A stretch of 64,000 bases of DNA. Source: an uncultured delta proteobacterium (GTDB lineage: Bacteria > Desulfobacterota > Binatia > UBA9968). The stretch covers positions 1,056,001 through 1,120,000 of the forward strand of contig CAVSHR010000004.1 in NCBI GenBank assembly GCA_963727625.1, in the 5' to 3' direction. The notes beneath the pieces are model-generated. The model was not told where the DNA came from and made no database searches. It saw nothing but the letters and a program-made list of their open reading frames with translations. Positions within the stretch are counted from its first letter, which is position 1, and each line of letters begins with the position of its first letter. The translations under genes and the position numbers were made by a program. Positions 1-64,000 of this stretch are shown here, in pieces.

Positions 1-485
1 GCAATCGCTTCCGACCAGCGATCGTCGCGGACGGCCAAGCCGTTCTCCAGCCCTTGTTCGGCCCACTGGCGGCGTGCTCTTTGAAAACCCCTCGAATCCG
101 TAATCCCGCTCAACTCGCTCAAACTCTCTAAATCGATTATGCCGTAGCGCTTGTGATCCTTATCAAAGATGATCGCTTTGTAACGGCCATGGAACAGGTG
201 ACCGATCTTTCGGTGCTTGCGGTTAAAATATTGGGTGTAAGATTGCTGCAGCCCTTGCATAAAACGGGATAACGGCTGTGAACCGCTCTCCAACAGCAAA
301 TGAACATGATTGGGCATCAGGCAATATGCATAGACCGTTACACCCCATCGTTTCCGATACCGGCCCAGTCTTTCCAAATAGGCCTGGTAATCGTTCGGGT
401 TTAAAAACGTCTTCTGCCTATGGTTCCCGCGCACGATCACGTGATACAAAACTCCGGGAGCCAAGAGCCTTGGACGCCGCGCCAT
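1..485 (-). pseudogene. REP-associated tyrosine (Y1/HUH) transposase, RAYT; chimeric and running off the window edge
   Basis: Manual translation MARRPRLLAPGVLYHVIVRGNHRQ...YCLMPNHVHLL...GHLFHGRYKA. After DKD (about nt 154) it switches to another C-terminal sequence (KRYGIIDLESL...) and skips the YIHLNP catalytic segment. Confidence 0.8.
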
Positions 486-653
486 GCCCTCCCCAATAAC
501 AGCCGTGCTATGAAATTGTCTAGATTGGCTAGATTTGAAAGTCTGAACCCCTTCCCCCTAATGGTCAGGCGACTTGTTTCCTAATACAATCATCTCCCTT
601 TCGGCCAGCGCGCGAAACCGATCAATGATTAGACAAGCAAAAAATCAAAATTA

Positions 654-1727
654 TTATTTTGCCCGGTTCAGTTCAAAGATTTTGTTATACTGATCGATTA
701 ATTGATTCAGGTTGTCGCCCATCGATGAAGGCCTCACGAAGACAAACTCCTTTTCGAAGAGCTCTTGAATCCTGCCTTTCTGTTTAATCCCCTTCCGAAT
801 GCTAATGCGGGGAATCTGGGCGAGCGTCTTCTGCCCGTCTTCAGAAAGCATCCAATCGACAAATAAAATCGCGGCATGGGGATGCGAAGATTGCCGCATC
901 AGCGCCAAAAAGTTGGGATCACCGGCATATGGCTCCAAGATGGCAAAATCGATCGGAGCTCCCTTGTCCTTAAATTCGGTTATTCGTCTTCCACGAGCGG
1001 CAATGGCCATCGCGGATTCTCCCGCTATCATGAGCTGAACCCTCATCCTGCTGCTCGAGCCGGGCATTTGAAGGTTTTGCTTGGCAAGGGCACGCATGTA
1101 ATTTAGGCCTTTGTTTTCACCCATTGTGTCTAGCATCACGTCGAACCATTCATAATCTTCGGTCCCGAGGCTCATCTTTCCCTTCCACTTTGGCTGGAGA
1201 AGTTCCTCGTAGGATTTAGGCACTGCCGCCGCTTCAACCTGGTTAGTGTTGTACGCCAACACCAACGGCGTCACTTCAAAGGCCGACCAGTAGCCCTCAG
1301 GATCATAGGCGCCATTCGGAAAGGCTCTGCGTTCTGGAGAACGATACGGAGTCGACAGTTTCCTTTGCTTGAGTTGCCACATCTGAACGGCGGCGGTTCC
1401 AACCACATCGGCGGCAAAGCGTCCTGCTCTAGCTTCGGTATCCAGCCGAGTGTAGACTCCGGAGGGCGAGGAGCGATAGAGATCCATCTTAACGAAGGGA
1501 TATCGCTTCTCGAACGCCGCTACGATCTTGGGATTATCGGACTGACTGACCGAAGTGTACCAAACTATCTGACCCTCTTTTCTTGCCCCCTCCTCTAGAA
1601 AGCTTTTACGCTGTGCGCCCGAAAGGCTCGAAAGCGTCTGCACTACTTCTTCGGGAGTTGCGGCTGTACCGGGATTTGTCAAAAGAAGCAATACCAATGC
1701 TACTATCCATACAATCTTCGAATTCAT
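654..1727 (-). CDS. ABC transporter substrate-binding protein (Fe3+/thiamine/2-AEP-like SBP family)
   Basis: Signal peptide; motifs GARKEGQIVWYTS, AYNTNQV...PKSYEELLQPKWKGK, HPHAAILFVDWMLS. Confidence 0.85.
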   Translation of the reverse strand: MNSKIVWIVALVLLLLTNPGTAATPEEVVQTLSSLSGAQRKSFLEEGARKEGQIVWYTSVSQSDNPKIVAAFEKRYPFVKMDLYRSSPSGVYTRLDTEARAGRFAADVVGTAAVQMWQLKQRKLSTPYRSPERRAFPNGAYDPEGYWSAFEVTPLVLAYNTNQVEAAAVPKSYEELLQPKWKGKMSLGTEDYEWFDVMLDTMGENKGLNYMRALAKQNLQMPGSSSRMRVQLMIAGESAMAIAARGRRITEFKDKGAPIDFAILEPYAGDPNFLALMRQSSHPHAAILFVDWMLSEDGQKTLAQIPRISIRKGIKQKGRIQELFEKEFVFVRPSSMGDNLNQLIDQYNKIFELNRAK

Positions 1728-1920
1728 TCAATCCTTCCTTTCTTCAGTTCTGCGAGAAAGGCCCGTCTGCTTGGCCACATCCGGTTGCCTCGCTCCGAGT
1801 TCTGTTGACAATGATTTGCAAACGAGCGATGAACTGCCCGCGCGTGATGATCATTCAGCAGTTTGATGTGGCCCGGCTAGGGATGCCATTAGGTCCCGCC
1901 CAAAATGCCTTTTGTACGGG

Positions 1921-2298
1921 TTAGAGATCCATCCTTCTCTTTTTTCCCCAGCCGGTCGTGGAAAGATCAAATAGATTACCGTCCGGATCCATTCCGCGAG
2001 TTTCGGCATAGGTCGCCACACGTGACTTCGGAGATCCCTCCGGATAAACTTCCTGGATTCGTCGGGCGGTCTTGTCCTGATCTTCAATGTGAAATCCGAA
2101 GTGATAGAGACCGGGTTGATGACCGGGCTCTTTGGGATCGGTGGCGTTGAGTATCGCCAGGTTAACTTCTCCATCCGAGAGATGGACTGAGCCGTTCTTG
2201 GTTCGGTACATCTCCTCCATATCGAAGACTCTTTTGTAAAAATCAGCGAGTTTGTCGGGTTGATGTGTCAGAATTGCCAAATGGCGAAGCTTAGCCAT
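1921..2298 (-). CDS. VOC/glyoxalase family protein
   Basis: LRHLAI...FYKRVF, GLYHFGF, DPDGNLFDL motifs; GGAG RBS. Confidence 0.85.
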   Translation of the reverse strand: MAKLRHLAILTHQPDKLADFYKRVFDMEEMYRTKNGSVHLSDGEVNLAILNATDPKEPGHQPGLYHFGFHIEDQDKTARRIQEVYPEGSPKSRVATYAETRGMDPDGNLFDLSTTGWGKKRRMDL

Positions 2299-2317
2299 AG
2301 ATTTTCTCCTTTGCAGA

Positions 2318-3229
2318 TCAAATTAGACAAAACGGAATCGACGGCTGTCCGGGCAAACCGAGCTGGAGAACGAAAACCGTGGCGCCACTCGGCGACGCGG
2401 TGCCCGAGTATGGTGCACCGGCAGGAAAGTACATGCACGAAACGGTGTCAAAGTTCTCACCGTTGTAGCTGACCTCGCCCTCAATAACCAGACGCACTTG
2501 CTGAAAATCAGCTTTGCCACCGGGCGTTTGGCTTCCCGGTTCCATCCGCACCAACTTGATATTGGGGCCGCTCTCATTGAAATAGCCAAGGTGGCGCACC
2601 TGCACGCCGGGCGAACCATACAGAGGTACCCACCGGTAATTCGCAGGCCGGATAATGATATAACTACGGTAGCGTGGCGCCGGGTAGCGAACTTTTTGCC
2701 CCATCATGTATTCTTGGACCGCTTCGAACCCATCCTGCTTCCGACCGTTCGCCCAAATGAACAGACCTTTCTCGAATTTCCCAATTCCTTTTTCTCTCAT
2801 TTCCTGCTGGGCCTTCATCACTTCGGGCCACACGGGTGTGGGATGAGCGGACGGTCCGGGAAAGTGAAGCGAAATGCGAACGTTCTCTTCCTGCCCCTCG
2901 GCCGTTTGCGTGGGTCCGTAGTAAACCCCTTCGGGCACGTAGACGCAGTCCCCCTCCTCCAACACATCGCGCCCATAGCGCTCCGCCCCGCGGAAATAGA
3001 AGCGCACTGCCTCGTCGGCGTGCCTGTGTCGGGGATTGTAGCGCTCCGGCGTATAAGTGGTGATTCCGGCTCTCATCCTGATGCCGCGCTCGGCATCGAA
3101 GAATCCAAAGATCTTGCTCCTTCTGCCTCCTCCTCGATGCGTGGCACATTGATCTTGTCCCTCGCGTTCGCGAACCACGATAGGCTCGGAGAGCGGACCT
3201 TGAAATGGATCGATAGCTGACACAGACAT
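2318..3229 (-). CDS. Cupin-fold (probable bicupin) hypothetical protein
   Basis: PRHRH...E motif and GDCVYVPEGVYYGP; co-directional with the VOC gene. Confidence 0.7.
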   Translation of the reverse strand: MSVSAIDPFQGPLSEPIVVREREGQDQCATHRGGGRRSKIFGFFDAERGIRMRAGITTYTPERYNPRHRHADEAVRFYFRGAERYGRDVLEEGDCVYVPEGVYYGPTQTAEGQEENVRISLHFPGPSAHPTPVWPEVMKAQQEMREKGIGKFEKGLFIWANGRKQDGFEAVQEYMMGQKVRYPAPRYRSYIIIRPANYRWVPLYGSPGVQVRHLGYFNESGPNIKLVRMEPGSQTPGGKADFQQVRLVIEGEVSYNGENFDTVSCMYFPAGAPYSGTASPSGATVFVLQLGLPGQPSIPFCLI

Positions 3230-3565
3230 CTTGCGTTTTCTTTTTCCCTCTCCGTTTATTGCACGTCTTCACCTATCGCGACTTTGAATTGACTGTACGT
3301 TGCCAAGCGATCATCGAAACTAGCCATGAAAACCTATTTTCTGCATCAGCAACTCGTAAGCGATTTCCATGACTCTCTCATATGATCATGAATCACGTGA
3401 GTCAATACGAAAAGCGATTTTTCTCCTAGCTTTCCGTCTTGTCAAGTTGAGTTAAAAAGAGCTGGATCCCCTCGATTCTCGGTGAAAACTCGACAGTTGG
3501 AAAGTGCGCAGCCCAATGAAAGGATAAGGCCAAAGGGAAACCAGGATAAAAGCCCGGGGCGCAGG

Positions 3566-5581
3566 GTAGAGTAGAGAACAGGCGCGACCTTCGGTAGGCG
3601 GATCCTTGGCTGTAGCCGTCGTTTCCAACTTCGTGCCCGTTTAGGATCGTCCCTGGAACGCAGTCCTGTTCCCCCTCATCAAACCGTACTTGCAGGTCTT
3701 CCGCATACGGCTTTCCGATCATCTTCATCTCAAGGCATACGAACTCGCCGATAACGAGCATAGCCTGGTATGGCACATAGTCCCAACTCCTTATAGAGCC
3801 GGGATGCCGGCCATTGCATCATGCCATTGCCCTTACGCTGCCGCCGCGTTTGCAGGTACTTGCGCATACGCTGCTCTAGGAAGAACTGCTGGCGGGCAAA
3901 CACTCGCGTGCTGTTGTGCAGGTGAAAGTAATTTACCCATCCCTGCACATACCGATTCACCCTCTCGACCACCTGCTGCTGGGGTAAACAGTGGGTCCAT
4001 CGTGCTGTTAAGCTGCGCACTTCATCGCGAAAGCGTTGTTCGCTTTTCCGCGAGGGCTCAACCACAACGATCATCTTGCCGCTCTTTGAACTTCTCGGGC
4101 GCCCAAAACTAAACCCGAGAAATTCAAAGCTCTGCTGGCGCGCATCCAAGACTTGCGTCTTGTCTTCGTTTAACTTGAGCGCCAGTTCCTCCAACATCTG
4201 CTTGACCTTTTCCCCGGTCCGCTCCACTCTGCCACGCATCAAGATGACAAAATCATCGGCATAGCGGACAAGTTCGGCCGCCAAGCCCGTGGACTGACAG
4301 TATGAACGGAACATCCGGTCAAATAAGTTCAGATAGACATTGGCCAGCAACGGTGAGATCACTCCGCCCTGCGGGGTTCCCCGCTTAGGCTTGCGAGTCT
4401 GCCGCTTGCCTTCCTGGTCTTCTTCCACCACCGCCGCACTCAACCACTGCTTGATCCAGTTTAAGATGTGCCGGTCGCTGATCCGTTCGGCTATCATCTT
4501 AATCAGCTTATCGTGTGCAATGGTGTCAAAATACTGCTGAAGGTCGGCGTCGAGCACGTAGGGGTGCGCGTTGTAGAGCGCTTGTCGTACGGCTCCGACT
4601 GCTTGGTGGGCATCTTTCTTGGGCCGAAACCCATAGCTACAATCCTCGAAGTCCGCTTCAAAGATCGGCTCGATGACCAGCTTTACCGCCATTTGCGCTA
4701 CTCGATCCCGGATCGTCGGTATCCCTAACGCCCTTTTCTTTCCATCGGCCTTGGGAATATAAACCCGCCGCACCGGTTGCGCTCGGTAGCTCTTCTCCCT
4801 GAGTTCCTGCTTCAGCTTTGCCAAAAACTTCGCTTCGCCTTCTCCAGTCTCAATAGACTGGAATGTCTCCCCGTCGATGCCGGGGGCTCCCCCGTTGGCT
4901 CGCACTAACCGATAGGCGTGTTGGAGAATGTCCTCGCGCCAGACCTTGTCCGCCAACAGATAAAAGCGAAACTTCGGCTCTGTCTTGGCCTTGAGATACA
5001 GTTTGCGCTGGAGGTCTCGAATCTTATCCGGTGTTCCTAGCCTCACGGCAATCACCTCCTCCTTCCCTCGTTAACAAACTCGATGAAAGCAGGGCGCCTT
5101 CCCTCCACCGGCGTTACCCGGTCTCTTAGGTACTATTCGCCCCTCCGACTTCTCGTCTGCCGGGCTCGGACTTCGTTTCCTTATACCGAGCCCTTTGCGG
5201 CCATCACCCGCGACATACGAGTTCTCCCGCGTTTCCCAGTAAAACTTCCCTCACATCCCGTCCCGACGACCCCGGAAAGCTCATCTGCGTCCTTTTTCGG
5301 CTAGTCCCACACATAACGGCGGCCTTCCCCATCTGACCACAGGGTCGGCGCTTTCACTTTCAAGTAACGAGGCTCTATGGGTTCCTGGTTAGTACGGCCT
5401 GTGAGTTTGCGATTCTCCGTACACTCTTTTCCTTCCTCCTCCTTTCTCTTCGATTCGGAGTTTTCTCGATCCGCTCAGTCTTGAGAGTCGCCTCGCAAAA
5501 CCGGATCTTCGCTAGCGGGGTGTGCCGATAATTCCCCGCACCGGACTTTAACCGGTTAGCTTCACTGCTTCCGCGGCGCAC
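3566..5581 (-). mobile_element. Group II intron (RNA plus RT/maturase ORF)
   Basis: 5' end GTGCG at 5581; domain V AAGCCGTATGCGG...GTACGGTTTGATGAGGGG after the ORF; 3' end ...CTCTACTCTAC at 3566. Confidence 0.9.
3730..5055 (-). CDS. ltrA: Group II intron reverse transcriptase/maturase (no endonuclease domain)
   Basis: GAPGIDG, LGIPTIRDR, GTPQGGVISPLLAN, YADD, X domain GWVNYF; GGAGGAGG RBS. Confidence 0.95.
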   Translation of the reverse strand: MIAVRLGTPDKIRDLQRKLYLKAKTEPKFRFYLLADKVWREDILQHAYRLVRANGGAPGIDGETFQSIETGEGEAKFLAKLKQELREKSYRAQPVRRVYIPKADGKKRALGIPTIRDRVAQMAVKLVIEPIFEADFEDCSYGFRPKKDAHQAVGAVRQALYNAHPYVLDADLQQYFDTIAHDKLIKMIAERISDRHILNWIKQWLSAAVVEEDQEGKRQTRKPKRGTPQGGVISPLLANVYLNLFDRMFRSYCQSTGLAAELVRYADDFVILMRGRVERTGEKVKQMLEELALKLNEDKTQVLDARQQSFEFLGFSFGRPRSSKSGKMIVVVEPSRKSEQRFRDEVRSLTARWTHCLPQQQVVERVNRYVQGWVNYFHLHNSTRVFARQQFFLEQRMRKYLQTRRQRKGNGMMQWPASRLYKELGLCAIPGYARYRRVRMP

Positions 5582-5592
5582 GATCAGACTTT

Positions 5593-6265
5593 CTATTCTT
5601 GACAATCTGCAGCCAATCGTTTCGCCCGCTTCCGCAACGCTTCCTCCCCACCCATGCGATCGGCGATGCGCGAAACTAAGGAACTCACCGTTGCCGCATC
5701 TCGCCCCAAACACCTCGCCACTTCTTTAAGTTTATAACCCAGCCGCCGGATCAACACGTAGCCGACCAGCGCCCGCAATTGAGAAATCTTCCAGCCTCGG
5801 TCCGCTCCTCCAAGCACCTCCGGCTCGACCTCCGCCGCTCGCGCCGCAGGGCGAAACGCCACGCTCAACGGCTTCTTACGCCGGGGGATCTCCTCCTCGT
5901 TGCCTTTGCGCTTGAGCTTTTCGGCAAATCCCTCTGCTCCCAAAAACCGCTGCTCCCCTGCCTGGTAATAATCCTCCCGATGCCCGTCCTTTAAACCGTC
6001 CTGGACAAAGCGCTGATATCCGGCCCCTCCGCCAACCATCTCGAGCACTCGATCGGACGTCAACACCTCGCTTACACGACCCCCCATGTAATCGCGATGG
6101 CCGCTATAGGGATACTCCTTAATCTTCTGAACCATCTTCGCCCTGAGCGGGTTGAGATGAATGTAGCGAACCAGGCTTAATAGACATTGATCCTTATCAC
6201 AGACGATCGCTTTGTAACGGCCCTGGAACAGGTGACCGATCTTTCGGTGCTTGCGGTTAAAATAT
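5593..6265 (-). pseudogene. RAYT transposase, C-terminal half with HTH tail
   Basis: GHLFQGRYKA, VRYIHLNP, YPYSGH, and a C-terminal HTH (LKEVARCLGRDAATVS); N-terminus missing. Confidence 0.8.
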
Positions 6266-6483
6266 ACGGTGCCGATCTCTCCGGCTAACTCAGCAGTGCA
6301 GATCGTTCCGAATCCTGGAATGGACAATAAAATCTTGGCCATCTTGGAATCCTTGGCGATTTCTTTAATCTTAGCCCTCAACGCTTTGATCTTCTCGTCG
6401 AGTTCAAGACACCGTTGCGCGTCTTCCTGGATCATTTCGCTGACCCAATCAACCCCTTCGCTGAAATGGGCTCGCTTCTGCAC
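6266..6483 (-). pseudogene. IS110-family transposase internal fragment fused in frame to the RAYT half
   Basis: Coiled coil followed by LLSIPGFGTICTAELAGEIG, typical of the IS110 Transposase_20 region. Confidence 0.65.
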
Positions 6484-6761
6484 TTTACGCCGGACTCGAT
6501 TTACTCAAGGCCGGCGGCCACACCCCCGGTTCGCAAATGATCGCGCTCCAAACCGCCGCAGAAAAAGCCGTCCTCTGCGGCGAAATCGCCTACACCTTGA
6601 AAAATATCCGCGATCATTACCCGGTGGGCTGGTACTACGATTTAGGCGATACCGTTGCCGCCCTCGACCGGGCGCTGGCCACGGCGGCGCGGCCCGACTT
6701 GGCTTTTCCCAATCACGATGTGGAGATCATGCAAGGCAAGAGGGTGGCGCGAGTTGTTTAA
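6483..6761 (+). pseudogene. C-terminal fragment of an MBL-fold (AHL lactonase-like) hydrolase
   Basis: The frame extended upstream reads LYAGLDLLKAGGHTPGSQMIAL...LCGEIAY...PNHD; the 5' part is replaced by the IS110 fragment. Confidence 0.6.
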
Positions 6762-7133
6762 AAATTTCCGGAGCTACAACGGTTACACGGTTACGTTGGT
6801 GGGACTCACTATAACCGAGGTGTTCTGAACGAGCGTAGATCGTGACCGCGATGCTTGATCAGTCAATTCCCCGGCCTATGTGCGTCATTTCTCGCTGCAC
6901 GCCACACGCCACTCTGCTTAATCTTCAGCAGCGGCGTCACGGAATCGCGACTGCTGTTTTTTATCTGTGACCGGAAAGTCGCGGCGTTACGAACTGATCC
7001 TGCCCCGTCGGTTTTGCAGCTCACGGCTCCGCGTCGCATCCAGACGAAACCCGGAACCTGGAAGATTGACATGGACACCGGCGGCGCATCGGCGTTGACA
7101 AACCTCCCTGCCGCCGTTATGCAGAGGATTCCC

Positions 7134-8858
7134 ATGCTGAAGCAGATCGAGACCGACGTCCTGGTGATTGGCGGAGGCATTGCCGGCGCCTTTGCGGCCT
7201 ACAAGGCGCGCGCCTCGGGCGCGCGCGTCTTGCTTGTCGATCGTTCCTATTTTGGCCGCAGCGGCTGCAGCGCTTTGGCTTCCGGGGTCTACCCTTCTTA
7301 CATGCCCGGCGACAAAATCGAAGATTGGATCAACGGGCTCGGTGCGGGGCCGCTGGTCAATCAGACTCTGCTCGTAAAGTCGCTTCCGGTCATGTACGAG
7401 CACCTCATGACGATGGACCGCTGGGGGGTGAAGTGGCTCAAGGAAGGCAAAGAGATCGTGCGCATGGGCGCTCCGGGCCGCACCTTCAAAAACGGCGTGT
7501 GGATGACCGAAGGCGGCCCGCAGATGATGATGGCCGTGCGCGCCGGCGTGCTCGAGAGCGGCGTCGAGGTCCTCAATCGCGTGGCGGTCACCCAGCTGTT
7601 GAGTTCCGACGGCAAGCTGCCCACCGAATCGGAGATTATCGGAGCCGCCGGTTTTCACACGCGCAGCGGCGACATCTATATCATTCACGCCAAGGCGACC
7701 ATTATGTGCACGGGACCGTACAAGTTTCCCTATCCCTGGCCCGGCAGCACTCTCGGCTACATGCCCGTGGATCTCTCCGGCGATGGCATCGCCATGATGC
7801 TGCGCGCCGGAGCGCAACTTTCGCGGCTCGAGCTCGGCGGTATCAATCTCAACCCCGACCGGCTTTTGTGCGCGCCCGGCCTGGAATCTCTGATGCCGTC
7901 AGGCGCGAAGTTCGTCGATAAGAACGGCCGCCGTTTTCTCGAGGACTACGATCCCAAGCGAATGGAGATGACCAGCCGCGCACTGCTTTACTTTGCCATC
8001 GCCCATCAGAAGGAACTGGGAAACGTGCCTTCGATGGATCTCCGCGATATTCCCTTGGAGCGCATGGAGCTATTGAAAAAGGCCATCCCCATCGTGGTGT
8101 CGAGCTACGAGGGGCTGGGATTCGACATCACCCAGGAAGCCGTGCCGTACAGTTTCCAAGTGGCCGGCACCGCCGGCATCTTCGGCGCCGGCGCGCGCGT
8201 CACGGAACTCGGTCAGACAACCATTGCCGGCCTGTTCGCCGGCGGCACCTGCACCGACCTCGCCTATCTGCCTGGAGGGCACCTGCCCTTTTGCTCGGTC
8301 ACCGGCCACTGGGCCGGCGAGACGGCCGGCGAGTTTGTCAAGCGATCCGAGCTCAAGCCTTTGGCGGCAAACCAGGTCGCGCAAGCCGTCGACGACATGG
8401 AAGCTCCGCTCAAGCGCTCCGATGAGGTTCGTTACGCGCCGGTCCACCGCCGCTTGGGCGAGCTCGTGATGGAAAAGGTCGGGCTGGTGCTGCGCGCCGA
8501 CCGCTTGCAAGCGGCGCTCGACGAGCTGATCGCGCTACGGGCAAATGAAATTTCTCGCATGCACGCCCGCGATACCCACGACCTGGCCAAAGTCTGGGGG
8601 CTTAAGCACTACACCGATGTATTGGAAGCGACCTTGCGGGCCTATCTGTATCGAACCGAAAGTCGGGTGGCGTTTATCCGCGAAGATTATCCGGTGATCG
8701 ATAACGTGAACTGGGTGAAGATGGTCGTCGTGCAGAAAAGCGGCAAAGATCTCAAGCTGTGGGACGAGCCCCTGCCCGAATCGTTTCATGTCGTTCCGGT
8801 CCGGCCGACGCAGCACAAGCATTTGGTCTTCCGCGAGAAGGACACAGCTCATGCCTAG
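7134..8858 (+). CDS. FAD-dependent oxidoreductase, SdhA/FrdA/AprA-like flavoprotein
   Basis: DVLVIGGGIAG, GRSGCS, SGDGIAM, GLFAGG, RTESR...REDYP; start chosen at the ATG after a GAGGA RBS. Confidence 0.85.
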   Translation: MLKQIETDVLVIGGGIAGAFAAYKARASGARVLLVDRSYFGRSGCSALASGVYPSYMPGDKIEDWINGLGAGPLVNQTLLVKSLPVMYEHLMTMDRWGVKWLKEGKEIVRMGAPGRTFKNGVWMTEGGPQMMMAVRAGVLESGVEVLNRVAVTQLLSSDGKLPTESEIIGAAGFHTRSGDIYIIHAKATIMCTGPYKFPYPWPGSTLGYMPVDLSGDGIAMMLRAGAQLSRLELGGINLNPDRLLCAPGLESLMPSGAKFVDKNGRRFLEDYDPKRMEMTSRALLYFAIAHQKELGNVPSMDLRDIPLERMELLKKAIPIVVSSYEGLGFDITQEAVPYSFQVAGTAGIFGAGARVTELGQTTIAGLFAGGTCTDLAYLPGGHLPFCSVTGHWAGETAGEFVKRSELKPLAANQVAQAVDDMEAPLKRSDEVRYAPVHRRLGELVMEKVGLVLRADRLQAALDELIALRANEISRMHARDTHDLAKVWGLKHYTDVLEATLRAYLYRTESRVAFIREDYPVIDNVNWVKMVVVQKSGKDLKLWDEPLPESFHVVPVRPTQHKHLVFREKDTAHA

Positions 8859-9039
8859 CGTTGAGGTCAATCGAATCGCTTGCACGGGCTGCGGGGTGTG
8901 CGTCGAAACCTGTCCGCCCGACGTGTTGCGCATGGACGAGCAAAACAAAGCGGTCGTGGTTTATCCGGACGACTGCCAGGGATGTTTTGTTTGCCAGTGG
9001 GATTGCAAGTTCGAAGCGCTGCGGGTGCGTTTGCCGTAG
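8851..9039 (+). CDS. 4Fe-4S dicluster ferredoxin
   Basis: CTGCGVCVETCP and CQGCFVCQWDC; start overlaps the flavoprotein stop. Confidence 0.9.
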   Translation: MPSVEVNRIACTGCGVCVETCPPDVLRMDEQNKAVVVYPDDCQGCFVCQWDCKFEALRVRLP

Positions 9040-9128
9040 CGGTTCGCGACGGCGTCATTTCGCCGCCGCCGTCAGGTTCGTCTTTCGGGCGGATTCGTTT
9101 TTCAAGTCGTTGAAAAACTCCGATTGCA

Positions 9129-9248
9129 GGCTGTTCAAAAAAGTCCAGATGCGAGGCGCGCAAGAAATCGACGAGCGGAGGCGTATTTACTGATACGTTG
9201 GAGCGAGGCGATCAGCGCAACGAAGCAGGTGGGCCTTTTTCAGCAGCC
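9129..9248. mobile_element. About 120-bp MITE with IS1182-like terminal inverted repeats
   Basis: Ends GGCTGTTCAAAAAAGTCCA and TGGGCCTTTTTCAGCAGCC are imperfect inverted repeats; intergenic between convergent genes. Confidence 0.6.
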
Positions 9249-9259
9249 GGTTATCGCCG

Positions 9260-10867
9260 TCATTTCGCGGCCGCGCGGGCGAGGTAACTTTCCTTGAGTT
9301 TTTTCTTGTCTATTTTGTAGCCGGAAGCGACCCGCGGCAACGCGAGGAGGGTTTCGAGGCGCTCCGGCCACTTGAAGCGCGCCAAGCCTTTTTCCTGCAG
9401 AAATGATTTGATCTCGACGAGATCGATGGTATTGCCGTCGCGGCAAACCACGAACGCGCAGACCCGTTCACCCATTTCCGGATCGGGAATGCCCGCCACC
9501 GCAACTTCGACGATCTTCGGATGCTGGCTTAACGTCGCCTCGATGTCGGCGGGAAATATATTCTGGCCGCCGCGGATGATGAGGTCGTGCTCCCGCCCCA
9601 TCAGCACGATATTTCCCCCGTCGTCGAGCCGGCCGAGCTCCTGGAGATCGAAATAGCCGTTCACTCGCCGGCTCCGATCGAGCTCGGGGTTATTGAAAAA
9701 ATGCGCTTCGCTGTGAAGCCCGCGCACCCAGAGCCTGCCTACTTCTCCGGGCGCAACATCGTGATCCTCGCCGTCGACGATGCGAATCTGGTTGCCGTCG
9801 AGCGGATGTCCCAGTGTGCCGAGGCGCACCGCCGGGGGATCGTCCCAGCCGGTCGCTGAAATGCCGCCGCAGTCCACGCTGCCGTAAGCCTGGGCGATAC
9901 GACAAGCCAATTTACTTTCAATCTCGGCGGCCCGCTCGGCCGAGAGACTTGCGCCGTGGTTGATCACCAGGCGGAGCTTGCGCAGATCGTAGGGCGACAA
10001 ATCCGCCAGAGCGAGGATCCGCGCTATCATGGTCGGTACCAGCGGGATCACGCTCACTCGCTCCGCCGCCATCAGGCGGCAAAGCTTCGCGGGTGAAGAA
10101 CGATCCGTTAGCACGACCGCGGCGCCCGAGGCACAGCCGCCGTTATACACCAGTGCGTCGGCCGTCCCGGTCACGATCGATGTCGCCGCCGCTAACCGGT
10201 CCTCGGCATGGACCCCGAAGCGCTTCAAGTGAATCCACCCGGTCAACAGCCGGGTATAAAGAGGGACGGCGACGCATTTGGGCATCCCCGTGCTGCCGCT
10301 GGTGGTGGCGATCTGGCAGATATCGAGAATCGAATAACGTGTAGCTTTGAGCCGTTCGGCATCGGCTGCGCCCGCTATCATTTCCTCAAAATCGAGCGTC
10401 CCCGCCGGCACAGCCCCGCCGGTCATGATGATCAAACTCAACGTCTCAGTGCGCGCGGCTTGGAGCAGCTCCAAGTAATCGACGCCCTGGTAAAGTTTTG
10501 GAATGATGGCCGCCTCGGGTTGGGTGAATCGAATGATCGGCCCGAGCTCCGCCAAACTGAACGTCGGCGTTACGGTGACCAGCCGGATGCCTGCTTTTTC
10601 GCAGGCTAAACGGGTCAGAAACAACTCGGCGCAATTGGGCAGCTGGACCAGGACCTTGGAATCACGCTTCAAGTCGAGCTCCAGCAGGCTCAAGGCGAGC
10701 CGGTCGGAGAGCTGTTTGACCTCGGACCAGGTGAGCCGGCGCTTGCGGTCGATCAAGGCTTCGCGCGCGCCGAACTCGGCGGCATTGCGATCACAAAAGT
10801 CCGCAGCCGTCATCGGCGGCATGAGCGCGGCGATCCTTTGCGACAAATCTGGCGTATCTCGATTCAA
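9260..10867 (-). CDS. AMP-binding acyl-CoA synthetase/ligase (EntE/AliA-like)
   Basis: TTSGSTGMPK, QAYGSVD, DLIIRGGQNIFP, GERVCAFV, KIDKKKL. Confidence 0.9.
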   Translation of the reverse strand: MNRDTPDLSQRIAALMPPMTAADFCDRNAAEFGAREALIDRKRRLTWSEVKQLSDRLALSLLELDLKRDSKVLVQLPNCAELFLTRLACEKAGIRLVTVTPTFSLAELGPIIRFTQPEAAIIPKLYQGVDYLELLQAARTETLSLIIMTGGAVPAGTLDFEEMIAGAADAERLKATRYSILDICQIATTSGSTGMPKCVAVPLYTRLLTGWIHLKRFGVHAEDRLAAATSIVTGTADALVYNGGCASGAAVVLTDRSSPAKLCRLMAAERVSVIPLVPTMIARILALADLSPYDLRKLRLVINHGASLSAERAAEIESKLACRIAQAYGSVDCGGISATGWDDPPAVRLGTLGHPLDGNQIRIVDGEDHDVAPGEVGRLWVRGLHSEAHFFNNPELDRSRRVNGYFDLQELGRLDDGGNIVLMGREHDLIIRGGQNIFPADIEATLSQHPKIVEVAVAGIPDPEMGERVCAFVVCRDGNTIDLVEIKSFLQEKGLARFKWPERLETLLALPRVASGYKIDKKKLKESYLARAAAK

Positions 10868-11050
10868 GAGCGCGAAACCTCAGTCGACTGAGTCACGCCG
10901 ACCATCAGTTCCCATTATCCGAGCCTCAACTACTAGAGCAACCGCGCTCGGCTGTCGATTGCGAGCGGCTCGCCGTTTTGGTTTGCGCCGAACGCCGGCC
11001 ATCATACCGCAACCCAGGGCTCCAACGCCGGTGCGCAACGGGGGCACAAT

Positions 11051-11764
11051 TCAAAGCCGAGCCAGAACTCTCTGCTTCCAGAGCTCCCAAGTCCGTCTGA
11101 TCTGGGTGGCGTCCGGTCCTGAACGGGCATTTACTTTCGCCGCTTCTTCCGGTGTCAAATAGATCAACGGTCCGCTCAGCATCGCCGCTTGCAGCTGAAG
11201 CCGAGCGTTGAGTTCGGTTTGGATCGCCCGATAGACGGCTTGCTGCACAGTCTGTCCTACCACGACGTTGCCGTGGCCGCGCAGCAGCGCCACGGCACCT
11301 TGACCCAAAGTCGCGCTGAGGGCCTTGCCAAGCTCGCCGTTGCCGATGAGCAAGTCGGTCATGCCGGCCGCTTGACGGATATCGAACACCGGAACCGAGG
11401 GAGAAAGGAATCCGGCGCCGTTAAACACCGGCTGGAGCGCTGTCCGGCTGATGCTGAATGGAATCGTGGTCGGGGAATGGCTATGAATCACCGCCATCAC
11501 ATCGGACCGCGCCTTGTACGTCTCGCCGTGGATAAAACGTTCGAGAAACAGCTCTCGGCCTTGACGCTCGACGGCGTTGGAATCCAGGTCGTATTCCATG
11601 ATGTCGGAAACCGTCACCAGAGCCGGGGCGAGGGAGCGCGACATCAGGTAACGCTGCGGATTATCCGGATGGCGCACGCTCACATGGCCGAGGCCGTCGA
11701 GGACGCCTTCGTTGGCGAGAATACGACTCGCCGCTACGAGATTCGCTATGATCTGTTCGTCCAT
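11051..11764 (-). CDS. Class II aldolase/adducin family protein
   Basis: GHVSVRHP, ERFIH, VIHSHS, LLRGHG; GGAGGAG RBS before MDEQ. Confidence 0.9.
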   Translation of the reverse strand: MDEQIIANLVAASRILANEGVLDGLGHVSVRHPDNPQRYLMSRSLAPALVTVSDIMEYDLDSNAVERQGRELFLERFIHGETYKARSDVMAVIHSHSPTTIPFSISRTALQPVFNGAGFLSPSVPVFDIRQAAGMTDLLIGNGELGKALSATLGQGAVALLRGHGNVVVGQTVQQAVYRAIQTELNARLQLQAAMLSGPLIYLTPEEAAKVNARSGPDATQIRRTWELWKQRVLARL

Positions 11765-12019
11765 GAAGTCTCCTCCTGGACCGGTGTACGGTCGTTTCAA
11801 AATCGTCAGGCCATCGCCTGGTGCAAGCTTTAGCAAAACTCAAGAGGATTGCGAACCCTGAGCTGCATCTCGACGAGGTCGCTACAGCTCACGATGTAGG
11901 CGGTTAAAGGTGACGCAGCCGCAGTCCATTGTAGAGACTTCCATTACTGGATCAACAAGTTCCGTTTTGCCGGTACGGCTTTGTGAACGGAGCGCAGCGG
12001 TTGAACGTGCTTTCTCTTC

Positions 12020-13654
12020 CTACGGCCTAAAGCCCACCACGAGATGGGCCCGGTGGGATTCCGGGAAAGATTCTCCTTCGCACTGGAGCGTGACGATGTA
12101 GGTGCCCGCCTTGGGGATCGCCTCGGGCGGAATGGTCGTCCTGAGCTCGTCCTTCGAGATAAAGCTCGTCGGCAGCGGCTCGCCGTTCAGCAGGACACTG
12201 TGAAACGGCCACATGCCGCCCGCTCCGCGGACCGTCATGACGGTGGGACCCGAGCCCTCGATGAGAAACAGCGGCGCGATCTCGAGGTCCAGCGGCAGGG
12301 TTTGATAGGAATAGAAGGACGGGATCGGATTTTTGTATTGGGTAAATCCGCTATCGATGACCTTGCCGTCCATGACGACCATCTTGACGTTTTGCGTCAC
12401 CCAGATGTCTTGGAGCGGATCGCCCTCGACGATCGAGAGGTCGGCGACCTTGCCGGGCTCGACGCTGCCGTAGTCCTTGTCCTTCTTGAAAGTCTTGGCG
12501 GCGGTGAGCGTGGCCGCCTGGATCGCGGTCATCGGCGGCACGCCCGCCTCGACGTCCATCGCCAGGGCCTCATGCATCAGCAGGGCCGCCATGCCGCGCG
12601 GGGGATCCGAACCTTCCTTCAGAATGCCGCCCGCCTCGACGAAGCGACGGATGAACTCGTTCGCTTTCTCATAGCCGACTTTGGCGCGAGAGAGCTGCTC
12701 GGAGGAATAGCGCTTGAACAGCTTGTCGTAGGCGTTGTCGGTCACCGTGCGAACCGCGGCCGGGAGATCGGCCTTGGGGTCGTTGAGGATTTCGTTTTCC
12801 CTTTTTCTGAAGCGCTCGGCGCTGGGCGACAGCGGCCGCAGCCATTTTGCTATGGTTGGAGTCCACGCAACGCCGCGCTCGACCATGGCGCCGATCACCT
12901 CGTCGAAATTTTCGGTTTGATAGTAAGAGCCGGCGAGTTCCTGGTCGATCCTTCCTCCCAGCCGATCCTCGGCCAGTTTGCGCCTTGCCGGAACATATGG
13001 AATCGAGCTGTAGCCGACCGACCAGATATGCTCGATCGAGTCGACGCCTGTATGGACCGAGCCGACGACGTCCCAGCTGTGGCAGGCTACCGGCATGTCC
13101 AGTCGATGGGCTTCGTCGACGGCGATTTTCAGCAAATCCAAAGATAGAAACTCGTTGACCTTGAGGATGTCGCAGCCAATCTCCTTTTTCCGCCGCACCG
13201 CGTTGCGCACCTCTTCCGGCGTCGTGACGATGATGTGACCCCGGGATACTCTCGAGAGGGGTACGTCGTGCCCGGTGCCGACGGCGCCGATCGCCTGGCC
13301 TGACATCCAAATCCGCGGTCCGCGGATTTTCTCCAGATCGGTCCCCTGTTTTTGCGCGCGGGTCCATGGGCCGTCCTGGTAGGTGTCGATCGTAGCGCAG
13401 GTCGTAATTCCCAGGTGGAGATAGAGCTCGCCATGGAAATCCTCCAGGTGTCCATGACCGTCGATAAAGCCGGGCAGCACGGTCTTGCCTTTGACGTCGA
13501 TCACCTGCGCGTCGGCGGGAATGGAGACTTGCCCGCCTCGACCGACGGCTTGGAACCTGCCGCCCCGCATAACGATGACGGAATTTTCGATCGGCGGCCG
13601 GCCGGTGCCATCAATCAGTCTGCCGCCGTGCACCACGAGTGCTTCGTCTGCCAT
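12020..13654 (-). CDS. Amidohydrolase family protein
   Basis: LIDGTG, PGFIDGHGH, IEH, GSVEPGKVADL. Confidence 0.9.
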   Translation of the reverse strand: MADEALVVHGGRLIDGTGRPPIENSVIVMRGGRFQAVGRGGQVSIPADAQVIDVKGKTVLPGFIDGHGHLEDFHGELYLHLGITTCATIDTYQDGPWTRAQKQGTDLEKIRGPRIWMSGQAIGAVGTGHDVPLSRVSRGHIIVTTPEEVRNAVRRKKEIGCDILKVNEFLSLDLLKIAVDEAHRLDMPVACHSWDVVGSVHTGVDSIEHIWSVGYSSIPYVPARRKLAEDRLGGRIDQELAGSYYQTENFDEVIGAMVERGVAWTPTIAKWLRPLSPSAERFRKRENEILNDPKADLPAAVRTVTDNAYDKLFKRYSSEQLSRAKVGYEKANEFIRRFVEAGGILKEGSDPPRGMAALLMHEALAMDVEAGVPPMTAIQAATLTAAKTFKKDKDYGSVEPGKVADLSIVEGDPLQDIWVTQNVKMVVMDGKVIDSGFTQYKNPIPSFYSYQTLPLDLEIAPLFLIEGSGPTVMTVRGAGGMWPFHSVLLNGEPLPTSFISKDELRTTIPPEAIPKAGTYIVTLQCEGESFPESHRAHLVVGFRP

Positions 13655-13695
13655 CTTTTGCTTTCTCCCCTCGCGTCGATCGTCAGCACGCGCTT

Positions 13696-14404
13696 AAGGG
13701 AACCGGCTACTTTTCTTCTCGTTTCGCGGCCGCCCGCGCGGGCGCAACGTGCGAGCGAGTCCGAATACCGTCGCCACTTCCGCTTGCCAATGTTTTTTTC
13801 CGAAGGGTCTTTGCCGATTCAAATATTCACGCACCGACGTTAGTTGATCGCCGTTTATCGGTTCGGTCAACAGATCGTCAGAACTCACAGGACATGGGGT
13901 CAATCAGCTCCGGCCGCCGCAGACTCGACCAAAACCATTCCTGCGCCGTGCTCGACAACCCAGCGCGAACCCGGATCTTGCAACACGTCACGCAAAGCAG
14001 CAATCAAGTGTTCATTGCGCTGAACTGAAAAACTCTTGAAGCGGCCCTGCCAAACATGTCCGCTGCCACCGAAACGTTTGTGATAATGCCGCACTTGGCT
14101 CGTCAGCAGCCACTGCATGAACTGACTCGGTGCGGCTTGACGAGCAGGTTCGAGAACGAGGTGGAAGTGATTCGGCATCAGACAGAAACCGAAAAGCTTG
14201 ATCTGATGTCGCGTCTTCGCTTCAGCCAGCAGGGATAGAAAGACTTTGTAATCTTGTGACTTGTGGAATACCGTGGCGCGCCCGTTGCCCCGGTTGACGG
14301 GATGGTAGACGTAACCGCCCTGCTGTCCTCGTGGAATTCTCGGCACGCAGCGCTGCTAACACGCGCGCAATCGAGCTTTCAATACAAAAGTAGCCGGTCC
14401 CCTT
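13696..14404 (-). mobile_element. RAYT element with frameshifted transposase (ORF pieces 13900-14346 and 13694-13903) and 19-bp terminal inverted repeats
   Basis: MPRIPR...YHPVNRGN...LMPNHFHL...GHVWQGRFK; ends AAGGGAACCGGCTACTTTT and AAAAGTAGCCGGTCCCCTT. Confidence 0.85.
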
Positions 14405-14419
14405 TTCCGGATCTCATGC

Positions 14420-14641
14420 TCAAGCGGCTCGAACGTCCACTCGACCAATCACCAAACCTTCTTCTTTGGGAACTTCTTGTCCCTCGTCTTTCAAACCCTG
14501 GATGTGAAGCTCAATCGCCTCCCTGACGTTGTTCATAGCCTCGTCGATCGTTTCCCCCTGGCTGAGACAGCCGGGCAGAGACGGCACATCCACCCAATAT
14601 CCGCCTTCCTCTGCACTGTGCACGACAACTGTGTATTGCAT
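14420..14641 (-). CDS. hicB: HicB family antitoxin
   Basis: YTVVVH.AEEGGYWVDVPSLPGCLSQGETIDEA. Confidence 0.9.
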   Translation of the reverse strand: MQYTVVVHSAEEGGYWVDVPSLPGCLSQGETIDEAMNNVREAIELHIQGLKDEGQEVPKEEGLVIGRVDVRAA

Positions 14642-14649
14642 GGTATGCT

Positions 14650-14866
14650 CCCTCAAAACCAAGTCCAAAAAACTCTTCCTCGGCTAATCCCGCCTTGCGA
14701 ATAGCAGCCTTCAGCAAGCCGATTTTGAGCTCTTGGTGCAAAGGTATCGTGACGAGTTGGCCATTCGGCATCTTGATATTGGCATGATCCCCTTTACCGG
14801 CCCGACGAATCCCGCCCACCTTCGCAAAAGCCTTTGCCGCCTCGGCACCGCCAGCAGTATGGCATC
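14650..14866 (-). pseudogene. hicA: HicA toxin, frameshifted at both ends
   Basis: GKGDH...LVTIPLHQELKIGLLKAAIRKAGL; no clean start or stop in frame; boundaries approximate. Confidence 0.7.
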
Positions 14867-15134
14867 CAGCGGCCACTTCTCTGCACTTTTCTTAGGATAC
14901 AATACCGAGAGTGAATTCGCTAAACGAAGAACCTGCCGCTCCCGTTCCGCGCGCCTCTGAGCAACAGTACAAGCCATCGGTCCCACCGTCACCGCGCAAG
15001 AACACCGCCAAATGCACTTCAGAGCCGCGCCAGATCGGACCAAGCTATCTTCTTGCCAAACCGCCAACCGCAATCGCATTCGACCAGCGCTCATCGCGCG
15101 GCCGTGAGGCCATTGGTGTTTTTGTGAAGAACAA

Positions 15135-15370
15135 CGTCTTGAACGGAGCAACGCGCTTGGAAGAGCGGAACTCTCCGGTTATTTCTGTTGGCTCAAGCCT
15201 CGCGCCTATTTTACGAACGTCTTGAACGGAGCGCAGCGATTGAATCCTTCGGCTAACTCAGGATAGGCTCTTTGAACGACTGGATCGTTGAACGGTTGAA
15301 CTTTTGAACCTTTGAACAGCCCCCTGTCTCAGATCGAACCTTGAACCTTTGAACCGTTGAACTTTTGAAC
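15135..15370. repeat. Cluster of short TTGAAC/TGGAAC tandem units
   Basis: e.g. TTGAACGGTTGAACTTTTGAACCTTTGAAC and TTGAACCTTTGAACCGTTGAACTTTTGAAC. Confidence 0.8.
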
Positions 15371-15388
15371 GAGACGTTTCTAACCCGG

Positions 15389-16021
15389 TCAGTAAAGCTC
15401 GGTCTTCAAACGCTCGGCATATTTCTCATTATAATCCCTGGCGTAGGCAGCATCCTTGCCGTCGCGGGCGGCGGCGAAGTCGCCGTGGCTCGGCGCCCCG
15501 TTCGGCCGCGCCGTCGCGTCCCACAGCTTCGCCCGCACGAAGGCTTTGGGACAGTGATTGAAGGCTTCTTGGACCGCGACGACAACGACCACGCGCGGCA
15601 GCTTGCCGCGCACCTCGAATCGTTTCAGCAACTCCGGGTCCGTGCTGATCGTCGCGCTGCCGGTCACGCGGTAGGTTTCGTTCGATCCCGGGACCATGAA
15701 AATGAGACCGACCTTCGGGTTGACGAGCAGGTTCCTCATCCCGTCGATGCGGTTGTTGCCCGGCCGGTCCGGGATCAGCAGTGTGCGGTCGTCGAGCAGC
15801 TGCACGAAGCCCGGCGCATCGCCCTTGGGCGAACAGTCGATGCTGGTCCCGCTCGAGGTGGCGAGCACCAGGAAAGGCGATGCCGCGATGAAGGCGCGCC
15901 CGACCTCGGTGATGTGGTCGGTTTCCTTGGTGGCGATGTGGGGCAACGGCCGGGCATAAATCTTCGCGAGATCGTCCAGCGAAGTAACGGTGTAGGCATC
16001 GTTCCGGTCTATCGTGTCCAT
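15389..16021 (-). CDS. Pyridoxamine 5'-phosphate oxidase-like FMN-binding protein (MSMEG_1061-like)
   Basis: SPFLVLAT, DCSPKGDAPGFV, PDRPGNNRID, HCPKAFVRAKLW. Confidence 0.9.
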   Translation of the reverse strand: MDTIDRNDAYTVTSLDDLAKIYARPLPHIATKETDHITEVGRAFIAASPFLVLATSSGTSIDCSPKGDAPGFVQLLDDRTLLIPDRPGNNRIDGMRNLLVNPKVGLIFMVPGSNETYRVTGSATISTDPELLKRFEVRGKLPRVVVVVAVQEAFNHCPKAFVRAKLWDATARPNGAPSHGDFAAARDGKDAAYARDYNEKYAERLKTELY

Positions 16022-16272
16022 GTCATATCCCTCTTCGGTCGGTGACGGGTAGCAGTAGTCTTCCGTCTACGCAATATCGACTGCCGACCGAGTCTTGTCA
16101 ACGTTGGAATTCGATCCAAATCATATTGCACCGGGGCATGAGGTCCCTAAATTTCAAGATTAAAGACCAGACCCCAATTTTTTGCATTGGCTTGAAAAAG
16201 CTGCCTCTAAGCCTATAAACGATGCCGTTTATGCCACCTCGTGCTGTCAAATCAAGAAGTTGCCTTGGCGGT

Positions 16273-17061
16273 TCAGCCGACCACCGATGGATCGGGAACG
16301 AGGGAGCGCTGGAGCCACTGGAACATGCGCCATCCGACCGGGTCGGGCGCGAGTGTCGACGCTGCAAGGGCAGCGGCCTCGTCGGAGATCGCTCGCCCGT
16401 TCGGCGCTTTCACGTGGACTTCGGCCACTCGTTCGGCCATCACGAACCAGCCAATCGATTCCTCCACCGAACGGCCCACCGTGAGCAGGCCGTGGTTTCG
16501 CAGGATGCAGAACTTGCGGTTACCGAGTGCTGTGGCGATGCGCTCGCCGCCATCGATCGAAAGCACCTCCACCTCCTCATCGTCGAAAAGTGCCTGGTCG
16601 AACACGAATGCACAGGCCTCCTGACTGAGCGCGCGGAACGGCTCGACGTTGGCCGACCAGGGGGTGCCGAAGGGCGTGTGGATGTGAGCTGCGCTGACGA
16701 CGTCGGGACGGGCGGCAAGCAGCGGGCGGTGGATGTTGTAGCCGGCTGTGTTGACGGCGCCGGTCACGTTGCCGTCGGCATCCTTCACTTCGCCGCCGGG
16801 CCCGACCAGCACCAGGCGCTCCACCGTCGCCGCGCCGAAGGGAACGCCCCAGTCGAGCAGCCAGAAGTGGTCGGTCAACAGAGGGTCGCGGGCCGATATA
16901 TGGCCGTCGCCGAGCATGCCCCACCGCATCGCGCCGAAGATGCGGTAGCCGAGCGCACAGATCCGTTTGCGATGCGCCCGTTCTTCGGCGATCGAACGGA
17001 CGGTGCCGTAGGGTTCGACCCCCTCAAACGGTGGATAAGGACTCGATGTCATGTTGGCCAT
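16273..17061 (-). CDS. Class II aldolase/adducin family protein
   Basis: GHISARDP, IH...ARPDV..AAHIHT, ILRNHGLLTVG. Confidence 0.9.
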   Translation of the reverse strand: MANMTSSPYPPFEGVEPYGTVRSIAEERAHRKRICALGYRIFGAMRWGMLGDGHISARDPLLTDHFWLLDWGVPFGAATVERLVLVGPGGEVKDADGNVTGAVNTAGYNIHRPLLAARPDVVSAAHIHTPFGTPWSANVEPFRALSQEACAFVFDQALFDDEEVEVLSIDGGERIATALGNRKFCILRNHGLLTVGRSVEESIGWFVMAERVAEVHVKAPNGRAISDEAAALAASTLAPDPVGWRMFQWLQRSLVPDPSVVG

Positions 17062-17156
17062 GCAGCGCCGCGCGATTCAGTCGGGCGTTTATCGGAAATT
17101 TCAACCGGCTTTATCTGGGGCAAGCCATATCGCCACACCTCGGAGCTGTCAATCGT

Positions 17157-17393
17157 CCGAGAATTTCGTGAAAATCTCCGCGATCCTTCAGCAAACTCGG
17201 CCGGCGCAACGGTCGTAAGTGCTCAAAGTCTTCCCGATCTTGCCGCTCGTGGGGGGCTCAGAAGCTGCCGCGCTATCGGCTTACGTTATCACTCGATTTC
17301 GTCTTGCAGGCGGTTTGGATCGACGCAGCTCCCGCGAGAAGTGACCGCAAAAAGTACGTCTGGACAGATTGTCATGATTTCAAATCCAGACCC
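17157..17393 (+). repeat. About 235-bp dispersed repeat, copy 1 (uninterrupted)
   Basis: Near-identical to 22142-22366 plus 24205-24223; ends in GATTGTCATGATTTCAAATCCAGACCC. Confidence 0.85.
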
Positions 17394-17429
17394 TAAAATT
17401 TTCTCCCTTAGTTTGGCGTAACGGGCAAC

Positions 17430-19464
17430 CTAGCCCGACTTCCACAATAAGAGGGTCGAGATTTAACAATTTCGGGCACTTAGCTTCTCAAGTCGGCACT
17501 ACATTTGGCGTTCCTGAAGGGGGGCGAAGCCGCTCGGGGAGAGTCAATCCCAGACGTTGTAGGAGCAAGTCCTGTTCGCGGTGAGGTCGCACCACACAGC
17601 GAAGCCGAAGCTCGCGCTTGGAGCCGTCGGCCAGTGGCAACACGATATCGGCCGAGTGAATGCGAGAGAACTCAGTGAGAATAGTTCGAGGCGAATGCCC
17701 CAGCCCGGCACGCGACTGCCACTGCTGGAGTGTCTTCCACAGCACGTAAGCCAAAAAGCAAATCAGAATATGTGCCTTAATGCGGTCTTGTTTATGATGC
17801 CAGATCGGACGGATGCACAGATCGGATTTCTGAACCCGAAAAGCGGCCTCAGCTTCAGTGAGCTGGATGTAGGTCTTCCACAGTTGTTCGTCAGTCCAAT
17901 CGTGGATGTTGCTGCGTAGGATATAAGTACCTTCGCTCAGCCTGGCCCAATCATCCCACTCGGGGCGTGCATGCCACTTAAGCTTAATTCCCGCGGGTAC
18001 GCTCTTATCTTCTAAAAGTGAAATCGAGTAGCGGGCTGCCGCCCGGGAGTTTTGCCCCAACAGCCGCCCGATCTGGCGCTCGAGTCTCTCCGCGATCCAA
18101 GGCCTTTTTGCTTTTCGCAATGCGTCGGCTAAGCGATTGTAAACCTTCTTCAATCTGCTTGGAGAACCGTTGATGCATCGCCTTCTCTTTTTCGCTGCGA
18201 CTGGCCGAGCGGCACAGAAGGAAGGTCTCGTTTCCATCAGGTCCACAACAGATTTTGACTTCGATATCTTCCCGGATCTGATGCCAATCGGTTTTCTCAG
18301 TGATCTGTTGGGTAAAGCGGCTAAGCTCCGAACGCGCCGTTCCAATCACGTAGCGGCGCCCCGTTGCGTTAAGCCAGCTGATGTTCTCAGCACTCACCAT
18401 CCCTCGGTCCATGACCCATACCCGGTTCGCTTTCCCAAACCGCTCCTCCATCTTCTCAACAATCTGTTGGACAGTGGTGACATCGGTGGTGTTGCCGGCG
18501 AAAATCTCATAGCCCAGCGGCATACCCTCCCGGCTTACCACCAGCGCTATGTTGACCTGTACGCAATCCGCCGATGGTCGCGACTGTAACCGCGCTTGGC
18601 GATGGCAGGATCGGCGATCCCTTCGAAGTACGTGCTCGTCACATCGTAAAGCAATAGATCGTAATCCAGATCAAACAGCTCTCCCAGACGCTTGACCAGA
18701 TGCTTTTCAACAGCCTCCTTGTGCGGCAACAGCCGATCCAGCGCTCGATACAAACGCTCATCGTAAATGTCCTCCACGGCTACCCCAAGCAGATCTTCCA
18801 ACGCCGTCGTGCGATACCACTGCTCAGCCACGTGCAACTCGCTTGACGGCTCCACCAGCCGCCCAATTACCAAAATGGCGATCACTTCCGCCCATGAAAC
18901 CGTCTCGCGGCTCGCCAACAAAAACTCGCCCAATACCTCGTCGAGTTTCAACGCCCGCCACAAAATCCACCCCAGCCATACCGCGCCAAAACTGCGCGAG
19001 CGCTCCAGCCGCACCCCATCTAACTTGACCGCCACCGCACCACTCGGCTCACCCTGATCGAATAGTTGCCCCTGCCAAGTTCCCGATGCACGCCCCGCAA
19101 TACTTCGCGCGAGCGCCTGAGCTCGTGCCCGACCTTCAGCATCGAGCTCTCCCAGCTGCGCCACGGTTTGCTGCACGACTTTGCGACCGCGCCTGACCGA
19201 ACGCACCAGCCGCCAGTAAACATGGCTCTTGCCATCTTTAAATCGCCTCGTGTGTCGCAAGTACACAGCCGCACATTCTCACGGTGTGATGCTAGCTGAC
19301 AAGACACTTGGTCGGCACTACATTCGCTTTTTACCCTCTTGATGACTGAAAAGACCGGGCGGCGTAACAGCAATATTCGATTTTACAACCGCTTACTCCT
19401 ACGTGCCGGTGCCACGGCAGGTGAAAAATGTTTCTGAGTAGCGCTATTGTGGAACTTGGGCTAG
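17430..19464 (-). mobile_element. IS1634-family element; transposase (17488-19266) split by two frameshifts
   Basis: MYLR...[52 protein letters not shown]; ends CTAGCCCGACTTCCACAATA and TATTGTGGAACTTGGGCTAG. Confidence 0.9.
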
Positions 19465-19678
19465 CGTCTGAAAACCATTTTCTTAGGATACAACGCCGAC
19501 CGTGCCCTCGCCAATCGAAGAAAATTCCGCCCGCGAACCCGCCGAGCCTTACCTCGGAAAGAGGACAGGCGGAGCGATCTCCCTGCCCCGCGGCATTTCA
19601 CTCCAGAGAAAAGTTCTCGGTCGTTAACTCGTTCAACAACGCGTCGCGGACCCTCCGACAAGCTCAGGCAGGCTCTTC

Positions 19679-19727
19679 AAACGTCTGGAACGCTTGGAAC
19701 CATTGGAACGTCTGGAACATTTGGAAC
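19679..19727. repeat. 9-bp tandem repeat (nnnTGGAAC x5)
   Basis: GTCTGGAAC GCTTGGAAC CATTGGAAC GTCTGGAAC ATTTGGAAC. Confidence 0.8.
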
Positions 19728-19852
19728 CTCTCCCGTTTTTTTAGATGTAATTGACACCTTCTCCCGTCGGCGATATTTCTTTCGCATATGTCGCCGATTC
19801 GTACCGTCGTCCTAACTCGCGGCCCGGCGCTCGCGCTCTACGGAGGAGACCC

Positions 19853-20425
19853 ATGTCCATGCTGACGCTCACAATGCCCGCCCTTCCCGACCCGGTCAAA
19901 GTCGTCCTCCAACCCGCGACCACGGCGCTGTTGGTGTTCGACATGATCGATCGTATTTGCAAGAACCAGCCGAACTGCACCGGCGTCATGTTGCCGGCCC
20001 TCGCCTCGCTGCTGGCGCGGGCAAGAAAAGCCGGCGTGTTCGTCCTGTACTCGACTCGGGAGCCGGAAAGCTCGAACTGGATGCCGGAGGTCGCTCCCGC
20101 TCCGGGCGACCCCGTCGTCAAGTCGTATGCTCAGGACCGATTCTACAACACGGATCTCGACAAAACGCTGAAGGGCAAGGGGATCACGACGGTGATTCTC
20201 ACCGGCTGGAAGGTCAGCGGCTCGGTGGTCTACACCTCGGTTGGAGCGACGGTGCGGGGGTACACGGTCGTCGTGCCCACGGATGCCAGCTCAGCCGCGA
20301 CGGACTACGAAGTGGCGATCGGCCAATTCCAGATATTGAATCAGAACAGCGCGAACGCCGCGAACGAACCGCTGAAGCCGAACGCCTCGACCCTGAGCCG
20401 CACGGATCTGATCGTCTTTCAGTAA
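19853..20425 (+). CDS. Isochorismatase/cysteine hydrolase family protein
   Basis: TTALLVFD, VVKSYAQDRFYNTDLDKTLKGKGITTVILTG; GGAGGAG RBS. Confidence 0.8.
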   Translation: MSMLTLTMPALPDPVKVVLQPATTALLVFDMIDRICKNQPNCTGVMLPALASLLARARKAGVFVLYSTREPESSNWMPEVAPAPGDPVVKSYAQDRFYNTDLDKTLKGKGITTVILTGWKVSGSVVYTSVGATVRGYTVVVPTDASSAATDYEVAIGQFQILNQNSANAANEPLKPNASTLSRTDLIVFQ

Positions 20426-20774
20426 AAAAGCGGGGCTACTTTTCTTCTCGCTCCTCGGCCTGCCACGCGGACGAAGCTACTGCCGAGTCCGAACGTCGCT
20501 GCGTTCTGTGCTTGCCCATTCAACCTTCCTAACGGTCAGTAATTGGGCATCAAGGGTTCACCGATTAGAAGATTCCCTAAAACCGGAAAGTCTCCCATCG
20601 CGCCTTGATTGATTTCAACGAGGTGAACGGAGCAGAGCGATTGATCCTTCAGCGGGCCAAGGGCAGGCTCATTGAACGATTGGAACCTGTGTCAGCATAT
20701 AAAATTCTCGGCATCGAGCGCTTCTAACACGCGCCGACTTAAACTTTCAACGGAAAAGCAGCCTGTCCCCTTTT
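20424..20774 (-). mobile_element. Internally deleted derivative (MITE) of the 13.7-14.4 kb RAYT element
   Basis: Left end GGCTACTTTTCTTCTCG; right end GCGCTTCTAACACGCGC...AAAAGCAGCCTGTCCCCTTTT; retains the ATGCCGAGAATT start. Confidence 0.65.
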
Positions 20775-20868
20775 CTCTCTCTTCTCTCTCGACTCTGCTG
20801 TTGACGCGACACCGATTTCTTGTCATGCAAGAGGTCTCAGGATACCTGAACTATACTGGAGAATTATC

Positions 20869-21981
20869 ATGGCCGGCGTCGTCGATGCAGATACACATAT
20901 TATCGAACATCCTGGGATGTGGGAGCTCTTTGACCCGGAACTTTATCCACGTCGACCCGTATTGGCGTCGACCACCGATAACAGTGTCTACGGACATAAC
21001 AACCAGGTCTGGTTGATCGATGGCGTGGCCGTGCCCAAGCGCTTTGGCAAAGGCAGTGCCATTGTCGCCGTGGGTGGGTCCGACGCGGAAGAGGCGCGCA
21101 CGGACATCGCCAAAGCGGTGCGCTACATCACCGACGCTACCGCGCGGGTAAGCGACATGGACAAGCGCGGCGTCGACGCTGAAGTCGTATTTCCGACCCT
21201 GTTACTGGGCTACCTGCCGGTGGAGGTCGAACTGGAGGTAGCCATCTGCGCTGCCTACAACCGCTACCTGGCAAAAGCCTGGGAACAGGGCGGCGATCGC
21301 TTGCGCTGGGTTGTCGTCCCACCGCTGCGGGACATCCAGGCTTCGGTGCGCGAGATCGAAACTGCACGTGACCACGGCGCGGTGGGCGTGTTCTTTCGCG
21401 GCGTAGAGGGGGAGCGCTCCCTGGCAGAGTCCTATTTTTTCCCGGTGTACGAGGCCGCCAACCGTCTGGGGTTGGCCATTTGCATTCATACCGGTGCCGG
21501 TGCGCCGGAAATCACTAAAGTCTTTGACCGCAGTTTCAGCCACAACTTGCCGCACGTACGCTCGCTGCCGCTGTTCGCCTTTCGGGACCTCGTGGCTCAC
21601 AAAATTCCCGAACGCTTCCCGGAACTGCGGATTGGCTTCATCGAGGCGTCGGCCTCCTGGGTGCCCTACGTGCTGCACCACCTCGAACGGTCCAGCGGCG
21701 CAAAACTCAACGCCGGCGGCGACGCCGATGCAGCCATGGAGTGGGGCCCAAAGCTATTCAGAGACTACCGGCTCTACGTTGCCGCCGAGGCGGACGAAGA
21801 CCTGGCCTATCTCCTGACTCACATTGGCGAAGACAACATGATCATGGGCTCGGATTACGGCCACCAGGATCAATCCAAAGAAGATGGTATGGTGGGTGTG
21901 ATGCGGCACAAGAAAAGCATATCGCCGGGGGTGATCGAAAAAATTCTCTGCGACAACCCGCGTCGCTTCTACGGACTGTAG
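20869..21981 (+). CDS. Amidohydrolase_2 family protein
   Basis: VDADTH, VVFPT, CIHTG, FIEAS, GSDYGH, DNPRRFYGL. Confidence 0.9.
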   Translation: MAGVVDADTHIIEHPGMWELFDPELYPRRPVLASTTDNSVYGHNNQVWLIDGVAVPKRFGKGSAIVAVGGSDAEEARTDIAKAVRYITDATARVSDMDKRGVDAEVVFPTLLLGYLPVEVELEVAICAAYNRYLAKAWEQGGDRLRWVVVPPLRDIQASVREIETARDHGAVGVFFRGVEGERSLAESYFFPVYEAANRLGLAICIHTGAGAPEITKVFDRSFSHNLPHVRSLPLFAFRDLVAHKIPERFPELRIGFIEASASWVPYVLHHLERSSGAKLNAGGDADAAMEWGPKLFRDYRLYVAAEADEDLAYLLTHIGEDNMIMGSDYGHQDQSKEDGMVGVMRHKKSISPGVIEKILCDNPRRFYGL

Positions 21982-22366
21982 CGGCAGACCTGCCTTTTCG
22001 TCTTTGAGCGAACCGTTTGACTCTACCGTAACCACACCGGGACGTGCAGCGGACTGCCGTCATGCCACTTCACCAAGAATAACTCATGGCTGACCCCGAG
22101 TTTTGCCCCCAATCAAAAAGTAGCGTGTCTCCTTTTCTCGGCCGAGAATTTCGTAAAAAATGCCGCGATCCTTCAGCAAACTCGGCCGGCGCAACGGTCG
22201 GAAGTGCTCGAAGTCTTCCCGATCTTGCCGCTCGTGCGGGGCTCAGAACATGTCGTGCTATCGGCTTACGTTATCACTCGATTTCGTCTTGCAGGCGGTA
22301 TGGATCGACGCAGCTCCAGCGAGAAGTGACCGCAAAAAATAAGTTTGGACAGATTGTCATGATTTC

Positions 22367-24204
22367 GATTCTGCTGAAAAACCCTCTTGGTATTTCGTCA
22401 TATTAATAGAATAAATGTTGACAATGGACGGAGTGGGCCTCAAGGTTTTTCCATGAGCGTGAAACCGATCGATGCACAGAGAAGCTTTTATCACACCGAC
22501 TATCTTGCTGGAAATCTGTTCGGTCCGGCCAACCGCTACCGGCTGTTTCGGGAAAAGATTTGGCCCAAGCTTTTGGAGCTTGCGCCTAAGCTGGAAGCGC
22601 TTTACTGCGCCGAGAACGGCCGGCCGCCGATCGATCCGGTGCTACTTTGCGGGGTGACGCTTCTCCAGTTTATGGAGAAAGTGGCGGACCGGGGCGCCAG
22701 CGAGCATGTTGTCTATCATCTGGGTTGGAAGTACGCGCTGGATTTGGAACTGGACTACGGCGGGTTTCATGCCACGGTGTTGGTTTATTTTCGCAATCGG
22801 TTGGAGGAGAAAACAGCCGAGCGGCTGATTTTTGACGGGGTGGTGGATTTATTGATCGAGCTGGGGTTGGTAAAGCGCAAGGGCAAGCAGCGGCTCGATA
22901 GCACCCATATCGTGGGATACGTCAAAGCGATGAGCTGGATGGAATGCGCGCTGGAGACGCTGCGTTTGGGGTTGGAAGATTTGGAATATGAAGCAGGAAT
23001 GAAAAAGCGCCCAGAGTTTTGGGACCGACTGTGGGAGTTTTATGTCGAGAGCCATCTGGATTGGCGGTTAAGCAAAACCGAGCAAGCCAACCGCCATCGG
23101 CAATGTGGGCAGGACATCACAGAGCTGCTGGAGTGGATCGATACAGAGAATCCCCAGCTCGCTGAACGTGAGGCGGTGAAACTGTTGCGGCGAGTCTTTG
23201 ACGAGCAGTTCGCAGTGGTCGAGGGAAAGCTTGAACTGGCCACCCAGCGGCCTTCTCGCGCGGTACAGAACCCCCATGATCCCGATGCCCATTATGCCGA
23301 TAAGAAGACTAAGCAATGGATCGGCTACAAAGTGCACGTGGCTGAGACGGTCGATCCCCAACAACCGATCAAGAAAAAAGGCGAGCCCGCCGAGCATTTC
23401 ATTACCGAGATATTCACTACTGAAGCGGCCCAAGACGAGATGGCCGGCTTAACCGAGGTGCTTAAAACAGAACAACAGCACCATGAGATTACACCCCAGG
23501 CGATGTACAGCGATGCCGGTTACGTCACCGAGCACACCTTAACGCAAGCGGAACAAAACGGCATCGAGTTATTAGGGCCGACGCGTCCCGACCCGCACAA
23601 GGGAGCGTACAATAGCGATGCATTCCATGTTGATGTCGAGAAGCGTCAGGCGGTTTGTCCCCAGGGTAACTTAAGCAGTCAATGTAGCCGCATCAAAGAT
23701 AATTACCAGGGAACCGAGTACTACCGCATCGAGTGGGCCAGTCAATGCGATAGCTGTCCTGTACAAAAGCAGTGTACGCATTCCAAGAACGGCCGGAGAA
23801 CTTTAGTCGTCGGGGTGCGCCACGATCTGGTGGAGCAGCGGCGCAGAGAAATGAAACAGAGTGGGTTCTCAAAGAGCATGCATCCGCGAAACGGCATCGA
23901 AGGGACTCACAGCGAGTTGGTGCGTGGGCACGCGATGAGACGGACGAAATATCGAGGCTTAAGCCGGGTCGGTCTATCGCACTATTTCATGGGCGCCGCG
24001 TGCAATGTGAAACGATACCTAAATCTGCTCGCATTCCAGATGAGAACGCCGGTTCTGAGCCCGGCTTAAGGGCTCGGGGCCGTTCATTTTACTGGCTATG
24101 GCAGCGTTGCAGGTGAAAATTTTTTTGTCGTAACACCATTTGGGGATCGACAGCGTTTGCTAACGGCGGTCGCAATTCAAATTGACGGGTTTTTCAGCAG
24201 AATC
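22367..24204 (+). mobile_element. IS1182-like insertion sequence
   Basis: Perfect 18-bp inverted ends GATTCTGCTGAAAAACCC / GGGTTTTTCAGCAGAATC; 6-bp target duplication GATTTC (22361-22366, 24205-24210). Confidence 0.9.
22453..24069 (+). CDS. IS1182-family DDE transposase
   Basis: NGRPPIDP, RLDSTH, GYKVHVAET, DAGY, CPQG...CDSCP...C, RNGIEG...YRGL. Confidence 0.9.
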   Translation: MSVKPIDAQRSFYHTDYLAGNLFGPANRYRLFREKIWPKLLELAPKLEALYCAENGRPPIDPVLLCGVTLLQFMEKVADRGASEHVVYHLGWKYALDLELDYGGFHATVLVYFRNRLEEKTAERLIFDGVVDLLIELGLVKRKGKQRLDSTHIVGYVKAMSWMECALETLRLGLEDLEYEAGMKKRPEFWDRLWEFYVESHLDWRLSKTEQANRHRQCGQDITELLEWIDTENPQLAEREAVKLLRRVFDEQFAVVEGKLELATQRPSRAVQNPHDPDAHYADKKTKQWIGYKVHVAETVDPQQPIKKKGEPAEHFITEIFTTEAAQDEMAGLTEVLKTEQQHHEITPQAMYSDAGYVTEHTLTQAEQNGIELLGPTRPDPHKGAYNSDAFHVDVEKRQAVCPQGNLSSQCSRIKDNYQGTEYYRIEWASQCDSCPVQKQCTHSKNGRRTLVVGVRHDLVEQRRREMKQSGFSKSMHPRNGIEGTHSELVRGHAMRRTKYRGLSRVGLSHYFMGAACNVKRYLNLLAFQMRTPVLSPA

Positions 24205-24327
24205 GATTTCAAAGCCAGACCCCAAAGCAATTCCCCGGACCTGGCTACGTCCCGGCAGTCTCGCCAGGTTTATCCCAAAAGAAAGGGTTTCCAGCCTTAG
24301 AGCCTGGCGCAACTCCGCTCGCGCAGC

Positions 24328-25137
24328 TCAAATCAAAATCTTGCGCCGGTCCGACCCAGGGAAAAGTCTAGGATCGACATTATCAAAGACCACTTCGTCG
24401 AGATTGTTTCGGTCATTGTCGAACTTGACCGTCGGAAGCCTAAATCCGAGCTTTTGCTCCAGCACTGATCCCCAACAGGACTGTAAGAGCTTGAGAAACG
24501 TATCGGAAGCGCTTCTCCTACCCTGTACAGTTGCGGATAACCATATGCGGGCACCATCAGGAATGCCCGGCACAGTTGCGGCCACGTTAACGGAACAATA
24601 TATGATTTGATCAATGCTCGTATATCCACCGCGAAAAAGGTGGTGCAAGAAGTAAAAAACGTGGCTCGGACGAAAAAGAGCGCTTCCTTCGTTGACCAGA
24701 ATTAGCAACCCAATATCGTTTATTCTGTTAAAAGCTTTCTTGGTTTCTTTCAGCTGTTTTGCTGCTGTTTTCACAGGGGTTTGAAGTCTTCTCTTTAGAG
24801 GCTGGAGCAATTGCCACCTGGCTTCCAATGGAAGCAATTCAGAGCGGGCAAATTTCTGGGTCGAAGAGATTGGAGGTACTCGCCCAGCTTTTGCGTGCTC
24901 TTGATAAAGCGAAACGAGACGTTTGCGGAGTCGATCATCTTCGTCTGGATCGTGCTGCAGGATTTTGAGCTCCGCAAACACGCCTTCACGTTCGAAATAG
25001 TAATCAGCGTTTTCAAAGTTTCGATTCCATGGAATAAGGGAATCGACTCGGTACCCACCCGCGCGATCGACAATTTCGTCAAAGAACGGCTCAACATCGA
25101 GATAAGGAGGATTCACAATGCCAATTCCTCTAGTCAA
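24328..25137 (-). CDS. Hypothetical protein downstream of hsdM
   Basis: 269-aa ORF, lower GC than the flanks, co-directional with the RM locus; ADYYF...AELK resembles a PD-(D/E)xK motif. Confidence 0.6.
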   Translation of the reverse strand: MTRGIGIVNPPYLDVEPFFDEIVDRAGGYRVDSLIPWNRNFENADYYFEREGVFAELKILQHDPDEDDRLRKRLVSLYQEHAKAGRVPPISSTQKFARSELLPLEARWQLLQPLKRRLQTPVKTAAKQLKETKKAFNRINDIGLLILVNEGSALFRPSHVFYFLHHLFRGGYTSIDQIIYCSVNVAATVPGIPDGARIWLSATVQGRRSASDTFLKLLQSCWGSVLEQKLGFRLPTVKFDNDRNNLDEVVFDNVDPRLFPGSDRRKILI

Positions 25138-25155
25138 ACGTTATTTTCACAGAGA

Positions 25156-26644
25156 TTACGCTTTGGAGGCTCCAGCATTTAAATCTCCTGCAATCTCGGC
25201 AAACTGCGCTAGCGCTGCCTCCAGATCCTCCACTATCTCGGCGGCGATGATGTCGGGAGCCGGGAGATTCGCGGAGTCTTCGAGGGATTCGTCTTTGAGC
25301 CAGAAGATGTCGAGGTTGACCTTGTCGCGTTTGGCGAGGTCGTCGTAGGCGAAGCACTTGAAGCGCTCGCTCTCGGTCCGCTCGTGACGGTTCTCAGCGC
25401 TGTAGCAGGCGACGAAGTCGTCGAGGTCGGTGCGTTTAAGTTGGTTTTCCTTGAGCGTGAAGTGCTTGTTGGTCCGAAGATCGTAGATCCAGAGCTTTTC
25501 CGTCCATGGCCTTTCCTGCGCCGGTTTACGGTCGAAGAAAAGCACGTTCGCCTTTACGCCCTGGGCGTAAAAGATACCCGTCGGCAATCGCAGCAGCGTA
25601 TGCACGTCGGCCTGCTTGAGCAGTTCCCGCCTCACCGTCTCCCCCGCCCCGCCTTCGAACAGCACGTTGTCCGGCACGACGATGGCCGCTCGGCCATGCT
25701 GCTTGAGGATCGTAAATACGTGCTGGAGAAAGTTGAGCTGCTTGTTGCTTGTTGATGCCCAGAAGTCGTCGCGGTGGATCGTCAGGCTTTCCTTCTCCGC
25801 CTCGCCCTTTTCATTGACGATCGTGACGCTGCTCTTCTTGCCGAACGGCGGATTGGTCATCACCATTTCATAATTTTTGCCGCCCTGACTGCCGAGCGCA
25901 TCACGCACCTCGATCGGCACCTCGTCCGCCCCGTCCGCACTGATGCCGTGTAGCAGCATGTTCATGCAGCAAAGCCGCGCGACGCCGTCGACCAACTCGA
26001 CGCCGTAAAAGCGTATCGCTCGCCAGCTTGATCTTCTGTTCTCGGTCGAGTTGGTAATGCGCCGGATCTGAAAGATAGTTATACGCCGCCAGCAAGAACC
26101 CGCCGGTCCCGCAGGCGGGATCGCAGATGGTCATCTTCGGCTCGGGACGCATCACGTCGACGATCGCCGCGATCAACGGCCGTGGCGTAAAGTACTGTCC
26201 CGCGCCGCCCTTCACGTCCGCCGCGTTCTTCTCTAGCAGACCCTCATAAGCGTCGCCCTTCACGTCGGCGGACAACGCAGTCCACTGTTCTTTGTCAATT
26301 AGATCGACGATCAGACGGCGTAGCTTCGCCGGGTCTTGAATTTTATTCTGCGCCTTGCGAAAGATGACGCCGAGCATGCCCTTCTCCTTGCCGAGCGTCT
26401 CCAGCAGATGGCGATAATGAATTTCCAGCTCGTCGCCGTCCTTGGCTAGCAAGCTGGCCCAGTCGAAGCCTTTGGGAATGCGCGCAGGTTTGTTGAAAGG
26501 CGGCCGGCTCTGCTCATCCGCCATCTTGAGGAAAAGCAAAAACGTCAGCTGCTCGACATAGTCGCCGTACGACAGCCCGTCATCGCGCAAAATGTTGCAG
26601 TAGTTCCAGAGCTTCTGGACGAGTTGGTGAGATTGATCGGCCAT
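25156..26644 (-). pseudogene. hsdM: Type I RM methyltransferase HsdM with one frameshift near 26008 (possibly an assembly error)
   Basis: LVQKLWNYCN.LRDDG, GQYFTPR, DPACGTGGFL in the 5' ORF; NPPF, VPDNVLFEGG, YDLRTN in the 3' ORF. Confidence 0.9.
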
Positions 26645-26742
26645 GAGGACGTTACGTACTCCAGAATTTAAGCAGGGAAGTGAAAATAAATACGCGGTAC
26701 TGCCAAGAAGCCAAAAACACCAGGACGCGTAGCCCGCAATTA

Positions 26743-26970
26743 TTACGGATTCTTTTTGATGTATTCTTCCATTCGCTTACCCACGCCTATGAGTGTCAGC
26801 CCGACCACCTCCTTAGCCTTCTCGTCGTAGCGAACAATGACCCCCTCACCCACATCTACGCCCAATGCGGACTTTGGTTTGCCAAAACTGATGTAAAGGG
26901 TATCGGCTTCGCCATCATAGTCCCAATCCAAAGCAGCATTCTTTTTGTCAAACAGTTTTACCGCTTCCAT
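26743..26970 (-). CDS. DUF2283 family protein (putative antitoxin)
   Basis: YDGEADTLYISF...EVVGLTL. Confidence 0.8.
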   Translation of the reverse strand: MEAVKLFDKKNAALDWDYDGEADTLYISFGKPKSALGVDVGEGVIVRYDEKAKEVVGLTLIGVGKRMEEYIKKNP

Positions 26971-27269
26971 AAGACGTCCCTCCACTCGGCCGGCCGGCTA
27001 GCAAAGTAAGCAGTCAGAATAAAACCATCGTCTTCACTCAGCTCACGATAAACCACGCAGCAGTACTTCTCCGTGAGCGGCGTTTTCGGGTAGTGCTTAA
27101 CCGCGATCAACGTCTCCGAGTCGCCGTCCTGAACATAATCGGGCAACGATACTGTCTCGATAATGCTTTCACCTTGGCCATTCATTTCGGGATGTCGGCG
27201 CTCAATATGCTCCATTCGTTCGGGTGTTAGTCGGATTGGAACTCCTGCAATCGACTTGACGATTTGCAT
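26958..27269 (-). CDS. Putative RelE/BrnT-superfamily toxin paired with DUF2283
   Basis: IRLTPERMEHIERRHPEM...VVYR...GFILTAY; overlaps the DUF2283 gene. Confidence 0.6.
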   Translation of the reverse strand: MQIVKSIAGVPIRLTPERMEHIERRHPEMNGQGESIIETVSLPDYVQDGDSETLIAVKHYPKTPLTEKYCCVVYRELSEDDGFILTAYFASRPAEWRDVLWKR

Positions 27270-27335
27270 TATTTCACGCCGTCCTGCGGGTTGAAAGCGG
27301 CAATAGTCGCCGCCTCGCGAAAGAGTCGAGCGCGA

Positions 27336-27542
27336 TCAGTGGGACCGAGAGTACACAAGGCAGGCTTGAACGTCCTCCTTCTCCAACCATGAATATCCTT
27401 GGAGGATCGTTTCAGCCGTATCCCCAGCGGCGAGCATACTCAGGATATGTTCGACGGCTAACCGTCGCCCGCGAATTATCGGCTTACCGCCGAATATTTT
27501 GGGATTCACAGTGATCCGCTTTAGCAGCACTAGTTCATCCAT
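27336..27542 (-). CDS. DUF433 family protein
   Basis: RITVNPKIFGGKPIIRGRRLAV...LEKEDVQACL. Confidence 0.85.
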   Translation of the reverse strand: MDELVLLKRITVNPKIFGGKPIIRGRRLAVEHILSMLAAGDTAETILQGYSWLEKEDVQACLVYSRSH

Positions 27543-27572
27543 AGTCGACCTCATTCTCCGTCGTCGAGCAGC

Positions 27573-27780
27573 GCAAGCAATTCCTCGATCGTTTCGTCAC
27601 CGGGCCAGTTGTTCCACACTTCTTTCAACCAGCCGGGATTCACCGAAACCACACCAGTCTCAAAATCTTCGAGAGAGAATGCCGGGGCCCCTGATCGCGT
27701 TGATTCTTCATCCTTCGTCGTGATTGACCTCGCGTTAATGCCTATTTTGCTCTCTTCGGGAGAGTTTTCCAAGTTGACCA
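27573..27780 (-). repeat. About 208-bp direct repeat, copy 1 (3' part of an unknown gene ending [12 protein letters not shown])
   Basis: Near-identical to 30058-30266. Confidence 0.85.
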
Positions 27781-27789
27781 ACAGCGCGT

Positions 27790-28114
27790 CGAGCTTGCCC
27801 TTCTCTTTGCCGAGCGTCTCCAGCAGATGGCGATAATGGATTTCCAGCTCGTCGCCGTCCTTGGCGAGCAAGCTGGCCCAATCGAAGCCTTTGGGAATGC
27901 GCGCAGGTTTATTGAACGGCGGCCGGCTCTGCTCATCCGCCATCTTGAGGAAAAGCAGAAACGTCAGCTGCTCAGACCCTGTCCTGAGCAGCGTCGAAGG
28001 ATAGTCGCCGCTTGCCTGCGCGTGGCGCGCAAGCAGGTACGACAGCCCGTCATCGCGCAGGATGTTGCAGTAGTTCCAGAGTTTTTGGACGAGTTGAGTG
28101 GACTGTTCAGGCAT
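27790..28114 (-). pseudogene. hsdM: hsdM 5' fragment B with two in-frame palindromic insertions
   Basis: LVQKLWNYCNILRDDGLSY[LLARHAQAS]GDY[PSTLLRTGS]EQLTF...LGKEKG. Confidence 0.9.
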
Positions 28115-28148
28115 TAGGATGAAGCAGGAGTCTTGCAGAGAGATCGAT

Positions 28149-28376
28149 TTAGGGTTTCGATGAAAGATGGGCCGAAAGAAGTGCCGCGCTTTCCCGGTCA
28201 AACTCCCTCAAAGCGTTCTGGATGAGGTCAACCTCCCGTGCCTCAAAGAACGGTTCTCCGCATTGGGTGCACACCCATGCGGGAACCGCGTCCCAGGAGA
28301 CGTGATAGCCGTTGCGGTCCAAACTAAACGGAGCCGTTCCACGCTTCATCCGTCCTTTGCAATGAATGCATTCCAT
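28149..28376 (-). CDS. YgiT-type zinc finger protein
   Basis: CIHCKG...VPAWVCTQCGE. Confidence 0.85.
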   Translation of the reverse strand: MECIHCKGRMKRGTAPFSLDRNGYHVSWDAVPAWVCTQCGEPFFEAREVDLIQNALREFDRESAALLSAHLSSKP

Positions 28377-28399
28377 ATCCACCCGCTTGGGATTCCGGC

Positions 28400-28600
28400 T
28401 CATTCAGCCAGTTGAAAGTCTACGCTGCGCGTATCCGTCACACGCTTAGAAGCATCAAGAATCTCGAAGGAAATCAGGTTTCCTTGCGCATCGTAATCAA
28501 GAATAACTCCCGGCTTATCCTCGTCACTCTCATGCACGGGCGTATTGTCTTTAAGAACGACGCTCAGTGTGTCCGTTCTGGGATCGTATCTCACTTTCAT
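28400..28600 (-). CDS. DUF2283 family protein
   Basis: MKVRYDPRTDTL...ESDEDKPGVILDYD..GNLISFEILDASKR. Confidence 0.85.
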   Translation of the reverse strand: MKVRYDPRTDTLSVVLKDNTPVHESDEDKPGVILDYDAQGNLISFEILDASKRVTDTRSVDFQLAE

Positions 28601-28875
28601 ACATCGTCCCTCCAATATTTCGAAACCTTGCGGGTCCGATAAGCAGTCACCACTTCAGCCGGAGCCCGGTCCATATCCACAAAAACCCTCACGAGATATT
28701 CTGAACCGGATTTTTGAACGCGCGATTGGAGAACGACCCGATGAGGTCGAACTTCAAATCGTTGCTCCGGATTTCTGAGAACACTGTCAATGACTTCCGT
28801 GGTCAACCGTCGTCGCGTGAGCTCGATGGTCGCATGATCTGTAATAATATAGTCTGTGACCGGCTCGGCCGCCAC
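28597..28875 (-). CDS. DUF4258-like putative toxin
   Basis: TDHA...RR...YLVRVFVD...VVTAYRT; ATGA overlap with DUF2283. Confidence 0.75.
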   Translation of the reverse strand: MAAEPVTDYIITDHATIELTRRRLTTEVIDSVLRNPEQRFEVRPHRVVLQSRVQKSGSEYLVRVFVDMDRAPAEVVTAYRTRKVSKYWRDDV

Positions 28876-29055
28876 ATTGATCCCCTAACGCGAACTATTC
28901 CCATCTTGCCGTTTTATGAAAACTTTGCCAAACGCTTTGATAAGGGTACAATTTGTACGTCTGAATTGACCGGATCGGTGAATTACTGCACAGATAATGT
29001 GGCCGGTGACAGCGTGGCTCCTCGTAGATGCCCGACTGCTAAGCACCCATTTCTG

Positions 29056-29358
29056 TTACTTAGCGGGCACGTACCGATAATGCGTCTCCAACTCGTCGCC
29101 GTCCAGGCGCCTCAGGCTCTGCCAATCGACGCTCTTGGGAATCGGCGACGGCTTGTTGAATGGCGCCCGGCTCTGCTCGTCCACCATCTTGAGAAACAGC
29201 CGAAACGTCAACTGCTCAGAGCCTGTCCTGACCCATGCCGAAGGATAATCGCCGCTTGCCTGCGCGCGGCGCGCAAGCAGGTACGACAGCCCGTCATCGC
29301 GCAGGATGTTGCAGTAGTTCCAGAGTTTTTGAACGAGTTGAGTGGATTGATCAGCCAT
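29056..29358 (-). pseudogene. hsdM: hsdM 5' fragment C with two in-frame palindromic insertions
   Basis: MADQSTQLVQKLWNYCNILRDDGLSY[LLARRAQAS]GDY[PSAWVRTGS]EQLT...DGDELETHYR. Confidence 0.9.
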
Positions 29359-29397
29359 GGAGAAACGACATTTCTGAAAATATTTAGTGATCGGTCG

Positions 29398-29774
29398 TTA
29401 TGTTATGCGTGTCCCGCCTTGGCTTCCTTCCCGAATGCGGACTCGGTCGTCCTCCACGATCCAAAGATGGCCCACAAGTGTTTCTCGTTCCAACAAGGTG
29501 AGCCGAGTGGTCAGGCGCACGAGCGTGGTGATACTCTGTATCGTGGGTCGAAAAACAACGATGCCATGATAATCTTCCGGCGGGTAAGCCCGTATATCGG
29601 AGAAGTCGAGGTCGAGCGTAAGCAGAGCCCGGCCTTCTTTCCGGCAGACCTGAGCCACGTCAGGATCAATGCTACCGGCCATGCCCTGCTCTGCAACCGT
29701 CACCGAATCGTGTTGATACTGTACAAGCAGGTCTTTGATTTCGAGGGGCAGATGCTCGTCAATCTTACAACGCA

Positions 29775-29775
<1 letters not shown>
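29398..29775 (-). CDS. DUF5615 PIN-like toxin
   Basis: KIDEHLP...HD...LLTLDLDF. Confidence 0.85.
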
Positions 29776-30266
<491 letters not shown>

Positions 30267-30365
30267 GCGGTCGACTATACTCCTTGTGTAATAGTTCACC
30301 TCAACAGCCGAATTACTACGCAGTGACTGAATCCAGAGGGCGATCGGAAGTCAGCAACTGACGTT

Positions 30366-30617
30366 AGTGCGTCTCCAGCTCGTCACCGTCCTTGGCTACA
30401 AGCTGGCCCAGTCGAAACCGTTGGGAATGGGAGCCGGTTTGCTAAACGGCGGCCTGCTCTGCTCATCCGCCATCTTGAGGAACAGCAGATACGTTAACTG
30501 CTCAGAGCCTGTGCTGAGCGCAGCCGAAGCATACTCGCCGTACGAAAACCCATCACCTCGGAACATGTTGCAATAATTCCAGGGTGCTTGAACGAACTGG
30601 TGAGAGGTCTCAGGCAT
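30366..30617 (-). pseudogene. hsdM: hsdM 5' fragment D (degraded, one palindromic insertion, internal stop)
   Basis: WNYCNMFRGDGFSYGEY[ASAALSTGS]EQLTYLLFLKMADEQ...DWASL*.KDGDELETH. Confidence 0.85.
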
Positions 30618-30627
30618 AGCGGCTAAA

Positions 30628-32340
30628 CTAGTTTTTGCTCTCTTTTATCGTTTTTAATTTCTGTTCTAAAGCCGTAATTAATGAGTCGATTGGACCACGG
30701 TGATGCTGGTTCACCGCGCTTGAAGGATTACCTTCAACGAGCTCCGCAATATCGCCCTTAACTTTCATTTCAACGTTATCTGTCCACAATTTGCCTTGGT
30801 TTTTAAAAATCAGTCGCATTCTATCCGACCACTTTCGATTACCTTTGAACTGCGGCGCTTCCGTGGACACACCGTATTTATTTTTTAACAGTGGCGAATA
30901 AAGTGTCTCGTTGTACAAGTCTTCAATTTCAGACTCGGATAAGCCGTTACGGCTAGCAAAAGTCACGTCAGCTTGTGTCGCAAGTCCTTCCCGTTCAGCC
31001 TTTTTAAATGCGCCGATACCCGAATTGTCGTAATCAAGAAAACAATGTGACATGCACATCGCTTCTCGGACCTGACCTAGCATATAGGTAAGATTGTTTC
31101 CCCCGAATAACGACTGAATGGCTAGGGACCTCTGATCCAACGAAGACTTCAGAGCTGGCGAGCCATGCTTAAGAAGCGCGCTAAAAGCGCGTTTGTCATC
31201 CTCTCCCTCAACAAGAAAAATTAATTCGGCATGTTGGAGATTGTCCGAGGCCCGAACGCCAAGAATATCGCGGATTTCCTTTATGTCTTTCGCTGGTACG
31301 GCCTTTTTTTGGTTGACGATCACGTTCGACTTGATACTTGTACGATCGACAAACAAAGGGCAGTGGGTTGTCATAATAACTTGATGCTTATCAGCGATTT
31401 CAGCAAGAACTAAACGGAGCTGATGAATGGCCGAAGGATGCAAATGAGATTCCGGTTCTTCTATCGTCAATATTAACTGGCGACCGAGCGCGCCACTTTC
31501 TGACGAGTGACGCATCAGGCTAAGTGCGGCGAGACTTTGAACACCATCCCCTTTCCGAGCCAAAAGGGTTGGCGTTCCATCATCTACAACTATGTCACAT
31601 GATCGCCTCAATGCTCGATATCTCGCTTCTTCTGATATGGTCACCCTTACGTTTCGTACGTTAGGTAGAAAAACACGAAGGGTCTCCGTGATGCTTTTGG
31701 AAATTTTATCTAAAACCGGAGCTTGAATCTTCGCGACTTCAGCAAGCGCCTTCTTGTATGCCGATTCCTCCTCGACCGGCTTGAGCTCTCGATCGACAAT
31801 TCCACTGACGATCGATTCAGCTTGATCGTACGTTCTCACGGAAGGAATGTAGGTAATGTTAATTCTCTTGGAAACAAATTGCGCAATGAGTTCATCTTTT
31901 TTTGACAACGCTGGGCCACCCGGCCCCTTTTTTACAACTTTAAAACTCGGATCGCCTTTGCCGAGCGATAGTTGAATCGGCAGCGATCCATTGAGCGAAC
32001 TCTTTACCTCGTCATAAAATTCATCAATTTCTCCGGCCGTGAGCTCGAACTCCAATTTGAAAACAGATTCCCCACTGGCGTGCTTGGATTGGAGAGAAAT
32101 TGGATAGTCGCGCTCCCAATTATACCCTCCCAGATCGCGTCTTGGGGTTTGAACTCTACCACGACGAATTTTGTACACTCTCAAATCGCGTAGGACCTCG
32201 AGGCCGGAGACAAGAGCCTTTAGGATATTGGATTTCCCCTCGTTGTTGGGACCGAGCAGCACCGTGGACTGCCGAATCGGAAGTCGATAGGCTCTAGTGA
32301 TGCTCCTGTAATTGGTGACTGAAAAGGATACGAGTTTCAT
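30628..32340 (-). CDS. OLD-family ATP-dependent endonuclease (ABC-type ATPase plus TOPRIM)
   Basis: Walker A GPNNEGKS, KGDGVQS, Walker B/D-loop IEEPESHLHP, TTH switch, TOPRIM LVEGEDD...DYD; ATGA overlap with the hsdS stop. Confidence 0.85.
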   Translation of the reverse strand: MKLVSFSVTNYRSITRAYRLPIRQSTVLLGPNNEGKSNILKALVSGLEVLRDLRVYKIRRGRVQTPRRDLGGYNWERDYPISLQSKHASGESVFKLEFELTAGEIDEFYDEVKSSLNGSLPIQLSLGKGDPSFKVVKKGPGGPALSKKDELIAQFVSKRINITYIPSVRTYDQAESIVSGIVDRELKPVEEESAYKKALAEVAKIQAPVLDKISKSITETLRVFLPNVRNVRVTISEEARYRALRRSCDIVVDDGTPTLLARKGDGVQSLAALSLMRHSSESGALGRQLILTIEEPESHLHPSAIHQLRLVLAEIADKHQVIMTTHCPLFVDRTSIKSNVIVNQKKAVPAKDIKEIRDILGVRASDNLQHAELIFLVEGEDDKRAFSALLKHGSPALKSSLDQRSLAIQSLFGGNNLTYMLGQVREAMCMSHCFLDYDNSGIGAFKKAEREGLATQADVTFASRNGLSESEIEDLYNETLYSPLLKNKYGVSTEAPQFKGNRKWSDRMRLIFKNQGKLWTDNVEMKVKGDIAELVEGNPSSAVNQHHRGPIDSLITALEQKLKTIKESKN

Positions 32341-32462
32341 AGAAAACCTCTGCTGAAGGGTAGTCTTTCGCTGAAGGCGCCTTGCAAAATCGACTGGTGG
32401 AGGCGGGTGGCGCGCTGTAGGTTGGCGCTCACGACTTCTTCGAGTTCCTCCACAACACTTAA

Positions 32463-33978
32463 CCCTAAACCGACAATAATTTTGGCGTTCACGCGGCCGA
32501 TTTGAGTTTGTCTTCGATGGATTCGATCCATTTTTGCACTGGTGGAGCTACCGAGAAACGCAGCACCGAGTAGCCTTGAGGTTTGACGATGCGTGCCGGT
32601 TGATGAATCAGCTTAAAACGGATCGTTTTCAAACTATGGAGCAAATAACTGCAAGTTCGTTTGCGCGATCTGGGCTTGGGCGTAGCTAAAGTCTGGAGCT
32701 GAAAGTTTCTCACCAGGTTGTGCCCCAACACCGAGATTTGCTGCCAGGCCGAGTTCGCTCCGTAGTGGCGGGTGGGCACCACATCCAAAGCCCATTGCCC
32801 TTTGAGCTCGGCGAAGGTTTTCTCTTGGGCCCCCCGCCCCGCCATGAAATTCCATAACGCTGCAGCACCTAAATCGAGATTGGTAGTCACCGCGGAGTAC
32901 TCAAAGTAGCCATCCTCTGGGTCGAACAGATCGAGCTGGTAGTTCTTCTTGCTCTGGTGGTGAACAGGTTTTCGGTAAACCACCACGCGCAGCGTCTTTT
33001 CCCAGGCCTCCACATACAGTGAGACTTCGAACCATCCCATGCCGTCTCCTAGTCGATGCCAGCGTTGACGCTCGCGGACGATCGGCACCAGGCCTAACCA
33101 TTTCATAAACGGCACTTTGATCGCGTAGCGCGCCTTTCTGCGCTCCAACAAATGGATAATCTCTCGCTGGAAAAACGCCCCGTCCATGCGAAACTCTAAC
33201 GGCAACGCCCTTCCCAGCCGTGCTCTGACATCGTCGATCAGCTCGCCTAAGAATGCCTGTGCACCTTTGGAGTCATGGACATTGCCGGGCCGATTCTTGA
33301 CTCGCAAGATGTGGCCGGTCTGGGCCAGATGGGCCAGGATCGGATAGTACGAAGGATTCTTGCGATGATGTGGATTAAATCCCCGAAACGCCCACGCCAC
33401 ACTGGCTCCGGTCGTAATCACACTGCCGTCGATATCCAAAGTCAGACGTGCCAACGACTGCTTCTCGATCGCCTCATAGACGATCTGGCTGTTGATCTCC
33501 ACCAACGCTCTGAGCGACTTGTGGGTAAACCGCTTGAGCCAGCGCGCCACGCTGCGCTCGCGCGGTAGGCGCAACAAGCCGCAAAACCGCTTCACCAACG
33601 GATCGTCGCAAACGTAGTTCAGATGATCGAGCCGGCGTCCGCCCACTAAAATCAAAACCACGATCACCAAGACCATGTCGATGCAGCGATAGTCTCCACC
33701 GATCTCGTATCGCCCAAACTCCCTGCTCACTCTACGTCCCAGGTCGATCAGCGCTATGTAGCGCCGCATCAACTCCAAACCGCCGAACGCCGTGATGTCT
33801 TGAGCCGCAAACTCGATCTTCAAAAAACTCTTGCACGATGAATAAAAATCCGCTCTATTCAATCTCACTTAGAGTGGCCTCCTTGCAGGACGATTCAGTC
33901 GGTGTGGTAACTGCTTTATCTCCCGCAACCGTAGGCCATTTCAAGTTCTATCTGCTCTCTTTTATTGTCGGATTAGGG
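32463..33978 (-). mobile_element. IS1380-family element inside hsdS
   Basis: Ends CCCTAAACCGACAATA and TATTGTCGGATTAGGG; TTAA duplication at 32459-32462 and 33979-33982. Confidence 0.9.
32489..33868 (-). CDS. IS1380-family DDE transposase
   Basis: ITAFGGL, LDIDGS, SYYP, RPGNVH, RMDGAF, RGAQEKTFAELK, YGANSAW. Confidence 0.9.
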   Translation of the reverse strand: MRLNRADFYSSCKSFLKIEFAAQDITAFGGLELMRRYIALIDLGRRVSREFGRYEIGGDYRCIDMVLVIVVLILVGGRRLDHLNYVCDDPLVKRFCGLLRLPRERSVARWLKRFTHKSLRALVEINSQIVYEAIEKQSLARLTLDIDGSVITTGASVAWAFRGFNPHHRKNPSYYPILAHLAQTGHILRVKNRPGNVHDSKGAQAFLGELIDDVRARLGRALPLEFRMDGAFFQREIIHLLERRKARYAIKVPFMKWLGLVPIVRERQRWHRLGDGMGWFEVSLYVEAWEKTLRVVVYRKPVHHQSKKNYQLDLFDPEDGYFEYSAVTTNLDLGAAALWNFMAGRGAQEKTFAELKGQWALDVVPTRHYGANSAWQQISVLGHNLVRNFQLQTLATPKPRSRKRTCSYLLHSLKTIRFKLIHQPARIVKPQGYSVLRFSVAPPVQKWIESIEDKLKSAA

Positions 33979-34601
33979 TTAATAGGCGCTCGACTTCGGG
34001 AACAATCCGTTTCTGCTCAACGTTCGGCGGAACTGGAACCGGAAGCCTCCGGAAGTCTTCGACATTGACACCTCGAAGTGCCACGCCTCGCGTTTCTCCG
34101 CTGAGCCAACGTTGGCAAAGATCCGATCGAATCGCCCAGACAACGTAATTTCTGACGACATCCTTCGCAATTGGCGCACGCATTACGTGCTGCGTAATGT
34201 TTCCCCCGGCTAGTTCTGGTGGAACAACAGCCACGCGACCAATCGTTCCGTCTTTCGAAATTAAAATATCCCCACTTGCCAGTGTTGCGCGAGCGAACTT
34301 TGCAGCGCGTTCTTTAGAGGTTCGACGAAGATTAGAAATATCAATTCGTCCATCTTTCATCTCAGTGACTCTGACGTACGGGACACCACCATTTATGTGG
34401 GGGCCTGGCTTAATGATTCCATAAATTATGGGCCGATTTGCTTGCCCGATTTGCTCCAGCGTTGCCCACGCCCACCCCCCCGGCAGCGACGGCAGATTCG
34501 ATGTATCCGGTTTCTGCGGCTCTTTGTACTTCCCCTTCCCAGTCCATTTCTGGCGCCGCTCGTCAAGGATGCGGTCGAGAAGTTGGGCGCCGGTTTCGTA
34601 G

Positions 34602-34883
34602 CCTGCCTGCCGCGCCCGCCCCGCCGCTATCTCGCGCCGAATCCATTTTCGGCCAAACCCAGTCTTAAGCCATTTTTCCCTTGCGACACCTTCTTCTCGC
34701 GATGTGTATTCTTCGTAATGAACGATCGACACTGGCTTGTGTTGGCTTGTCCAATCTGCGGCCTGCCCGGCTAAGTGCTCTTTCCAACGCTTTTGAAGAT
34801 CCTGGGTTTGGCCGATGTAAACGCTGTCGTTGTCACATCGAATGGCATAGACAAAGAAGACCCCGGGGCGCGGCGCAGGCAGG
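34602..34883 (-). mobile_element. In-frame GIY-YIG endonuclease insertion in hsdS bounded by inverted repeats
   Basis: 282 bp (94 codons); FVYAIRCDNDSVYIGQTQDLQKRWKEH...REKWLK; ends CCTGCCTGC and GCAGGCAGG. Confidence 0.85.
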
Positions 34884-35579
34884 GTGCGGCCTTCTTGGCG
34901 GGCGAGTTCGGCTTCGGTGGGGACGAGTTTGCCTTCGCAGGCGGCTTTGAGGACGGCGGCGCGGTAGCGTTTGAGGTTGGCCTGCACGCGCCGCAAGCCC
35001 GCGACTCCCGCCTCCAGCCGCGTGAATTGCTTCTCGATCTCCGCGACGATCTGGTGACTGTTACGTCAGGAGGCGAATCGGAACCTGCAAGTGCCTCAAT
35101 TCTTGTGCGCTAACGTTTTGCCGCGCGAACGCCGTTACCGAGACGATACTGCAAGAATTGCCGATCAGCAGAGCGGAGAACAAGTGCCCACGCAAAATAT
35201 CGGAGAGGCAATTCTCGGCTTAAGCAGCAACGAAGCCCGGATTCGATGATTTTGTGAGTCGGTTCTGCCTCAATCAGGCGGACCGAGAGCAACTTTCCCA
35301 TAGTGAGCCAGACATCCCGATGAGAAAGAATCACCCTCGCTGGGCCACGAAGTATCGGCAACTCTTATATAAAACGATGCGGCGACACGATTCGCGCGGC
35401 AACGTCATACATCGTCCTACATCCCAGGTCGGACTGCCTTATTAGGGGACACCTTCTGGCCTGTAATCACTGCTCTTAAACGCGTAGCCATTCCGGACTT
35501 TGAGAATGGCGCTCCGCAACAGCGATCTTGTCAAGAGGTTGCCCACCGCTTGGCAATCGCGGACTATCAGACATCTCAC

Positions 35580-38500
35580 TCACGCTGCCAACACCTCGTT
35601 GAGTTCATCGAGCAACTTCGGAAGTTCGTCACCAAACAATTGATGTGCTTTTCCCAATCCTCCCCGCTGGCTGAAGGGCGCGTAGTTGAAATCGTTTGGC
35701 TCAATGCTGATCGCAGTTGCGATATGGTCGCGGATAAGTTCCAGCCAGGCCAACTGCTCCGGCGTAAATGTTAAAGTAGCAGAGGCGTCTCGCCTCTGTG
35801 TTTCCTCCGACGCCGGAGCAGACGCACTTCGCGTGCGCTGTTCGTCCGAAATAGTGGCAGAGCCGTCTCGGCTCTGTTCTTCGTCCGATCCCAGCGGCGG
35901 GACGCCGCTGCCACTTTGTTTCCTTACCAGCCACTGCTTAAACCCTTGATTGACCGTTTGGGCGAAACGGCTCAAGAACCTGCTCGCGTTCGAGCGCGAA
36001 GCGGACGAGGGAGACGAGGTCGGCGAAGCGGCCGGCTTGGGAACGGCCTTTGACCTTCTTCGGCGCGACGGCGGCGAAGGCGTCCCAGAGGCGGTCTTCG
36101 GTCCAGGCGGCGTGCTGTTCGCGGAGTTTTTTCTCCAGCTCCTTGAGCATCGGTTCGGTGAGGCGGTGACGGTACGGGCGGCTGTAAAGAAGCTGCAGCG
36201 CGGTGATCTCCGCTTTGTGCTTTTCGATGTAGTCGCGGAACGACTTCGTCAATTCATCGGCGTTTTGCGTCGTCTGCTGACTCGCGCCGGCGAAGAGCAC
36301 GCGGTCGCGGGTGATCACGTCGATCACCTGCTCGCTGGTCTGGTGGACCTTTATCAATAGCTGGCGCAGCGCGGGATTGCCCGCCAGCGGCGCGACAGCT
36401 TCCTTTGCCAAAGTGGCAGCGGCGTCCCGCCGCTGCTTCTCCGTGGGCTCAAGATAGCTGGGGTTCTCAGCGCCCCGGTGTGCGCGGATATATTCGCGGA
36501 ACTTTTCCATACTGGCTGGGCTTCGGACGATGTGGTCGAAAGATTCCTTTTGCCAGACCGCGATGGCTTTCTCGGACGGAGGCGGGACGCCTCCGCCACT
36601 CTCTTCGGATGCGGATTTTAAAGTGGCAGAGGCGTCTCGCCTCTGATTCTGGAATTCAGTCAAGCGGCGGGACGCCGCTTCCACTTTTAAGATTTCATGC
36701 GCCGTGAAGGACTTCCAAGAATGGAGGATTTCAGACAACCGATGGTCGCCCAATGGGGAGACCAGGACGTGAACATGATTGGACGCCACGGCAAATTCAT
36801 CCAGCTGGTAGCGATCGCCGTCAAAGTGCCGGAGAGCGTTTTCCATTAACTGTTTCACTTCCGGCAGAGCTAAAACGCAAGAACCGGTTCCGGCATCGAG
36901 CCACTGCTGAATGCGTTGGGGAAAGCGCTCGTAATATTCCATTCGCGCCACCGCGTCATGGGGCTCCGGGTGTTGGGCAAGCCACTGGTCTCTTTCCGTT
37001 CTCCATTCCGCAAGCTTTTCTAGCGGCAGCGAATCGGCGAGCCGAAAGGTCACAAAGTAAGTCGCGCCGTCCTGCCGCCAGTGCGGCAGATCACCCGTTA
37101 GGAACGCCACGGGTTCATTGGGATCAAAGTAATTGAGAGTGGCAGCGGCGTCCCGCCGCTGTTGTTCGAGAACCAAGAGGCGGGACGCCGCTGCCACTTT
37201 GTCCGGATTCACTGCTCCGAGAAGCTGCTGCGCGATCTCGCAGAGGGTCTGGCCCTGGGCCGTGGTCCGGACTTCCTTTGCGAGCGCTTCGTCGAAGCGT
37301 TTCTCCAACCGAACCAGCCGTCCGGCGAGGCTTTCGAGCACTTCGGGCTCACGATTGCCGAGGGCGACGGCGTCAAGCAGCTTGTCGAAGCTCACCGTGC
37401 GCTTGGTCTCCAGCGGGCGGGAATCGGTCAGGTCCTGCTCGCAGACACCAACGGCGTCGATGATGACAAAGCGGTTCTTGCGCTTGATGCCGGGATTGAC
37501 CTGTTCCATTTCCGTTTCCGATATTACCCGTACTCCCCTGCCCTTCATCTGCTCGAAAAAGCCGCGCGACTTGACCGAGCGCATGAAAAAGACGATCTCC
37601 AGCGGCTTTACGTCGGTGCCGGTGGCGATCATGTCGACGGTGACGGCGATGCGCGGGTTGTAGCTGTTGCGAAAGGCCTGAAGAATCTGATCCGGAGAGA
37701 GATTGGACACTTTCTTCCAGACGACTTCTTCTATTTCTTTTCCATCGGCTCCGGTTTTCTTCTCGACATCGCGCACGAAGCCGGTGCGGTAGGTTATTTT
37801 CTGGCAGAAGTCGTTGCCTTTGTCGAAGACCTCCCGGCAGATGCGCACGATATCGTCGGCATGGGAGTCGTCCTTGGCGAAGATCAGCGTCTTGGGCACC
37901 TGATAGCGGCCCGGAAAGATCTCCGTGAAAAGTTTATCGCGAAAGGTCTGTAGCACCGTGCGAATCTGATCCTCGGCGACCACGGCGCGGTCGAGCTGAG
38001 CGGCGTCGTACCGGAAGTCTTCGTCGAGTTGCTCCCAGCGTTTCTTGCGCGTCTGGCGGTCGCGCTTGTCGACATAGAACCCGGCGTCGATCTTGGCGCC
38101 TTGAGAGGTGACCTCGGTCTGGATGCGATAGACGTCGTAATTGACGTTGACGCCGTCGGCCACCGCCCGCTCGTGGTTGTATTCCATGACCAGATTCTGA
38201 TTGAAAAAGCCGAAGGTCTGCTTGGACGGCGTCGCAGTAAGGCCGATCAGATGGGCGTCGAAATACTCCAGCACCTGGCGCCAGAGGTTGTAGATCGAAC
38301 GGTGGCACTCGTCGGTGATGATGATGTCGAAGGTGTCGATGGGGAAGGCCGGGTTATATTCGATCGGCGGGGCTTCTTTGAAGAGCGATTCCAAGCCCTG
38401 GACCGAGCGCTCGTCGGCTTCCTCGTCGAGCTCCTGCCCTTTGAGCATGGAATAAAGCCGCTGGATGGTGCCGATGCAAACTCGGGCGCTGGTATCGAGC

Positions 38501-39297
38501 GTGTTCGAAGCCAAGCGCTGGATGATGTACTCCTCGTGGAACTTATAGTTGTTGTAGGGCGACACGTATTGCTGAAACTCTTTGAGCGTCTGCTTGCCCA
38601 GGTTGCCGCGATCGACCAGGAAGAGAATGCGCTTGGCGCCGGCGAACTTGATCAGCCGGTAGCTCAAGACAATCGCGAGCAGCGTCTTGCCGGAGCCGGT
38701 GGCCATCTGCACCAGCGCGCGCGGCCGGTTGTCGCGCAGCGACTGCTCGATGTTCATGATTGCCTGGGGCTTGGGCGGCCAGATGTCGTCGATCAGCGGC
38801 GGCATGTGCTGGATGCGGCTTAAGAAGTTACCGCTGCGTCCGGCGTAATCGGCGATCGTTTCGACCGGCTCGGGCGACGCGTAGTTTTCCACCCAGCCGA
38901 GCAGAGCGTCAGGACGGTGATACGCGAACACGTTGCGGCTCCGCGGTACGGGATCGAGACGGTTGGTGAAGCGCGTCTCGGTGCCGGTGGACTCGTAGCT
39001 GAACGGCAGCGGCGCGCGCCAGGCGGGGATGCCGAACGGCACGCCTTTAACGTACTTCTCTGACTGCTCCTCGACGCCGGTAAGCGAATGGCCGGCGGGT
39101 TTGGCTTCGATGGTACCGATCGCTTTGCCGTCGACGAACAGCGTGTAATCGGGCTCGCCGGTCTTAAACGTCAGCTCGCGCACGGCAACGCCGCGCGACG
39201 CGGCGAGATTGACGCCGTTCTTGTCCTGGACAACCCAACCGCAAGAGCCGATTAACGCGTCGATTTCTATTCGGGCTAGTTCCTCGGGATCGGGCAT
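35580..39297 (-). CDS. hsdR: Type I RM restriction subunit HsdR; frameshift near 35965 separates the C-terminal tail
   Basis: PDY.LFVDGKAIGTIEAK, MATGSGKT, DECHRSIY, GLTATP, TGTD, QMKGRG; tail FTPEQLAWL...PFSQRGG. Confidence 0.9.
35774..35916. repeat. Cluster of three REP hairpins within the hsdR 3' end
   Basis: GTAGCAGAGGCGTCTCGCCTCT, GTGGCAGAGCCGTCTCGGCTCT, and inverted AGCGGCGGGACGCCGCTGCCAC. Confidence 0.85.
36411..37198 (-). mobile_element. In-frame RAYT (Y1/HUH) domain with six REPs embedded in hsdR
   Basis: LPHWRQDGATYFVTFRLADSLP...NHVHVL...HSWKSFTA...WQKESFDHIVR...EYI; REP consensus GTGGCAGCGGCGTCCCGCCGCT. Confidence 0.88.
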
Positions 39298-39425
39298 GGT
39301 TACCGAAGAAGATTTAACGAGCCAACAGTTCTGCTTTAGCTAAGATGGCTTAACCAGTGTAATTTTTTCATAGATTACTGCATCGGGCGGGTTTCGGCCA
39401 AGGGCGATATTTAAAGGAAAACAAA

Positions 39426-39787
39426 TAGGCATGAGGCGCGAGGCAACAGGCGTGAGACGGAGAAGAGTCGGATGAAATTGAAATACAAAAACCGCGATCG
39501 TGGCTCGGCGTCGTAATCCGCAAACCCGCCGTAATGGGATCGTATTCTAAGGACGACCGGTCCGATTGTCCAAGATGAAATTCCTATATCACTGTTATTG
39601 GTTATTCTTATATCACTCGGCCGCGGACAGCACTGCGACAATTGATCTCACGACCGGTTGAAGTCGTTCGAAACGTTCCATCGCCGCGGTCCCGGCGCCG
39701 CTTCACGGTTCAATGTTCAAAGGGTCCAAGGACCAGCTTCGTCGGGGAACTTCCACGTTTCGAGAATTCTCGAAGTGTCGAAATGAC
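39426..39787 (+). repeat. About 350-bp composite direct repeat, copy 1
   Basis: Matches 41248-41530 plus 42859-42931; heptamer AGGCnnG run, GTTCAA units and a terminal palindrome. Confidence 0.85.
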
Positions 39788-40038
39788 GTCAAATCCGCTC
39801 GCGCGATATTTGTCAGTCACCACTGCGACGGCTTGTTGAAAGTGCCATGCTCGTCTTTAACAGTCGTCGGAAGCTGCCTGGCGGCGAGAACGCCTGGGCG
39901 GATGTGCTTATAAAAGAACCCGTTCCAGTCGTTCAATCCCCCGGATCGAGTCCTTGGTCCGTTCAAATCGTTCCGGAGTGTGCACCAACGGGGGAGGCCG
40001 CACGTTTCGAGAATTCTCAAAACGTCAAAATGCCGAAG

Positions 40039-40299
40039 CTACTTCTCTAGACCAAGTCGCCGGCGAAGTTCGGCAGCTGGAACGGCACCTTCTTTTTTTA
40101 ACCGTGCCCTGGAGCGTTTAATGATTTTTAAAAACTTGCGGTTGGTGCTGAGAGCCACAGTTTCTTCATCGACGTTTCGGATGGGTACGACCGCGGCGAA
40201 CGGCTTGCCCTGCTTAACAACAATCACCGGGTCTTTTCTCGCCTTTTCGGCGTATTCCGACAGCGGTGCTGTGGCTTTTTTGAGTTCGACCCTTGTCAT
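40039..40299 (-). CDS. Phd/YefM family antitoxin
   Basis: ATAPLSEY...DPVIVVKQGKPFAAVV. Confidence 0.8.
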   Translation of the reverse strand: MTRVELKKATAPLSEYAEKARKDPVIVVKQGKPFAAVVPIRNVDEETVALSTNRKFLKIIKRSRARLKKEGAVPAAELRRRLGLEK

Positions 40300-40595
40300 A
40301 GCTTGATTCCTTCTCCCCCAATTCGGACTCGCTCTCTTTCCTTGACGCCAACCGCCAGAATGGTCACTGTTGGAAGAGATTCGTCGCTCACTTCATAATA
40401 CACTCTCAACTCGCCAATGCGAAGTTCCCACGGTGCTATCGGGTTGGGCCGCATTGGCTTTCTGTTTCGCGTCTCTACCGCAGGCTGACTAAGCAATTGT
40501 CGATCAACGGTGTCGAGTACAATTCTTTACTGACGCGCCGTGAGCCCCCGCAGGTGATCCTCCGCCTCTGGAGAGTATTGGATGATGTAGGCCAA
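40296..40595 (-). pseudogene. RelE/ParE family toxin with an internal TAA at codon 23
   Basis: MAYIIQYSPEAEDHLRGLTARQ*RIVLD...WELRIGELRVYYEV...ILAVGVK. Confidence 0.8.
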
Positions 40596-41530
40596 TCTAT
40601 TTCCTATTGAAATGTTTCCGCAATCTAATGGATTGCCCAGGGTTGGGCAAGGAGGCGCGGGAATAGCAACGTCATGGTCGTGGGGAAAGGGTCGTGAGCG
40701 GGTTTACGAAGGATAAAGTATAAAACTAAAAAGACGCGAGTGTGATCGTGGCTCAGCGGCCGGAGATTGGGATCGGCGGGAGAGCGTCTGGATGACGCGG
40801 TTGCTCATCGGGGACTGCTTCGTTTCAGACGTTCAAGGAGCCTGTCCTGAGTTTATCGAAGGGTTCAATCGCTGCGCTGCGTTCAAATCGTTTCCGGATA
40901 GGTGTCGGGCACCGACAAATGGGCAAGAGTGGGTTACAGCCGGCGACGTGACTGGGGAAAAGGTCGTGATCGTGGCTCGGTGAAAAGCAGTGGGCGGCTT
41001 CCCCCGCCTTTCTATGGCCATCTTACTCTCACTTATCCCGTGTTCCGAATCTGGTGGGACGCGACAGGAGCACTAACGTGGTCCTGTTCGTGATTCGTGG
41101 TGGGGACGAAAAACCGTGTTCGCGAACGAGAGAAGGGCCGTGCGTGTGGCTCGTGACCTCGTAAGAAACTACCGGGATCGTCATTCGTGGACGTGCGGGG
41201 GAAACTTCCACGTTTCGGGAATTCTCGAAACGTCGAAATGTCAGAGCAGGCATGAGCAACAGGCGTGAGACGGAGAAGAGTCGGATGAAATTGAAATACA
41301 AAATCCGTGGACGGGACTCGGCCTCGTGATCAGTAAACCGACCGTAATCGGACTGCATTCTAAGGGACCACCGGTCCGATTGTCCAAGATGAAATTCCTA
41401 TATCACTGTTATTGGTTTTTCTCATATCACTCTGCCGAGGACAGCGCCGTGATGATTGGACTCACGACCGGTTGAAGTCGTTCGAAACGTTTCATCGCCG
41501 CGTTCCCGGCGCCGCTTCAAGGTTCAATGT

Positions 41531-42849
41531 CAGAAGCGTCCGACACGTTTCACAATAAAATCAGTTGGTTAGGGTCGTCGTAGAGATGTTCGTTGGTTGC
41601 CGAGTAGGTAAGGAGTTGAAACAAGGGAGTTTTCTCGAACGGTGTGATGCTCAGAATCTGTAGCATTTCGTGCAGGGACAACTCCAGATTGAGACGTTTG
41701 CGAACGATGGCAACTAGCACGTACACGGCTACCGCGATCCAGACCTGGGTCTTCACGGCGTTCTCGGATGTGCCGAAGAAGCGCTTGATGCGGAGGTGTT
41801 GCTTGATCCACTTGAAGAACAGCTCGACTTGCCAGCGCGATTTGTATAGCTGGCAAATGGTGAGAGGTGCCAAGGTCATATGATTGGTCAAAAACACCAA
41901 CCGCCGTCCTTCGGCATCGCGATAGCGAATCCGGCGCAGGCGCGCGGGATAGGCCTTCACAGAACGCGGTACGACCAAGTTTACTTCCTGGTCGCAGAGC
42001 AATCCGGTGCGGCGATCGACCGGTCGGGAGTAGACGCGCTTGAATTTGAAGTTGGCTTTGGCACGAGTGACGAAGAAGCTGGCGTCCTGATCGAGGCGGT
42101 ACAGCCGCTCGAAGTCGATGTAGCCGCGGTCCATGACGTAGAACGCGCCCGGTTCGGCAATCAACACATCGAGAACATTGACATCGTGCAGCTTGCCGTC
42201 GGAGATGTGAATGAAGCTGGGAATCGCGCCGCGCAAGTCGAGCAGCGTGTGCAGCTTGATCGCCGCTTTGGTCTTGCGAAACTTGGCCCACGCGAACAGC
42301 GACAAGCACAAGTCGATGGTGGTGGCATCCAAAGCGTAAACCGTCTCGGCAAGCTCCACAGAAAGAGAGTCCTGGGAATACAGTCTGCGTGCGGTGCGGA
42401 TAAGTGCATGAGCGTACTCGGCAAAGATGCGCCAATCGCGCGACTCGTTGGCGTCGGCCAGAGCACTGCGGCTTAGCTTGCCGCGAAGACCCATATGATA
42501 GAGCTTGGCGGGCTGCGCGCGCAAACACGCCTCGATATCGCGCAGGCTTTCGCGGTAGGTTAGCTGTGCGAAGGCCATCGAGAGAAACTGGTCCAAGCAG
42601 CTGAAGGTGCGCACGTTGAAATCGCCACGATACTTCGCCACCAGCCGACGAAACGTATGCCACGGCGCAAACTCCATGAGTTGTGCGAATACCAGATTGC
42701 CTGTGTGCATCGGTGCCTCCCGGGAAAGTCCCGAAAGACTGCCGACAATGACAATATAAATTCAAATCGTTAACACCTCGATACTTTATGAACACTGCGC
42801 AATACCTAGCTTTTTATCAGAGAGACCTAAAATCTGTCGGACGCTTCTG
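41531..42849 (-). mobile_element. IS4-family insertion sequence
   Basis: Perfect 15-bp inverted ends CAGAAGCGTCCGACA / TGTCGGACGCTTCTG; 9-bp duplication GTTCAATGT. Confidence 0.92.
41550..42710 (-). CDS. IS4-family transposase (DUF4372 plus DDE)
   Basis: FAQLTYRESLRDIE, DATTIDL, MDRGY, YKSRWQVELFFKWIKQHL. Confidence 0.95.
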   Translation of the reverse strand: MHTGNLVFAQLMEFAPWHTFRRLVAKYRGDFNVRTFSCLDQFLSMAFAQLTYRESLRDIEACLRAQPAKLYHMGLRGKLSRSALADANESRDWRIFAEYAHALIRTARRLYSQDSLSVELAETVYALDATTIDLCLSLFAWAKFRKTKAAIKLHTLLDLRGAIPSFIHISDGKLHDVNVLDVLIAEPGAFYVMDRGYIDFERLYRLDQDASFFVTRAKANFKFKRVYSRPVDRRTGLLCDQEVNLVVPRSVKAYPARLRRIRYRDAEGRRLVFLTNHMTLAPLTICQLYKSRWQVELFFKWIKQHLRIKRFFGTSENAVKTQVWIAVAVYVLVAIVRKRLNLELSLHEMLQILSITPFEKTPLFQLLTYSATNEHLYDDPNQLILL

Positions 42850-42933
42850 GTTCAATGTTCAAAGGGTCCAAGGACCAGCTTCGTCGGGGGAACTTCCACG
42901 TTTCGAGAATTCTCGAAGTGTCGAAATGACGGT

Positions 42934-43233
42934 CTAGATAAGCCGGCCCGAGGTCTGAACAACCTTCTCCAGTGCCTTCAACAACACCCGCGTTTCCCCC
43001 TGGTGCTTGAGCCAGTAGCGGACCTCTTTCCCGGCGGTGTCGTATCTCACGATATCGGCTGCGCGCAGCTTGGCCAGGTGACCGCTGACGGTTTGCACCG
43101 AGCGCCCGGCGAGTTTGGCCAGCGCGCTCGGCGTCATCGGTCCGCCTCGATCCAGGAGAATAACCAGATGGTAAATGACCGGATTGCCAAGCAGCCGACA
43201 GAGCCTCGACTCGCGATATTCGGTTTCGTCCAT
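42934..43233 (-). CDS. ArsR/SmtB family winged-helix regulator
   Basis: LGNP...MTPSALAK...TVSGHLAKLRAADIV. Confidence 0.8.
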   Translation of the reverse strand: MDETEYRESRLCRLLGNPVIYHLVILLDRGGPMTPSALAKLAGRSVQTVSGHLAKLRAADIVRYDTAGKEVRYWLKHQGETRVLLKALEKVVQTSGRLI

Positions 43234-43304
43234 CGCCAGCGATGTACGGCGAAACCGCCGACCCTGTCAAGCGCCCTTCCACGTTTCGGGAATTCTTAAA
43301 AAAT

Positions 43305-43595
43305 CTACCGGTAACTGCCACGGCGCAGGAGGGCTCTAATCTCGTCGTGGTTGCCAAGAAAGGAAACATAAAGTTCGGGGCCTCGGTCTTGAAAGAGAAA
43401 TCGAAGATCCCGGTTGCCGCGGCATTCAAAGAGCTTGTCTCCTAACTTGCGGATTCCCACACCGCTGTGCACATGGGGCCGGCCAAAACCATCCACCAGG
43501 TCACAAAGCGCAAGGAGACATTCTACTCTTTCGTTCTTTGGCAGTTCGCGCAGGCGGCGGATGACCGCGGGATCGATGGTAAGAAGCTTACTCAA
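43305..43595 (-). CDS. RelE-like putative toxin
   Basis: GIRKL..KLFECR...RFLF...LGNHDEI; overlaps the upstream antitoxin. Confidence 0.65.
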   Translation of the reverse strand: MSKLLTIDPAVIRRLRELPKNERVECLLALCDLVDGFGRPHVHSGVGIRKLGDKLFECRGNRDLRFLFQDRGPELYVSFLGNHDEIRALLRRGSYR

Positions 43596-43866
43596 GCATA
43601 TTCCTAAGCTCTTGCACCGTTACCGACGCGAGTTTTTTGTCCCGCTTCAAGCGCCGATAGCGCCGGTCGGTGGCTTTTTCCAAGGCGGCCACCTGCTCGG
43701 GCGGAGCGCCATACTCCCGCTGGGCATAGTCTGTGGACTCGACGTCGACCTTCCTGAGCGCGACGATGTCGGCGCCGCAGACAATACCGATATCCTCGCC
43801 CCGCGCCGCCGCCTCGAGCCAACGGCCCAAATTCTTCTTCGCATCCGTGATCGTTAGGGTCTTCAT
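43588..43866 (-). CDS. Phd-like antitoxin
   Basis: MKTLTITDAKKNLGRWLEAAARGEDI. Confidence 0.7.
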   Translation of the reverse strand: MKTLTITDAKKNLGRWLEAAARGEDIGIVCGADIVALRKVDVESTDYAQREYGAPPEQVAALEKATDRRYRRLKRDKKLASVTVQELRNMLE

Positions 43867-44175
43867 AAAGACTCTATATCGCCGCTATATAGATCTGTCA
43901 AGGATGGAGCCAGGGCTCTTTCCTATCGTTCCTAACGGGGATCGGAGCGTTCCGGCCGTTTACGAATAGGCGTGCGGCGCGAGGCAACAGGCGCGAGTGC
44001 CGGAATGAGGAGGGATAAAGGATAATAGCGCTATCGGCGTTCAAGCGTTCAAGGTTTAAGGGTTCAAGGACGGATTCTCAGGGGAACTTCCAGGTTTCAG
44101 AAATTTTTGAAACGTCGAAATGAAAAATAGCCAGAAGGCATCCGGCAACAGGCGATCGCCAAAGCCAAATTCACG

Positions 44176-44392
44176 CTCAATTGCTCAAGCTTGATCCGGA
44201 GGTCCTTTTGAAGCTCGACGGTTTGCCCAAGCCGAATGAAAGCTCGAACCACGTAGACACTCATCCGTACCGCGTGCCGGCTATTGAGCACATCGGCTGT
44301 CATGATCGCGCCGTGCCCGTGAAGACCTAGGGTCGATACTTGATTTTTTTCTCGCGTTTCAAGATCACAGATTGTGATCTTGAAACTGCGAT
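44176..44392 (-). pseudogene. ORF6N-domain protein remnant
   Basis: HGAIMTADVLNSRHAVRMSVYVVRAFIRL, preceded by a degraded SQIVILK...KYRP; boundaries approximate. Confidence 0.65.
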
Positions 44393-44614
44393 GGCGATGG
44401 CCTCAGCGCGGCTCGAACGAAAACTGACACCCGCAGGAAATTTCTCTCGCCAAATACGCTGCCCACGCAAAGGTCACCCAACCCGTGACCCCCATGGAAA
44501 TTTGATCTCTTAACTTGGCGAGCTTTGCGCGAGATATTCCGATTTCTTGGCCGCGGCTCTGCCGCGCCGGACCCTTCGCGGTGCATAATGCGCCACACCA
44601 AAGCCTGAATAACC

Positions 44615-45655
44615 TCAATCCTCGACGATCGACACGGTCGCCTTGACGCCTTTCTCTGCGAGGATCCGAACATACTCTTTTTGGATTTCCGCCGGCTCTT
44701 CGGCCATCGGGATCATCGTCCAGAGCGGATTGCGAAAGCGGTCGTGGCTGTATTTCGGGCTGTCGCCGCGCATGGCGAAGTGGCGCATGGCGCCTTGGCC
44801 GGTGTTGAAGTGGCCGTGCCACATGAGATCGTCGGGCGAATAAACCGTGCCGACCTTGAAATCGTGGCGCTGCTTTTCCTCGCCGTCTTTCCACAGCATG
44901 ACGTATCCCTCGCCTTGGGTGATGATGATCACCGCGCCGGGGCCATGGCGGTGAAAGGTGCTGCGGCAGCCCGGCGGAAATTCCGATACATGGCAGCCGT
45001 AAGTCGTATCAGCCAGGGTAAAGCGCATATGCCGCACGCCCTTCCCTTTCATCGGAAACTCGTCGAGCGGAAATTGATTGACGTCCGGAACCAGGTTGGT
45101 TTCCCAGTAACGCTCGGCCATATGCTTATTGTAGCGGAGAAAATCATCGCCCTGATGAAAGCGGTCGCGAAAATTGAACGGATTGCGAAAAATAAAATCC
45201 CGGTTATGAAAAATATTGATCATGCGCGGACAGGTGGTGCCGACGAACAAGCGCACCGGTTCGTCGCGCGCGCCGTTGTAGTGAACATAGGATGAGTTCA
45301 GCGGTATGGCGAAAATCGCCCCGGGACCCCACTCGAAGGTCACTTTACTGGACCCGTCCTGCCAGATCGCAGTGGCGCCCCGTCCTTTGGCGACGTAGAC
45401 GATCTCCTCGAACAGATGGCGCTGCGGCAGGGTCTCCCCGCCCGGCGCGATCTCGCAAACATAGGCGTCGGTCTGCTGCTGGTTGGAAAGATTGAGATAA
45501 CAGCCGCGCGCGCCCATTCGCTCCCAGGGATCGAGCGTTAACTCGATTACGTCGTTGACCACGTTCCCCTTGACGATGGGAATGCCCTCTTCGGCTTGCA
45601 GAAGATCGTAGGGGGTCGGTCCGAAATCGAGATGTTCGCGGAACGGCAAGAGCAT
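44615..45655 (-). CDS. Cupin domain protein (bicupin)
   Basis: PQRHLFEE..YV.KGRG and HRHGPGA...WHGHFN; AGGAG RBS before MLLPF. Confidence 0.85.
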   Translation of the reverse strand: MLLPFREHLDFGPTPYDLLQAEEGIPIVKGNVVNDVIELTLDPWERMGARGCYLNLSNQQQTDAYVCEIAPGGETLPQRHLFEEIVYVAKGRGATAIWQDGSSKVTFEWGPGAIFAIPLNSSYVHYNGARDEPVRLFVGTTCPRMINIFHNRDFIFRNPFNFRDRFHQGDDFLRYNKHMAERYWETNLVPDVNQFPLDEFPMKGKGVRHMRFTLADTTYGCHVSEFPPGCRSTFHRHGPGAVIIITQGEGYVMLWKDGEEKQRHDFKVGTVYSPDDLMWHGHFNTGQGAMRHFAMRGDSPKYSHDRFRNPLWTMIPMAEEPAEIQKEYVRILAEKGVKATVSIVED

Positions 45656-45782
45656 GATCCGAACTCCTTTGTAACCTGATCTTTCATAACACGAATCCAT
45701 GGACCGATGACAATCCTTCACCCAGCGAATTTCGACCGCGTTGCACTTGCGGCAAGGCGGAACTCTCCCGTATATTTTATCG

Positions 45783-46157
45783 ATGAAAAATAATCTCGCA
45801 CCTGGAATCGTTCGCACCCGCACCTATGCCACCAACCTGGAGATGCGCGCGCGCCAGCTCAAGACGGATGTTTTCTCCACTCCGGCAATGATCGGCTTGA
45901 TGGAGAGAACCAGCGTCGAGCTGACCGAGCCCTACCTCGATGAAAATGAGCAAACCGTCGGCATCCACGTCGACGTTCGCCATATGGCGCCGACCAAAAT
46001 CGGCCAGAGCGTCACCGTGACCGCCGAGCTTTTGGAAGTGAAAGACAACAAGCTCCGTTACGCCGTATCGGCGATCAATGATCAGGGCGTTAAGATCGGC
46101 GAGGGACTGCACCGTCGGGCCGTGATCGACACCAAGCGCTTCAGCGGCGACGCGTAA
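45783..46157 (+). CDS. FlK-like hotdog-fold thioesterase
   Basis: VFSTPAMIGLME, TVGIHVDVRHMAPT, IGEGLHRRAVI. Confidence 0.85.
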   Translation: MKNNLAPGIVRTRTYATNLEMRARQLKTDVFSTPAMIGLMERTSVELTEPYLDENEQTVGIHVDVRHMAPTKIGQSVTVTAELLEVKDNKLRYAVSAINDQGVKIGEGLHRRAVIDTKRFSGDA

Positions 46158-46487
46158 GCTTCAGGCGTGGCCTGTTCGCCTACCCGGTGCCCTTGAAAAC
46201 GCTGAAATTCGTAACCGATTACGCCAGTCCTGAAATCAACCGGCGTTCAGCGCTTATTTCAAAAAAACAGCCGGCAAAGAACCGGAAATTGTCCTGCCGG
46301 AACCGATGGACAAGGCGTTAAAGAACTTGAAGCGTTCACCGGAGGTAGTGGAGATGCGGAAAAAACTGGCCGGGCCGGCGCCGCTGCCGCACGATGACGC
46401 GAGCGAACTTTTGGTGTTGCATCGGTCTTATTGATCCCAGCCATTTTTCGGGCGAGGTTCATCCCCGACCTCACTTATCAAGCCTGC

Positions 46488-46964
46488 CTAGTACCCCCCG
46501 AACAAAAGACCCGCCGGCCAGCGCATTTCGAGCGTATATTCGAATAATCCCCATATAAGCGCGTAAGCACAGCCGGCTAGAATCAAAGAAGTGAGCCATT
46601 TTTCTTTGCCCTCGACGAGAGCATAGAGAAACACCAACAACGGCAGGCTGATGACGATGCCGATCAGCCATATCCCCACGGCGCCGCCGATAAACCAGGC
46701 GAAAAAAGTGAGAGTACGGATCAGTTCGACGCGCTTATCGACCATCCCGCCGTGGGTCTCATCCATCTCGATGGTGCCCCCCGTCCGGGCTTGCCGTGCC
46801 TCCCAGCCGCTCGCTTCGCGGTAAAGCTGGATCAGCGAGAGCACAAGCCCCGGAATCGCAGCGATATAAACCGGCATGAGCTTGGCGATATAAGGCCACT
46901 CCCAGCCCCACCAGATGGCACCGACAAAGATTAGGATCAGCAACACAGTAAAATTAACTGTCAT
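46488..46964 (-). CDS. Tripartite tricarboxylate transporter small subunit, TctB-like
   Basis: Hydrophobic protein ending WP.G; overlaps the tctA end. Confidence 0.75.
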   Translation of the reverse strand: MTVNFTVLLILIFVGAIWWGWEWPYIAKLMPVYIAAIPGLVLSLIQLYREASGWEARQARTGGTIEMDETHGGMVDKRVELIRTLTFFAWFIGGAVGIWLIGIVISLPLLVFLYALVEGKEKWLTSLILAGCAYALIWGLFEYTLEMRWPAGLLFGGY

Positions 46965-48477
46965 CGTCGCCTCCGGCAGCTGCATCTGCCTTGGACGCGC
47001 TTCTCATCCGTCCCCGCACGGCAAAAAAGAACGAGGTGCTCGCCAGGATCAATAGCGCGATCACGGCCGGGCGAGAAAGCCAGGTAAATCCGTAGCTCAT
47101 CATGGAACGATAGAGATAGCGCTCCATCAAGCTGCCCAGCACTAACCCGAGAACCATCGCCGGCCGCGGATAGCCACAGCGCCGCATCAGGTAACCGAGG
47201 ATGCCGAAAATCACCACGCTCAAAAGATCCGCGGCGTCGCGAGTGACGCTGAAAGCGCCCATCAGAATAAAAATAAAAATCGTCGGCACCATGATCGAGT
47301 AGCGCACTTGGGCGAGTTTGGCCAGCTGCGCGGCCAAGCCGAAGCCTATCAAGCTCCCGACGATTCCCGAGATGCCTTGAATCCAGACCACGCTGTAGAT
47401 CACGTCCGGATTTCTTTTGATCATCTCGGGCCCGGGCAAATAACCCCATGCCAGCAAGGCAACGATAAACAGCGCGGTCACCACCCCTTGGGGAAAACCG
47501 AGCAGCAAGGTCGTGATCAGGTCGCCGCCGTCCTTGGCGTCGTTGGCGCTTTCCGGCGCGATGACGCCGCGCACATCGCCGGTGCCGAAGGATTTTCCGC
47601 CGTCCTTGCTGGTCTGCGCCGCGTGACCGTAGGCGAGCCAATCCACCACCTGCGAGCCGATGCCCGGAACGATGCCGACCCATACGCCGAGAAAACTGCA
47701 GCGCACCACTAACCACCATTCGCGCAGGGTATCCTTCACGCCGTCATAAAGTTTTCCGGTCAGCGGTGCCGGCTGCTGCTCGACGCCGAGCCGGTGTAAA
47801 GCTAGATCCAACGCGGCAGGAATACCGAACAAGGCCAGGGCAATGATGCTGATCGAAATCCCGTCCAACAGATAGGGCTCGTCGAAAACAAAGCGCATGA
47901 TGCCGCTTTGCTCCTGTTGGCCGACGGTGGCGAGCAATAGGCCGAACGCCGCGGCAATCAGCCCCTTGATCGGCCGGCGCCCGGCGAGCACTGCGACCAT
48001 GCTCAGGCCCCAGAGCACGACGACAAACAGTTCCGGCGAGCCCATTAAATAAATCAGCGGCTTCGCCACCGGGATCGCCACTGCAAGAGTAAAGGTGCCG
48101 ATCAGCGAGCCCATACCGCCGGCCATAAAAGATGCGCCCAAAGCGCGCCGGGCTTCGCCCCGTTTGCCCATGGGATAGCCGTCGAGGATCGTCGCCTGCG
48201 ACCCGGCACCGCCGGGGATGCCGAACAGCACCGGCAAGTACGCCGCGCAGATCGCGCTCACCGAGCTCGCGCCGATCAGCAGCGCGATGCCGGTGACCGG
48301 TTCCCATTTGATCACGACCGGAAGCATGATGGCGTAAACTAGCGGCATGCCCAATCCCTGCGGCGCGACGGCCGTAAAGGTGCCGATGCTGACCCCGACC
48401 AGCATGGCGAAAAACACCTTGAAATGAAGGATATTCAGAAATCCTTTGATGGCGGCGTCGACGAGAGAGATTTCCAT
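46954..48477 (-). CDS. tctA: Tripartite tricarboxylate transporter permease TctA
   Basis: ATILDGYPM, GVIAPESANDA, PAMVLGLVLG. Confidence 0.9.
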   Translation of the reverse strand: MEISLVDAAIKGFLNILHFKVFFAMLVGVSIGTFTAVAPQGLGMPLVYAIMLPVVIKWEPVTGIALLIGASSVSAICAAYLPVLFGIPGGAGSQATILDGYPMGKRGEARRALGASFMAGGMGSLIGTFTLAVAIPVAKPLIYLMGSPELFVVVLWGLSMVAVLAGRRPIKGLIAAAFGLLLATVGQQEQSGIMRFVFDEPYLLDGISISIIALALFGIPAALDLALHRLGVEQQPAPLTGKLYDGVKDTLREWWLVVRCSFLGVWVGIVPGIGSQVVDWLAYGHAAQTSKDGGKSFGTGDVRGVIAPESANDAKDGGDLITTLLLGFPQGVVTALFIVALLAWGYLPGPEMIKRNPDVIYSVVWIQGISGIVGSLIGFGLAAQLAKLAQVRYSIMVPTIFIFILMGAFSVTRDAADLLSVVIFGILGYLMRRCGYPRPAMVLGLVLGSLMERYLYRSMMSYGFTWLSRPAVIALLILASTSFFFAVRGRMRSASKADAAAGGDDDS

Positions 48478-48684
48478 AAAGGCGCTTCTTGCATGCCTTT
48501 CTAAGTTGCGCTGGTTAACGAACTGCTACTGCTGCCGTTTCCTCGTTGCGGACAATGGCTTGAGCTGTTTAAACTTCGACTTGGAATAACGGATTTTGGA
48601 AACGTAAGCCAGACTTTTTATTTATTTCAGAAATAAACCGGAGACGGCAACCCAGGTTAACCGCCTGCCGTCATGACCCACCGG

Positions 48685-49094
48685 CTATCGTGGCGGTAGC
48701 GGTCCCGCCCCGGACATTCTTTTCAGCGGATCCAAGGTCTCCGCGTCACGCGAAATCTCCGCGACCACTTTGGTCAACTGATCGGCGTCGAGCGGCGAGG
48801 CGTCGTCAGCCCGTCGGGAGCGACCGATTTGTAAATGTGATTGGCGCCTTTGCGTCCGCCGCCGCCGTTCATGTATTCGATCACCACGGTGGGGTTTCCG
48901 GGAATATGTTTTTTGAGAAACGGCAGCATGGCCTTGACCCGCAGGTCGCCGGTGCCGCCCGGCGCCGTCGTGGCGATCAGCGTCACCGTCTTGCCCTGAA
49001 AAAACTTGCTTTGACACCAGCCGAGCGTCGGTGCCGCTAACGCCGGAACCGCCACCGCGCAGAGCAAATTTCGTATCGACTTCGATAACTCCAT
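48685..49094 (-). pseudogene. TctC/Bug solute-binding protein, internally deleted
   Basis: N-terminus GKTVTLI...PGGTGD...IPGNPT...PDGLT joined out of frame to a C-terminal GAGPLPPR. Confidence 0.75.
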
Positions 49095-49625
49095 AGCAAA
49101 TCTCCTCTCAGAGGCGCGACGGCCGAGGGTCTGCACCGATTATCGCTTTGATCAGCTTGACGAACCCGGCATCATGAATTTCACGGATTACCTTCTGACG
49201 CGACTCGAACGACATCCGGGCCTCGCTGATCGCCGCGACGTCCTCCTCGCTTACATCGGCAACTTGACGGGACAGCCCATTCGATCGTAAAACTGGATCA
49301 CCGCACGCCACCGCCCATGGACCCGAAAGCGATCGTTTCCAATCAGCTCGTTGCGCAGCAGAAAAAATTATCCCAGCGAAATTTTCTAAGTCAACGCGTT
49401 TTTATACTTTCCGTTGAGATTTCCACGAGGTCCCGGCACCGGGTTTCTCAGGCATAGCGCGCGAAGCCGCGCTGTTGGGGGGCTGCGGCATGATCCGATC
49501 GCCATGGCGGCGCAGTCATCCCCGCTCCCCTCCCCGCTGAGCCATGCCGTTTAGGTGATGCGCACAAGTTGAATTTGCGCCGCGGACCGGGCGGTGGTAC
49601 AAGTCTCGAAATTGGAGGGACGTCT

Positions 49626-50186
49626 ATGAAACTATACTCCTACCAACCTTGACCCTACGCCCACAGGACAAGGATTGTCCTGGCCGAGAAAAACATTCCC
49701 CATCAACTCATCGAGTGCGATCTCGCGAATAAACCGAAGGATCTATTGGAGCTCAATCCTTACGGCAAAGTTCCGGTGCTCGTCGACGGCGATGGCGTTA
49801 TTTACGAGTCCGCGATCATCAACGAATATCTCGAGGAGAAATATCCCGAGGTCCCGCTCATGCCCGAGGACCCGTTGAAGCGCTCCCACGCGCGCATCTG
49901 GATCGACTACTGCAACACCCGCCTGCAGCAAGCCGCCGGCTACATTGCCCATAACCACGAAGTTGAAAAGTCCAAAGAGAAGTTGCGCGGGTATCTGGAA
50001 AATTTGAATCAAGAGATGAGCGGCAAAGATTACATCGCCGGCGATTATTCGCTTGCGGACATTACTTACATTCCGTTTTTTTGCCGCTTGCAGCGCTACC
50101 AGGCCGCCATAGGAAACGACTTGCCGTACCTGAAGGCGTGGATGGAGCGGCTGCTGGAGCGCCCCGCCGTGCGGTCTACGCCGTAA
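49626..50186 (+). CDS. Glutathione S-transferase family protein, probable selenoprotein (U at codon 9)
   Basis: GGAGGG RBS; MKLYSYQP(TGA)PYAHRTRIVLAEK in frame with LNPYGKVPVL...YESAIINEYL...SLADI. Confidence 0.85.
49664..49682 (+). promoter_or_regulatory. Bacterial SECIS-like hairpin
   Basis: CAGGACAA-GGA-TTGTCCTG, starting 11 nt after the in-frame TGA at 49650-49652. Confidence 0.75.
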
Positions 50187-50270
50187 ACGTCGAGCGGCTT
50201 TCCGGATTTAAGCGCGGGAGCGAGATAAAAACTTGAAGGGTCCGCAGTCGCCGCAGCCGTTGCAGCCTGA

Positions 50271-50432
50271 CTAGCGGCCCATGGCAAAGCGTAGCCCAAG
50301 TTCGGAGACTCTAGTGTCAGTGTCGTCCAATTGCACCAACGAGCTCTCCCAACTACGATGGACCGACATCAGCGAGAGTAACGAGAAAAAAACGAAAACC
50401 AGCGCCAGAAGCGTACCCGATAAGCCCTTCAT
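50271..50432 (-). CDS. Candidate small membrane protein (53 aa)
   Basis: MKGLSGTLLALVFVFFSLLSLMSV... after a GAGGTG RBS; below the ORF-track size cutoff. Confidence 0.35.
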   Translation of the reverse strand: MKGLSGTLLALVFVFFSLLSLMSVHRSWESSLVQLDDTDTRVSELGLRFAMGR

Positions 50433-51022
50433 AATTCACCTCTGAACCATCTCCTAATTCGGCATTCGGTACTGATAGACGTTCACGCTCTGAATTCGTT
50501 TACCGATCGCCAGCGTTTCATCCTTGGCGGAACGAAATTACTGCTTTCGGTCCAGCATTGTCGCAAGGCCCGTGCCGGAGATCCCTTATAATCAAAAACC
50601 TCTCCAATGCGCTCCGTTCTACCCAAGCTTCAGGGCAAATTGCAGCTCACACCGAACATAATTGTGCGTTTAGAGCGACGAATCGAGCCGACTTAGAGAG
50701 ACCGGATCTCAGTCGGTTTTACGCCCGAAAGCATCGACACAGGGCTCACACCTTAAGCCAATGTCGCAGAATATGAGCTTTTGGTAATTGTCGGCCTTTG
50801 ACAGGCCTGGTTTTCGCTTGACGCCTAACGTCGTCATGCCCTACTTTACCTCTCACGATTGGGGTCTAAAGGAACGACCCAATGATCCATCTAATGAGAG
50901 GATTGCACCCCATGCTCAACCGATCGCTGTGGCCAATCAGATATCTTCCGGGAGATAACAATCCGGTGAGTATTCGGTCAGACCATGGGATTTTACTGTT
51001 GCCTATTGCGTGATGCCGCCTC

Positions 51023-51868
51023 ATGACCATCATCGATGCCCAGGTTCACATCTGGCCGCCGGAATCGCCGCAGCGGCCTTACATCAAAGAAGACGCCTCG
51101 AAACCGCACCAGCCCATTCCGCTAACCTACGAGAGCCTGTTACAGAAAATGACAGAGGCCGGCGTGGATCGCGCGATCTTGGTTCCACCTTCATGGGAAG
51201 GTTTTCGCAACGATTATGCTCTCGAAGCGGCGCAGAAATACCCGCACCGCTTCGCCGTGATGGGTAAAGTGCCGCTCAATGACCCGGAGAGCAAGAAGCG
51301 AATCGCGTCATGGACCAAGCAGCCCGGCATGCTCGGATTTCGCATCAGTTTTCGCCACAGCGGCACGCACTCGTATCTCGATGACGGCACGGCGGATTGG
51401 TTCTGGGCGGAATGCGAGCGTTACGATATTCCGGTCATGATCTTTGCCCCCTTTGCCGTCGCGAAAATCGGCGAAATCGCCGAGCGCCACCCCGGCCTCC
51501 GAGTCATCGTCGATCACATGGGTCTCAACCTGCAGTGGAAAGGGAAAGACTTGGGACCCGGCGTCGATTTACTCCTCAAGTTCGCTCGTCTGCCGAATGT
51601 CGCGATCAAAGCGTCCTGCTTGCCGTGCTACGTCGATGAAGTCTATCCGTTCCCGACCTTGCATCGGCAGATTCGCCGCGTCGTGGAGACCTTCGGCCCG
51701 CGACGGGTTTTCTGGGGCACCGATCTTTCGCAACTTCCCTGTTCATACCGGCAAGCGGTAACGTTGTTTACCGAAGAGCTCGATTTCCTTTCGGCTCAAG
51801 ACAAAGAATCGATCATGGGGCGCGCCCTCGCCGCATGGCTAGGCTGGCAACTACCGAATCGGTTATGA
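51023..51868 (+). CDS. Amidohydrolase_2 family protein (lactonase-like)
   Basis: IIDAQVHIW, VDHMG, NVAIKAS, FWGTD. Confidence 0.9.
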   Translation: MTIIDAQVHIWPPESPQRPYIKEDASKPHQPIPLTYESLLQKMTEAGVDRAILVPPSWEGFRNDYALEAAQKYPHRFAVMGKVPLNDPESKKRIASWTKQPGMLGFRISFRHSGTHSYLDDGTADWFWAECERYDIPVMIFAPFAVAKIGEIAERHPGLRVIVDHMGLNLQWKGKDLGPGVDLLLKFARLPNVAIKASCLPCYVDEVYPFPTLHRQIRRVVETFGPRRVFWGTDLSQLPCSYRQAVTLFTEELDFLSAQDKESIMGRALAAWLGWQLPNRL

Positions 51869-52052
51869 CAAAAGACGAAAGAGGCAGGCCGATGAAACCT
51901 AAAAGTAGACCCCAGGCTGCCGCCCCGCCGGCCATTTGTCTTTTGTAGTTCGTCAACGAAGAGGTTCTGCGCGAATTGGCTCAGCAAGGTTTCCCTAACT
52001 CATTACAAATGAAATAAAACACCTAAAAATCATCAGACAGGGAGAAACTTCG

Positions 52053-52373
52053 ATGTGGTACCTGGTTATGTCGCGTTCGTTACCGGAAAAGGAACAAGAC
52101 AAACAACGCAACTACGAAGAGCATCGGCACTGGCTCGACGACCAGCATCGCACCGGCCGCTTGCTTTTTTCCGGACCGACGACCGACGGCGCTTACGGCA
52201 TCTATGTGATGCTGGCAGCGAACCTCGAGGAAGCCAGGGCCGTCGCGGCACAAGACCCGCATCACGCGCGGGGAATTCGTCAAATGGAAGTCTTGGAATG
52301 GCGCGCGCACCGCGCTTTTCGCTTGAGTGGTCCGACCATCGATGAGGTAGAAAAACTCGCCCGTCCCGAATGA
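52053..52373 (+). CDS. YciI family protein
   Basis: EHRHWL...LLFSGP...DPH. Confidence 0.8.
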   Translation: MWYLVMSRSLPEKEQDKQRNYEEHRHWLDDQHRTGRLLFSGPTTDGAYGIYVMLAANLEEARAVAAQDPHHARGIRQMEVLEWRAHRAFRLSGPTIDEVEKLARPE

Positions 52374-52498
52374 GGGCGGGACATTACTGTCTGTCATAGT
52401 GCGGAATTTCTACCTCAGTTCGCAGAGATGCGCCGATTACTTACTCCGTTTTTTTGCCGACCCGGGTAATCCTGGTCAATTCCTGACGTAACGCCGCG

Positions 52499-52514
52499 TG
52501 GCACACGCGTTGCT
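52499..52514 (+). promoter_or_regulatory. Sigma-54 (-24/-12) promoter
   Basis: TGGCACACGCGTTGCT matches TGGCAC-N5-TTGC. Confidence 0.7.
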
Positions 52515-52570
52515 CAGCAGGAATACCGACGGAGTTCAACTGTCGGCTTAAGCCCAAAGGAGGCGAAAAA

Positions 52571-52915
52571 ATGTTAAACGGAAGATCGGTTCAATTAGGC
52601 GTGTTAGCCCTCGCCATTTTGGTGTTAGCGGCCTGCTCCGGCGGTCCGATGACCACCCGGGAAAAAGGCGCCGGCATCGGTGCTCTCGGCGGTGCGGCGG
52701 CGGGCGGGATTATCGGCGCCACCGTCGGCCATCCCGGAGCTGGCGCGGCCATCGGCGGAGCGCTCGGATTAGGCGCGGGCGCGCTCGTCGGCGATTACAT
52801 GCAAGGCCAGGAGCAGCAACAGTCCCAGTCCAATCAGCAGCAGATTCAGCAGAACCAGCGCACCATCGAACGCAACAACCAGCAAATCCAGAATTCGCGC
52901 CAAACCGAATATTAA
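52571..52915 (+). CDS. Glycine-zipper lipoprotein
   Basis: Lipobox LAAC, GAGIGALGGAAAGGIIG repeats, Q-rich tail; AGGAGG RBS. Confidence 0.85.
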   Translation: MLNGRSVQLGVLALAILVLAACSGGPMTTREKGAGIGALGGAAAGGIIGATVGHPGAGAAIGGALGLGAGALVGDYMQGQEQQQSQSNQQQIQQNQRTIERNNQQIQNSRQTEY

Positions 52916-52933
52916 TCGTCGAAGCCTTGATAA

Positions 52934-52969
52934 AAAGGAGGATTCAGCAATTACCCTGAATCCTCCTTT
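52934..52969. terminator. Bidirectional intrinsic terminator-like hairpin
   Basis: AAAGGAGGATTCAG-N8-CTGAATCCTCCTTT between convergent genes. Confidence 0.75.
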
Positions 52970-52988
52970 GCATTGACGCCAACCGCCG

Positions 52989-53846
52989 TCAGTATTGTCC
53001 CCTGATAGTCGTCGTTTTGAGGCTGGATTCGATTTTCCTGCCGCTCCGGCTCGCTTCGTATCGCTCCAACGCCAGTCTGGTCTTCGGCCCCATCACACCG
53101 TCAAAAGGGCCGGGGTCGAAACCGGCGTCGCGCAAGCGTAGCTGAAGTATGCGAACCTCCTCCTGGAAGCCGGGCATCTTACTCGAAGCTGCCGGTTTCG
53201 CCGGTTCAGAAGAATGACTCGCGGCGATTTCCACCGGCTTGGCAACGGGAGCTGCATTGCCGGCCGTGAGTAAGCTGCCGTCCAACAATCCATCGAACTC
53301 TTTGGCCATCCTACAGCCCGCATGAAACTGGGCCAACGCGGATTTGGTCTTGTTGCCAAGGATGCCATCGACCGGTCCGGGATTGAATCCCGCGCTGCGC
53401 AGTTGAGTTTGCAGTTTAATTGTCTCTTCGCGGCCAAAAGGGCCGTTTGCCGCAGCACCTCCCGGAGCGCCATGGATGCTTTCAGCTGAAACATATTCCA
53501 GCAGCGGGGCCGATCTCGCGCAGCCGCCGCGCAATCGCTCGAAGGCATGCTTAGTCCTTACGCCGGCGACTCCATCGATGGGCCCCGGATCGAAACCCAT
53601 TTGGCGCAGGCGCGTTTGCAATCGGCGGACGTCGTCTCGGCTCAACGTACGTGGCGGGGCTGGTGGCTGCGCCGCTGTAACGACCGCAGCCGGGATTTGA
53701 ACCGCCGGAACGGGCGGCGCCGTGACGCTTTCTATGACAGGAGCTGACACCGTCTGTTTCTCTGTCTCGATTTCCGAGCCGTCGAAAAGCGCGCATCCTG
53801 AAACAATGATGATACAGACGGGAAGAATAACGCTAATTCTTTTCAT
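52989..53846 (-). CDS. Lipoprotein with three peptidoglycan-binding domains
   Basis: Three LQ.RL...GF(D/N)PGP.DG..G..T repeats; VSGC lipobox. Confidence 0.85.
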   Translation of the reverse strand: MKRISVILPVCIIIVSGCALFDGSEIETEKQTVSAPVIESVTAPPVPAVQIPAAVVTAAQPPAPPRTLSRDDVRRLQTRLRQMGFDPGPIDGVAGVRTKHAFERLRGGCARSAPLLEYVSAESIHGAPGGAAANGPFGREETIKLQTQLRSAGFNPGPVDGILGNKTKSALAQFHAGCRMAKEFDGLLDGSLLTAGNAAPVAKPVEIAASHSSEPAKPAASSKMPGFQEEVRILQLRLRDAGFDPGPFDGVMGPKTRLALERYEASRSGRKIESSLKTTTIRGQY

Positions 53847-53882
53847 CGCGAATCTTCTATTTCATCCGGGGACAAATGAAAC

Positions 53883-53898
53883 AGCAAGCCCCATGCCG
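53883..53898 (-). promoter_or_regulatory. Candidate sigma-54 promoter
   Basis: Minus strand CGGCATGGGGCTTGCT (GG-N10-GC). Confidence 0.5.
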
Positions 53899-54253
53899 TT
53901 TGGGGGTCCGTTAGAGGACCGTCAAAAAGCGCGATTCCGCCGAAAAAGACCGAACAATTCTCACACAGGACCTAATGCGGCCGCTCGACAGCGGTGGCAA
54001 TATATGAGTTCTTCATGTAAACGGTATGATGATAACCAAACGTGAACGGTACAATTGCACTGCGAACACGGCGACCAATTAGCAATCGATTGCCATGAAA
54101 AGTCGTTATTACATCATCACACTGCCGGCGCTCGGCTTGTGGAGAATCGCCGGCCCCAATAGCGAAAAAATCCACCGGCTCAAAGCCGGCGATTTAGTGT
54201 TCGACCGCATGGCGAAAAAACTCGAGAAGGAAGGCTGGTTTTAGGCAGAAACG

Positions 54254-54763
54254 ATGGGTTTAGCGCGACAGCCAGAAACAGAATCACAAACTCGCACCGC
54301 GCTGCGCCGGATCGGATTTTATTGCCTTACCCTGGCACTGATCGCTACGTTCACGGCCTGCGCCCAATCGTTCAAACATGACGAAGCCTTGGCCGCTAAG
54401 CGGGCCCTTGAATTCGCCCGGGCTGTCTTCCTCGACAAAGATCTCGACAGAGGCTACAGCCTGCTCTCCGAAGGAGGCAAACGGCATATTCCATTGGATA
54501 AGTTCAAACAAACAATATCCGCCATGCACCCGCGCGGCTATCCGAACAAAGTGACCGCCATTGAGTACGAGCCCATGGCCGGTGAAAAAGCGATTTATAT
54601 TTTTCTGACCGGCCGGAACGGCGAAGAACAGTTCAACTATCGCGTCACCCTGGAAGGCACCGCCGACACCGATTATAAAGTCTTGAAAATCGATCAGGGC
54701 GGAGGCTTCCCCACCTTCTCCAATCAGAAACGGCCGTTCAAGCCGGCGATCAGTATACCGTAA
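54254..54763 (+). CDS. Hypothetical lipoprotein
   Basis: Hydrophobic N-region with FTAC lipobox; coherent 169-aa ORF. Confidence 0.65.
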   Translation: MGLARQPETESQTRTALRRIGFYCLTLALIATFTACAQSFKHDEALAAKRALEFARAVFLDKDLDRGYSLLSEGGKRHIPLDKFKQTISAMHPRGYPNKVTAIEYEPMAGEKAIYIFLTGRNGEEQFNYRVTLEGTADTDYKVLKIDQGGGFPTFSNQKRPFKPAISIP

Positions 54764-54793
54764 AGCTTGGTTCCCGGGTGCAGCGCAAACTCG

Positions 54794-55050
54794 ATGCGTT
54801 TCGGCATTTGACTTCACCCTCGCTGCAGCGTGCCGCAGATGGCCGCTTGCGCTGCCAAGACGATGGCACAACATCGCTTTGACAAGGTCTGGGCTCCCGA
54901 CCCCCTGACCTACGAGAACGTTTGTGTCATCTTGGCAGCGATCCTCGGCCGCACCCCTGCCCGTGTAGGCGCGTCACTGGTCCATCCGTTCAACCGCGCG
55001 CCGGTCGACTTTGCCTCCAGTTTCGCAGCGCTGTCGCATCTGGCCGGCCG
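54794..55050 (+). pseudogene. LLM-class flavin-dependent oxidoreductase N-terminal remnant
   Basis: MRFGI* then FDKVWAPD...HPFNRAPVDFASSFAALSHLAG, then truncated. Confidence 0.55.
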
Positions 55051-55180
55051 TATGAAGCCAAACCGAATCGTGCGACATCGGAAGAAAAACCATTTGCGCC
55101 GCGCGGCACAAACGATTAAACGGTAAGAAGCGAGTCCTATCTCAAGCGGAAAATTCAATTCATTGACGGGAGGAACAAAA

Positions 55181-55621
55181 ATGGCGGCTGAATTTATCAA
55201 CATTCTCGACATGCAGGAGCTCGAAATCGGCCACAGCAAGAAAGTGCTTTTCAGCTCCGATCATTTTCACACCTGGGTGCACGGCGATTATCCCGGCACC
55301 AAGGGGCCGATGCACAAGCACACCGCTGATCAACAATTTTACTGCGTGCAAGGCCAATGCACCTTTCACTTTCCCGATGCCCCGTCGCGACCGCTCAATC
55401 CCGGCATGCTCGTGACGATTCCCGCGGGACAACTCTACCAGCTCGACAACACCGGCGACGACTACATGATTTTACTCGGCGCCAGGGCGGAGCCGGCCGG
55501 CAACCCCAGATTCAGCGCCGCCGACAAAGAAGTCGAAGACGAATTCGCCTTCAAGCAACTCGATCGAATCAAAGCGCCGGAAGCGAAAAAGGCCCGCGCC
55601 AAGCTCGAATCGCAATCTTGA
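55181..55621 (+). CDS. Cupin domain protein
   Basis: MHKHTADQQFYCVQG...IPAGQLYQLDN; GGAGGA RBS. Confidence 0.85.
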   Translation: MAAEFINILDMQELEIGHSKKVLFSSDHFHTWVHGDYPGTKGPMHKHTADQQFYCVQGQCTFHFPDAPSRPLNPGMLVTIPAGQLYQLDNTGDDYMILLGARAEPAGNPRFSAADKEVEDEFAFKQLDRIKAPEAKKARAKLESQS

Positions 55622-55833
55622 TAGGTTGTCCATTCGTTGTTCGATGCGAATCCCACGCGTTGCCGGTGATTCCGTTCAATCCCGGCAGCTGCACTTGCAG
55701 GCGGTTCCGACGCTTCCTAGCCGAGGTGAACGAATGTCGTGCGCTTCGATGTTCGTCGAACAACGATCCGAAAAAAGAGCTGTCCTCTCATTCGAGATGA
55801 GCAAGTTCTGTGTGAATCGAGCGAAATGGGTCG

Positions 55834-56268
55834 CTATTTTTTACAGAAGCCGCGGATGTATTTCACGAGTTGGTGAATTTGCGGTTCGGTTAGCGAGCCG
55901 CTCCAAGGGGGCATCATCGGAGAAAGCCCGACCGCCTGTCCCCCGCCCTGGATGGTTTTGAATAGCGTTTTATCGGCAATCTTTGCCATCGTTTTGCAGT
56001 CGGCAAAATCTCTCGGTTTTGGATTGAGCGCTGCAGCCGCAGGACCATCGCCCTTGCCGTTTGCTCCATGACAAGTCGTACAGAGGCTTGAGTAATTTGA
56101 GGCCGCTCCTCCTGCTGCTTGAGACGTCTGGCTCCGACTCATCATTGCACCACCGCCCATCATCCCGCCCCCGCCAGGCATTTGGCCCTGCTGCCGGGCC
56201 GCCGCAGCGCACACGGCAACCCCAATCCCAACTCCTAAAATAGCAATCCAAAAAACAACAGACTTCAT
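55834..56268 (-). CDS. Periplasmic monoheme cytochrome c
   Basis: Signal peptide, CTTCH, GKGDGPAA..LNPKPRDF, MPPW axial Met. Confidence 0.9.
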   Translation of the reverse strand: MKSVVFWIAILGVGIGVAVCAAAARQQGQMPGGGGMMGGGAMMSRSQTSQAAGGAASNYSSLCTTCHGANGKGDGPAAAALNPKPRDFADCKTMAKIADKTLFKTIQGGGQAVGLSPMMPPWSGSLTEPQIHQLVKYIRGFCKK

Positions 56269-56354
56269 CGGTTCCCTCTTCTCTTCTCAGTGACTATTTG
56301 CACGGCTCGGGCATCGACTCCTGGCGGGCTCATTGACTACAAACCAGTTTGCTT

Positions 56355-57803
56355 TTAAAAAGCAATCCATGCCTGGAGGTAGAGGGTATTGTTGTCCCTT
56401 GCATTACGCCCGGCACCGTCGTAGTTACGGCGCGACCCATCAAATCGATTGTAGATCCAGTACTGCAACGAAAACTTTACATTGCTATACGGCCAGAATG
56501 ACGGACCGCCCCGTTTATTGAATGGCAGATAATCCAGCTGGATGATCCATCCGTCGCTGGTGGGAGATCCTATGCGGCTGTCGGGATATAACAAAGAATC
56601 TTTGCGACCATCGATCAGGAAATATTGAAAATCTGCGCCGTAGGTCTTGTCATACAGGTACGAGGCTGTCGTGCTGAAGTTCCATAGGAAATCTCGGGAA
56701 TGATCAGCCGCTCCGAGCCCTTGGCTGGCATGCCAACTTTCACGTTCGTGGAGCCAATTGAGCAGAACAGTGACGTCATGCGATCCGGAAGAATATTGGT
56801 ACTGGGAGTCAAGGCCGATATCCATGATATGATCCTTACCGGCGCTGCGATCCCGACCCGGGAAGGTATTGGCGGCCACGCCATAGGTGCCCACCTGCAA
56901 GGAATGGCTCCCCCATCGCTGTTCCAGCGCGAGCCGCCAGTAGGGCGCTATGTCCGTAATCTGCGTCTCCTCATTCACATCATCCCTGGGCACCCCAAAG
57001 GCACGTTGGGTACGTGGACCAAGGGTTCGATAGCCACCTAACTCGACATAAAGAAGGTCGAAAAACCTCGCATAGGCACCCAAGCCGAGCACTTGTTGGG
57101 CAACCGTGCCGGAGAGCAACGGCGCCGCAGAGGGTGTCGGGGCCAGCCCGGAGCCGCTAAATGGGAAACCCCATGCCGGCGTGGTATTCCACAAATCCTG
57201 TAGTGTCGGGTTGTTATTGGCGTAGATCCCGTAAACCACATTGTTGTTATTGATGGAGGCGCTATCCGCAAATCGTACCTCCCAGTTGTCCCATGACCAT
57301 AACTTGCCAACACCATCGTAGGTTCCCTGCAGGAAAGTGCCAATCTTGTTCGCAATCGATGAAGCAACCCGCTTGCCGAACAAGGGCTCAGCGTAAGGGC
57401 CGAATAATCTTCCGGCATAAAAGAAGCTCGCTTGTGTCAGGGCAAAATTGTTGTTCTTGCCAAAATCCTTGGCCGCGCTCGGCGCCTGACCCTCGGCAGT
57501 ATGGGTAAAGGACGGCATCAACATCACCGCCAGGGGCGGCAGCTTGCTCTGTTCATTGCTGAGAGTATATCCACCTAACTTAAACTCCCGACCAAACGGG
57601 GTGAGCTGTGGAAACGCCGTGTGGCACATCGCGCATTGCATGCCGGTTTGTCGCGCGAAGCTCGGCACTGCGTACGCGAGGGACGGCCACAGAACCATAA
57701 CACTAAGCCCATAGATGAGCGCCGAAATCCCAAATCGCAAGGGGCGGAGCATCTCCTGCAAAGTCCCGGTCGGAGTATCGTAATTAGTTTTTTTTGCGTT
57801 CAT
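56355..57803 (-). CDS. cyc2: Cyc2-like fused cytochrome c / outer-membrane beta-barrel
   Basis: AYA|VPSFARQTGMQCAMCHTAFPQLTPFGREFKLGGY; aromatic beta-strand-rich body; C-terminal ...LQAWIAF. Confidence 0.8.
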   Translation of the reverse strand: MNAKKTNYDTPTGTLQEMLRPLRFGISALIYGLSVMVLWPSLAYAVPSFARQTGMQCAMCHTAFPQLTPFGREFKLGGYTLSNEQSKLPPLAVMLMPSFTHTAEGQAPSAAKDFGKNNNFALTQASFFYAGRLFGPYAEPLFGKRVASSIANKIGTFLQGTYDGVGKLWSWDNWEVRFADSASINNNNVVYGIYANNNPTLQDLWNTTPAWGFPFSGSGLAPTPSAAPLLSGTVAQQVLGLGAYARFFDLLYVELGGYRTLGPRTQRAFGVPRDDVNEETQITDIAPYWRLALEQRWGSHSLQVGTYGVAANTFPGRDRSAGKDHIMDIGLDSQYQYSSGSHDVTVLLNWLHERESWHASQGLGAADHSRDFLWNFSTTASYLYDKTYGADFQYFLIDGRKDSLLYPDSRIGSPTSDGWIIQLDYLPFNKRGGPSFWPYSNVKFSLQYWIYNRFDGSRRNYDGAGRNARDNNTLYLQAWIAF

Positions 57804-58064
57804 TTCGTCCTCCGTTTTCGCATAGCGGCGTCTAGCGTATCGCCCTGAGTTACTGCTGGTTTCACCGCTCGAGTTTCAAAGTCGCGCAGGAGTCCGATCC
57901 AGATATTCCCCATGGCGATATCCGTGGACAACCGTAATACCGGCAGGGGAGCGGGCATCTGCCGCTACGATTGAACTCCTTCGACACGCGCATGCAGAAT
58001 CGCAAATTGCGGCAATCATGCGCGAGAGCTTCGATCCATTCCCTTGCCTCACAGAAACCTTGGT

Positions 58065-58163
58065 GCAGCGATACGACGCAAGGCGTTGACCTTGCCCAGC
58101 CGCCAGAACTATTCCGCGGCAAATTAAATTGCTGGCTTTCCCGATCATAGTGCCTGTCTCCAC
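58065..58163 (-). pseudogene. Nucleotidyltransferase N-terminal remnant
   Basis: GIVLAAGQGQRL motif, after which the family pattern is lost. Confidence 0.45.
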
Positions 58164-58631
58164 TTTATTTTTAACGTTGATCGTGGCGTGAGCGAATTCC
58201 TAACAGCATCGAGCAAGTTTCGAGCCAAGAATGAGTTGCTTAATTTGCAGGGAATCATCGGACTAAAGTTTTCAGTTAAAAAAAAGCTGACACCTGGAGG
58301 AGCGAAAACAAGGAAAGCTGCGATTGCCAAAGTTTATGCCGGGGACAAACCGCCTTTTCAATGTGGGACAACAATGTGGGGCGGTGTGGCATTCCTGCCG
58401 ATCTCATTCAGCGGGCTCATCCTTCTGGAGATTCATTTAACCGCCAGCTATTTCACTTTTATCTTGAACTCCTCGAAATTGAGAAATAAATGAGAGGACC
58501 TGGCAAGAGGGCCCCGACGCGCACTCACATATCTCGAAGCTCCTATTCAATCTCTCAGCCAAAATTTATCGCGCCGGGTAAGACGCGATTAATGGGGTGC
58601 GAAGTGAGAGCCTTCGCGTTATCATTAACCC

Positions 58632-59873
58632 GTGAAGCTTCCGAGCCTCAAGCCATTCCGCGAGAGTCCGGAGGCGCGGCGCCTCGCCCTGATCTTTGCC
58701 ATCGTCTATTTCGCCCAGGGCATGTGGTACCTGCCGAATCTCCCGATCACCTTCCTCCTGAAAGACACCTTCGGCCTCAGCGCCGCGCAGACAGCGACGT
58801 TTTTCTCGATTACGGTGGTCCCCTGGTTGATCAAGCCGGTCTATGGCCTTATTTCGGATTTCGTCCCGCTGTTCGGCCAACGGCGGAAGAGCTATTTTCT
58901 CCTGTCCTCCGGGATGGCCGCGGCAATGGGACTCACCCTCGGTATGATGGGTTCCTATACCTACTGGGTTGTCGCTATGTTTTTCACCCTGATGGGTCTC
59001 GGCTTGGCCTTCACGGATGTGTTGACCGACGCGCTCATGGTGGAGAACGGCCAGCGGCTCGGCCTCACCGGGCCGTTTCAGGCAGTCCAGTGGGCCGCGA
59101 TCTCATTCGCGTCGATTCTAGTCGGAATCGGAGGGGGTTGGCTCGCCCAAAAGGAATTTCTCTCCGTTACTTTTCTGATCGCCGCGCTCTTCCCCGTCAT
59201 TACTCTGGCTATGGCGGTATTCATGATCCGGGAGCCTCGTGTCGAGGTCGGCGACCGCCAGTTACGCGAAACCTGGGCGGCGATCCGCGGCGCCATCGGG
59301 TCGCGAACCCTTTGGATCGTTGCCGGCTTCATTTTCTTTTACAACTTCAGCCCATCCTTCGGTCCGGCCTTGGTCTACTACGCCACCGACGCCCTCCATT
59401 TTTCCAGGATCTTCCTCGGCACCCTGGATTCCCTCTCGTATACTTCGGGAATAGTCGGCACCGCCGTCTATTTCGCCTTCTCCAAGTCCTTCCCGTTCAA
59501 GCACTTGATCCACTTCGCCATCGCCGCAGGCGTAATCGCGACGCTCGCCTACCTGGGCTACCGGAGCGAAGTATCCGCGCTAGTGCTGTCGCTGGCCTTC
59601 GGCAGCGTCGCAATGTTCATCCAGCTGACATTTCTCGATTTGGCGGCCAGGGCTTGCCCCAAGCAGGCCGAAGCAACATTCTTCGCTCTCCTGATGTCCG
59701 TCTACAACGGAGCGGTACAGCTCTCGCAGATCACCGGAGGCTGGCTCTATGATCGGGTGGGCTTTACCCGGCTGATCTTCATCAGCGCGGCATTCACCGC
59801 CCTCTGCTGGCTCTTGGTCCCGCTCCTGAAATTGGAAGAGCTGGCGCCGGGGGCGCAAGACGCCGCGAGATGA
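58632..59873 (+). CDS. MFS transporter, BT1/folate-biopterin-like
   Basis: PWLIKPVYGLISDFVPLFGQRRKSY, DVLTDALMVE, ACP...EATFFALLMS. Confidence 0.85.
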   Translation: MKLPSLKPFRESPEARRLALIFAIVYFAQGMWYLPNLPITFLLKDTFGLSAAQTATFFSITVVPWLIKPVYGLISDFVPLFGQRRKSYFLLSSGMAAAMGLTLGMMGSYTYWVVAMFFTLMGLGLAFTDVLTDALMVENGQRLGLTGPFQAVQWAAISFASILVGIGGGWLAQKEFLSVTFLIAALFPVITLAMAVFMIREPRVEVGDRQLRETWAAIRGAIGSRTLWIVAGFIFFYNFSPSFGPALVYYATDALHFSRIFLGTLDSLSYTSGIVGTAVYFAFSKSFPFKHLIHFAIAAGVIATLAYLGYRSEVSALVLSLAFGSVAMFIQLTFLDLAARACPKQAEATFFALLMSVYNGAVQLSQITGGWLYDRVGFTRLIFISAAFTALCWLLVPLLKLEELAPGAQDAAR

Positions 59874-60093
59874 GGCGCCGTAATGGACCCGGAGCCAAAG
59901 TTTACGCCCTTTTCCCTCTCTTGCTTCAAACTCGAACGACAATGGCAGCCCCTGTGTAGCGAAGGTCCACGGAGGAATTTGGGCTAAATACTTTCATTCA
60001 TAAAAACGCTTGCGCGTACCGCGATCGAATGGCAGTTTATAATTCTGGCGCTTTGTCCAAATGGCGTCAGGGAATCACTAGCCAGGTCAATCG

Positions 60094-60996
60094 ATGGCGT
60101 CGCCGACTCAAATTGAATTTCTCAAAGTGCTTGCCTGTATGGCATGGGCGGACCAGGAGGTCACCCGCTCGGAAATCAGCCTGATCGGGCGCGTGATGCA
60201 TGACTTTCAACTCTCCGGCGACGAGCGGCTACAAGTGGAAATGTATCTCGACGAAAAAGTCGACGCGGAGGAGGCCAAGCGCGTCATCCGGCGATTTCTC
60301 GCCCGGGTGCGCCGCCCGGCGCATCGCAAACAATTAGTCTCGACCGTCGAGAGACTCCTCGACAGCGATGAGCGCCGCACTCCCGGGGAGCGGGAGTGGT
60401 TGCAGGAACTGCGCCACGCCGTTGCAGAAAGCAGCGGCAGCTTTCTCCTTGACGGTTTACGAAGCGTGCTTCGCATCGGCGCGGCTGGCGCTGACGGGGC
60501 GAACTCAGGTCGAGACACGCAATTACACGACTTCATTCACAATCGAGTCCTGTTCAAGCTGCGGCTTCGTGTCGGAGCGAAACTCTTGGAGCGGGAGACA
60601 AAACCCGACAAGCTCAAAGAGCTAACGCTGTGCGCCGCGTTGCTTGCGCAGGTGGGCTACGTCGATGAAAACTTCTTGCCGCAAGAAGGACAGTTCCTAC
60701 AAAAGCTCCTCTGCGATGTTTGGGGGATTTCACCTTCCTTGGCCGAAGCCGTCTGCGGCGTCGCGGTGGAAAGCGCAAACCAGGGCTTGGATCTTTTTCG
60801 TCTTATTCAGGAGGCCAAGGCGACCTTGTCCGTCAATAAGCGCAAGACCCTGCTCGAGGCCCTATTCGCCTTGGCACTGGCGGAAGGAAAAATGACCGGA
60901 CAAGAGATCGAAGAGATCCGCAAGATCGCCTATGGGCTCGATTTCACCCACCGCGAATTCATCAACGCCAAGCTAAAAGTCCTTGGCCGGGATTAG
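60094..60996 (+). CDS. TerB-family protein (two TerB-like domains)
   Basis: MAWADQEVT.SE and LALAEGKM...EIEEIRKIA. Confidence 0.75.
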   Translation: MASPTQIEFLKVLACMAWADQEVTRSEISLIGRVMHDFQLSGDERLQVEMYLDEKVDAEEAKRVIRRFLARVRRPAHRKQLVSTVERLLDSDERRTPGEREWLQELRHAVAESSGSFLLDGLRSVLRIGAAGADGANSGRDTQLHDFIHNRVLFKLRLRVGAKLLERETKPDKLKELTLCAALLAQVGYVDENFLPQEGQFLQKLLCDVWGISPSLAEAVCGVAVESANQGLDLFRLIQEAKATLSVNKRKTLLEALFALALAEGKMTGQEIEEIRKIAYGLDFTHREFINAKLKVLGRD

Positions 60997-61324
60997 ACGG
61001 GATAGAGTCGACCTTAGAGACTTTGGGGAAACGACGGCACCACCCATGAGTCTCTAATTCAACGAGCAGTTGCCATGCGCATTCCGTTCGCTCGCCCTTC
61101 CTGATGCAGTCTTGTCCCAGCGATTGTCGATCTCGGCCGAGACAGCGCCGTCTTGGTTCTTTCAGAGACGTCTCGGACGGATGAGAGAGGTCGTCAACAA
61201 AGAAGCACCGCCGTGGACGCGCCTCTAGATAATTCGTGCCGGTCTAAGCCACCGAGAACGGGCGAGTAAAATATTTTCACAAACGGCCGTGATCTGCGCA
61301 AAAGTTCTTTATCTGACCGAGAAG

Positions 61325-63019
61325 CTAGCGGGCGACGCCCATTGTTGCACCCAGCTTATGGGCCACGAGCGCCATAGCCGTTAGAACCAGCATCATCAAG
61401 ACGCCGAGCGCTGCCAGCCAGTTGTATTGGGCTTGATCCAGAAGATCGAAGATGAGCACTGACAAAACGATGCTGTCTGTCGAATATAACAGTATCGAAG
61501 TCGACAGCTCTCTGAGCGCCAATATACTGATATAAATCCACCCTGCCACAAAACCGGGAGCTAGAAGCGGGAGAATAATTTTTCTGAAGGTTTGCGGCCA
61601 GGAGCTACCGCACACGTGGGAGGCCTCTTCTAATTCCGAAGTGATCTGAATCATCGAAGCCGATGCTGCGCGCAGGCCGTACGGTAAATACCTTGTCATG
61701 TACGCCACCAGTAAGATCCAGATTGTTCCATAAATGGGCACCGGGACAATCAGGTAAACCCACATCAGGCTTATTCCCAAAACGATTCCTGGAATAGCGA
61801 TGGGCACGAACGAGATGGCATCCAAGATACCCTTTCCGGCAATTTTGGACTTTACCGTTATCCAGGCGATCACCGACGTGATGAGCATGACCAGAGTCGC
61901 TGAGCCGACGGAAAGAATAAAGCTGTTTTTAAACGCTTTCGTCGCCTCGGGATAATTCAGAACGAAGCGGTAATTGTCGAGCGATACCTTTGCCAACAGA
62001 GCCGCCGAGGGAACTCCATAGTACGGAATAAGCGATGTCCAGAGCAGAATCAGAATCGGGGCAATCACCGCGACCGAAAAGATAATCATGGCGATGGATA
62101 AATGGACATATTTCCACCGCCCAAGCTCGGCAACGCGAGGACGGTAACCTTTGCCGGTCACGGTCGCGAATTGCTCCTGTTTCCGTGTCAATCGCTGGTA
62201 TAGCAATACTCCCCCGAGGCAAATCAGCAGCAGGTTTACGGCATAGGCCCCCGCCAAGCCATGATTTGAGGGATACTGATGGGTGGCAAGATAAATCTTG
62301 CTGGTAAAGACGTGAATATCCCCCGGGACGCCAATGATCGCAGGAACTTCAAAGGCCTCGATTGCTCGGACGAACATAATGAGTTGAATCCCGATCACCG
62401 AAGGTCGCATAATTGGCAGAGTAATTCGCCTCAAGGTGGACAGCGTCCCCGACCCGGCCGCCAAAGAGGCTTCCTCCAAGACCGGATCCATGTTTTTAAG
62501 CGCTGCCGACATAAGCAGAAATGCCAGCGGATATGTGTCGAGCGCTTGGACCCAGATCATTCCTCCCATGGAAAAGATGTCGAACGGCCCGGAGGCTAAA
62601 CCGAAAGATTTTTTAAGCGCCAGGTTAAACACACCAATCCTGGGACTGAGCATAAAAATCCAACCGATTGTCGTAAGAATTCCTGGAATCAAGAGGGGAA
62701 CCAGGGCCATAAGGCTACAAGTCTTCTTAAAAGGGACGTTGGTCCGCTCGTTTATCCAGGCTAAGTAGGTTCCAATCGCAAAAGCAAAGAACGACGCGCC
62801 CAGCGCGAACTCCAAGGAATTCAAAGCCAGCCGATACGCCTCCGAGTCAAATAAGGCGCTGACGTAATTTTGCAGCGTGAAAGTTCCGCCCGAAACCATG
62901 ACGGGGGTGGTGAGAAAGCTTCCGTAAACCAGAATTCCGATGGGCATGGCTGCAAGGTAGAGAACGACCACAGAGCAGCCGCCAAGGATCAAATTTTGGG
63001 AGTTGATGTAACGTTGCAT
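61325..63019 (-). CDS. ABC transporter permease (FbpB-like, duplicated EAA loops)
   Basis: LEEASLAAG...ITLP and LEEASHVCG...IILPLL. Confidence 0.9.
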   Translation of the reverse strand: MQRYINSQNLILGGCSVVVLYLAAMPIGILVYGSFLTTPVMVSGGTFTLQNYVSALFDSEAYRLALNSLEFALGASFFAFAIGTYLAWINERTNVPFKKTCSLMALVPLLIPGILTTIGWIFMLSPRIGVFNLALKKSFGLASGPFDIFSMGGMIWVQALDTYPLAFLLMSAALKNMDPVLEEASLAAGSGTLSTLRRITLPIMRPSVIGIQLIMFVRAIEAFEVPAIIGVPGDIHVFTSKIYLATHQYPSNHGLAGAYAVNLLLICLGGVLLYQRLTRKQEQFATVTGKGYRPRVAELGRWKYVHLSIAMIIFSVAVIAPILILLWTSLIPYYGVPSAALLAKVSLDNYRFVLNYPEATKAFKNSFILSVGSATLVMLITSVIAWITVKSKIAGKGILDAISFVPIAIPGIVLGISLMWVYLIVPVPIYGTIWILLVAYMTRYLPYGLRAASASMIQITSELEEASHVCGSSWPQTFRKIILPLLAPGFVAGWIYISILALRELSTSILLYSTDSIVLSVLIFDLLDQAQYNWLAALGVLMMLVLTAMALVAHKLGATMGVAR

Positions 63020-63204
63020 ACCGCGGACTTTCTTATGGACCCTGCAGATATGGACCAAGCCCTGCTCGCACCACGGCGATCCCTTTTCGCTGAGGGTGAC
63101 GCGAGCCAGGGCTTCTGCCAAGGCCGACTCTGATAAAATCCATCTCCGTCAAGGCACGTTGAGATTCAACCGCGGAGCCGGTCTAAGTCACGCGTCATCG
63201 CGAC

Positions 63205-64000
63205 CTACTTCGGCCCTCCGAACCATTCGCGGAACTGCGCTCGATAAGCCTTGAAGTTCTTGAAAATGTCTTCGTCCGGGGTGCGAACCAGATTGGCGCG
63301 ATTCATCTGCTTGAAACCAGGACTGAGCCCTTTGACATCGGATCTGGCGGGCAGTCGCCTGGACTTGGCAATAATTTCCGCCGCCTCTTCGGACAGCAGG
63401 AAATTCATGAACAGCCGGGCCGAATTGGGGCTCGGAGCATGTTTCATAACTGCAATGGGACTTCCATGCACGGCCATCGGATTCAAGTCTTTGACCCAAT
63501 CCACCGGCGCGCCCTTGCTGTGCTTGAAGATTTCGATGTGCTGGGCGCGGGTGACAGCCAGGTGAAATTCGCCCGCCGCTAGCAGAGCAACGCCATCACT
63601 GACGCCTTTGCTGATTCTGACGTTTTGCTTGGCGAAATCTTGCATGAACTTCGTGCCAGCCTCCTTGCCAAAACTTTTGAGCATGACTCGATACCACCCG
63701 ATCTGGTCTCGAGGCATCGTGATTTTTCCTTTCCATTTTGGATTCAATAAATCTTGCCAAGACTTCGGCACGTCCGCACCGGAAACGAGGTTGGTGTTGT
63801 AGGCGATAATCACCGGATACCAGTATAGATCGGTCCAATAACCCGCTTCGTCTTTAAACCGAGCGTCGATGTGCTTACTCTCAGGCGCATCGAACGCCGC
63901 GATCACCCCTTCGGACTTGAGGATCGCGATATCCGGAGGGCTCCCCTGGAACACATCAAAGGCATGTCTCCCCGCCCTGAATTCACTCAAAGTACGCTCC
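63205..64000 (-). CDS. ABC transporter substrate-binding protein (5' end beyond the window)
   Basis: IAYNTNLV...PKSWQDLLNPKWKGK, APSPNSARLFMNFLLS. Confidence 0.85.
   Translation of the reverse strand, partial: ERTLSEFRAGRHAFDVFQGSPPDIAILKSEGVIAAFDAPESKHIDARFKDEAGYWTDLYWYPVIIAYNTNLVSGADVPKSWQDLLNPKWKGKITMPRDQIGWYRVMLKSFGKEAGTKFMQDFAKQNVRISKGVSDGVALLAAGEFHLAVTRAQHIEIFKHSKGAPVDWVKDLNPMAVHGSPIAVMKHAPSPNSARLFMNFLLSEEAAEIIAKSRRLPARSDVKGLSPGFKQMNRANLVRTPDEDIFKNFKAYRAQFREWFGGPK

Follow-up and report, generated by a model that had tools for sequence, protein, structure and literature searches.

The hsdR gene of a type I restriction-modification (R-M) operon in the window, i.e., the whole analysed stretch of 64,000 nucleotides, contains a complete RAYT transposase domain that is translated in frame with its host and is bracketed and interrupted by REP hairpins. 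Judging from sequence comparisons, this arrangement is probably best read as a REP-RAYT element that is inserted in frame, does not splice, and rides on a horizontally mobile R-M operon. A sequence-only reading of the same DNA had already placed an in-frame RAYT with REPs between the helicase and the C-terminal domain of HsdR, at 36411-37198. The frame 35938-39297 indeed reads through without a stop codon, the cassette extends from the REP at 36413-36434 to the REP at 37176-37197, and the hairpins said to bracket and interrupt the domain were located (REPIN A, REPIN B, and REP D). The identification as RAYT stood as well, whereas the label "near-complete" did not, as the domain is complete (aa 721-954).

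The main reading frame of hsdR (35938..39297, minus strand, 1119 aa) codes for the HSDR_N nuclease, the SF2 motor, the linker with the cassette, and the first part of EcoEI_R_C. Its Pfam matches are HSDR_N, ResIII, Helicase_C, and EcoEI_R_C, and the protein has at least 8000 homologues at E<=0.001. The EcoEI_R_C tail continues in a second frame (35580..35975, minus strand, 131 aa) that covers EcoEI_R_C positions 99-162. Relative to the related loci L025 and L021, this assembly has one surplus base at ~35968, which causes a +1 frameshift near the 3' end of hsdR. With HSDR_N, an SF2 motor, an EcoEI_R_C tail, and hsdS and hsdM nearby, the protein belongs to the HsdR of EcoEI/EcoAI-like type I R-M systems; its score stays below the NCBIfam HsdR equivalog cut-offs (291 versus 729 bits). 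The hsdS gene was found at 33962-34996, and one-frame homology to the HsdS of a relative spans 35056 to 33965. The pieces of hsdM (25156-26644) lie in two frames (25901-26644 and 25156-25995), and an IS is located between hsdS and the next gene. In L021, which represents another MAG, hsdM likewise occupies two overlapping frames. Thus, the frameshifts at this locus may be assembly errors. The RAYT copy in the window is intact; either decay of the surrounding operon or a fault in the assembly is possible.

The RAYT domain (~230 residues) lies stop-free between the helicase and EcoEI_R_C, and displays in frame the motifs LPHW (aa 737), YFVTFRL (747), NHVHV (840), WQKESF (915), and EYIRAH (935). 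Its N-terminal part (aa 721-871; 36685..37138, minus strand) reads NYFDP..LPHW..YFVTFRL..NHVHV and includes the HUH codons of H841 (36775-36777) and H843 (36769-36771) on the minus strand. The C-terminal part (36436..36577, minus strand) carries WQKESFDH and, within YIRAH, Y936 (36490-36492) and H940 (36478-36480). H841-V-H843 and Y936 together conform to the HUH/Tyr signature, and their position suggests a catalytic role. All 32 HsdR-embedded copies retain HVH, WQ, and Y-I-x-x-H. The replacement of YI..NP by YIRAH, which had been noticed from the sequence, is real; in the wider clade A2 (62 sequences, searched with a regular expression), the position four residues after the Tyr is N in 32 and H in 16 sequences, another residue in three (Q in two, Y in one), and unmatched in 11. 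The domain lacks a start or stop codon of its own, and thus the transposase is made solely as an internal domain of HsdR.

The Y1_Tnp profile (PF01797), which the sequence-only reading had proposed for a scan, scores 24.1 bits (E 4.3e-5) on the isolated domain, only marginally above the gathering cut-off of 23, and 21.2 bits, below this cut-off, on the whole HsdR. The NCBIfam model REP_Tyr_transpos (NF047646) yields 42.8 bits (E 4.5e-11) against an equivalog cut-off of 80, which is also not reached by the stand-alone relatives P0124, P0142, and P0121 (69.7, 45.6, and 41.2 bits). An AF2 model of aa 690-975 (pLDDT 86.5, pTM 0.76) shows a predicted Y1/HUH transposase fold. The best Foldseek matches of this model were ISDra2 TnpA, TnpA_REP (4er8), and IS608 TnpA (probability 1.00, E 7e-5 to 1e-3), and all of the top 30 were IS200/IS605 or REP transposases (probability 1.00, TM by target 0.46-0.62). 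In a profile search against PDB sequences, 2xm3 and 4er8 were retrieved at 1.8e-4 and 2.3e-4, respectively.

The REP is represented by the 22-mer GTGGCAGCGGCGTCCCGCCGCT, which occurs six times with up to 3 mismatches, at 35893(-), 36413(+), 36623(+), 36663(-), 37139(+), and 37176(-), compared with 0.00 occurrences expected from 100 shuffles. Two degenerate REPs with 4 mismatches were found at 35776(+) and 36578(-). The copies fold into stable DNA hairpins or REPIN pairs (z-scores -4.6 to -9.4), and the GTGG-footed hairpins of the cassette are translated as VAAASR / QRRDAAAT in HsdR. REPIN A (37139..37197; -31.6 kcal/mol, z -9.4) consists of two inverted REPs (37139-37160, plus; 37176-37197, minus) and forms the 5' border of the cassette, with the translation VAAASRLLVLEQQRRDAAAT. 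REPIN B (36623..36684) is located inside the RAYT between HUH and Y, and homologues have it at the same position. It is followed by the degenerate REP C (36578..36599, minus strand, 4 mismatches), translated as GGGVPPP. The 3' border is REP D (36413..36434, plus strand), whose translation QRRDAAAT stands where empty alleles, i.e., hsdR genes without the cassette, have the equally long native DLQTAQAK. The 3' part of hsdR contains a second cluster of REPs (35776..35914), which comprises REP E (35893-35914, minus), an inner hairpin, and REP F (35776-35797, plus, 4 mismatches) and is translated as SGSGVPPL..QSRDGSAT..QRRDASAT; this site is also occupied in P0004, P0020, P0022, P0044, P0079, and P0110. 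The cassette REPs are conserved as DNA. The 22-mer recurs with up to 4 mismatches in filled loci of different phyla, and pS of REP D is 0-0.27 versus 0.33-0.64 in the host parts.

REPs of this type are almost confined to the R-M operon, where they occupy lineage-specific in-frame sites in hsdR, hsdS, and hsdM. All six copies in the 6.6 Mb source genome lie within hsdR. The other filled genomes contain 4-24 copies, mostly in the R-M locus (9 of 10 in G301, 7 of 7 in G302, and 4 of 4 in G303), and 19 of the 24 copies in G305 are on the R-M contig. In G304, 11 of 17 REPs lie outside the R-M locus, and the restriction to this locus is thus not absolute. Only three of 301 genomes of the window's phylum have the REP. 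In genome G101, its two copies flank a RAYT that is embedded in a DUF1156-type methylase. The complete genome of Sulfuriferula sp. GW1 has intact hsdR, hsdS, and hsdM genes with in-frame REPINs in all three. REPs are found at a fixed place in the central region of HsdS and also in HsdM, and their positions vary between lineages.

Comparison of related hsdR loci revealed that the cassette is a presence/absence polymorphism in a horizontally spreading hsdR family. It resides at the identical linker site in 15 of 79 related loci, and its carriers are Betaproteobacteria, Verrucomicrobiota, Kiritimatiellia, and Desulfobacterota-like MAGs, including two cultured Sulfuriferula. Thirteen of the 14 extracted filled frames reach the normal C-terminus of the family, and a contig end truncates the remaining one. 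The host tree has 22 filled hsdR scattered among 85 empty ones. Empty alleles, for which the sequence-only reading had proposed to search, thus exist; for L025, for example, nucleotide identity amounts to 87% 5' of the site and 92% 3' of it. They do not, however, equal a filled allele minus the cassette, because they carry ~10 native residues in place of REPIN plus RAYT and a further 8 in place of REP D. A clean cut-and-paste footprint is thus missing between the empty and filled alleles compared. No excision or insertion event and no activity of the element were observed.

Similarities of RAYT and host are correlated (Pearson 0.79 over 496 pairs). The nearest neighbours of host and RAYT mostly agree, and the idea that unrelated RAYTs have often re-invaded the site was rejected on this ground. 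According to these comparisons, the hsdR cassette is old and mostly co-inherited with its hsdR lineage across phyla, not the product of a recent hop, and its behaviour within hsdR resembles that of a resident domain more closely than that of an element that hops. The embedded RAYT is under purifying selection, with dN/dS values of 0.06 (L031/L045), 0.08 (L053/L055), and 0.16-0.20 (other Sulfuriferula pairs); distant pairs have a pN of 0.10-0.30 and a pS saturated at 0.8-0.9. A higher pS of the RAYT was dropped as proof of a separate history, because in each of the 15 genes GC3 is lower in the RAYT (0.59-0.73) than in the host (0.75-0.90), which is a confounder for pS.

The same RAYT clade was also found inside other proteins. 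Among the 150 best RAYT representatives, the domain is flanked by at least 100 aa at both ends in 35 and at one end in 29. The hosts include type IIG R-M enzymes, HsdS, LeuRS, ValRS, PriA, RecG, XseA, Mur ligase, dehydrogenases, and deaminases; the 44 long hosts that were scanned comprise 14 R-M proteins, one protein with DUF1156, and five DNA-repair or replication proteins. Several of nine host proteins read contain repeat-type peptides beside the domain. With a whole clade in frame and under selection inside other genes, the RAYT gene must have entered many coding sequences. This occurrence in many unrelated proteins agrees with the earlier idea of a mobile domain hiding in a tolerant linker, whereas a recent hop into hsdR does not fit the data. 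A nuclease domain of ~230 residues can be accommodated by proteins under constraints like those on aminoacyl-tRNA synthetases or PriA. "Long" Y1_Tnp proteins, annotators should note, are not errors. A literature search retrieved no report of a RAYT translated inside a host protein; outside its scope were two supplements that might name cases, Fig. S10 of Quentin 2018 (discarded long proteins) and Additional file 3 of Di Nocera 2013 (genes with intragenic REPs).

The RAYT of E. coli, TnpA_REP (PDB 4er8), is described as a Y1/HUH enzyme with hairpins that carry a 5' GT[AG]G foot at its gene (Nunvar, 2010; Messing, 2012; Ton-Hoang, 2012). The embedded RAYT shares the Y1/HUH fold, the HUH motif and C-terminal Tyr, a copy number of one in each genome, and flanking GT[AG]G-foot hairpins, with REPIN A and REP D as brackets and REPIN B inside. 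Unlike TnpA_REP, it is translated inside HsdR without its own start and stop instead of being a stand-alone gene, has Y-I-x-x-H in place of Y-I-x-x-N-P, and scores under the NCBIfam equivalog cut-off. Its REPs are few and located in one operon, whereas typical REPs are dispersed in tens to hundreds; dispersed high-copy cognate REPs, which characterize RAYTs, are lacking in this genome (six copies, all in hsdR). RAYTs are portrayed by Bertels 2017 (PMC5581495) as single-copy, stand-alone, domesticated transposases unable to copy themselves. The embedded RAYT is single-copy, yet not stand-alone. It is the sole copy of its family in G000, G301, G302, and G305, and no second RAYT of this family was found in the source genome. 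Judging from the described motifs, it partly resembles RAYT subclass 2.4 (Quentin et al., 2018, PMC6006769), which corresponds to Group 4 (Bertels et al., 2017, PMC5581495). This subclass is characterized by NH[IFV]H, WQ, and YIxNNP motifs and by in-frame REPs between HUH and Y, and it is scattered across many phyla, with stand-alone genes in that work (PMC6006769). NHVH, WQ, and the internal REPIN B are common to both, whereas YIxNNP is YIRAH in the embedded RAYT, which is part of HsdR and not a stand-alone gene. Intragenic REPs and Rickettsia palindromic elements, as described by Di Nocera et al. (2013, PMC3733652), are also palindromic repeats in frame within protein-coding genes, often replication or repair genes, and add 20-30 residues. 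In HsdR, however, the repeats cluster in one operon, and the transposase itself is also translated in frame.

According to the preferred reading as an element that rides on the R-M operon, the cassette would be a self-contained "REPtron" that consists of a REPIN, a RAYT with an internal REPIN, and a REP, and sits stop-free and non-splicing in the flexible linker that joins motor and C-terminal domain in an EcoEI_R_C-type HsdR of a type I system. On single-stranded DNA, the RAYT domain may still bind its GTRG-footed hairpins and cut or join them, and it would seed REPs chiefly in cis. Survival would be limited to copies that are in frame and free of stop codons, because the host genes belong to an R-M system that is presumably costly to lose. 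The element itself may persist by hitch-hiking on the R-M operon, and homologous recombination would swap the filled and empty forms of the linker between hsdR alleles. Long retention under purifying selection also fits a function for the host. In line with the second option of the sequence-only reading, a domesticated ssDNA nuclease, the RAYT could be a domesticated module that equips the type I motor with a second head for single-strand-specific cleavage or joining, or that regulates or rearranges the operon via the REP hairpins in hsdR, hsdS, and hsdM. Such a role would be in line with the catalytic residues retained in 32 of 32 copies, the low dN/dS of about 0.06-0.2, the co-inheritance of cassette and hsdR across phyla, the operon being intact in a cultured isolate, the fixed place of the REPs in the central region of HsdS and their presence in HsdM, and the composition of the 44 long hosts scanned (14 R-M, one DUF1156, and five repair or replication proteins). 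It is nevertheless rather unlikely, as 85 of 107 close relatives are empty with the filled ones scattered among them, the REP positions differ by lineage, and the clade also resides in proteins for which a DNA nuclease would be of no obvious benefit (LeuRS, ValRS, Mur ligase, dehydrogenases, and deaminases). A more far-reaching proposal is doubtful, too: the operon's private REP-RAYT might be a working part that switches, varies, or repairs the operon via the REP hairpins in hsdR, hsdS, and hsdM, or that cuts single-stranded invaders, and the clade might represent the first non-splicing, intein-like transposase in host proteins, essential ones such as LeuRS and PriA included.

Purifying selection on the RAYT and the nucleotide-level conservation of the REPs across lineages argue against neutrality of the family, and hence make it improbable that the cassette is an inert relic, i.e., an old insertion tolerated as a spacer that, in this genome, belongs to an R-M locus in decay. 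The +1 frameshift of hsdR, the split hsdM, the IS between hsdS and the next gene, and the absence from the source genome of a second RAYT and of REPs outside hsdR would suit a relic. However, the RAYT frame of this very copy is intact with all motifs present, and the split hsdM of L021 indicates that the frameshifts may stem from the assembly. Inteins with homing endonucleases are selfish in-frame inserts in DNA-handling enzymes that show presence/absence polymorphism and are expressed through the host gene. The HsdR cassette is intein-like in all these respects, including the existence of empty alleles. It has no Hint domain, however, as the whole HsdR gave no Hint or intein family match in Pfam, and the junction residues V701 and L963/A964 do not conform to the Cys/Ser ... 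His-Asn-Cys/Ser/Thr pattern of splice junctions. The absence of intein ends had been recognized from the sequence, and the insert thus presumably remains in mature HsdR. IStrons combine an IS200/IS605-type transposase with a group I intron, whose ribozyme removes the element from the RNA. Like them, the cassette is a Y1-transposase element inside a gene that it does not kill, but no ribozyme or intron family was detected in 35400-37800, where only sub-threshold matches to miRNA-like hairpins were obtained. A spliced element was therefore rejected. A mere artefact of assembly or gene calling is contradicted by the repeated occurrence of the architecture in independent assemblies, including complete isolate genomes, so that an intein, an intron, another spliced element, or an artefact is a highly improbable explanation.

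The HsdR case is a small closed system of one RAYT, 4-24 REPs, and one operon that is available in cultured Sulfuriferula strains, and it could allow REP mobilisation and cis-preference to be measured directly. The privacy of the REPs to the R-M operon, the further cluster of REPs in the hsdR 3' part, and the hsdR frameshift at 35968 had not been part of the sequence-only reading. The only public run with any part of the stretch (RNA, share 0.06) contains one contig of 165 nt that is identical to 35743-35907 and covers the REP cluster of the hsdR 3' part.

The main open frame of hsdR (35938-39297, minus strand, 1119 aa on translation) carries the Pfam domains HSDR_N, ResIII/DEAD, Helicase_C and the first part of EcoEI_R_C, and in NCBIfam it matches type I R subunits best. 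Its translation shows a PD...(D/E)xK-like stretch and the motifs GSGKT and DECH. From aa 700 to 964 the frame continues without a stop through NYFDP..LPHW..YFVTFRL..NHVHV..WQKESFDH..EYIRAH. The sequence-only reading had recognized a RAYT (REP-associated tyrosine transposase) domain here and proposed an HMM scan and a structure prediction, and both bear it out. Pfam Y1_Tnp scores 21.2 bits on the whole HsdR, just under the cut-off of 23, and exceeds it narrowly, at 24.1 bits, when the domain is scanned alone; NCBIfam REP_Tyr_transpos reaches 42.8 bits on the domain (E 4.5e-11), short of its cut-off of 80. Searched against solved structures, a profile of 62 relatives found ISDra2 TnpA and E. coli TnpA_REP, and the best Foldseek matches of an AlphaFold model of aa 690-975 (pLDDT 86.5) are all IS200/IS605 and REP transposases. 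These motifs, profile scores and structural matches identify the embedded domain as a RAYT-type Y1/HUH transposase that is complete. Its catalytic positions are intact: HVH, WQ and Y-I-x-x-H are kept in 32/32 HsdR-embedded copies, and therefore the replacement of N-P by His, which the earlier reading had noted as an altered YI..NP motif (YIRAH), reads as a conserved variant and not as damage. A His four residues after the Tyr also occurs in 16/62 sequences of the wider clade; this position supplies a metal ligand in IS608 TnpA.

The domain is accompanied by REP hairpins. The window contains six copies of GTGGCAGCGGCGTCCCGCCGCT at up to three mismatches, against none expected, and two further degenerate copies at four mismatches. 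Copies consist of a GTGG foot, an 8-bp stem and a 3-nt loop, and paired REPs form REPINs, whose folding z-scores lie between -7 and -9. In gene order, REPIN A (37197-37139) precedes the N-terminal part of the RAYT, REPIN B (36684-36623) and REP C (36599-36578) separate this part from the C-terminal one, and REP D (36434-36413) lies between the latter and the C-terminal domain of the host; a second cluster, from REP E to REP F (35914-35776), comes after that domain in this order, in the 3' part of hsdR. The recurring peptides VAAASRR, GSGVPPL, RRDAAAT and SGGTPLP arise because the same REP DNA is read in differing frames and strands. The description of RAYT subclass 2.4 reports REPs in frame inside RAYT genes between HUH and Y, a feature shared by the RAYT analyzed here (REPIN B), and sets aside "unexpectedly long proteins", regarding them as errors or fusions (PMC6006769). 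Across the 6.62 Mb assembly, all six REP copies at up to three mismatches reside in hsdR, and tblastn detected no second RAYT copy.

Many of the best 120 HsdR homologues are 1127-1264 aa long with 99-100% query coverage, and several contain Y1_Tnp. In the alignment, 18 homologues (58-86% identity) hold the cassette of RAYT and REPs at the identical linker position, and empty alleles of ~90% identity stand beside these filled ones. With one genome per species, the RAYT is present in 15 of 79 related hsdR loci. Judged by record titles, the carriers are Sulfuriferula (two cultured strains, one complete genome), Thiobacillus, Sulfurimicrobium, Limisphaerales, Chthoniobacterales, Kiritimatiellia, a Verrucomicrobia MAG, and Syntrophobacter-like MAGs. 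The normal C-terminus of the family is reached in 13 of 14 extracted filled frames, the remaining one ending at a contig end, and the operon of Sulfuriferula sp. GW1 is intact (hsdR, hsdS, an Mrr-like gene, one unknown gene, hsdM). Selection on the protein is evident from RAYT dN/dS values of 0.06-0.2 in pairs with measurable dS. The REPs are also conserved as DNA, with a pS of 0-0.27 for REP D versus 0.33-0.64 for host parts in the same pairs, and the 22-mer is recognizable in filled loci from different phyla. In 15/15 filled hsdR genes, those of the window and of the extracted loci, GC3 is lower in the RAYT part (0.59-0.73) than in the hsdR parts on either side (0.75-0.90). Two other hsdR loci of the family, in a cyanobacterium (L094:4666-5574) and an Acidobacteriota MAG (L051:5965-6570), have a different RAYT (28-34% identical) in a frame of its own, inside hsdR or immediately ahead of it; RAYT and hsdR would have become associated independently there.

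Empty alleles, which the sequence-only reading had suggested seeking, thus exist, but a filled allele minus its cassette does not equal an empty one, as native residues have been replaced. The closest empty allele is L025 (nucleotide identity 87% on the 5' and 92% on the 3' side); the REPIN of the filled form starts directly after GACAAAGT. The empty allele has ~10 native residues (EAKAKEGKD-type) at the cassette place and eight (DLQTAQAK) at that of REP D, which rules out a simple excision or insertion linking both forms. In a tree of the host parts, calculated without the RAYT from 107 sequences of at least 880 aa (from the 120 homologues and the window), 22 alleles are filled and 85 empty. 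Three clades have filled alleles scattered among empty ones, and two basal clades consist of filled alleles throughout. RAYT and host similarities correlate (Pearson r 0.79, 496 pairs) with mostly the same nearest neighbours and outliers in both directions. We read the cassette as old and mostly co-inherited, with recombination between alleles of hsdR exchanging it for the empty linker. RAYT-less REP-type peptides occur in 4/85 empty alleles, in one of the four at the linker site.

Five genomes with filled alleles contain few REP copies, and these cluster in the R-M locus (up to two mismatches; control pattern zero everywhere). The locus holds 9/10 copies in G301, 7/7 in G302, 4/4 in G303, and 6/17 in G304; in G305, 19/24 are on the R-M contig. 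The embedded RAYT is the sole member of its family in G301, G302, and G305. Sulfuriferula sp. GW1 has in-frame REPINs inside hsdS and hsdM too, a Kiritimatiellia locus (L060 9476-9617; P0110 aa 313-353) has five tandem in-frame REPs in the HsdR motor region, translated as repeated ..QSGSGVSPL..QSRDGSATI, L064 has N-terminal REP copies in hsdR, and only some alleles have REPs at the C-terminal hsdR site. REP positions vary by lineage and therefore reflect insertions after the lineages split. Among 301 genomes of the window's phylum, three contain the REP and 11 the RAYT; in G101, a DUF1156-type methylase has a RAYT embedded in it, with one of the genome's two REPs on each side.

A full search of 1.8 billion representatives retrieved 4767 RAYT relatives, 405 of them below 1e-30. 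Flank lengths, estimated from matched ranges for the best 150 of the 4767, are at least 100 residues on both sides in 35, only before the domain in 20, only after it in nine, and on neither side in 86. Pfam scans of 44 of these 150, picked as long ones, identified 14 R-M proteins (type IIG Eco57I/MmeI-like enzymes, HsdS, an HsdR tail), one host with DUF1156, five DNA-repair or replication proteins (PriA, RecG, XseA, a DinG-like helicase, DprA), three LeuRS or ValRS, nine other enzymes, one protein with TSP3 repeats, and 11 without a host family. Nine RAYT-bearing sequences were read, six long host proteins and three short forms. REP-type peptides like those of HsdR occur on both sides of the domain in the XseA and Mur ligase hosts, and a ~40-residue repeat on each side in RecG; the LeuRS, PriA, and MVD hosts have just short adjoining peptides that resemble REP peptides and are of putative REP origin. 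Two of the short forms start near the conserved YFD motif, which shows that stand-alone RAYT forms exist too; the short form P0121 has REP-type peptides before the domain.

The restriction enzyme itself might use the RAYT domain, which would fit its long retention and the host bias toward R-M and DNA enzymes. That most alleles are empty, and that the domain also occurs in hosts like LeuRS or Mur ligase, fits such a use poorly. We favour an element whose RAYT domain would be made only as part of HsdR and would act, mainly in cis, on its own hairpins in single-stranded DNA. In-frame, stop-free copies may be the ones that survive selection in genes whose disruption is not tolerated, and the R-M operon, mobile and hard to lose, would be the vehicle of the element. 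In-frame intragenic REPs are known, often in replication and repair genes (PMC3733652), and selfish replication by RAYTs is held to be impossible (PMC5581495). Searches of the main text of papers, largely from outside the subscription journals, turned up no description of a host protein with a RAYT translated as part of it, nor of a REP-RAYT system belonging to an R-M operon.

Compared with the relatives L025 and L021, hsdR has an extra base at ~35968 (GAGCCGTTTCGCCC against GAGCC-TTTTGCCC), which shifts the final ~120 residues of EcoEI_R_C into another frame (35580-35975). The hsdM gene (25156-26644, minus strand) is in two overlapping frames (25901-26644 and 25156-25995) with an additional frame change at ~25376 in the tblastn alignment, and an IS lies beyond hsdS. 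In the related MAG L021, hsdM is likewise in two overlapping frames, and the frame changes may therefore be real decay or assembly error. The one public run that has sequence words in common with the window does not reach these places. HsdS (33962-34996, minus) contains an in-frame GIY-YIG nuclease domain (~34661-34858; Pfam 7.8e-15) in its central conserved region. This stretch is absent from the HsdS of L021, and an in-frame REPIN occupies the same site in Sulfuriferula sp. GW1 (..TEAER / insert / YETGAQLL..); in this operon the region seems to be another place, after the hsdR linker, that tolerates in-frame passengers. Between hsdS and hsdM are four repeated HsdM_N-like modules (26327-26647, 27797-28117, 29122-29358, and 30372-30623, minus), whose similarity to the N-terminal ~100 residues of a relative's HsdM-region protein is 58-66%. 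The same interval has a DUF433 gene (29775-30197) and an AAA_15/AbiEii-like ATPase (30628-32340). Two DDE transposase genes lie in and beside the locus (32489-33868, minus, and 22387-24069, plus), of the families DDE_Tnp_1_4 and DDE_Tnp_1_6 with DUF772. Upstream of hsdR, a small gene pair (40039-40496, minus) with a weak Phd/YefM antitoxin match below the cut-off is possibly a toxin-antitoxin pair.
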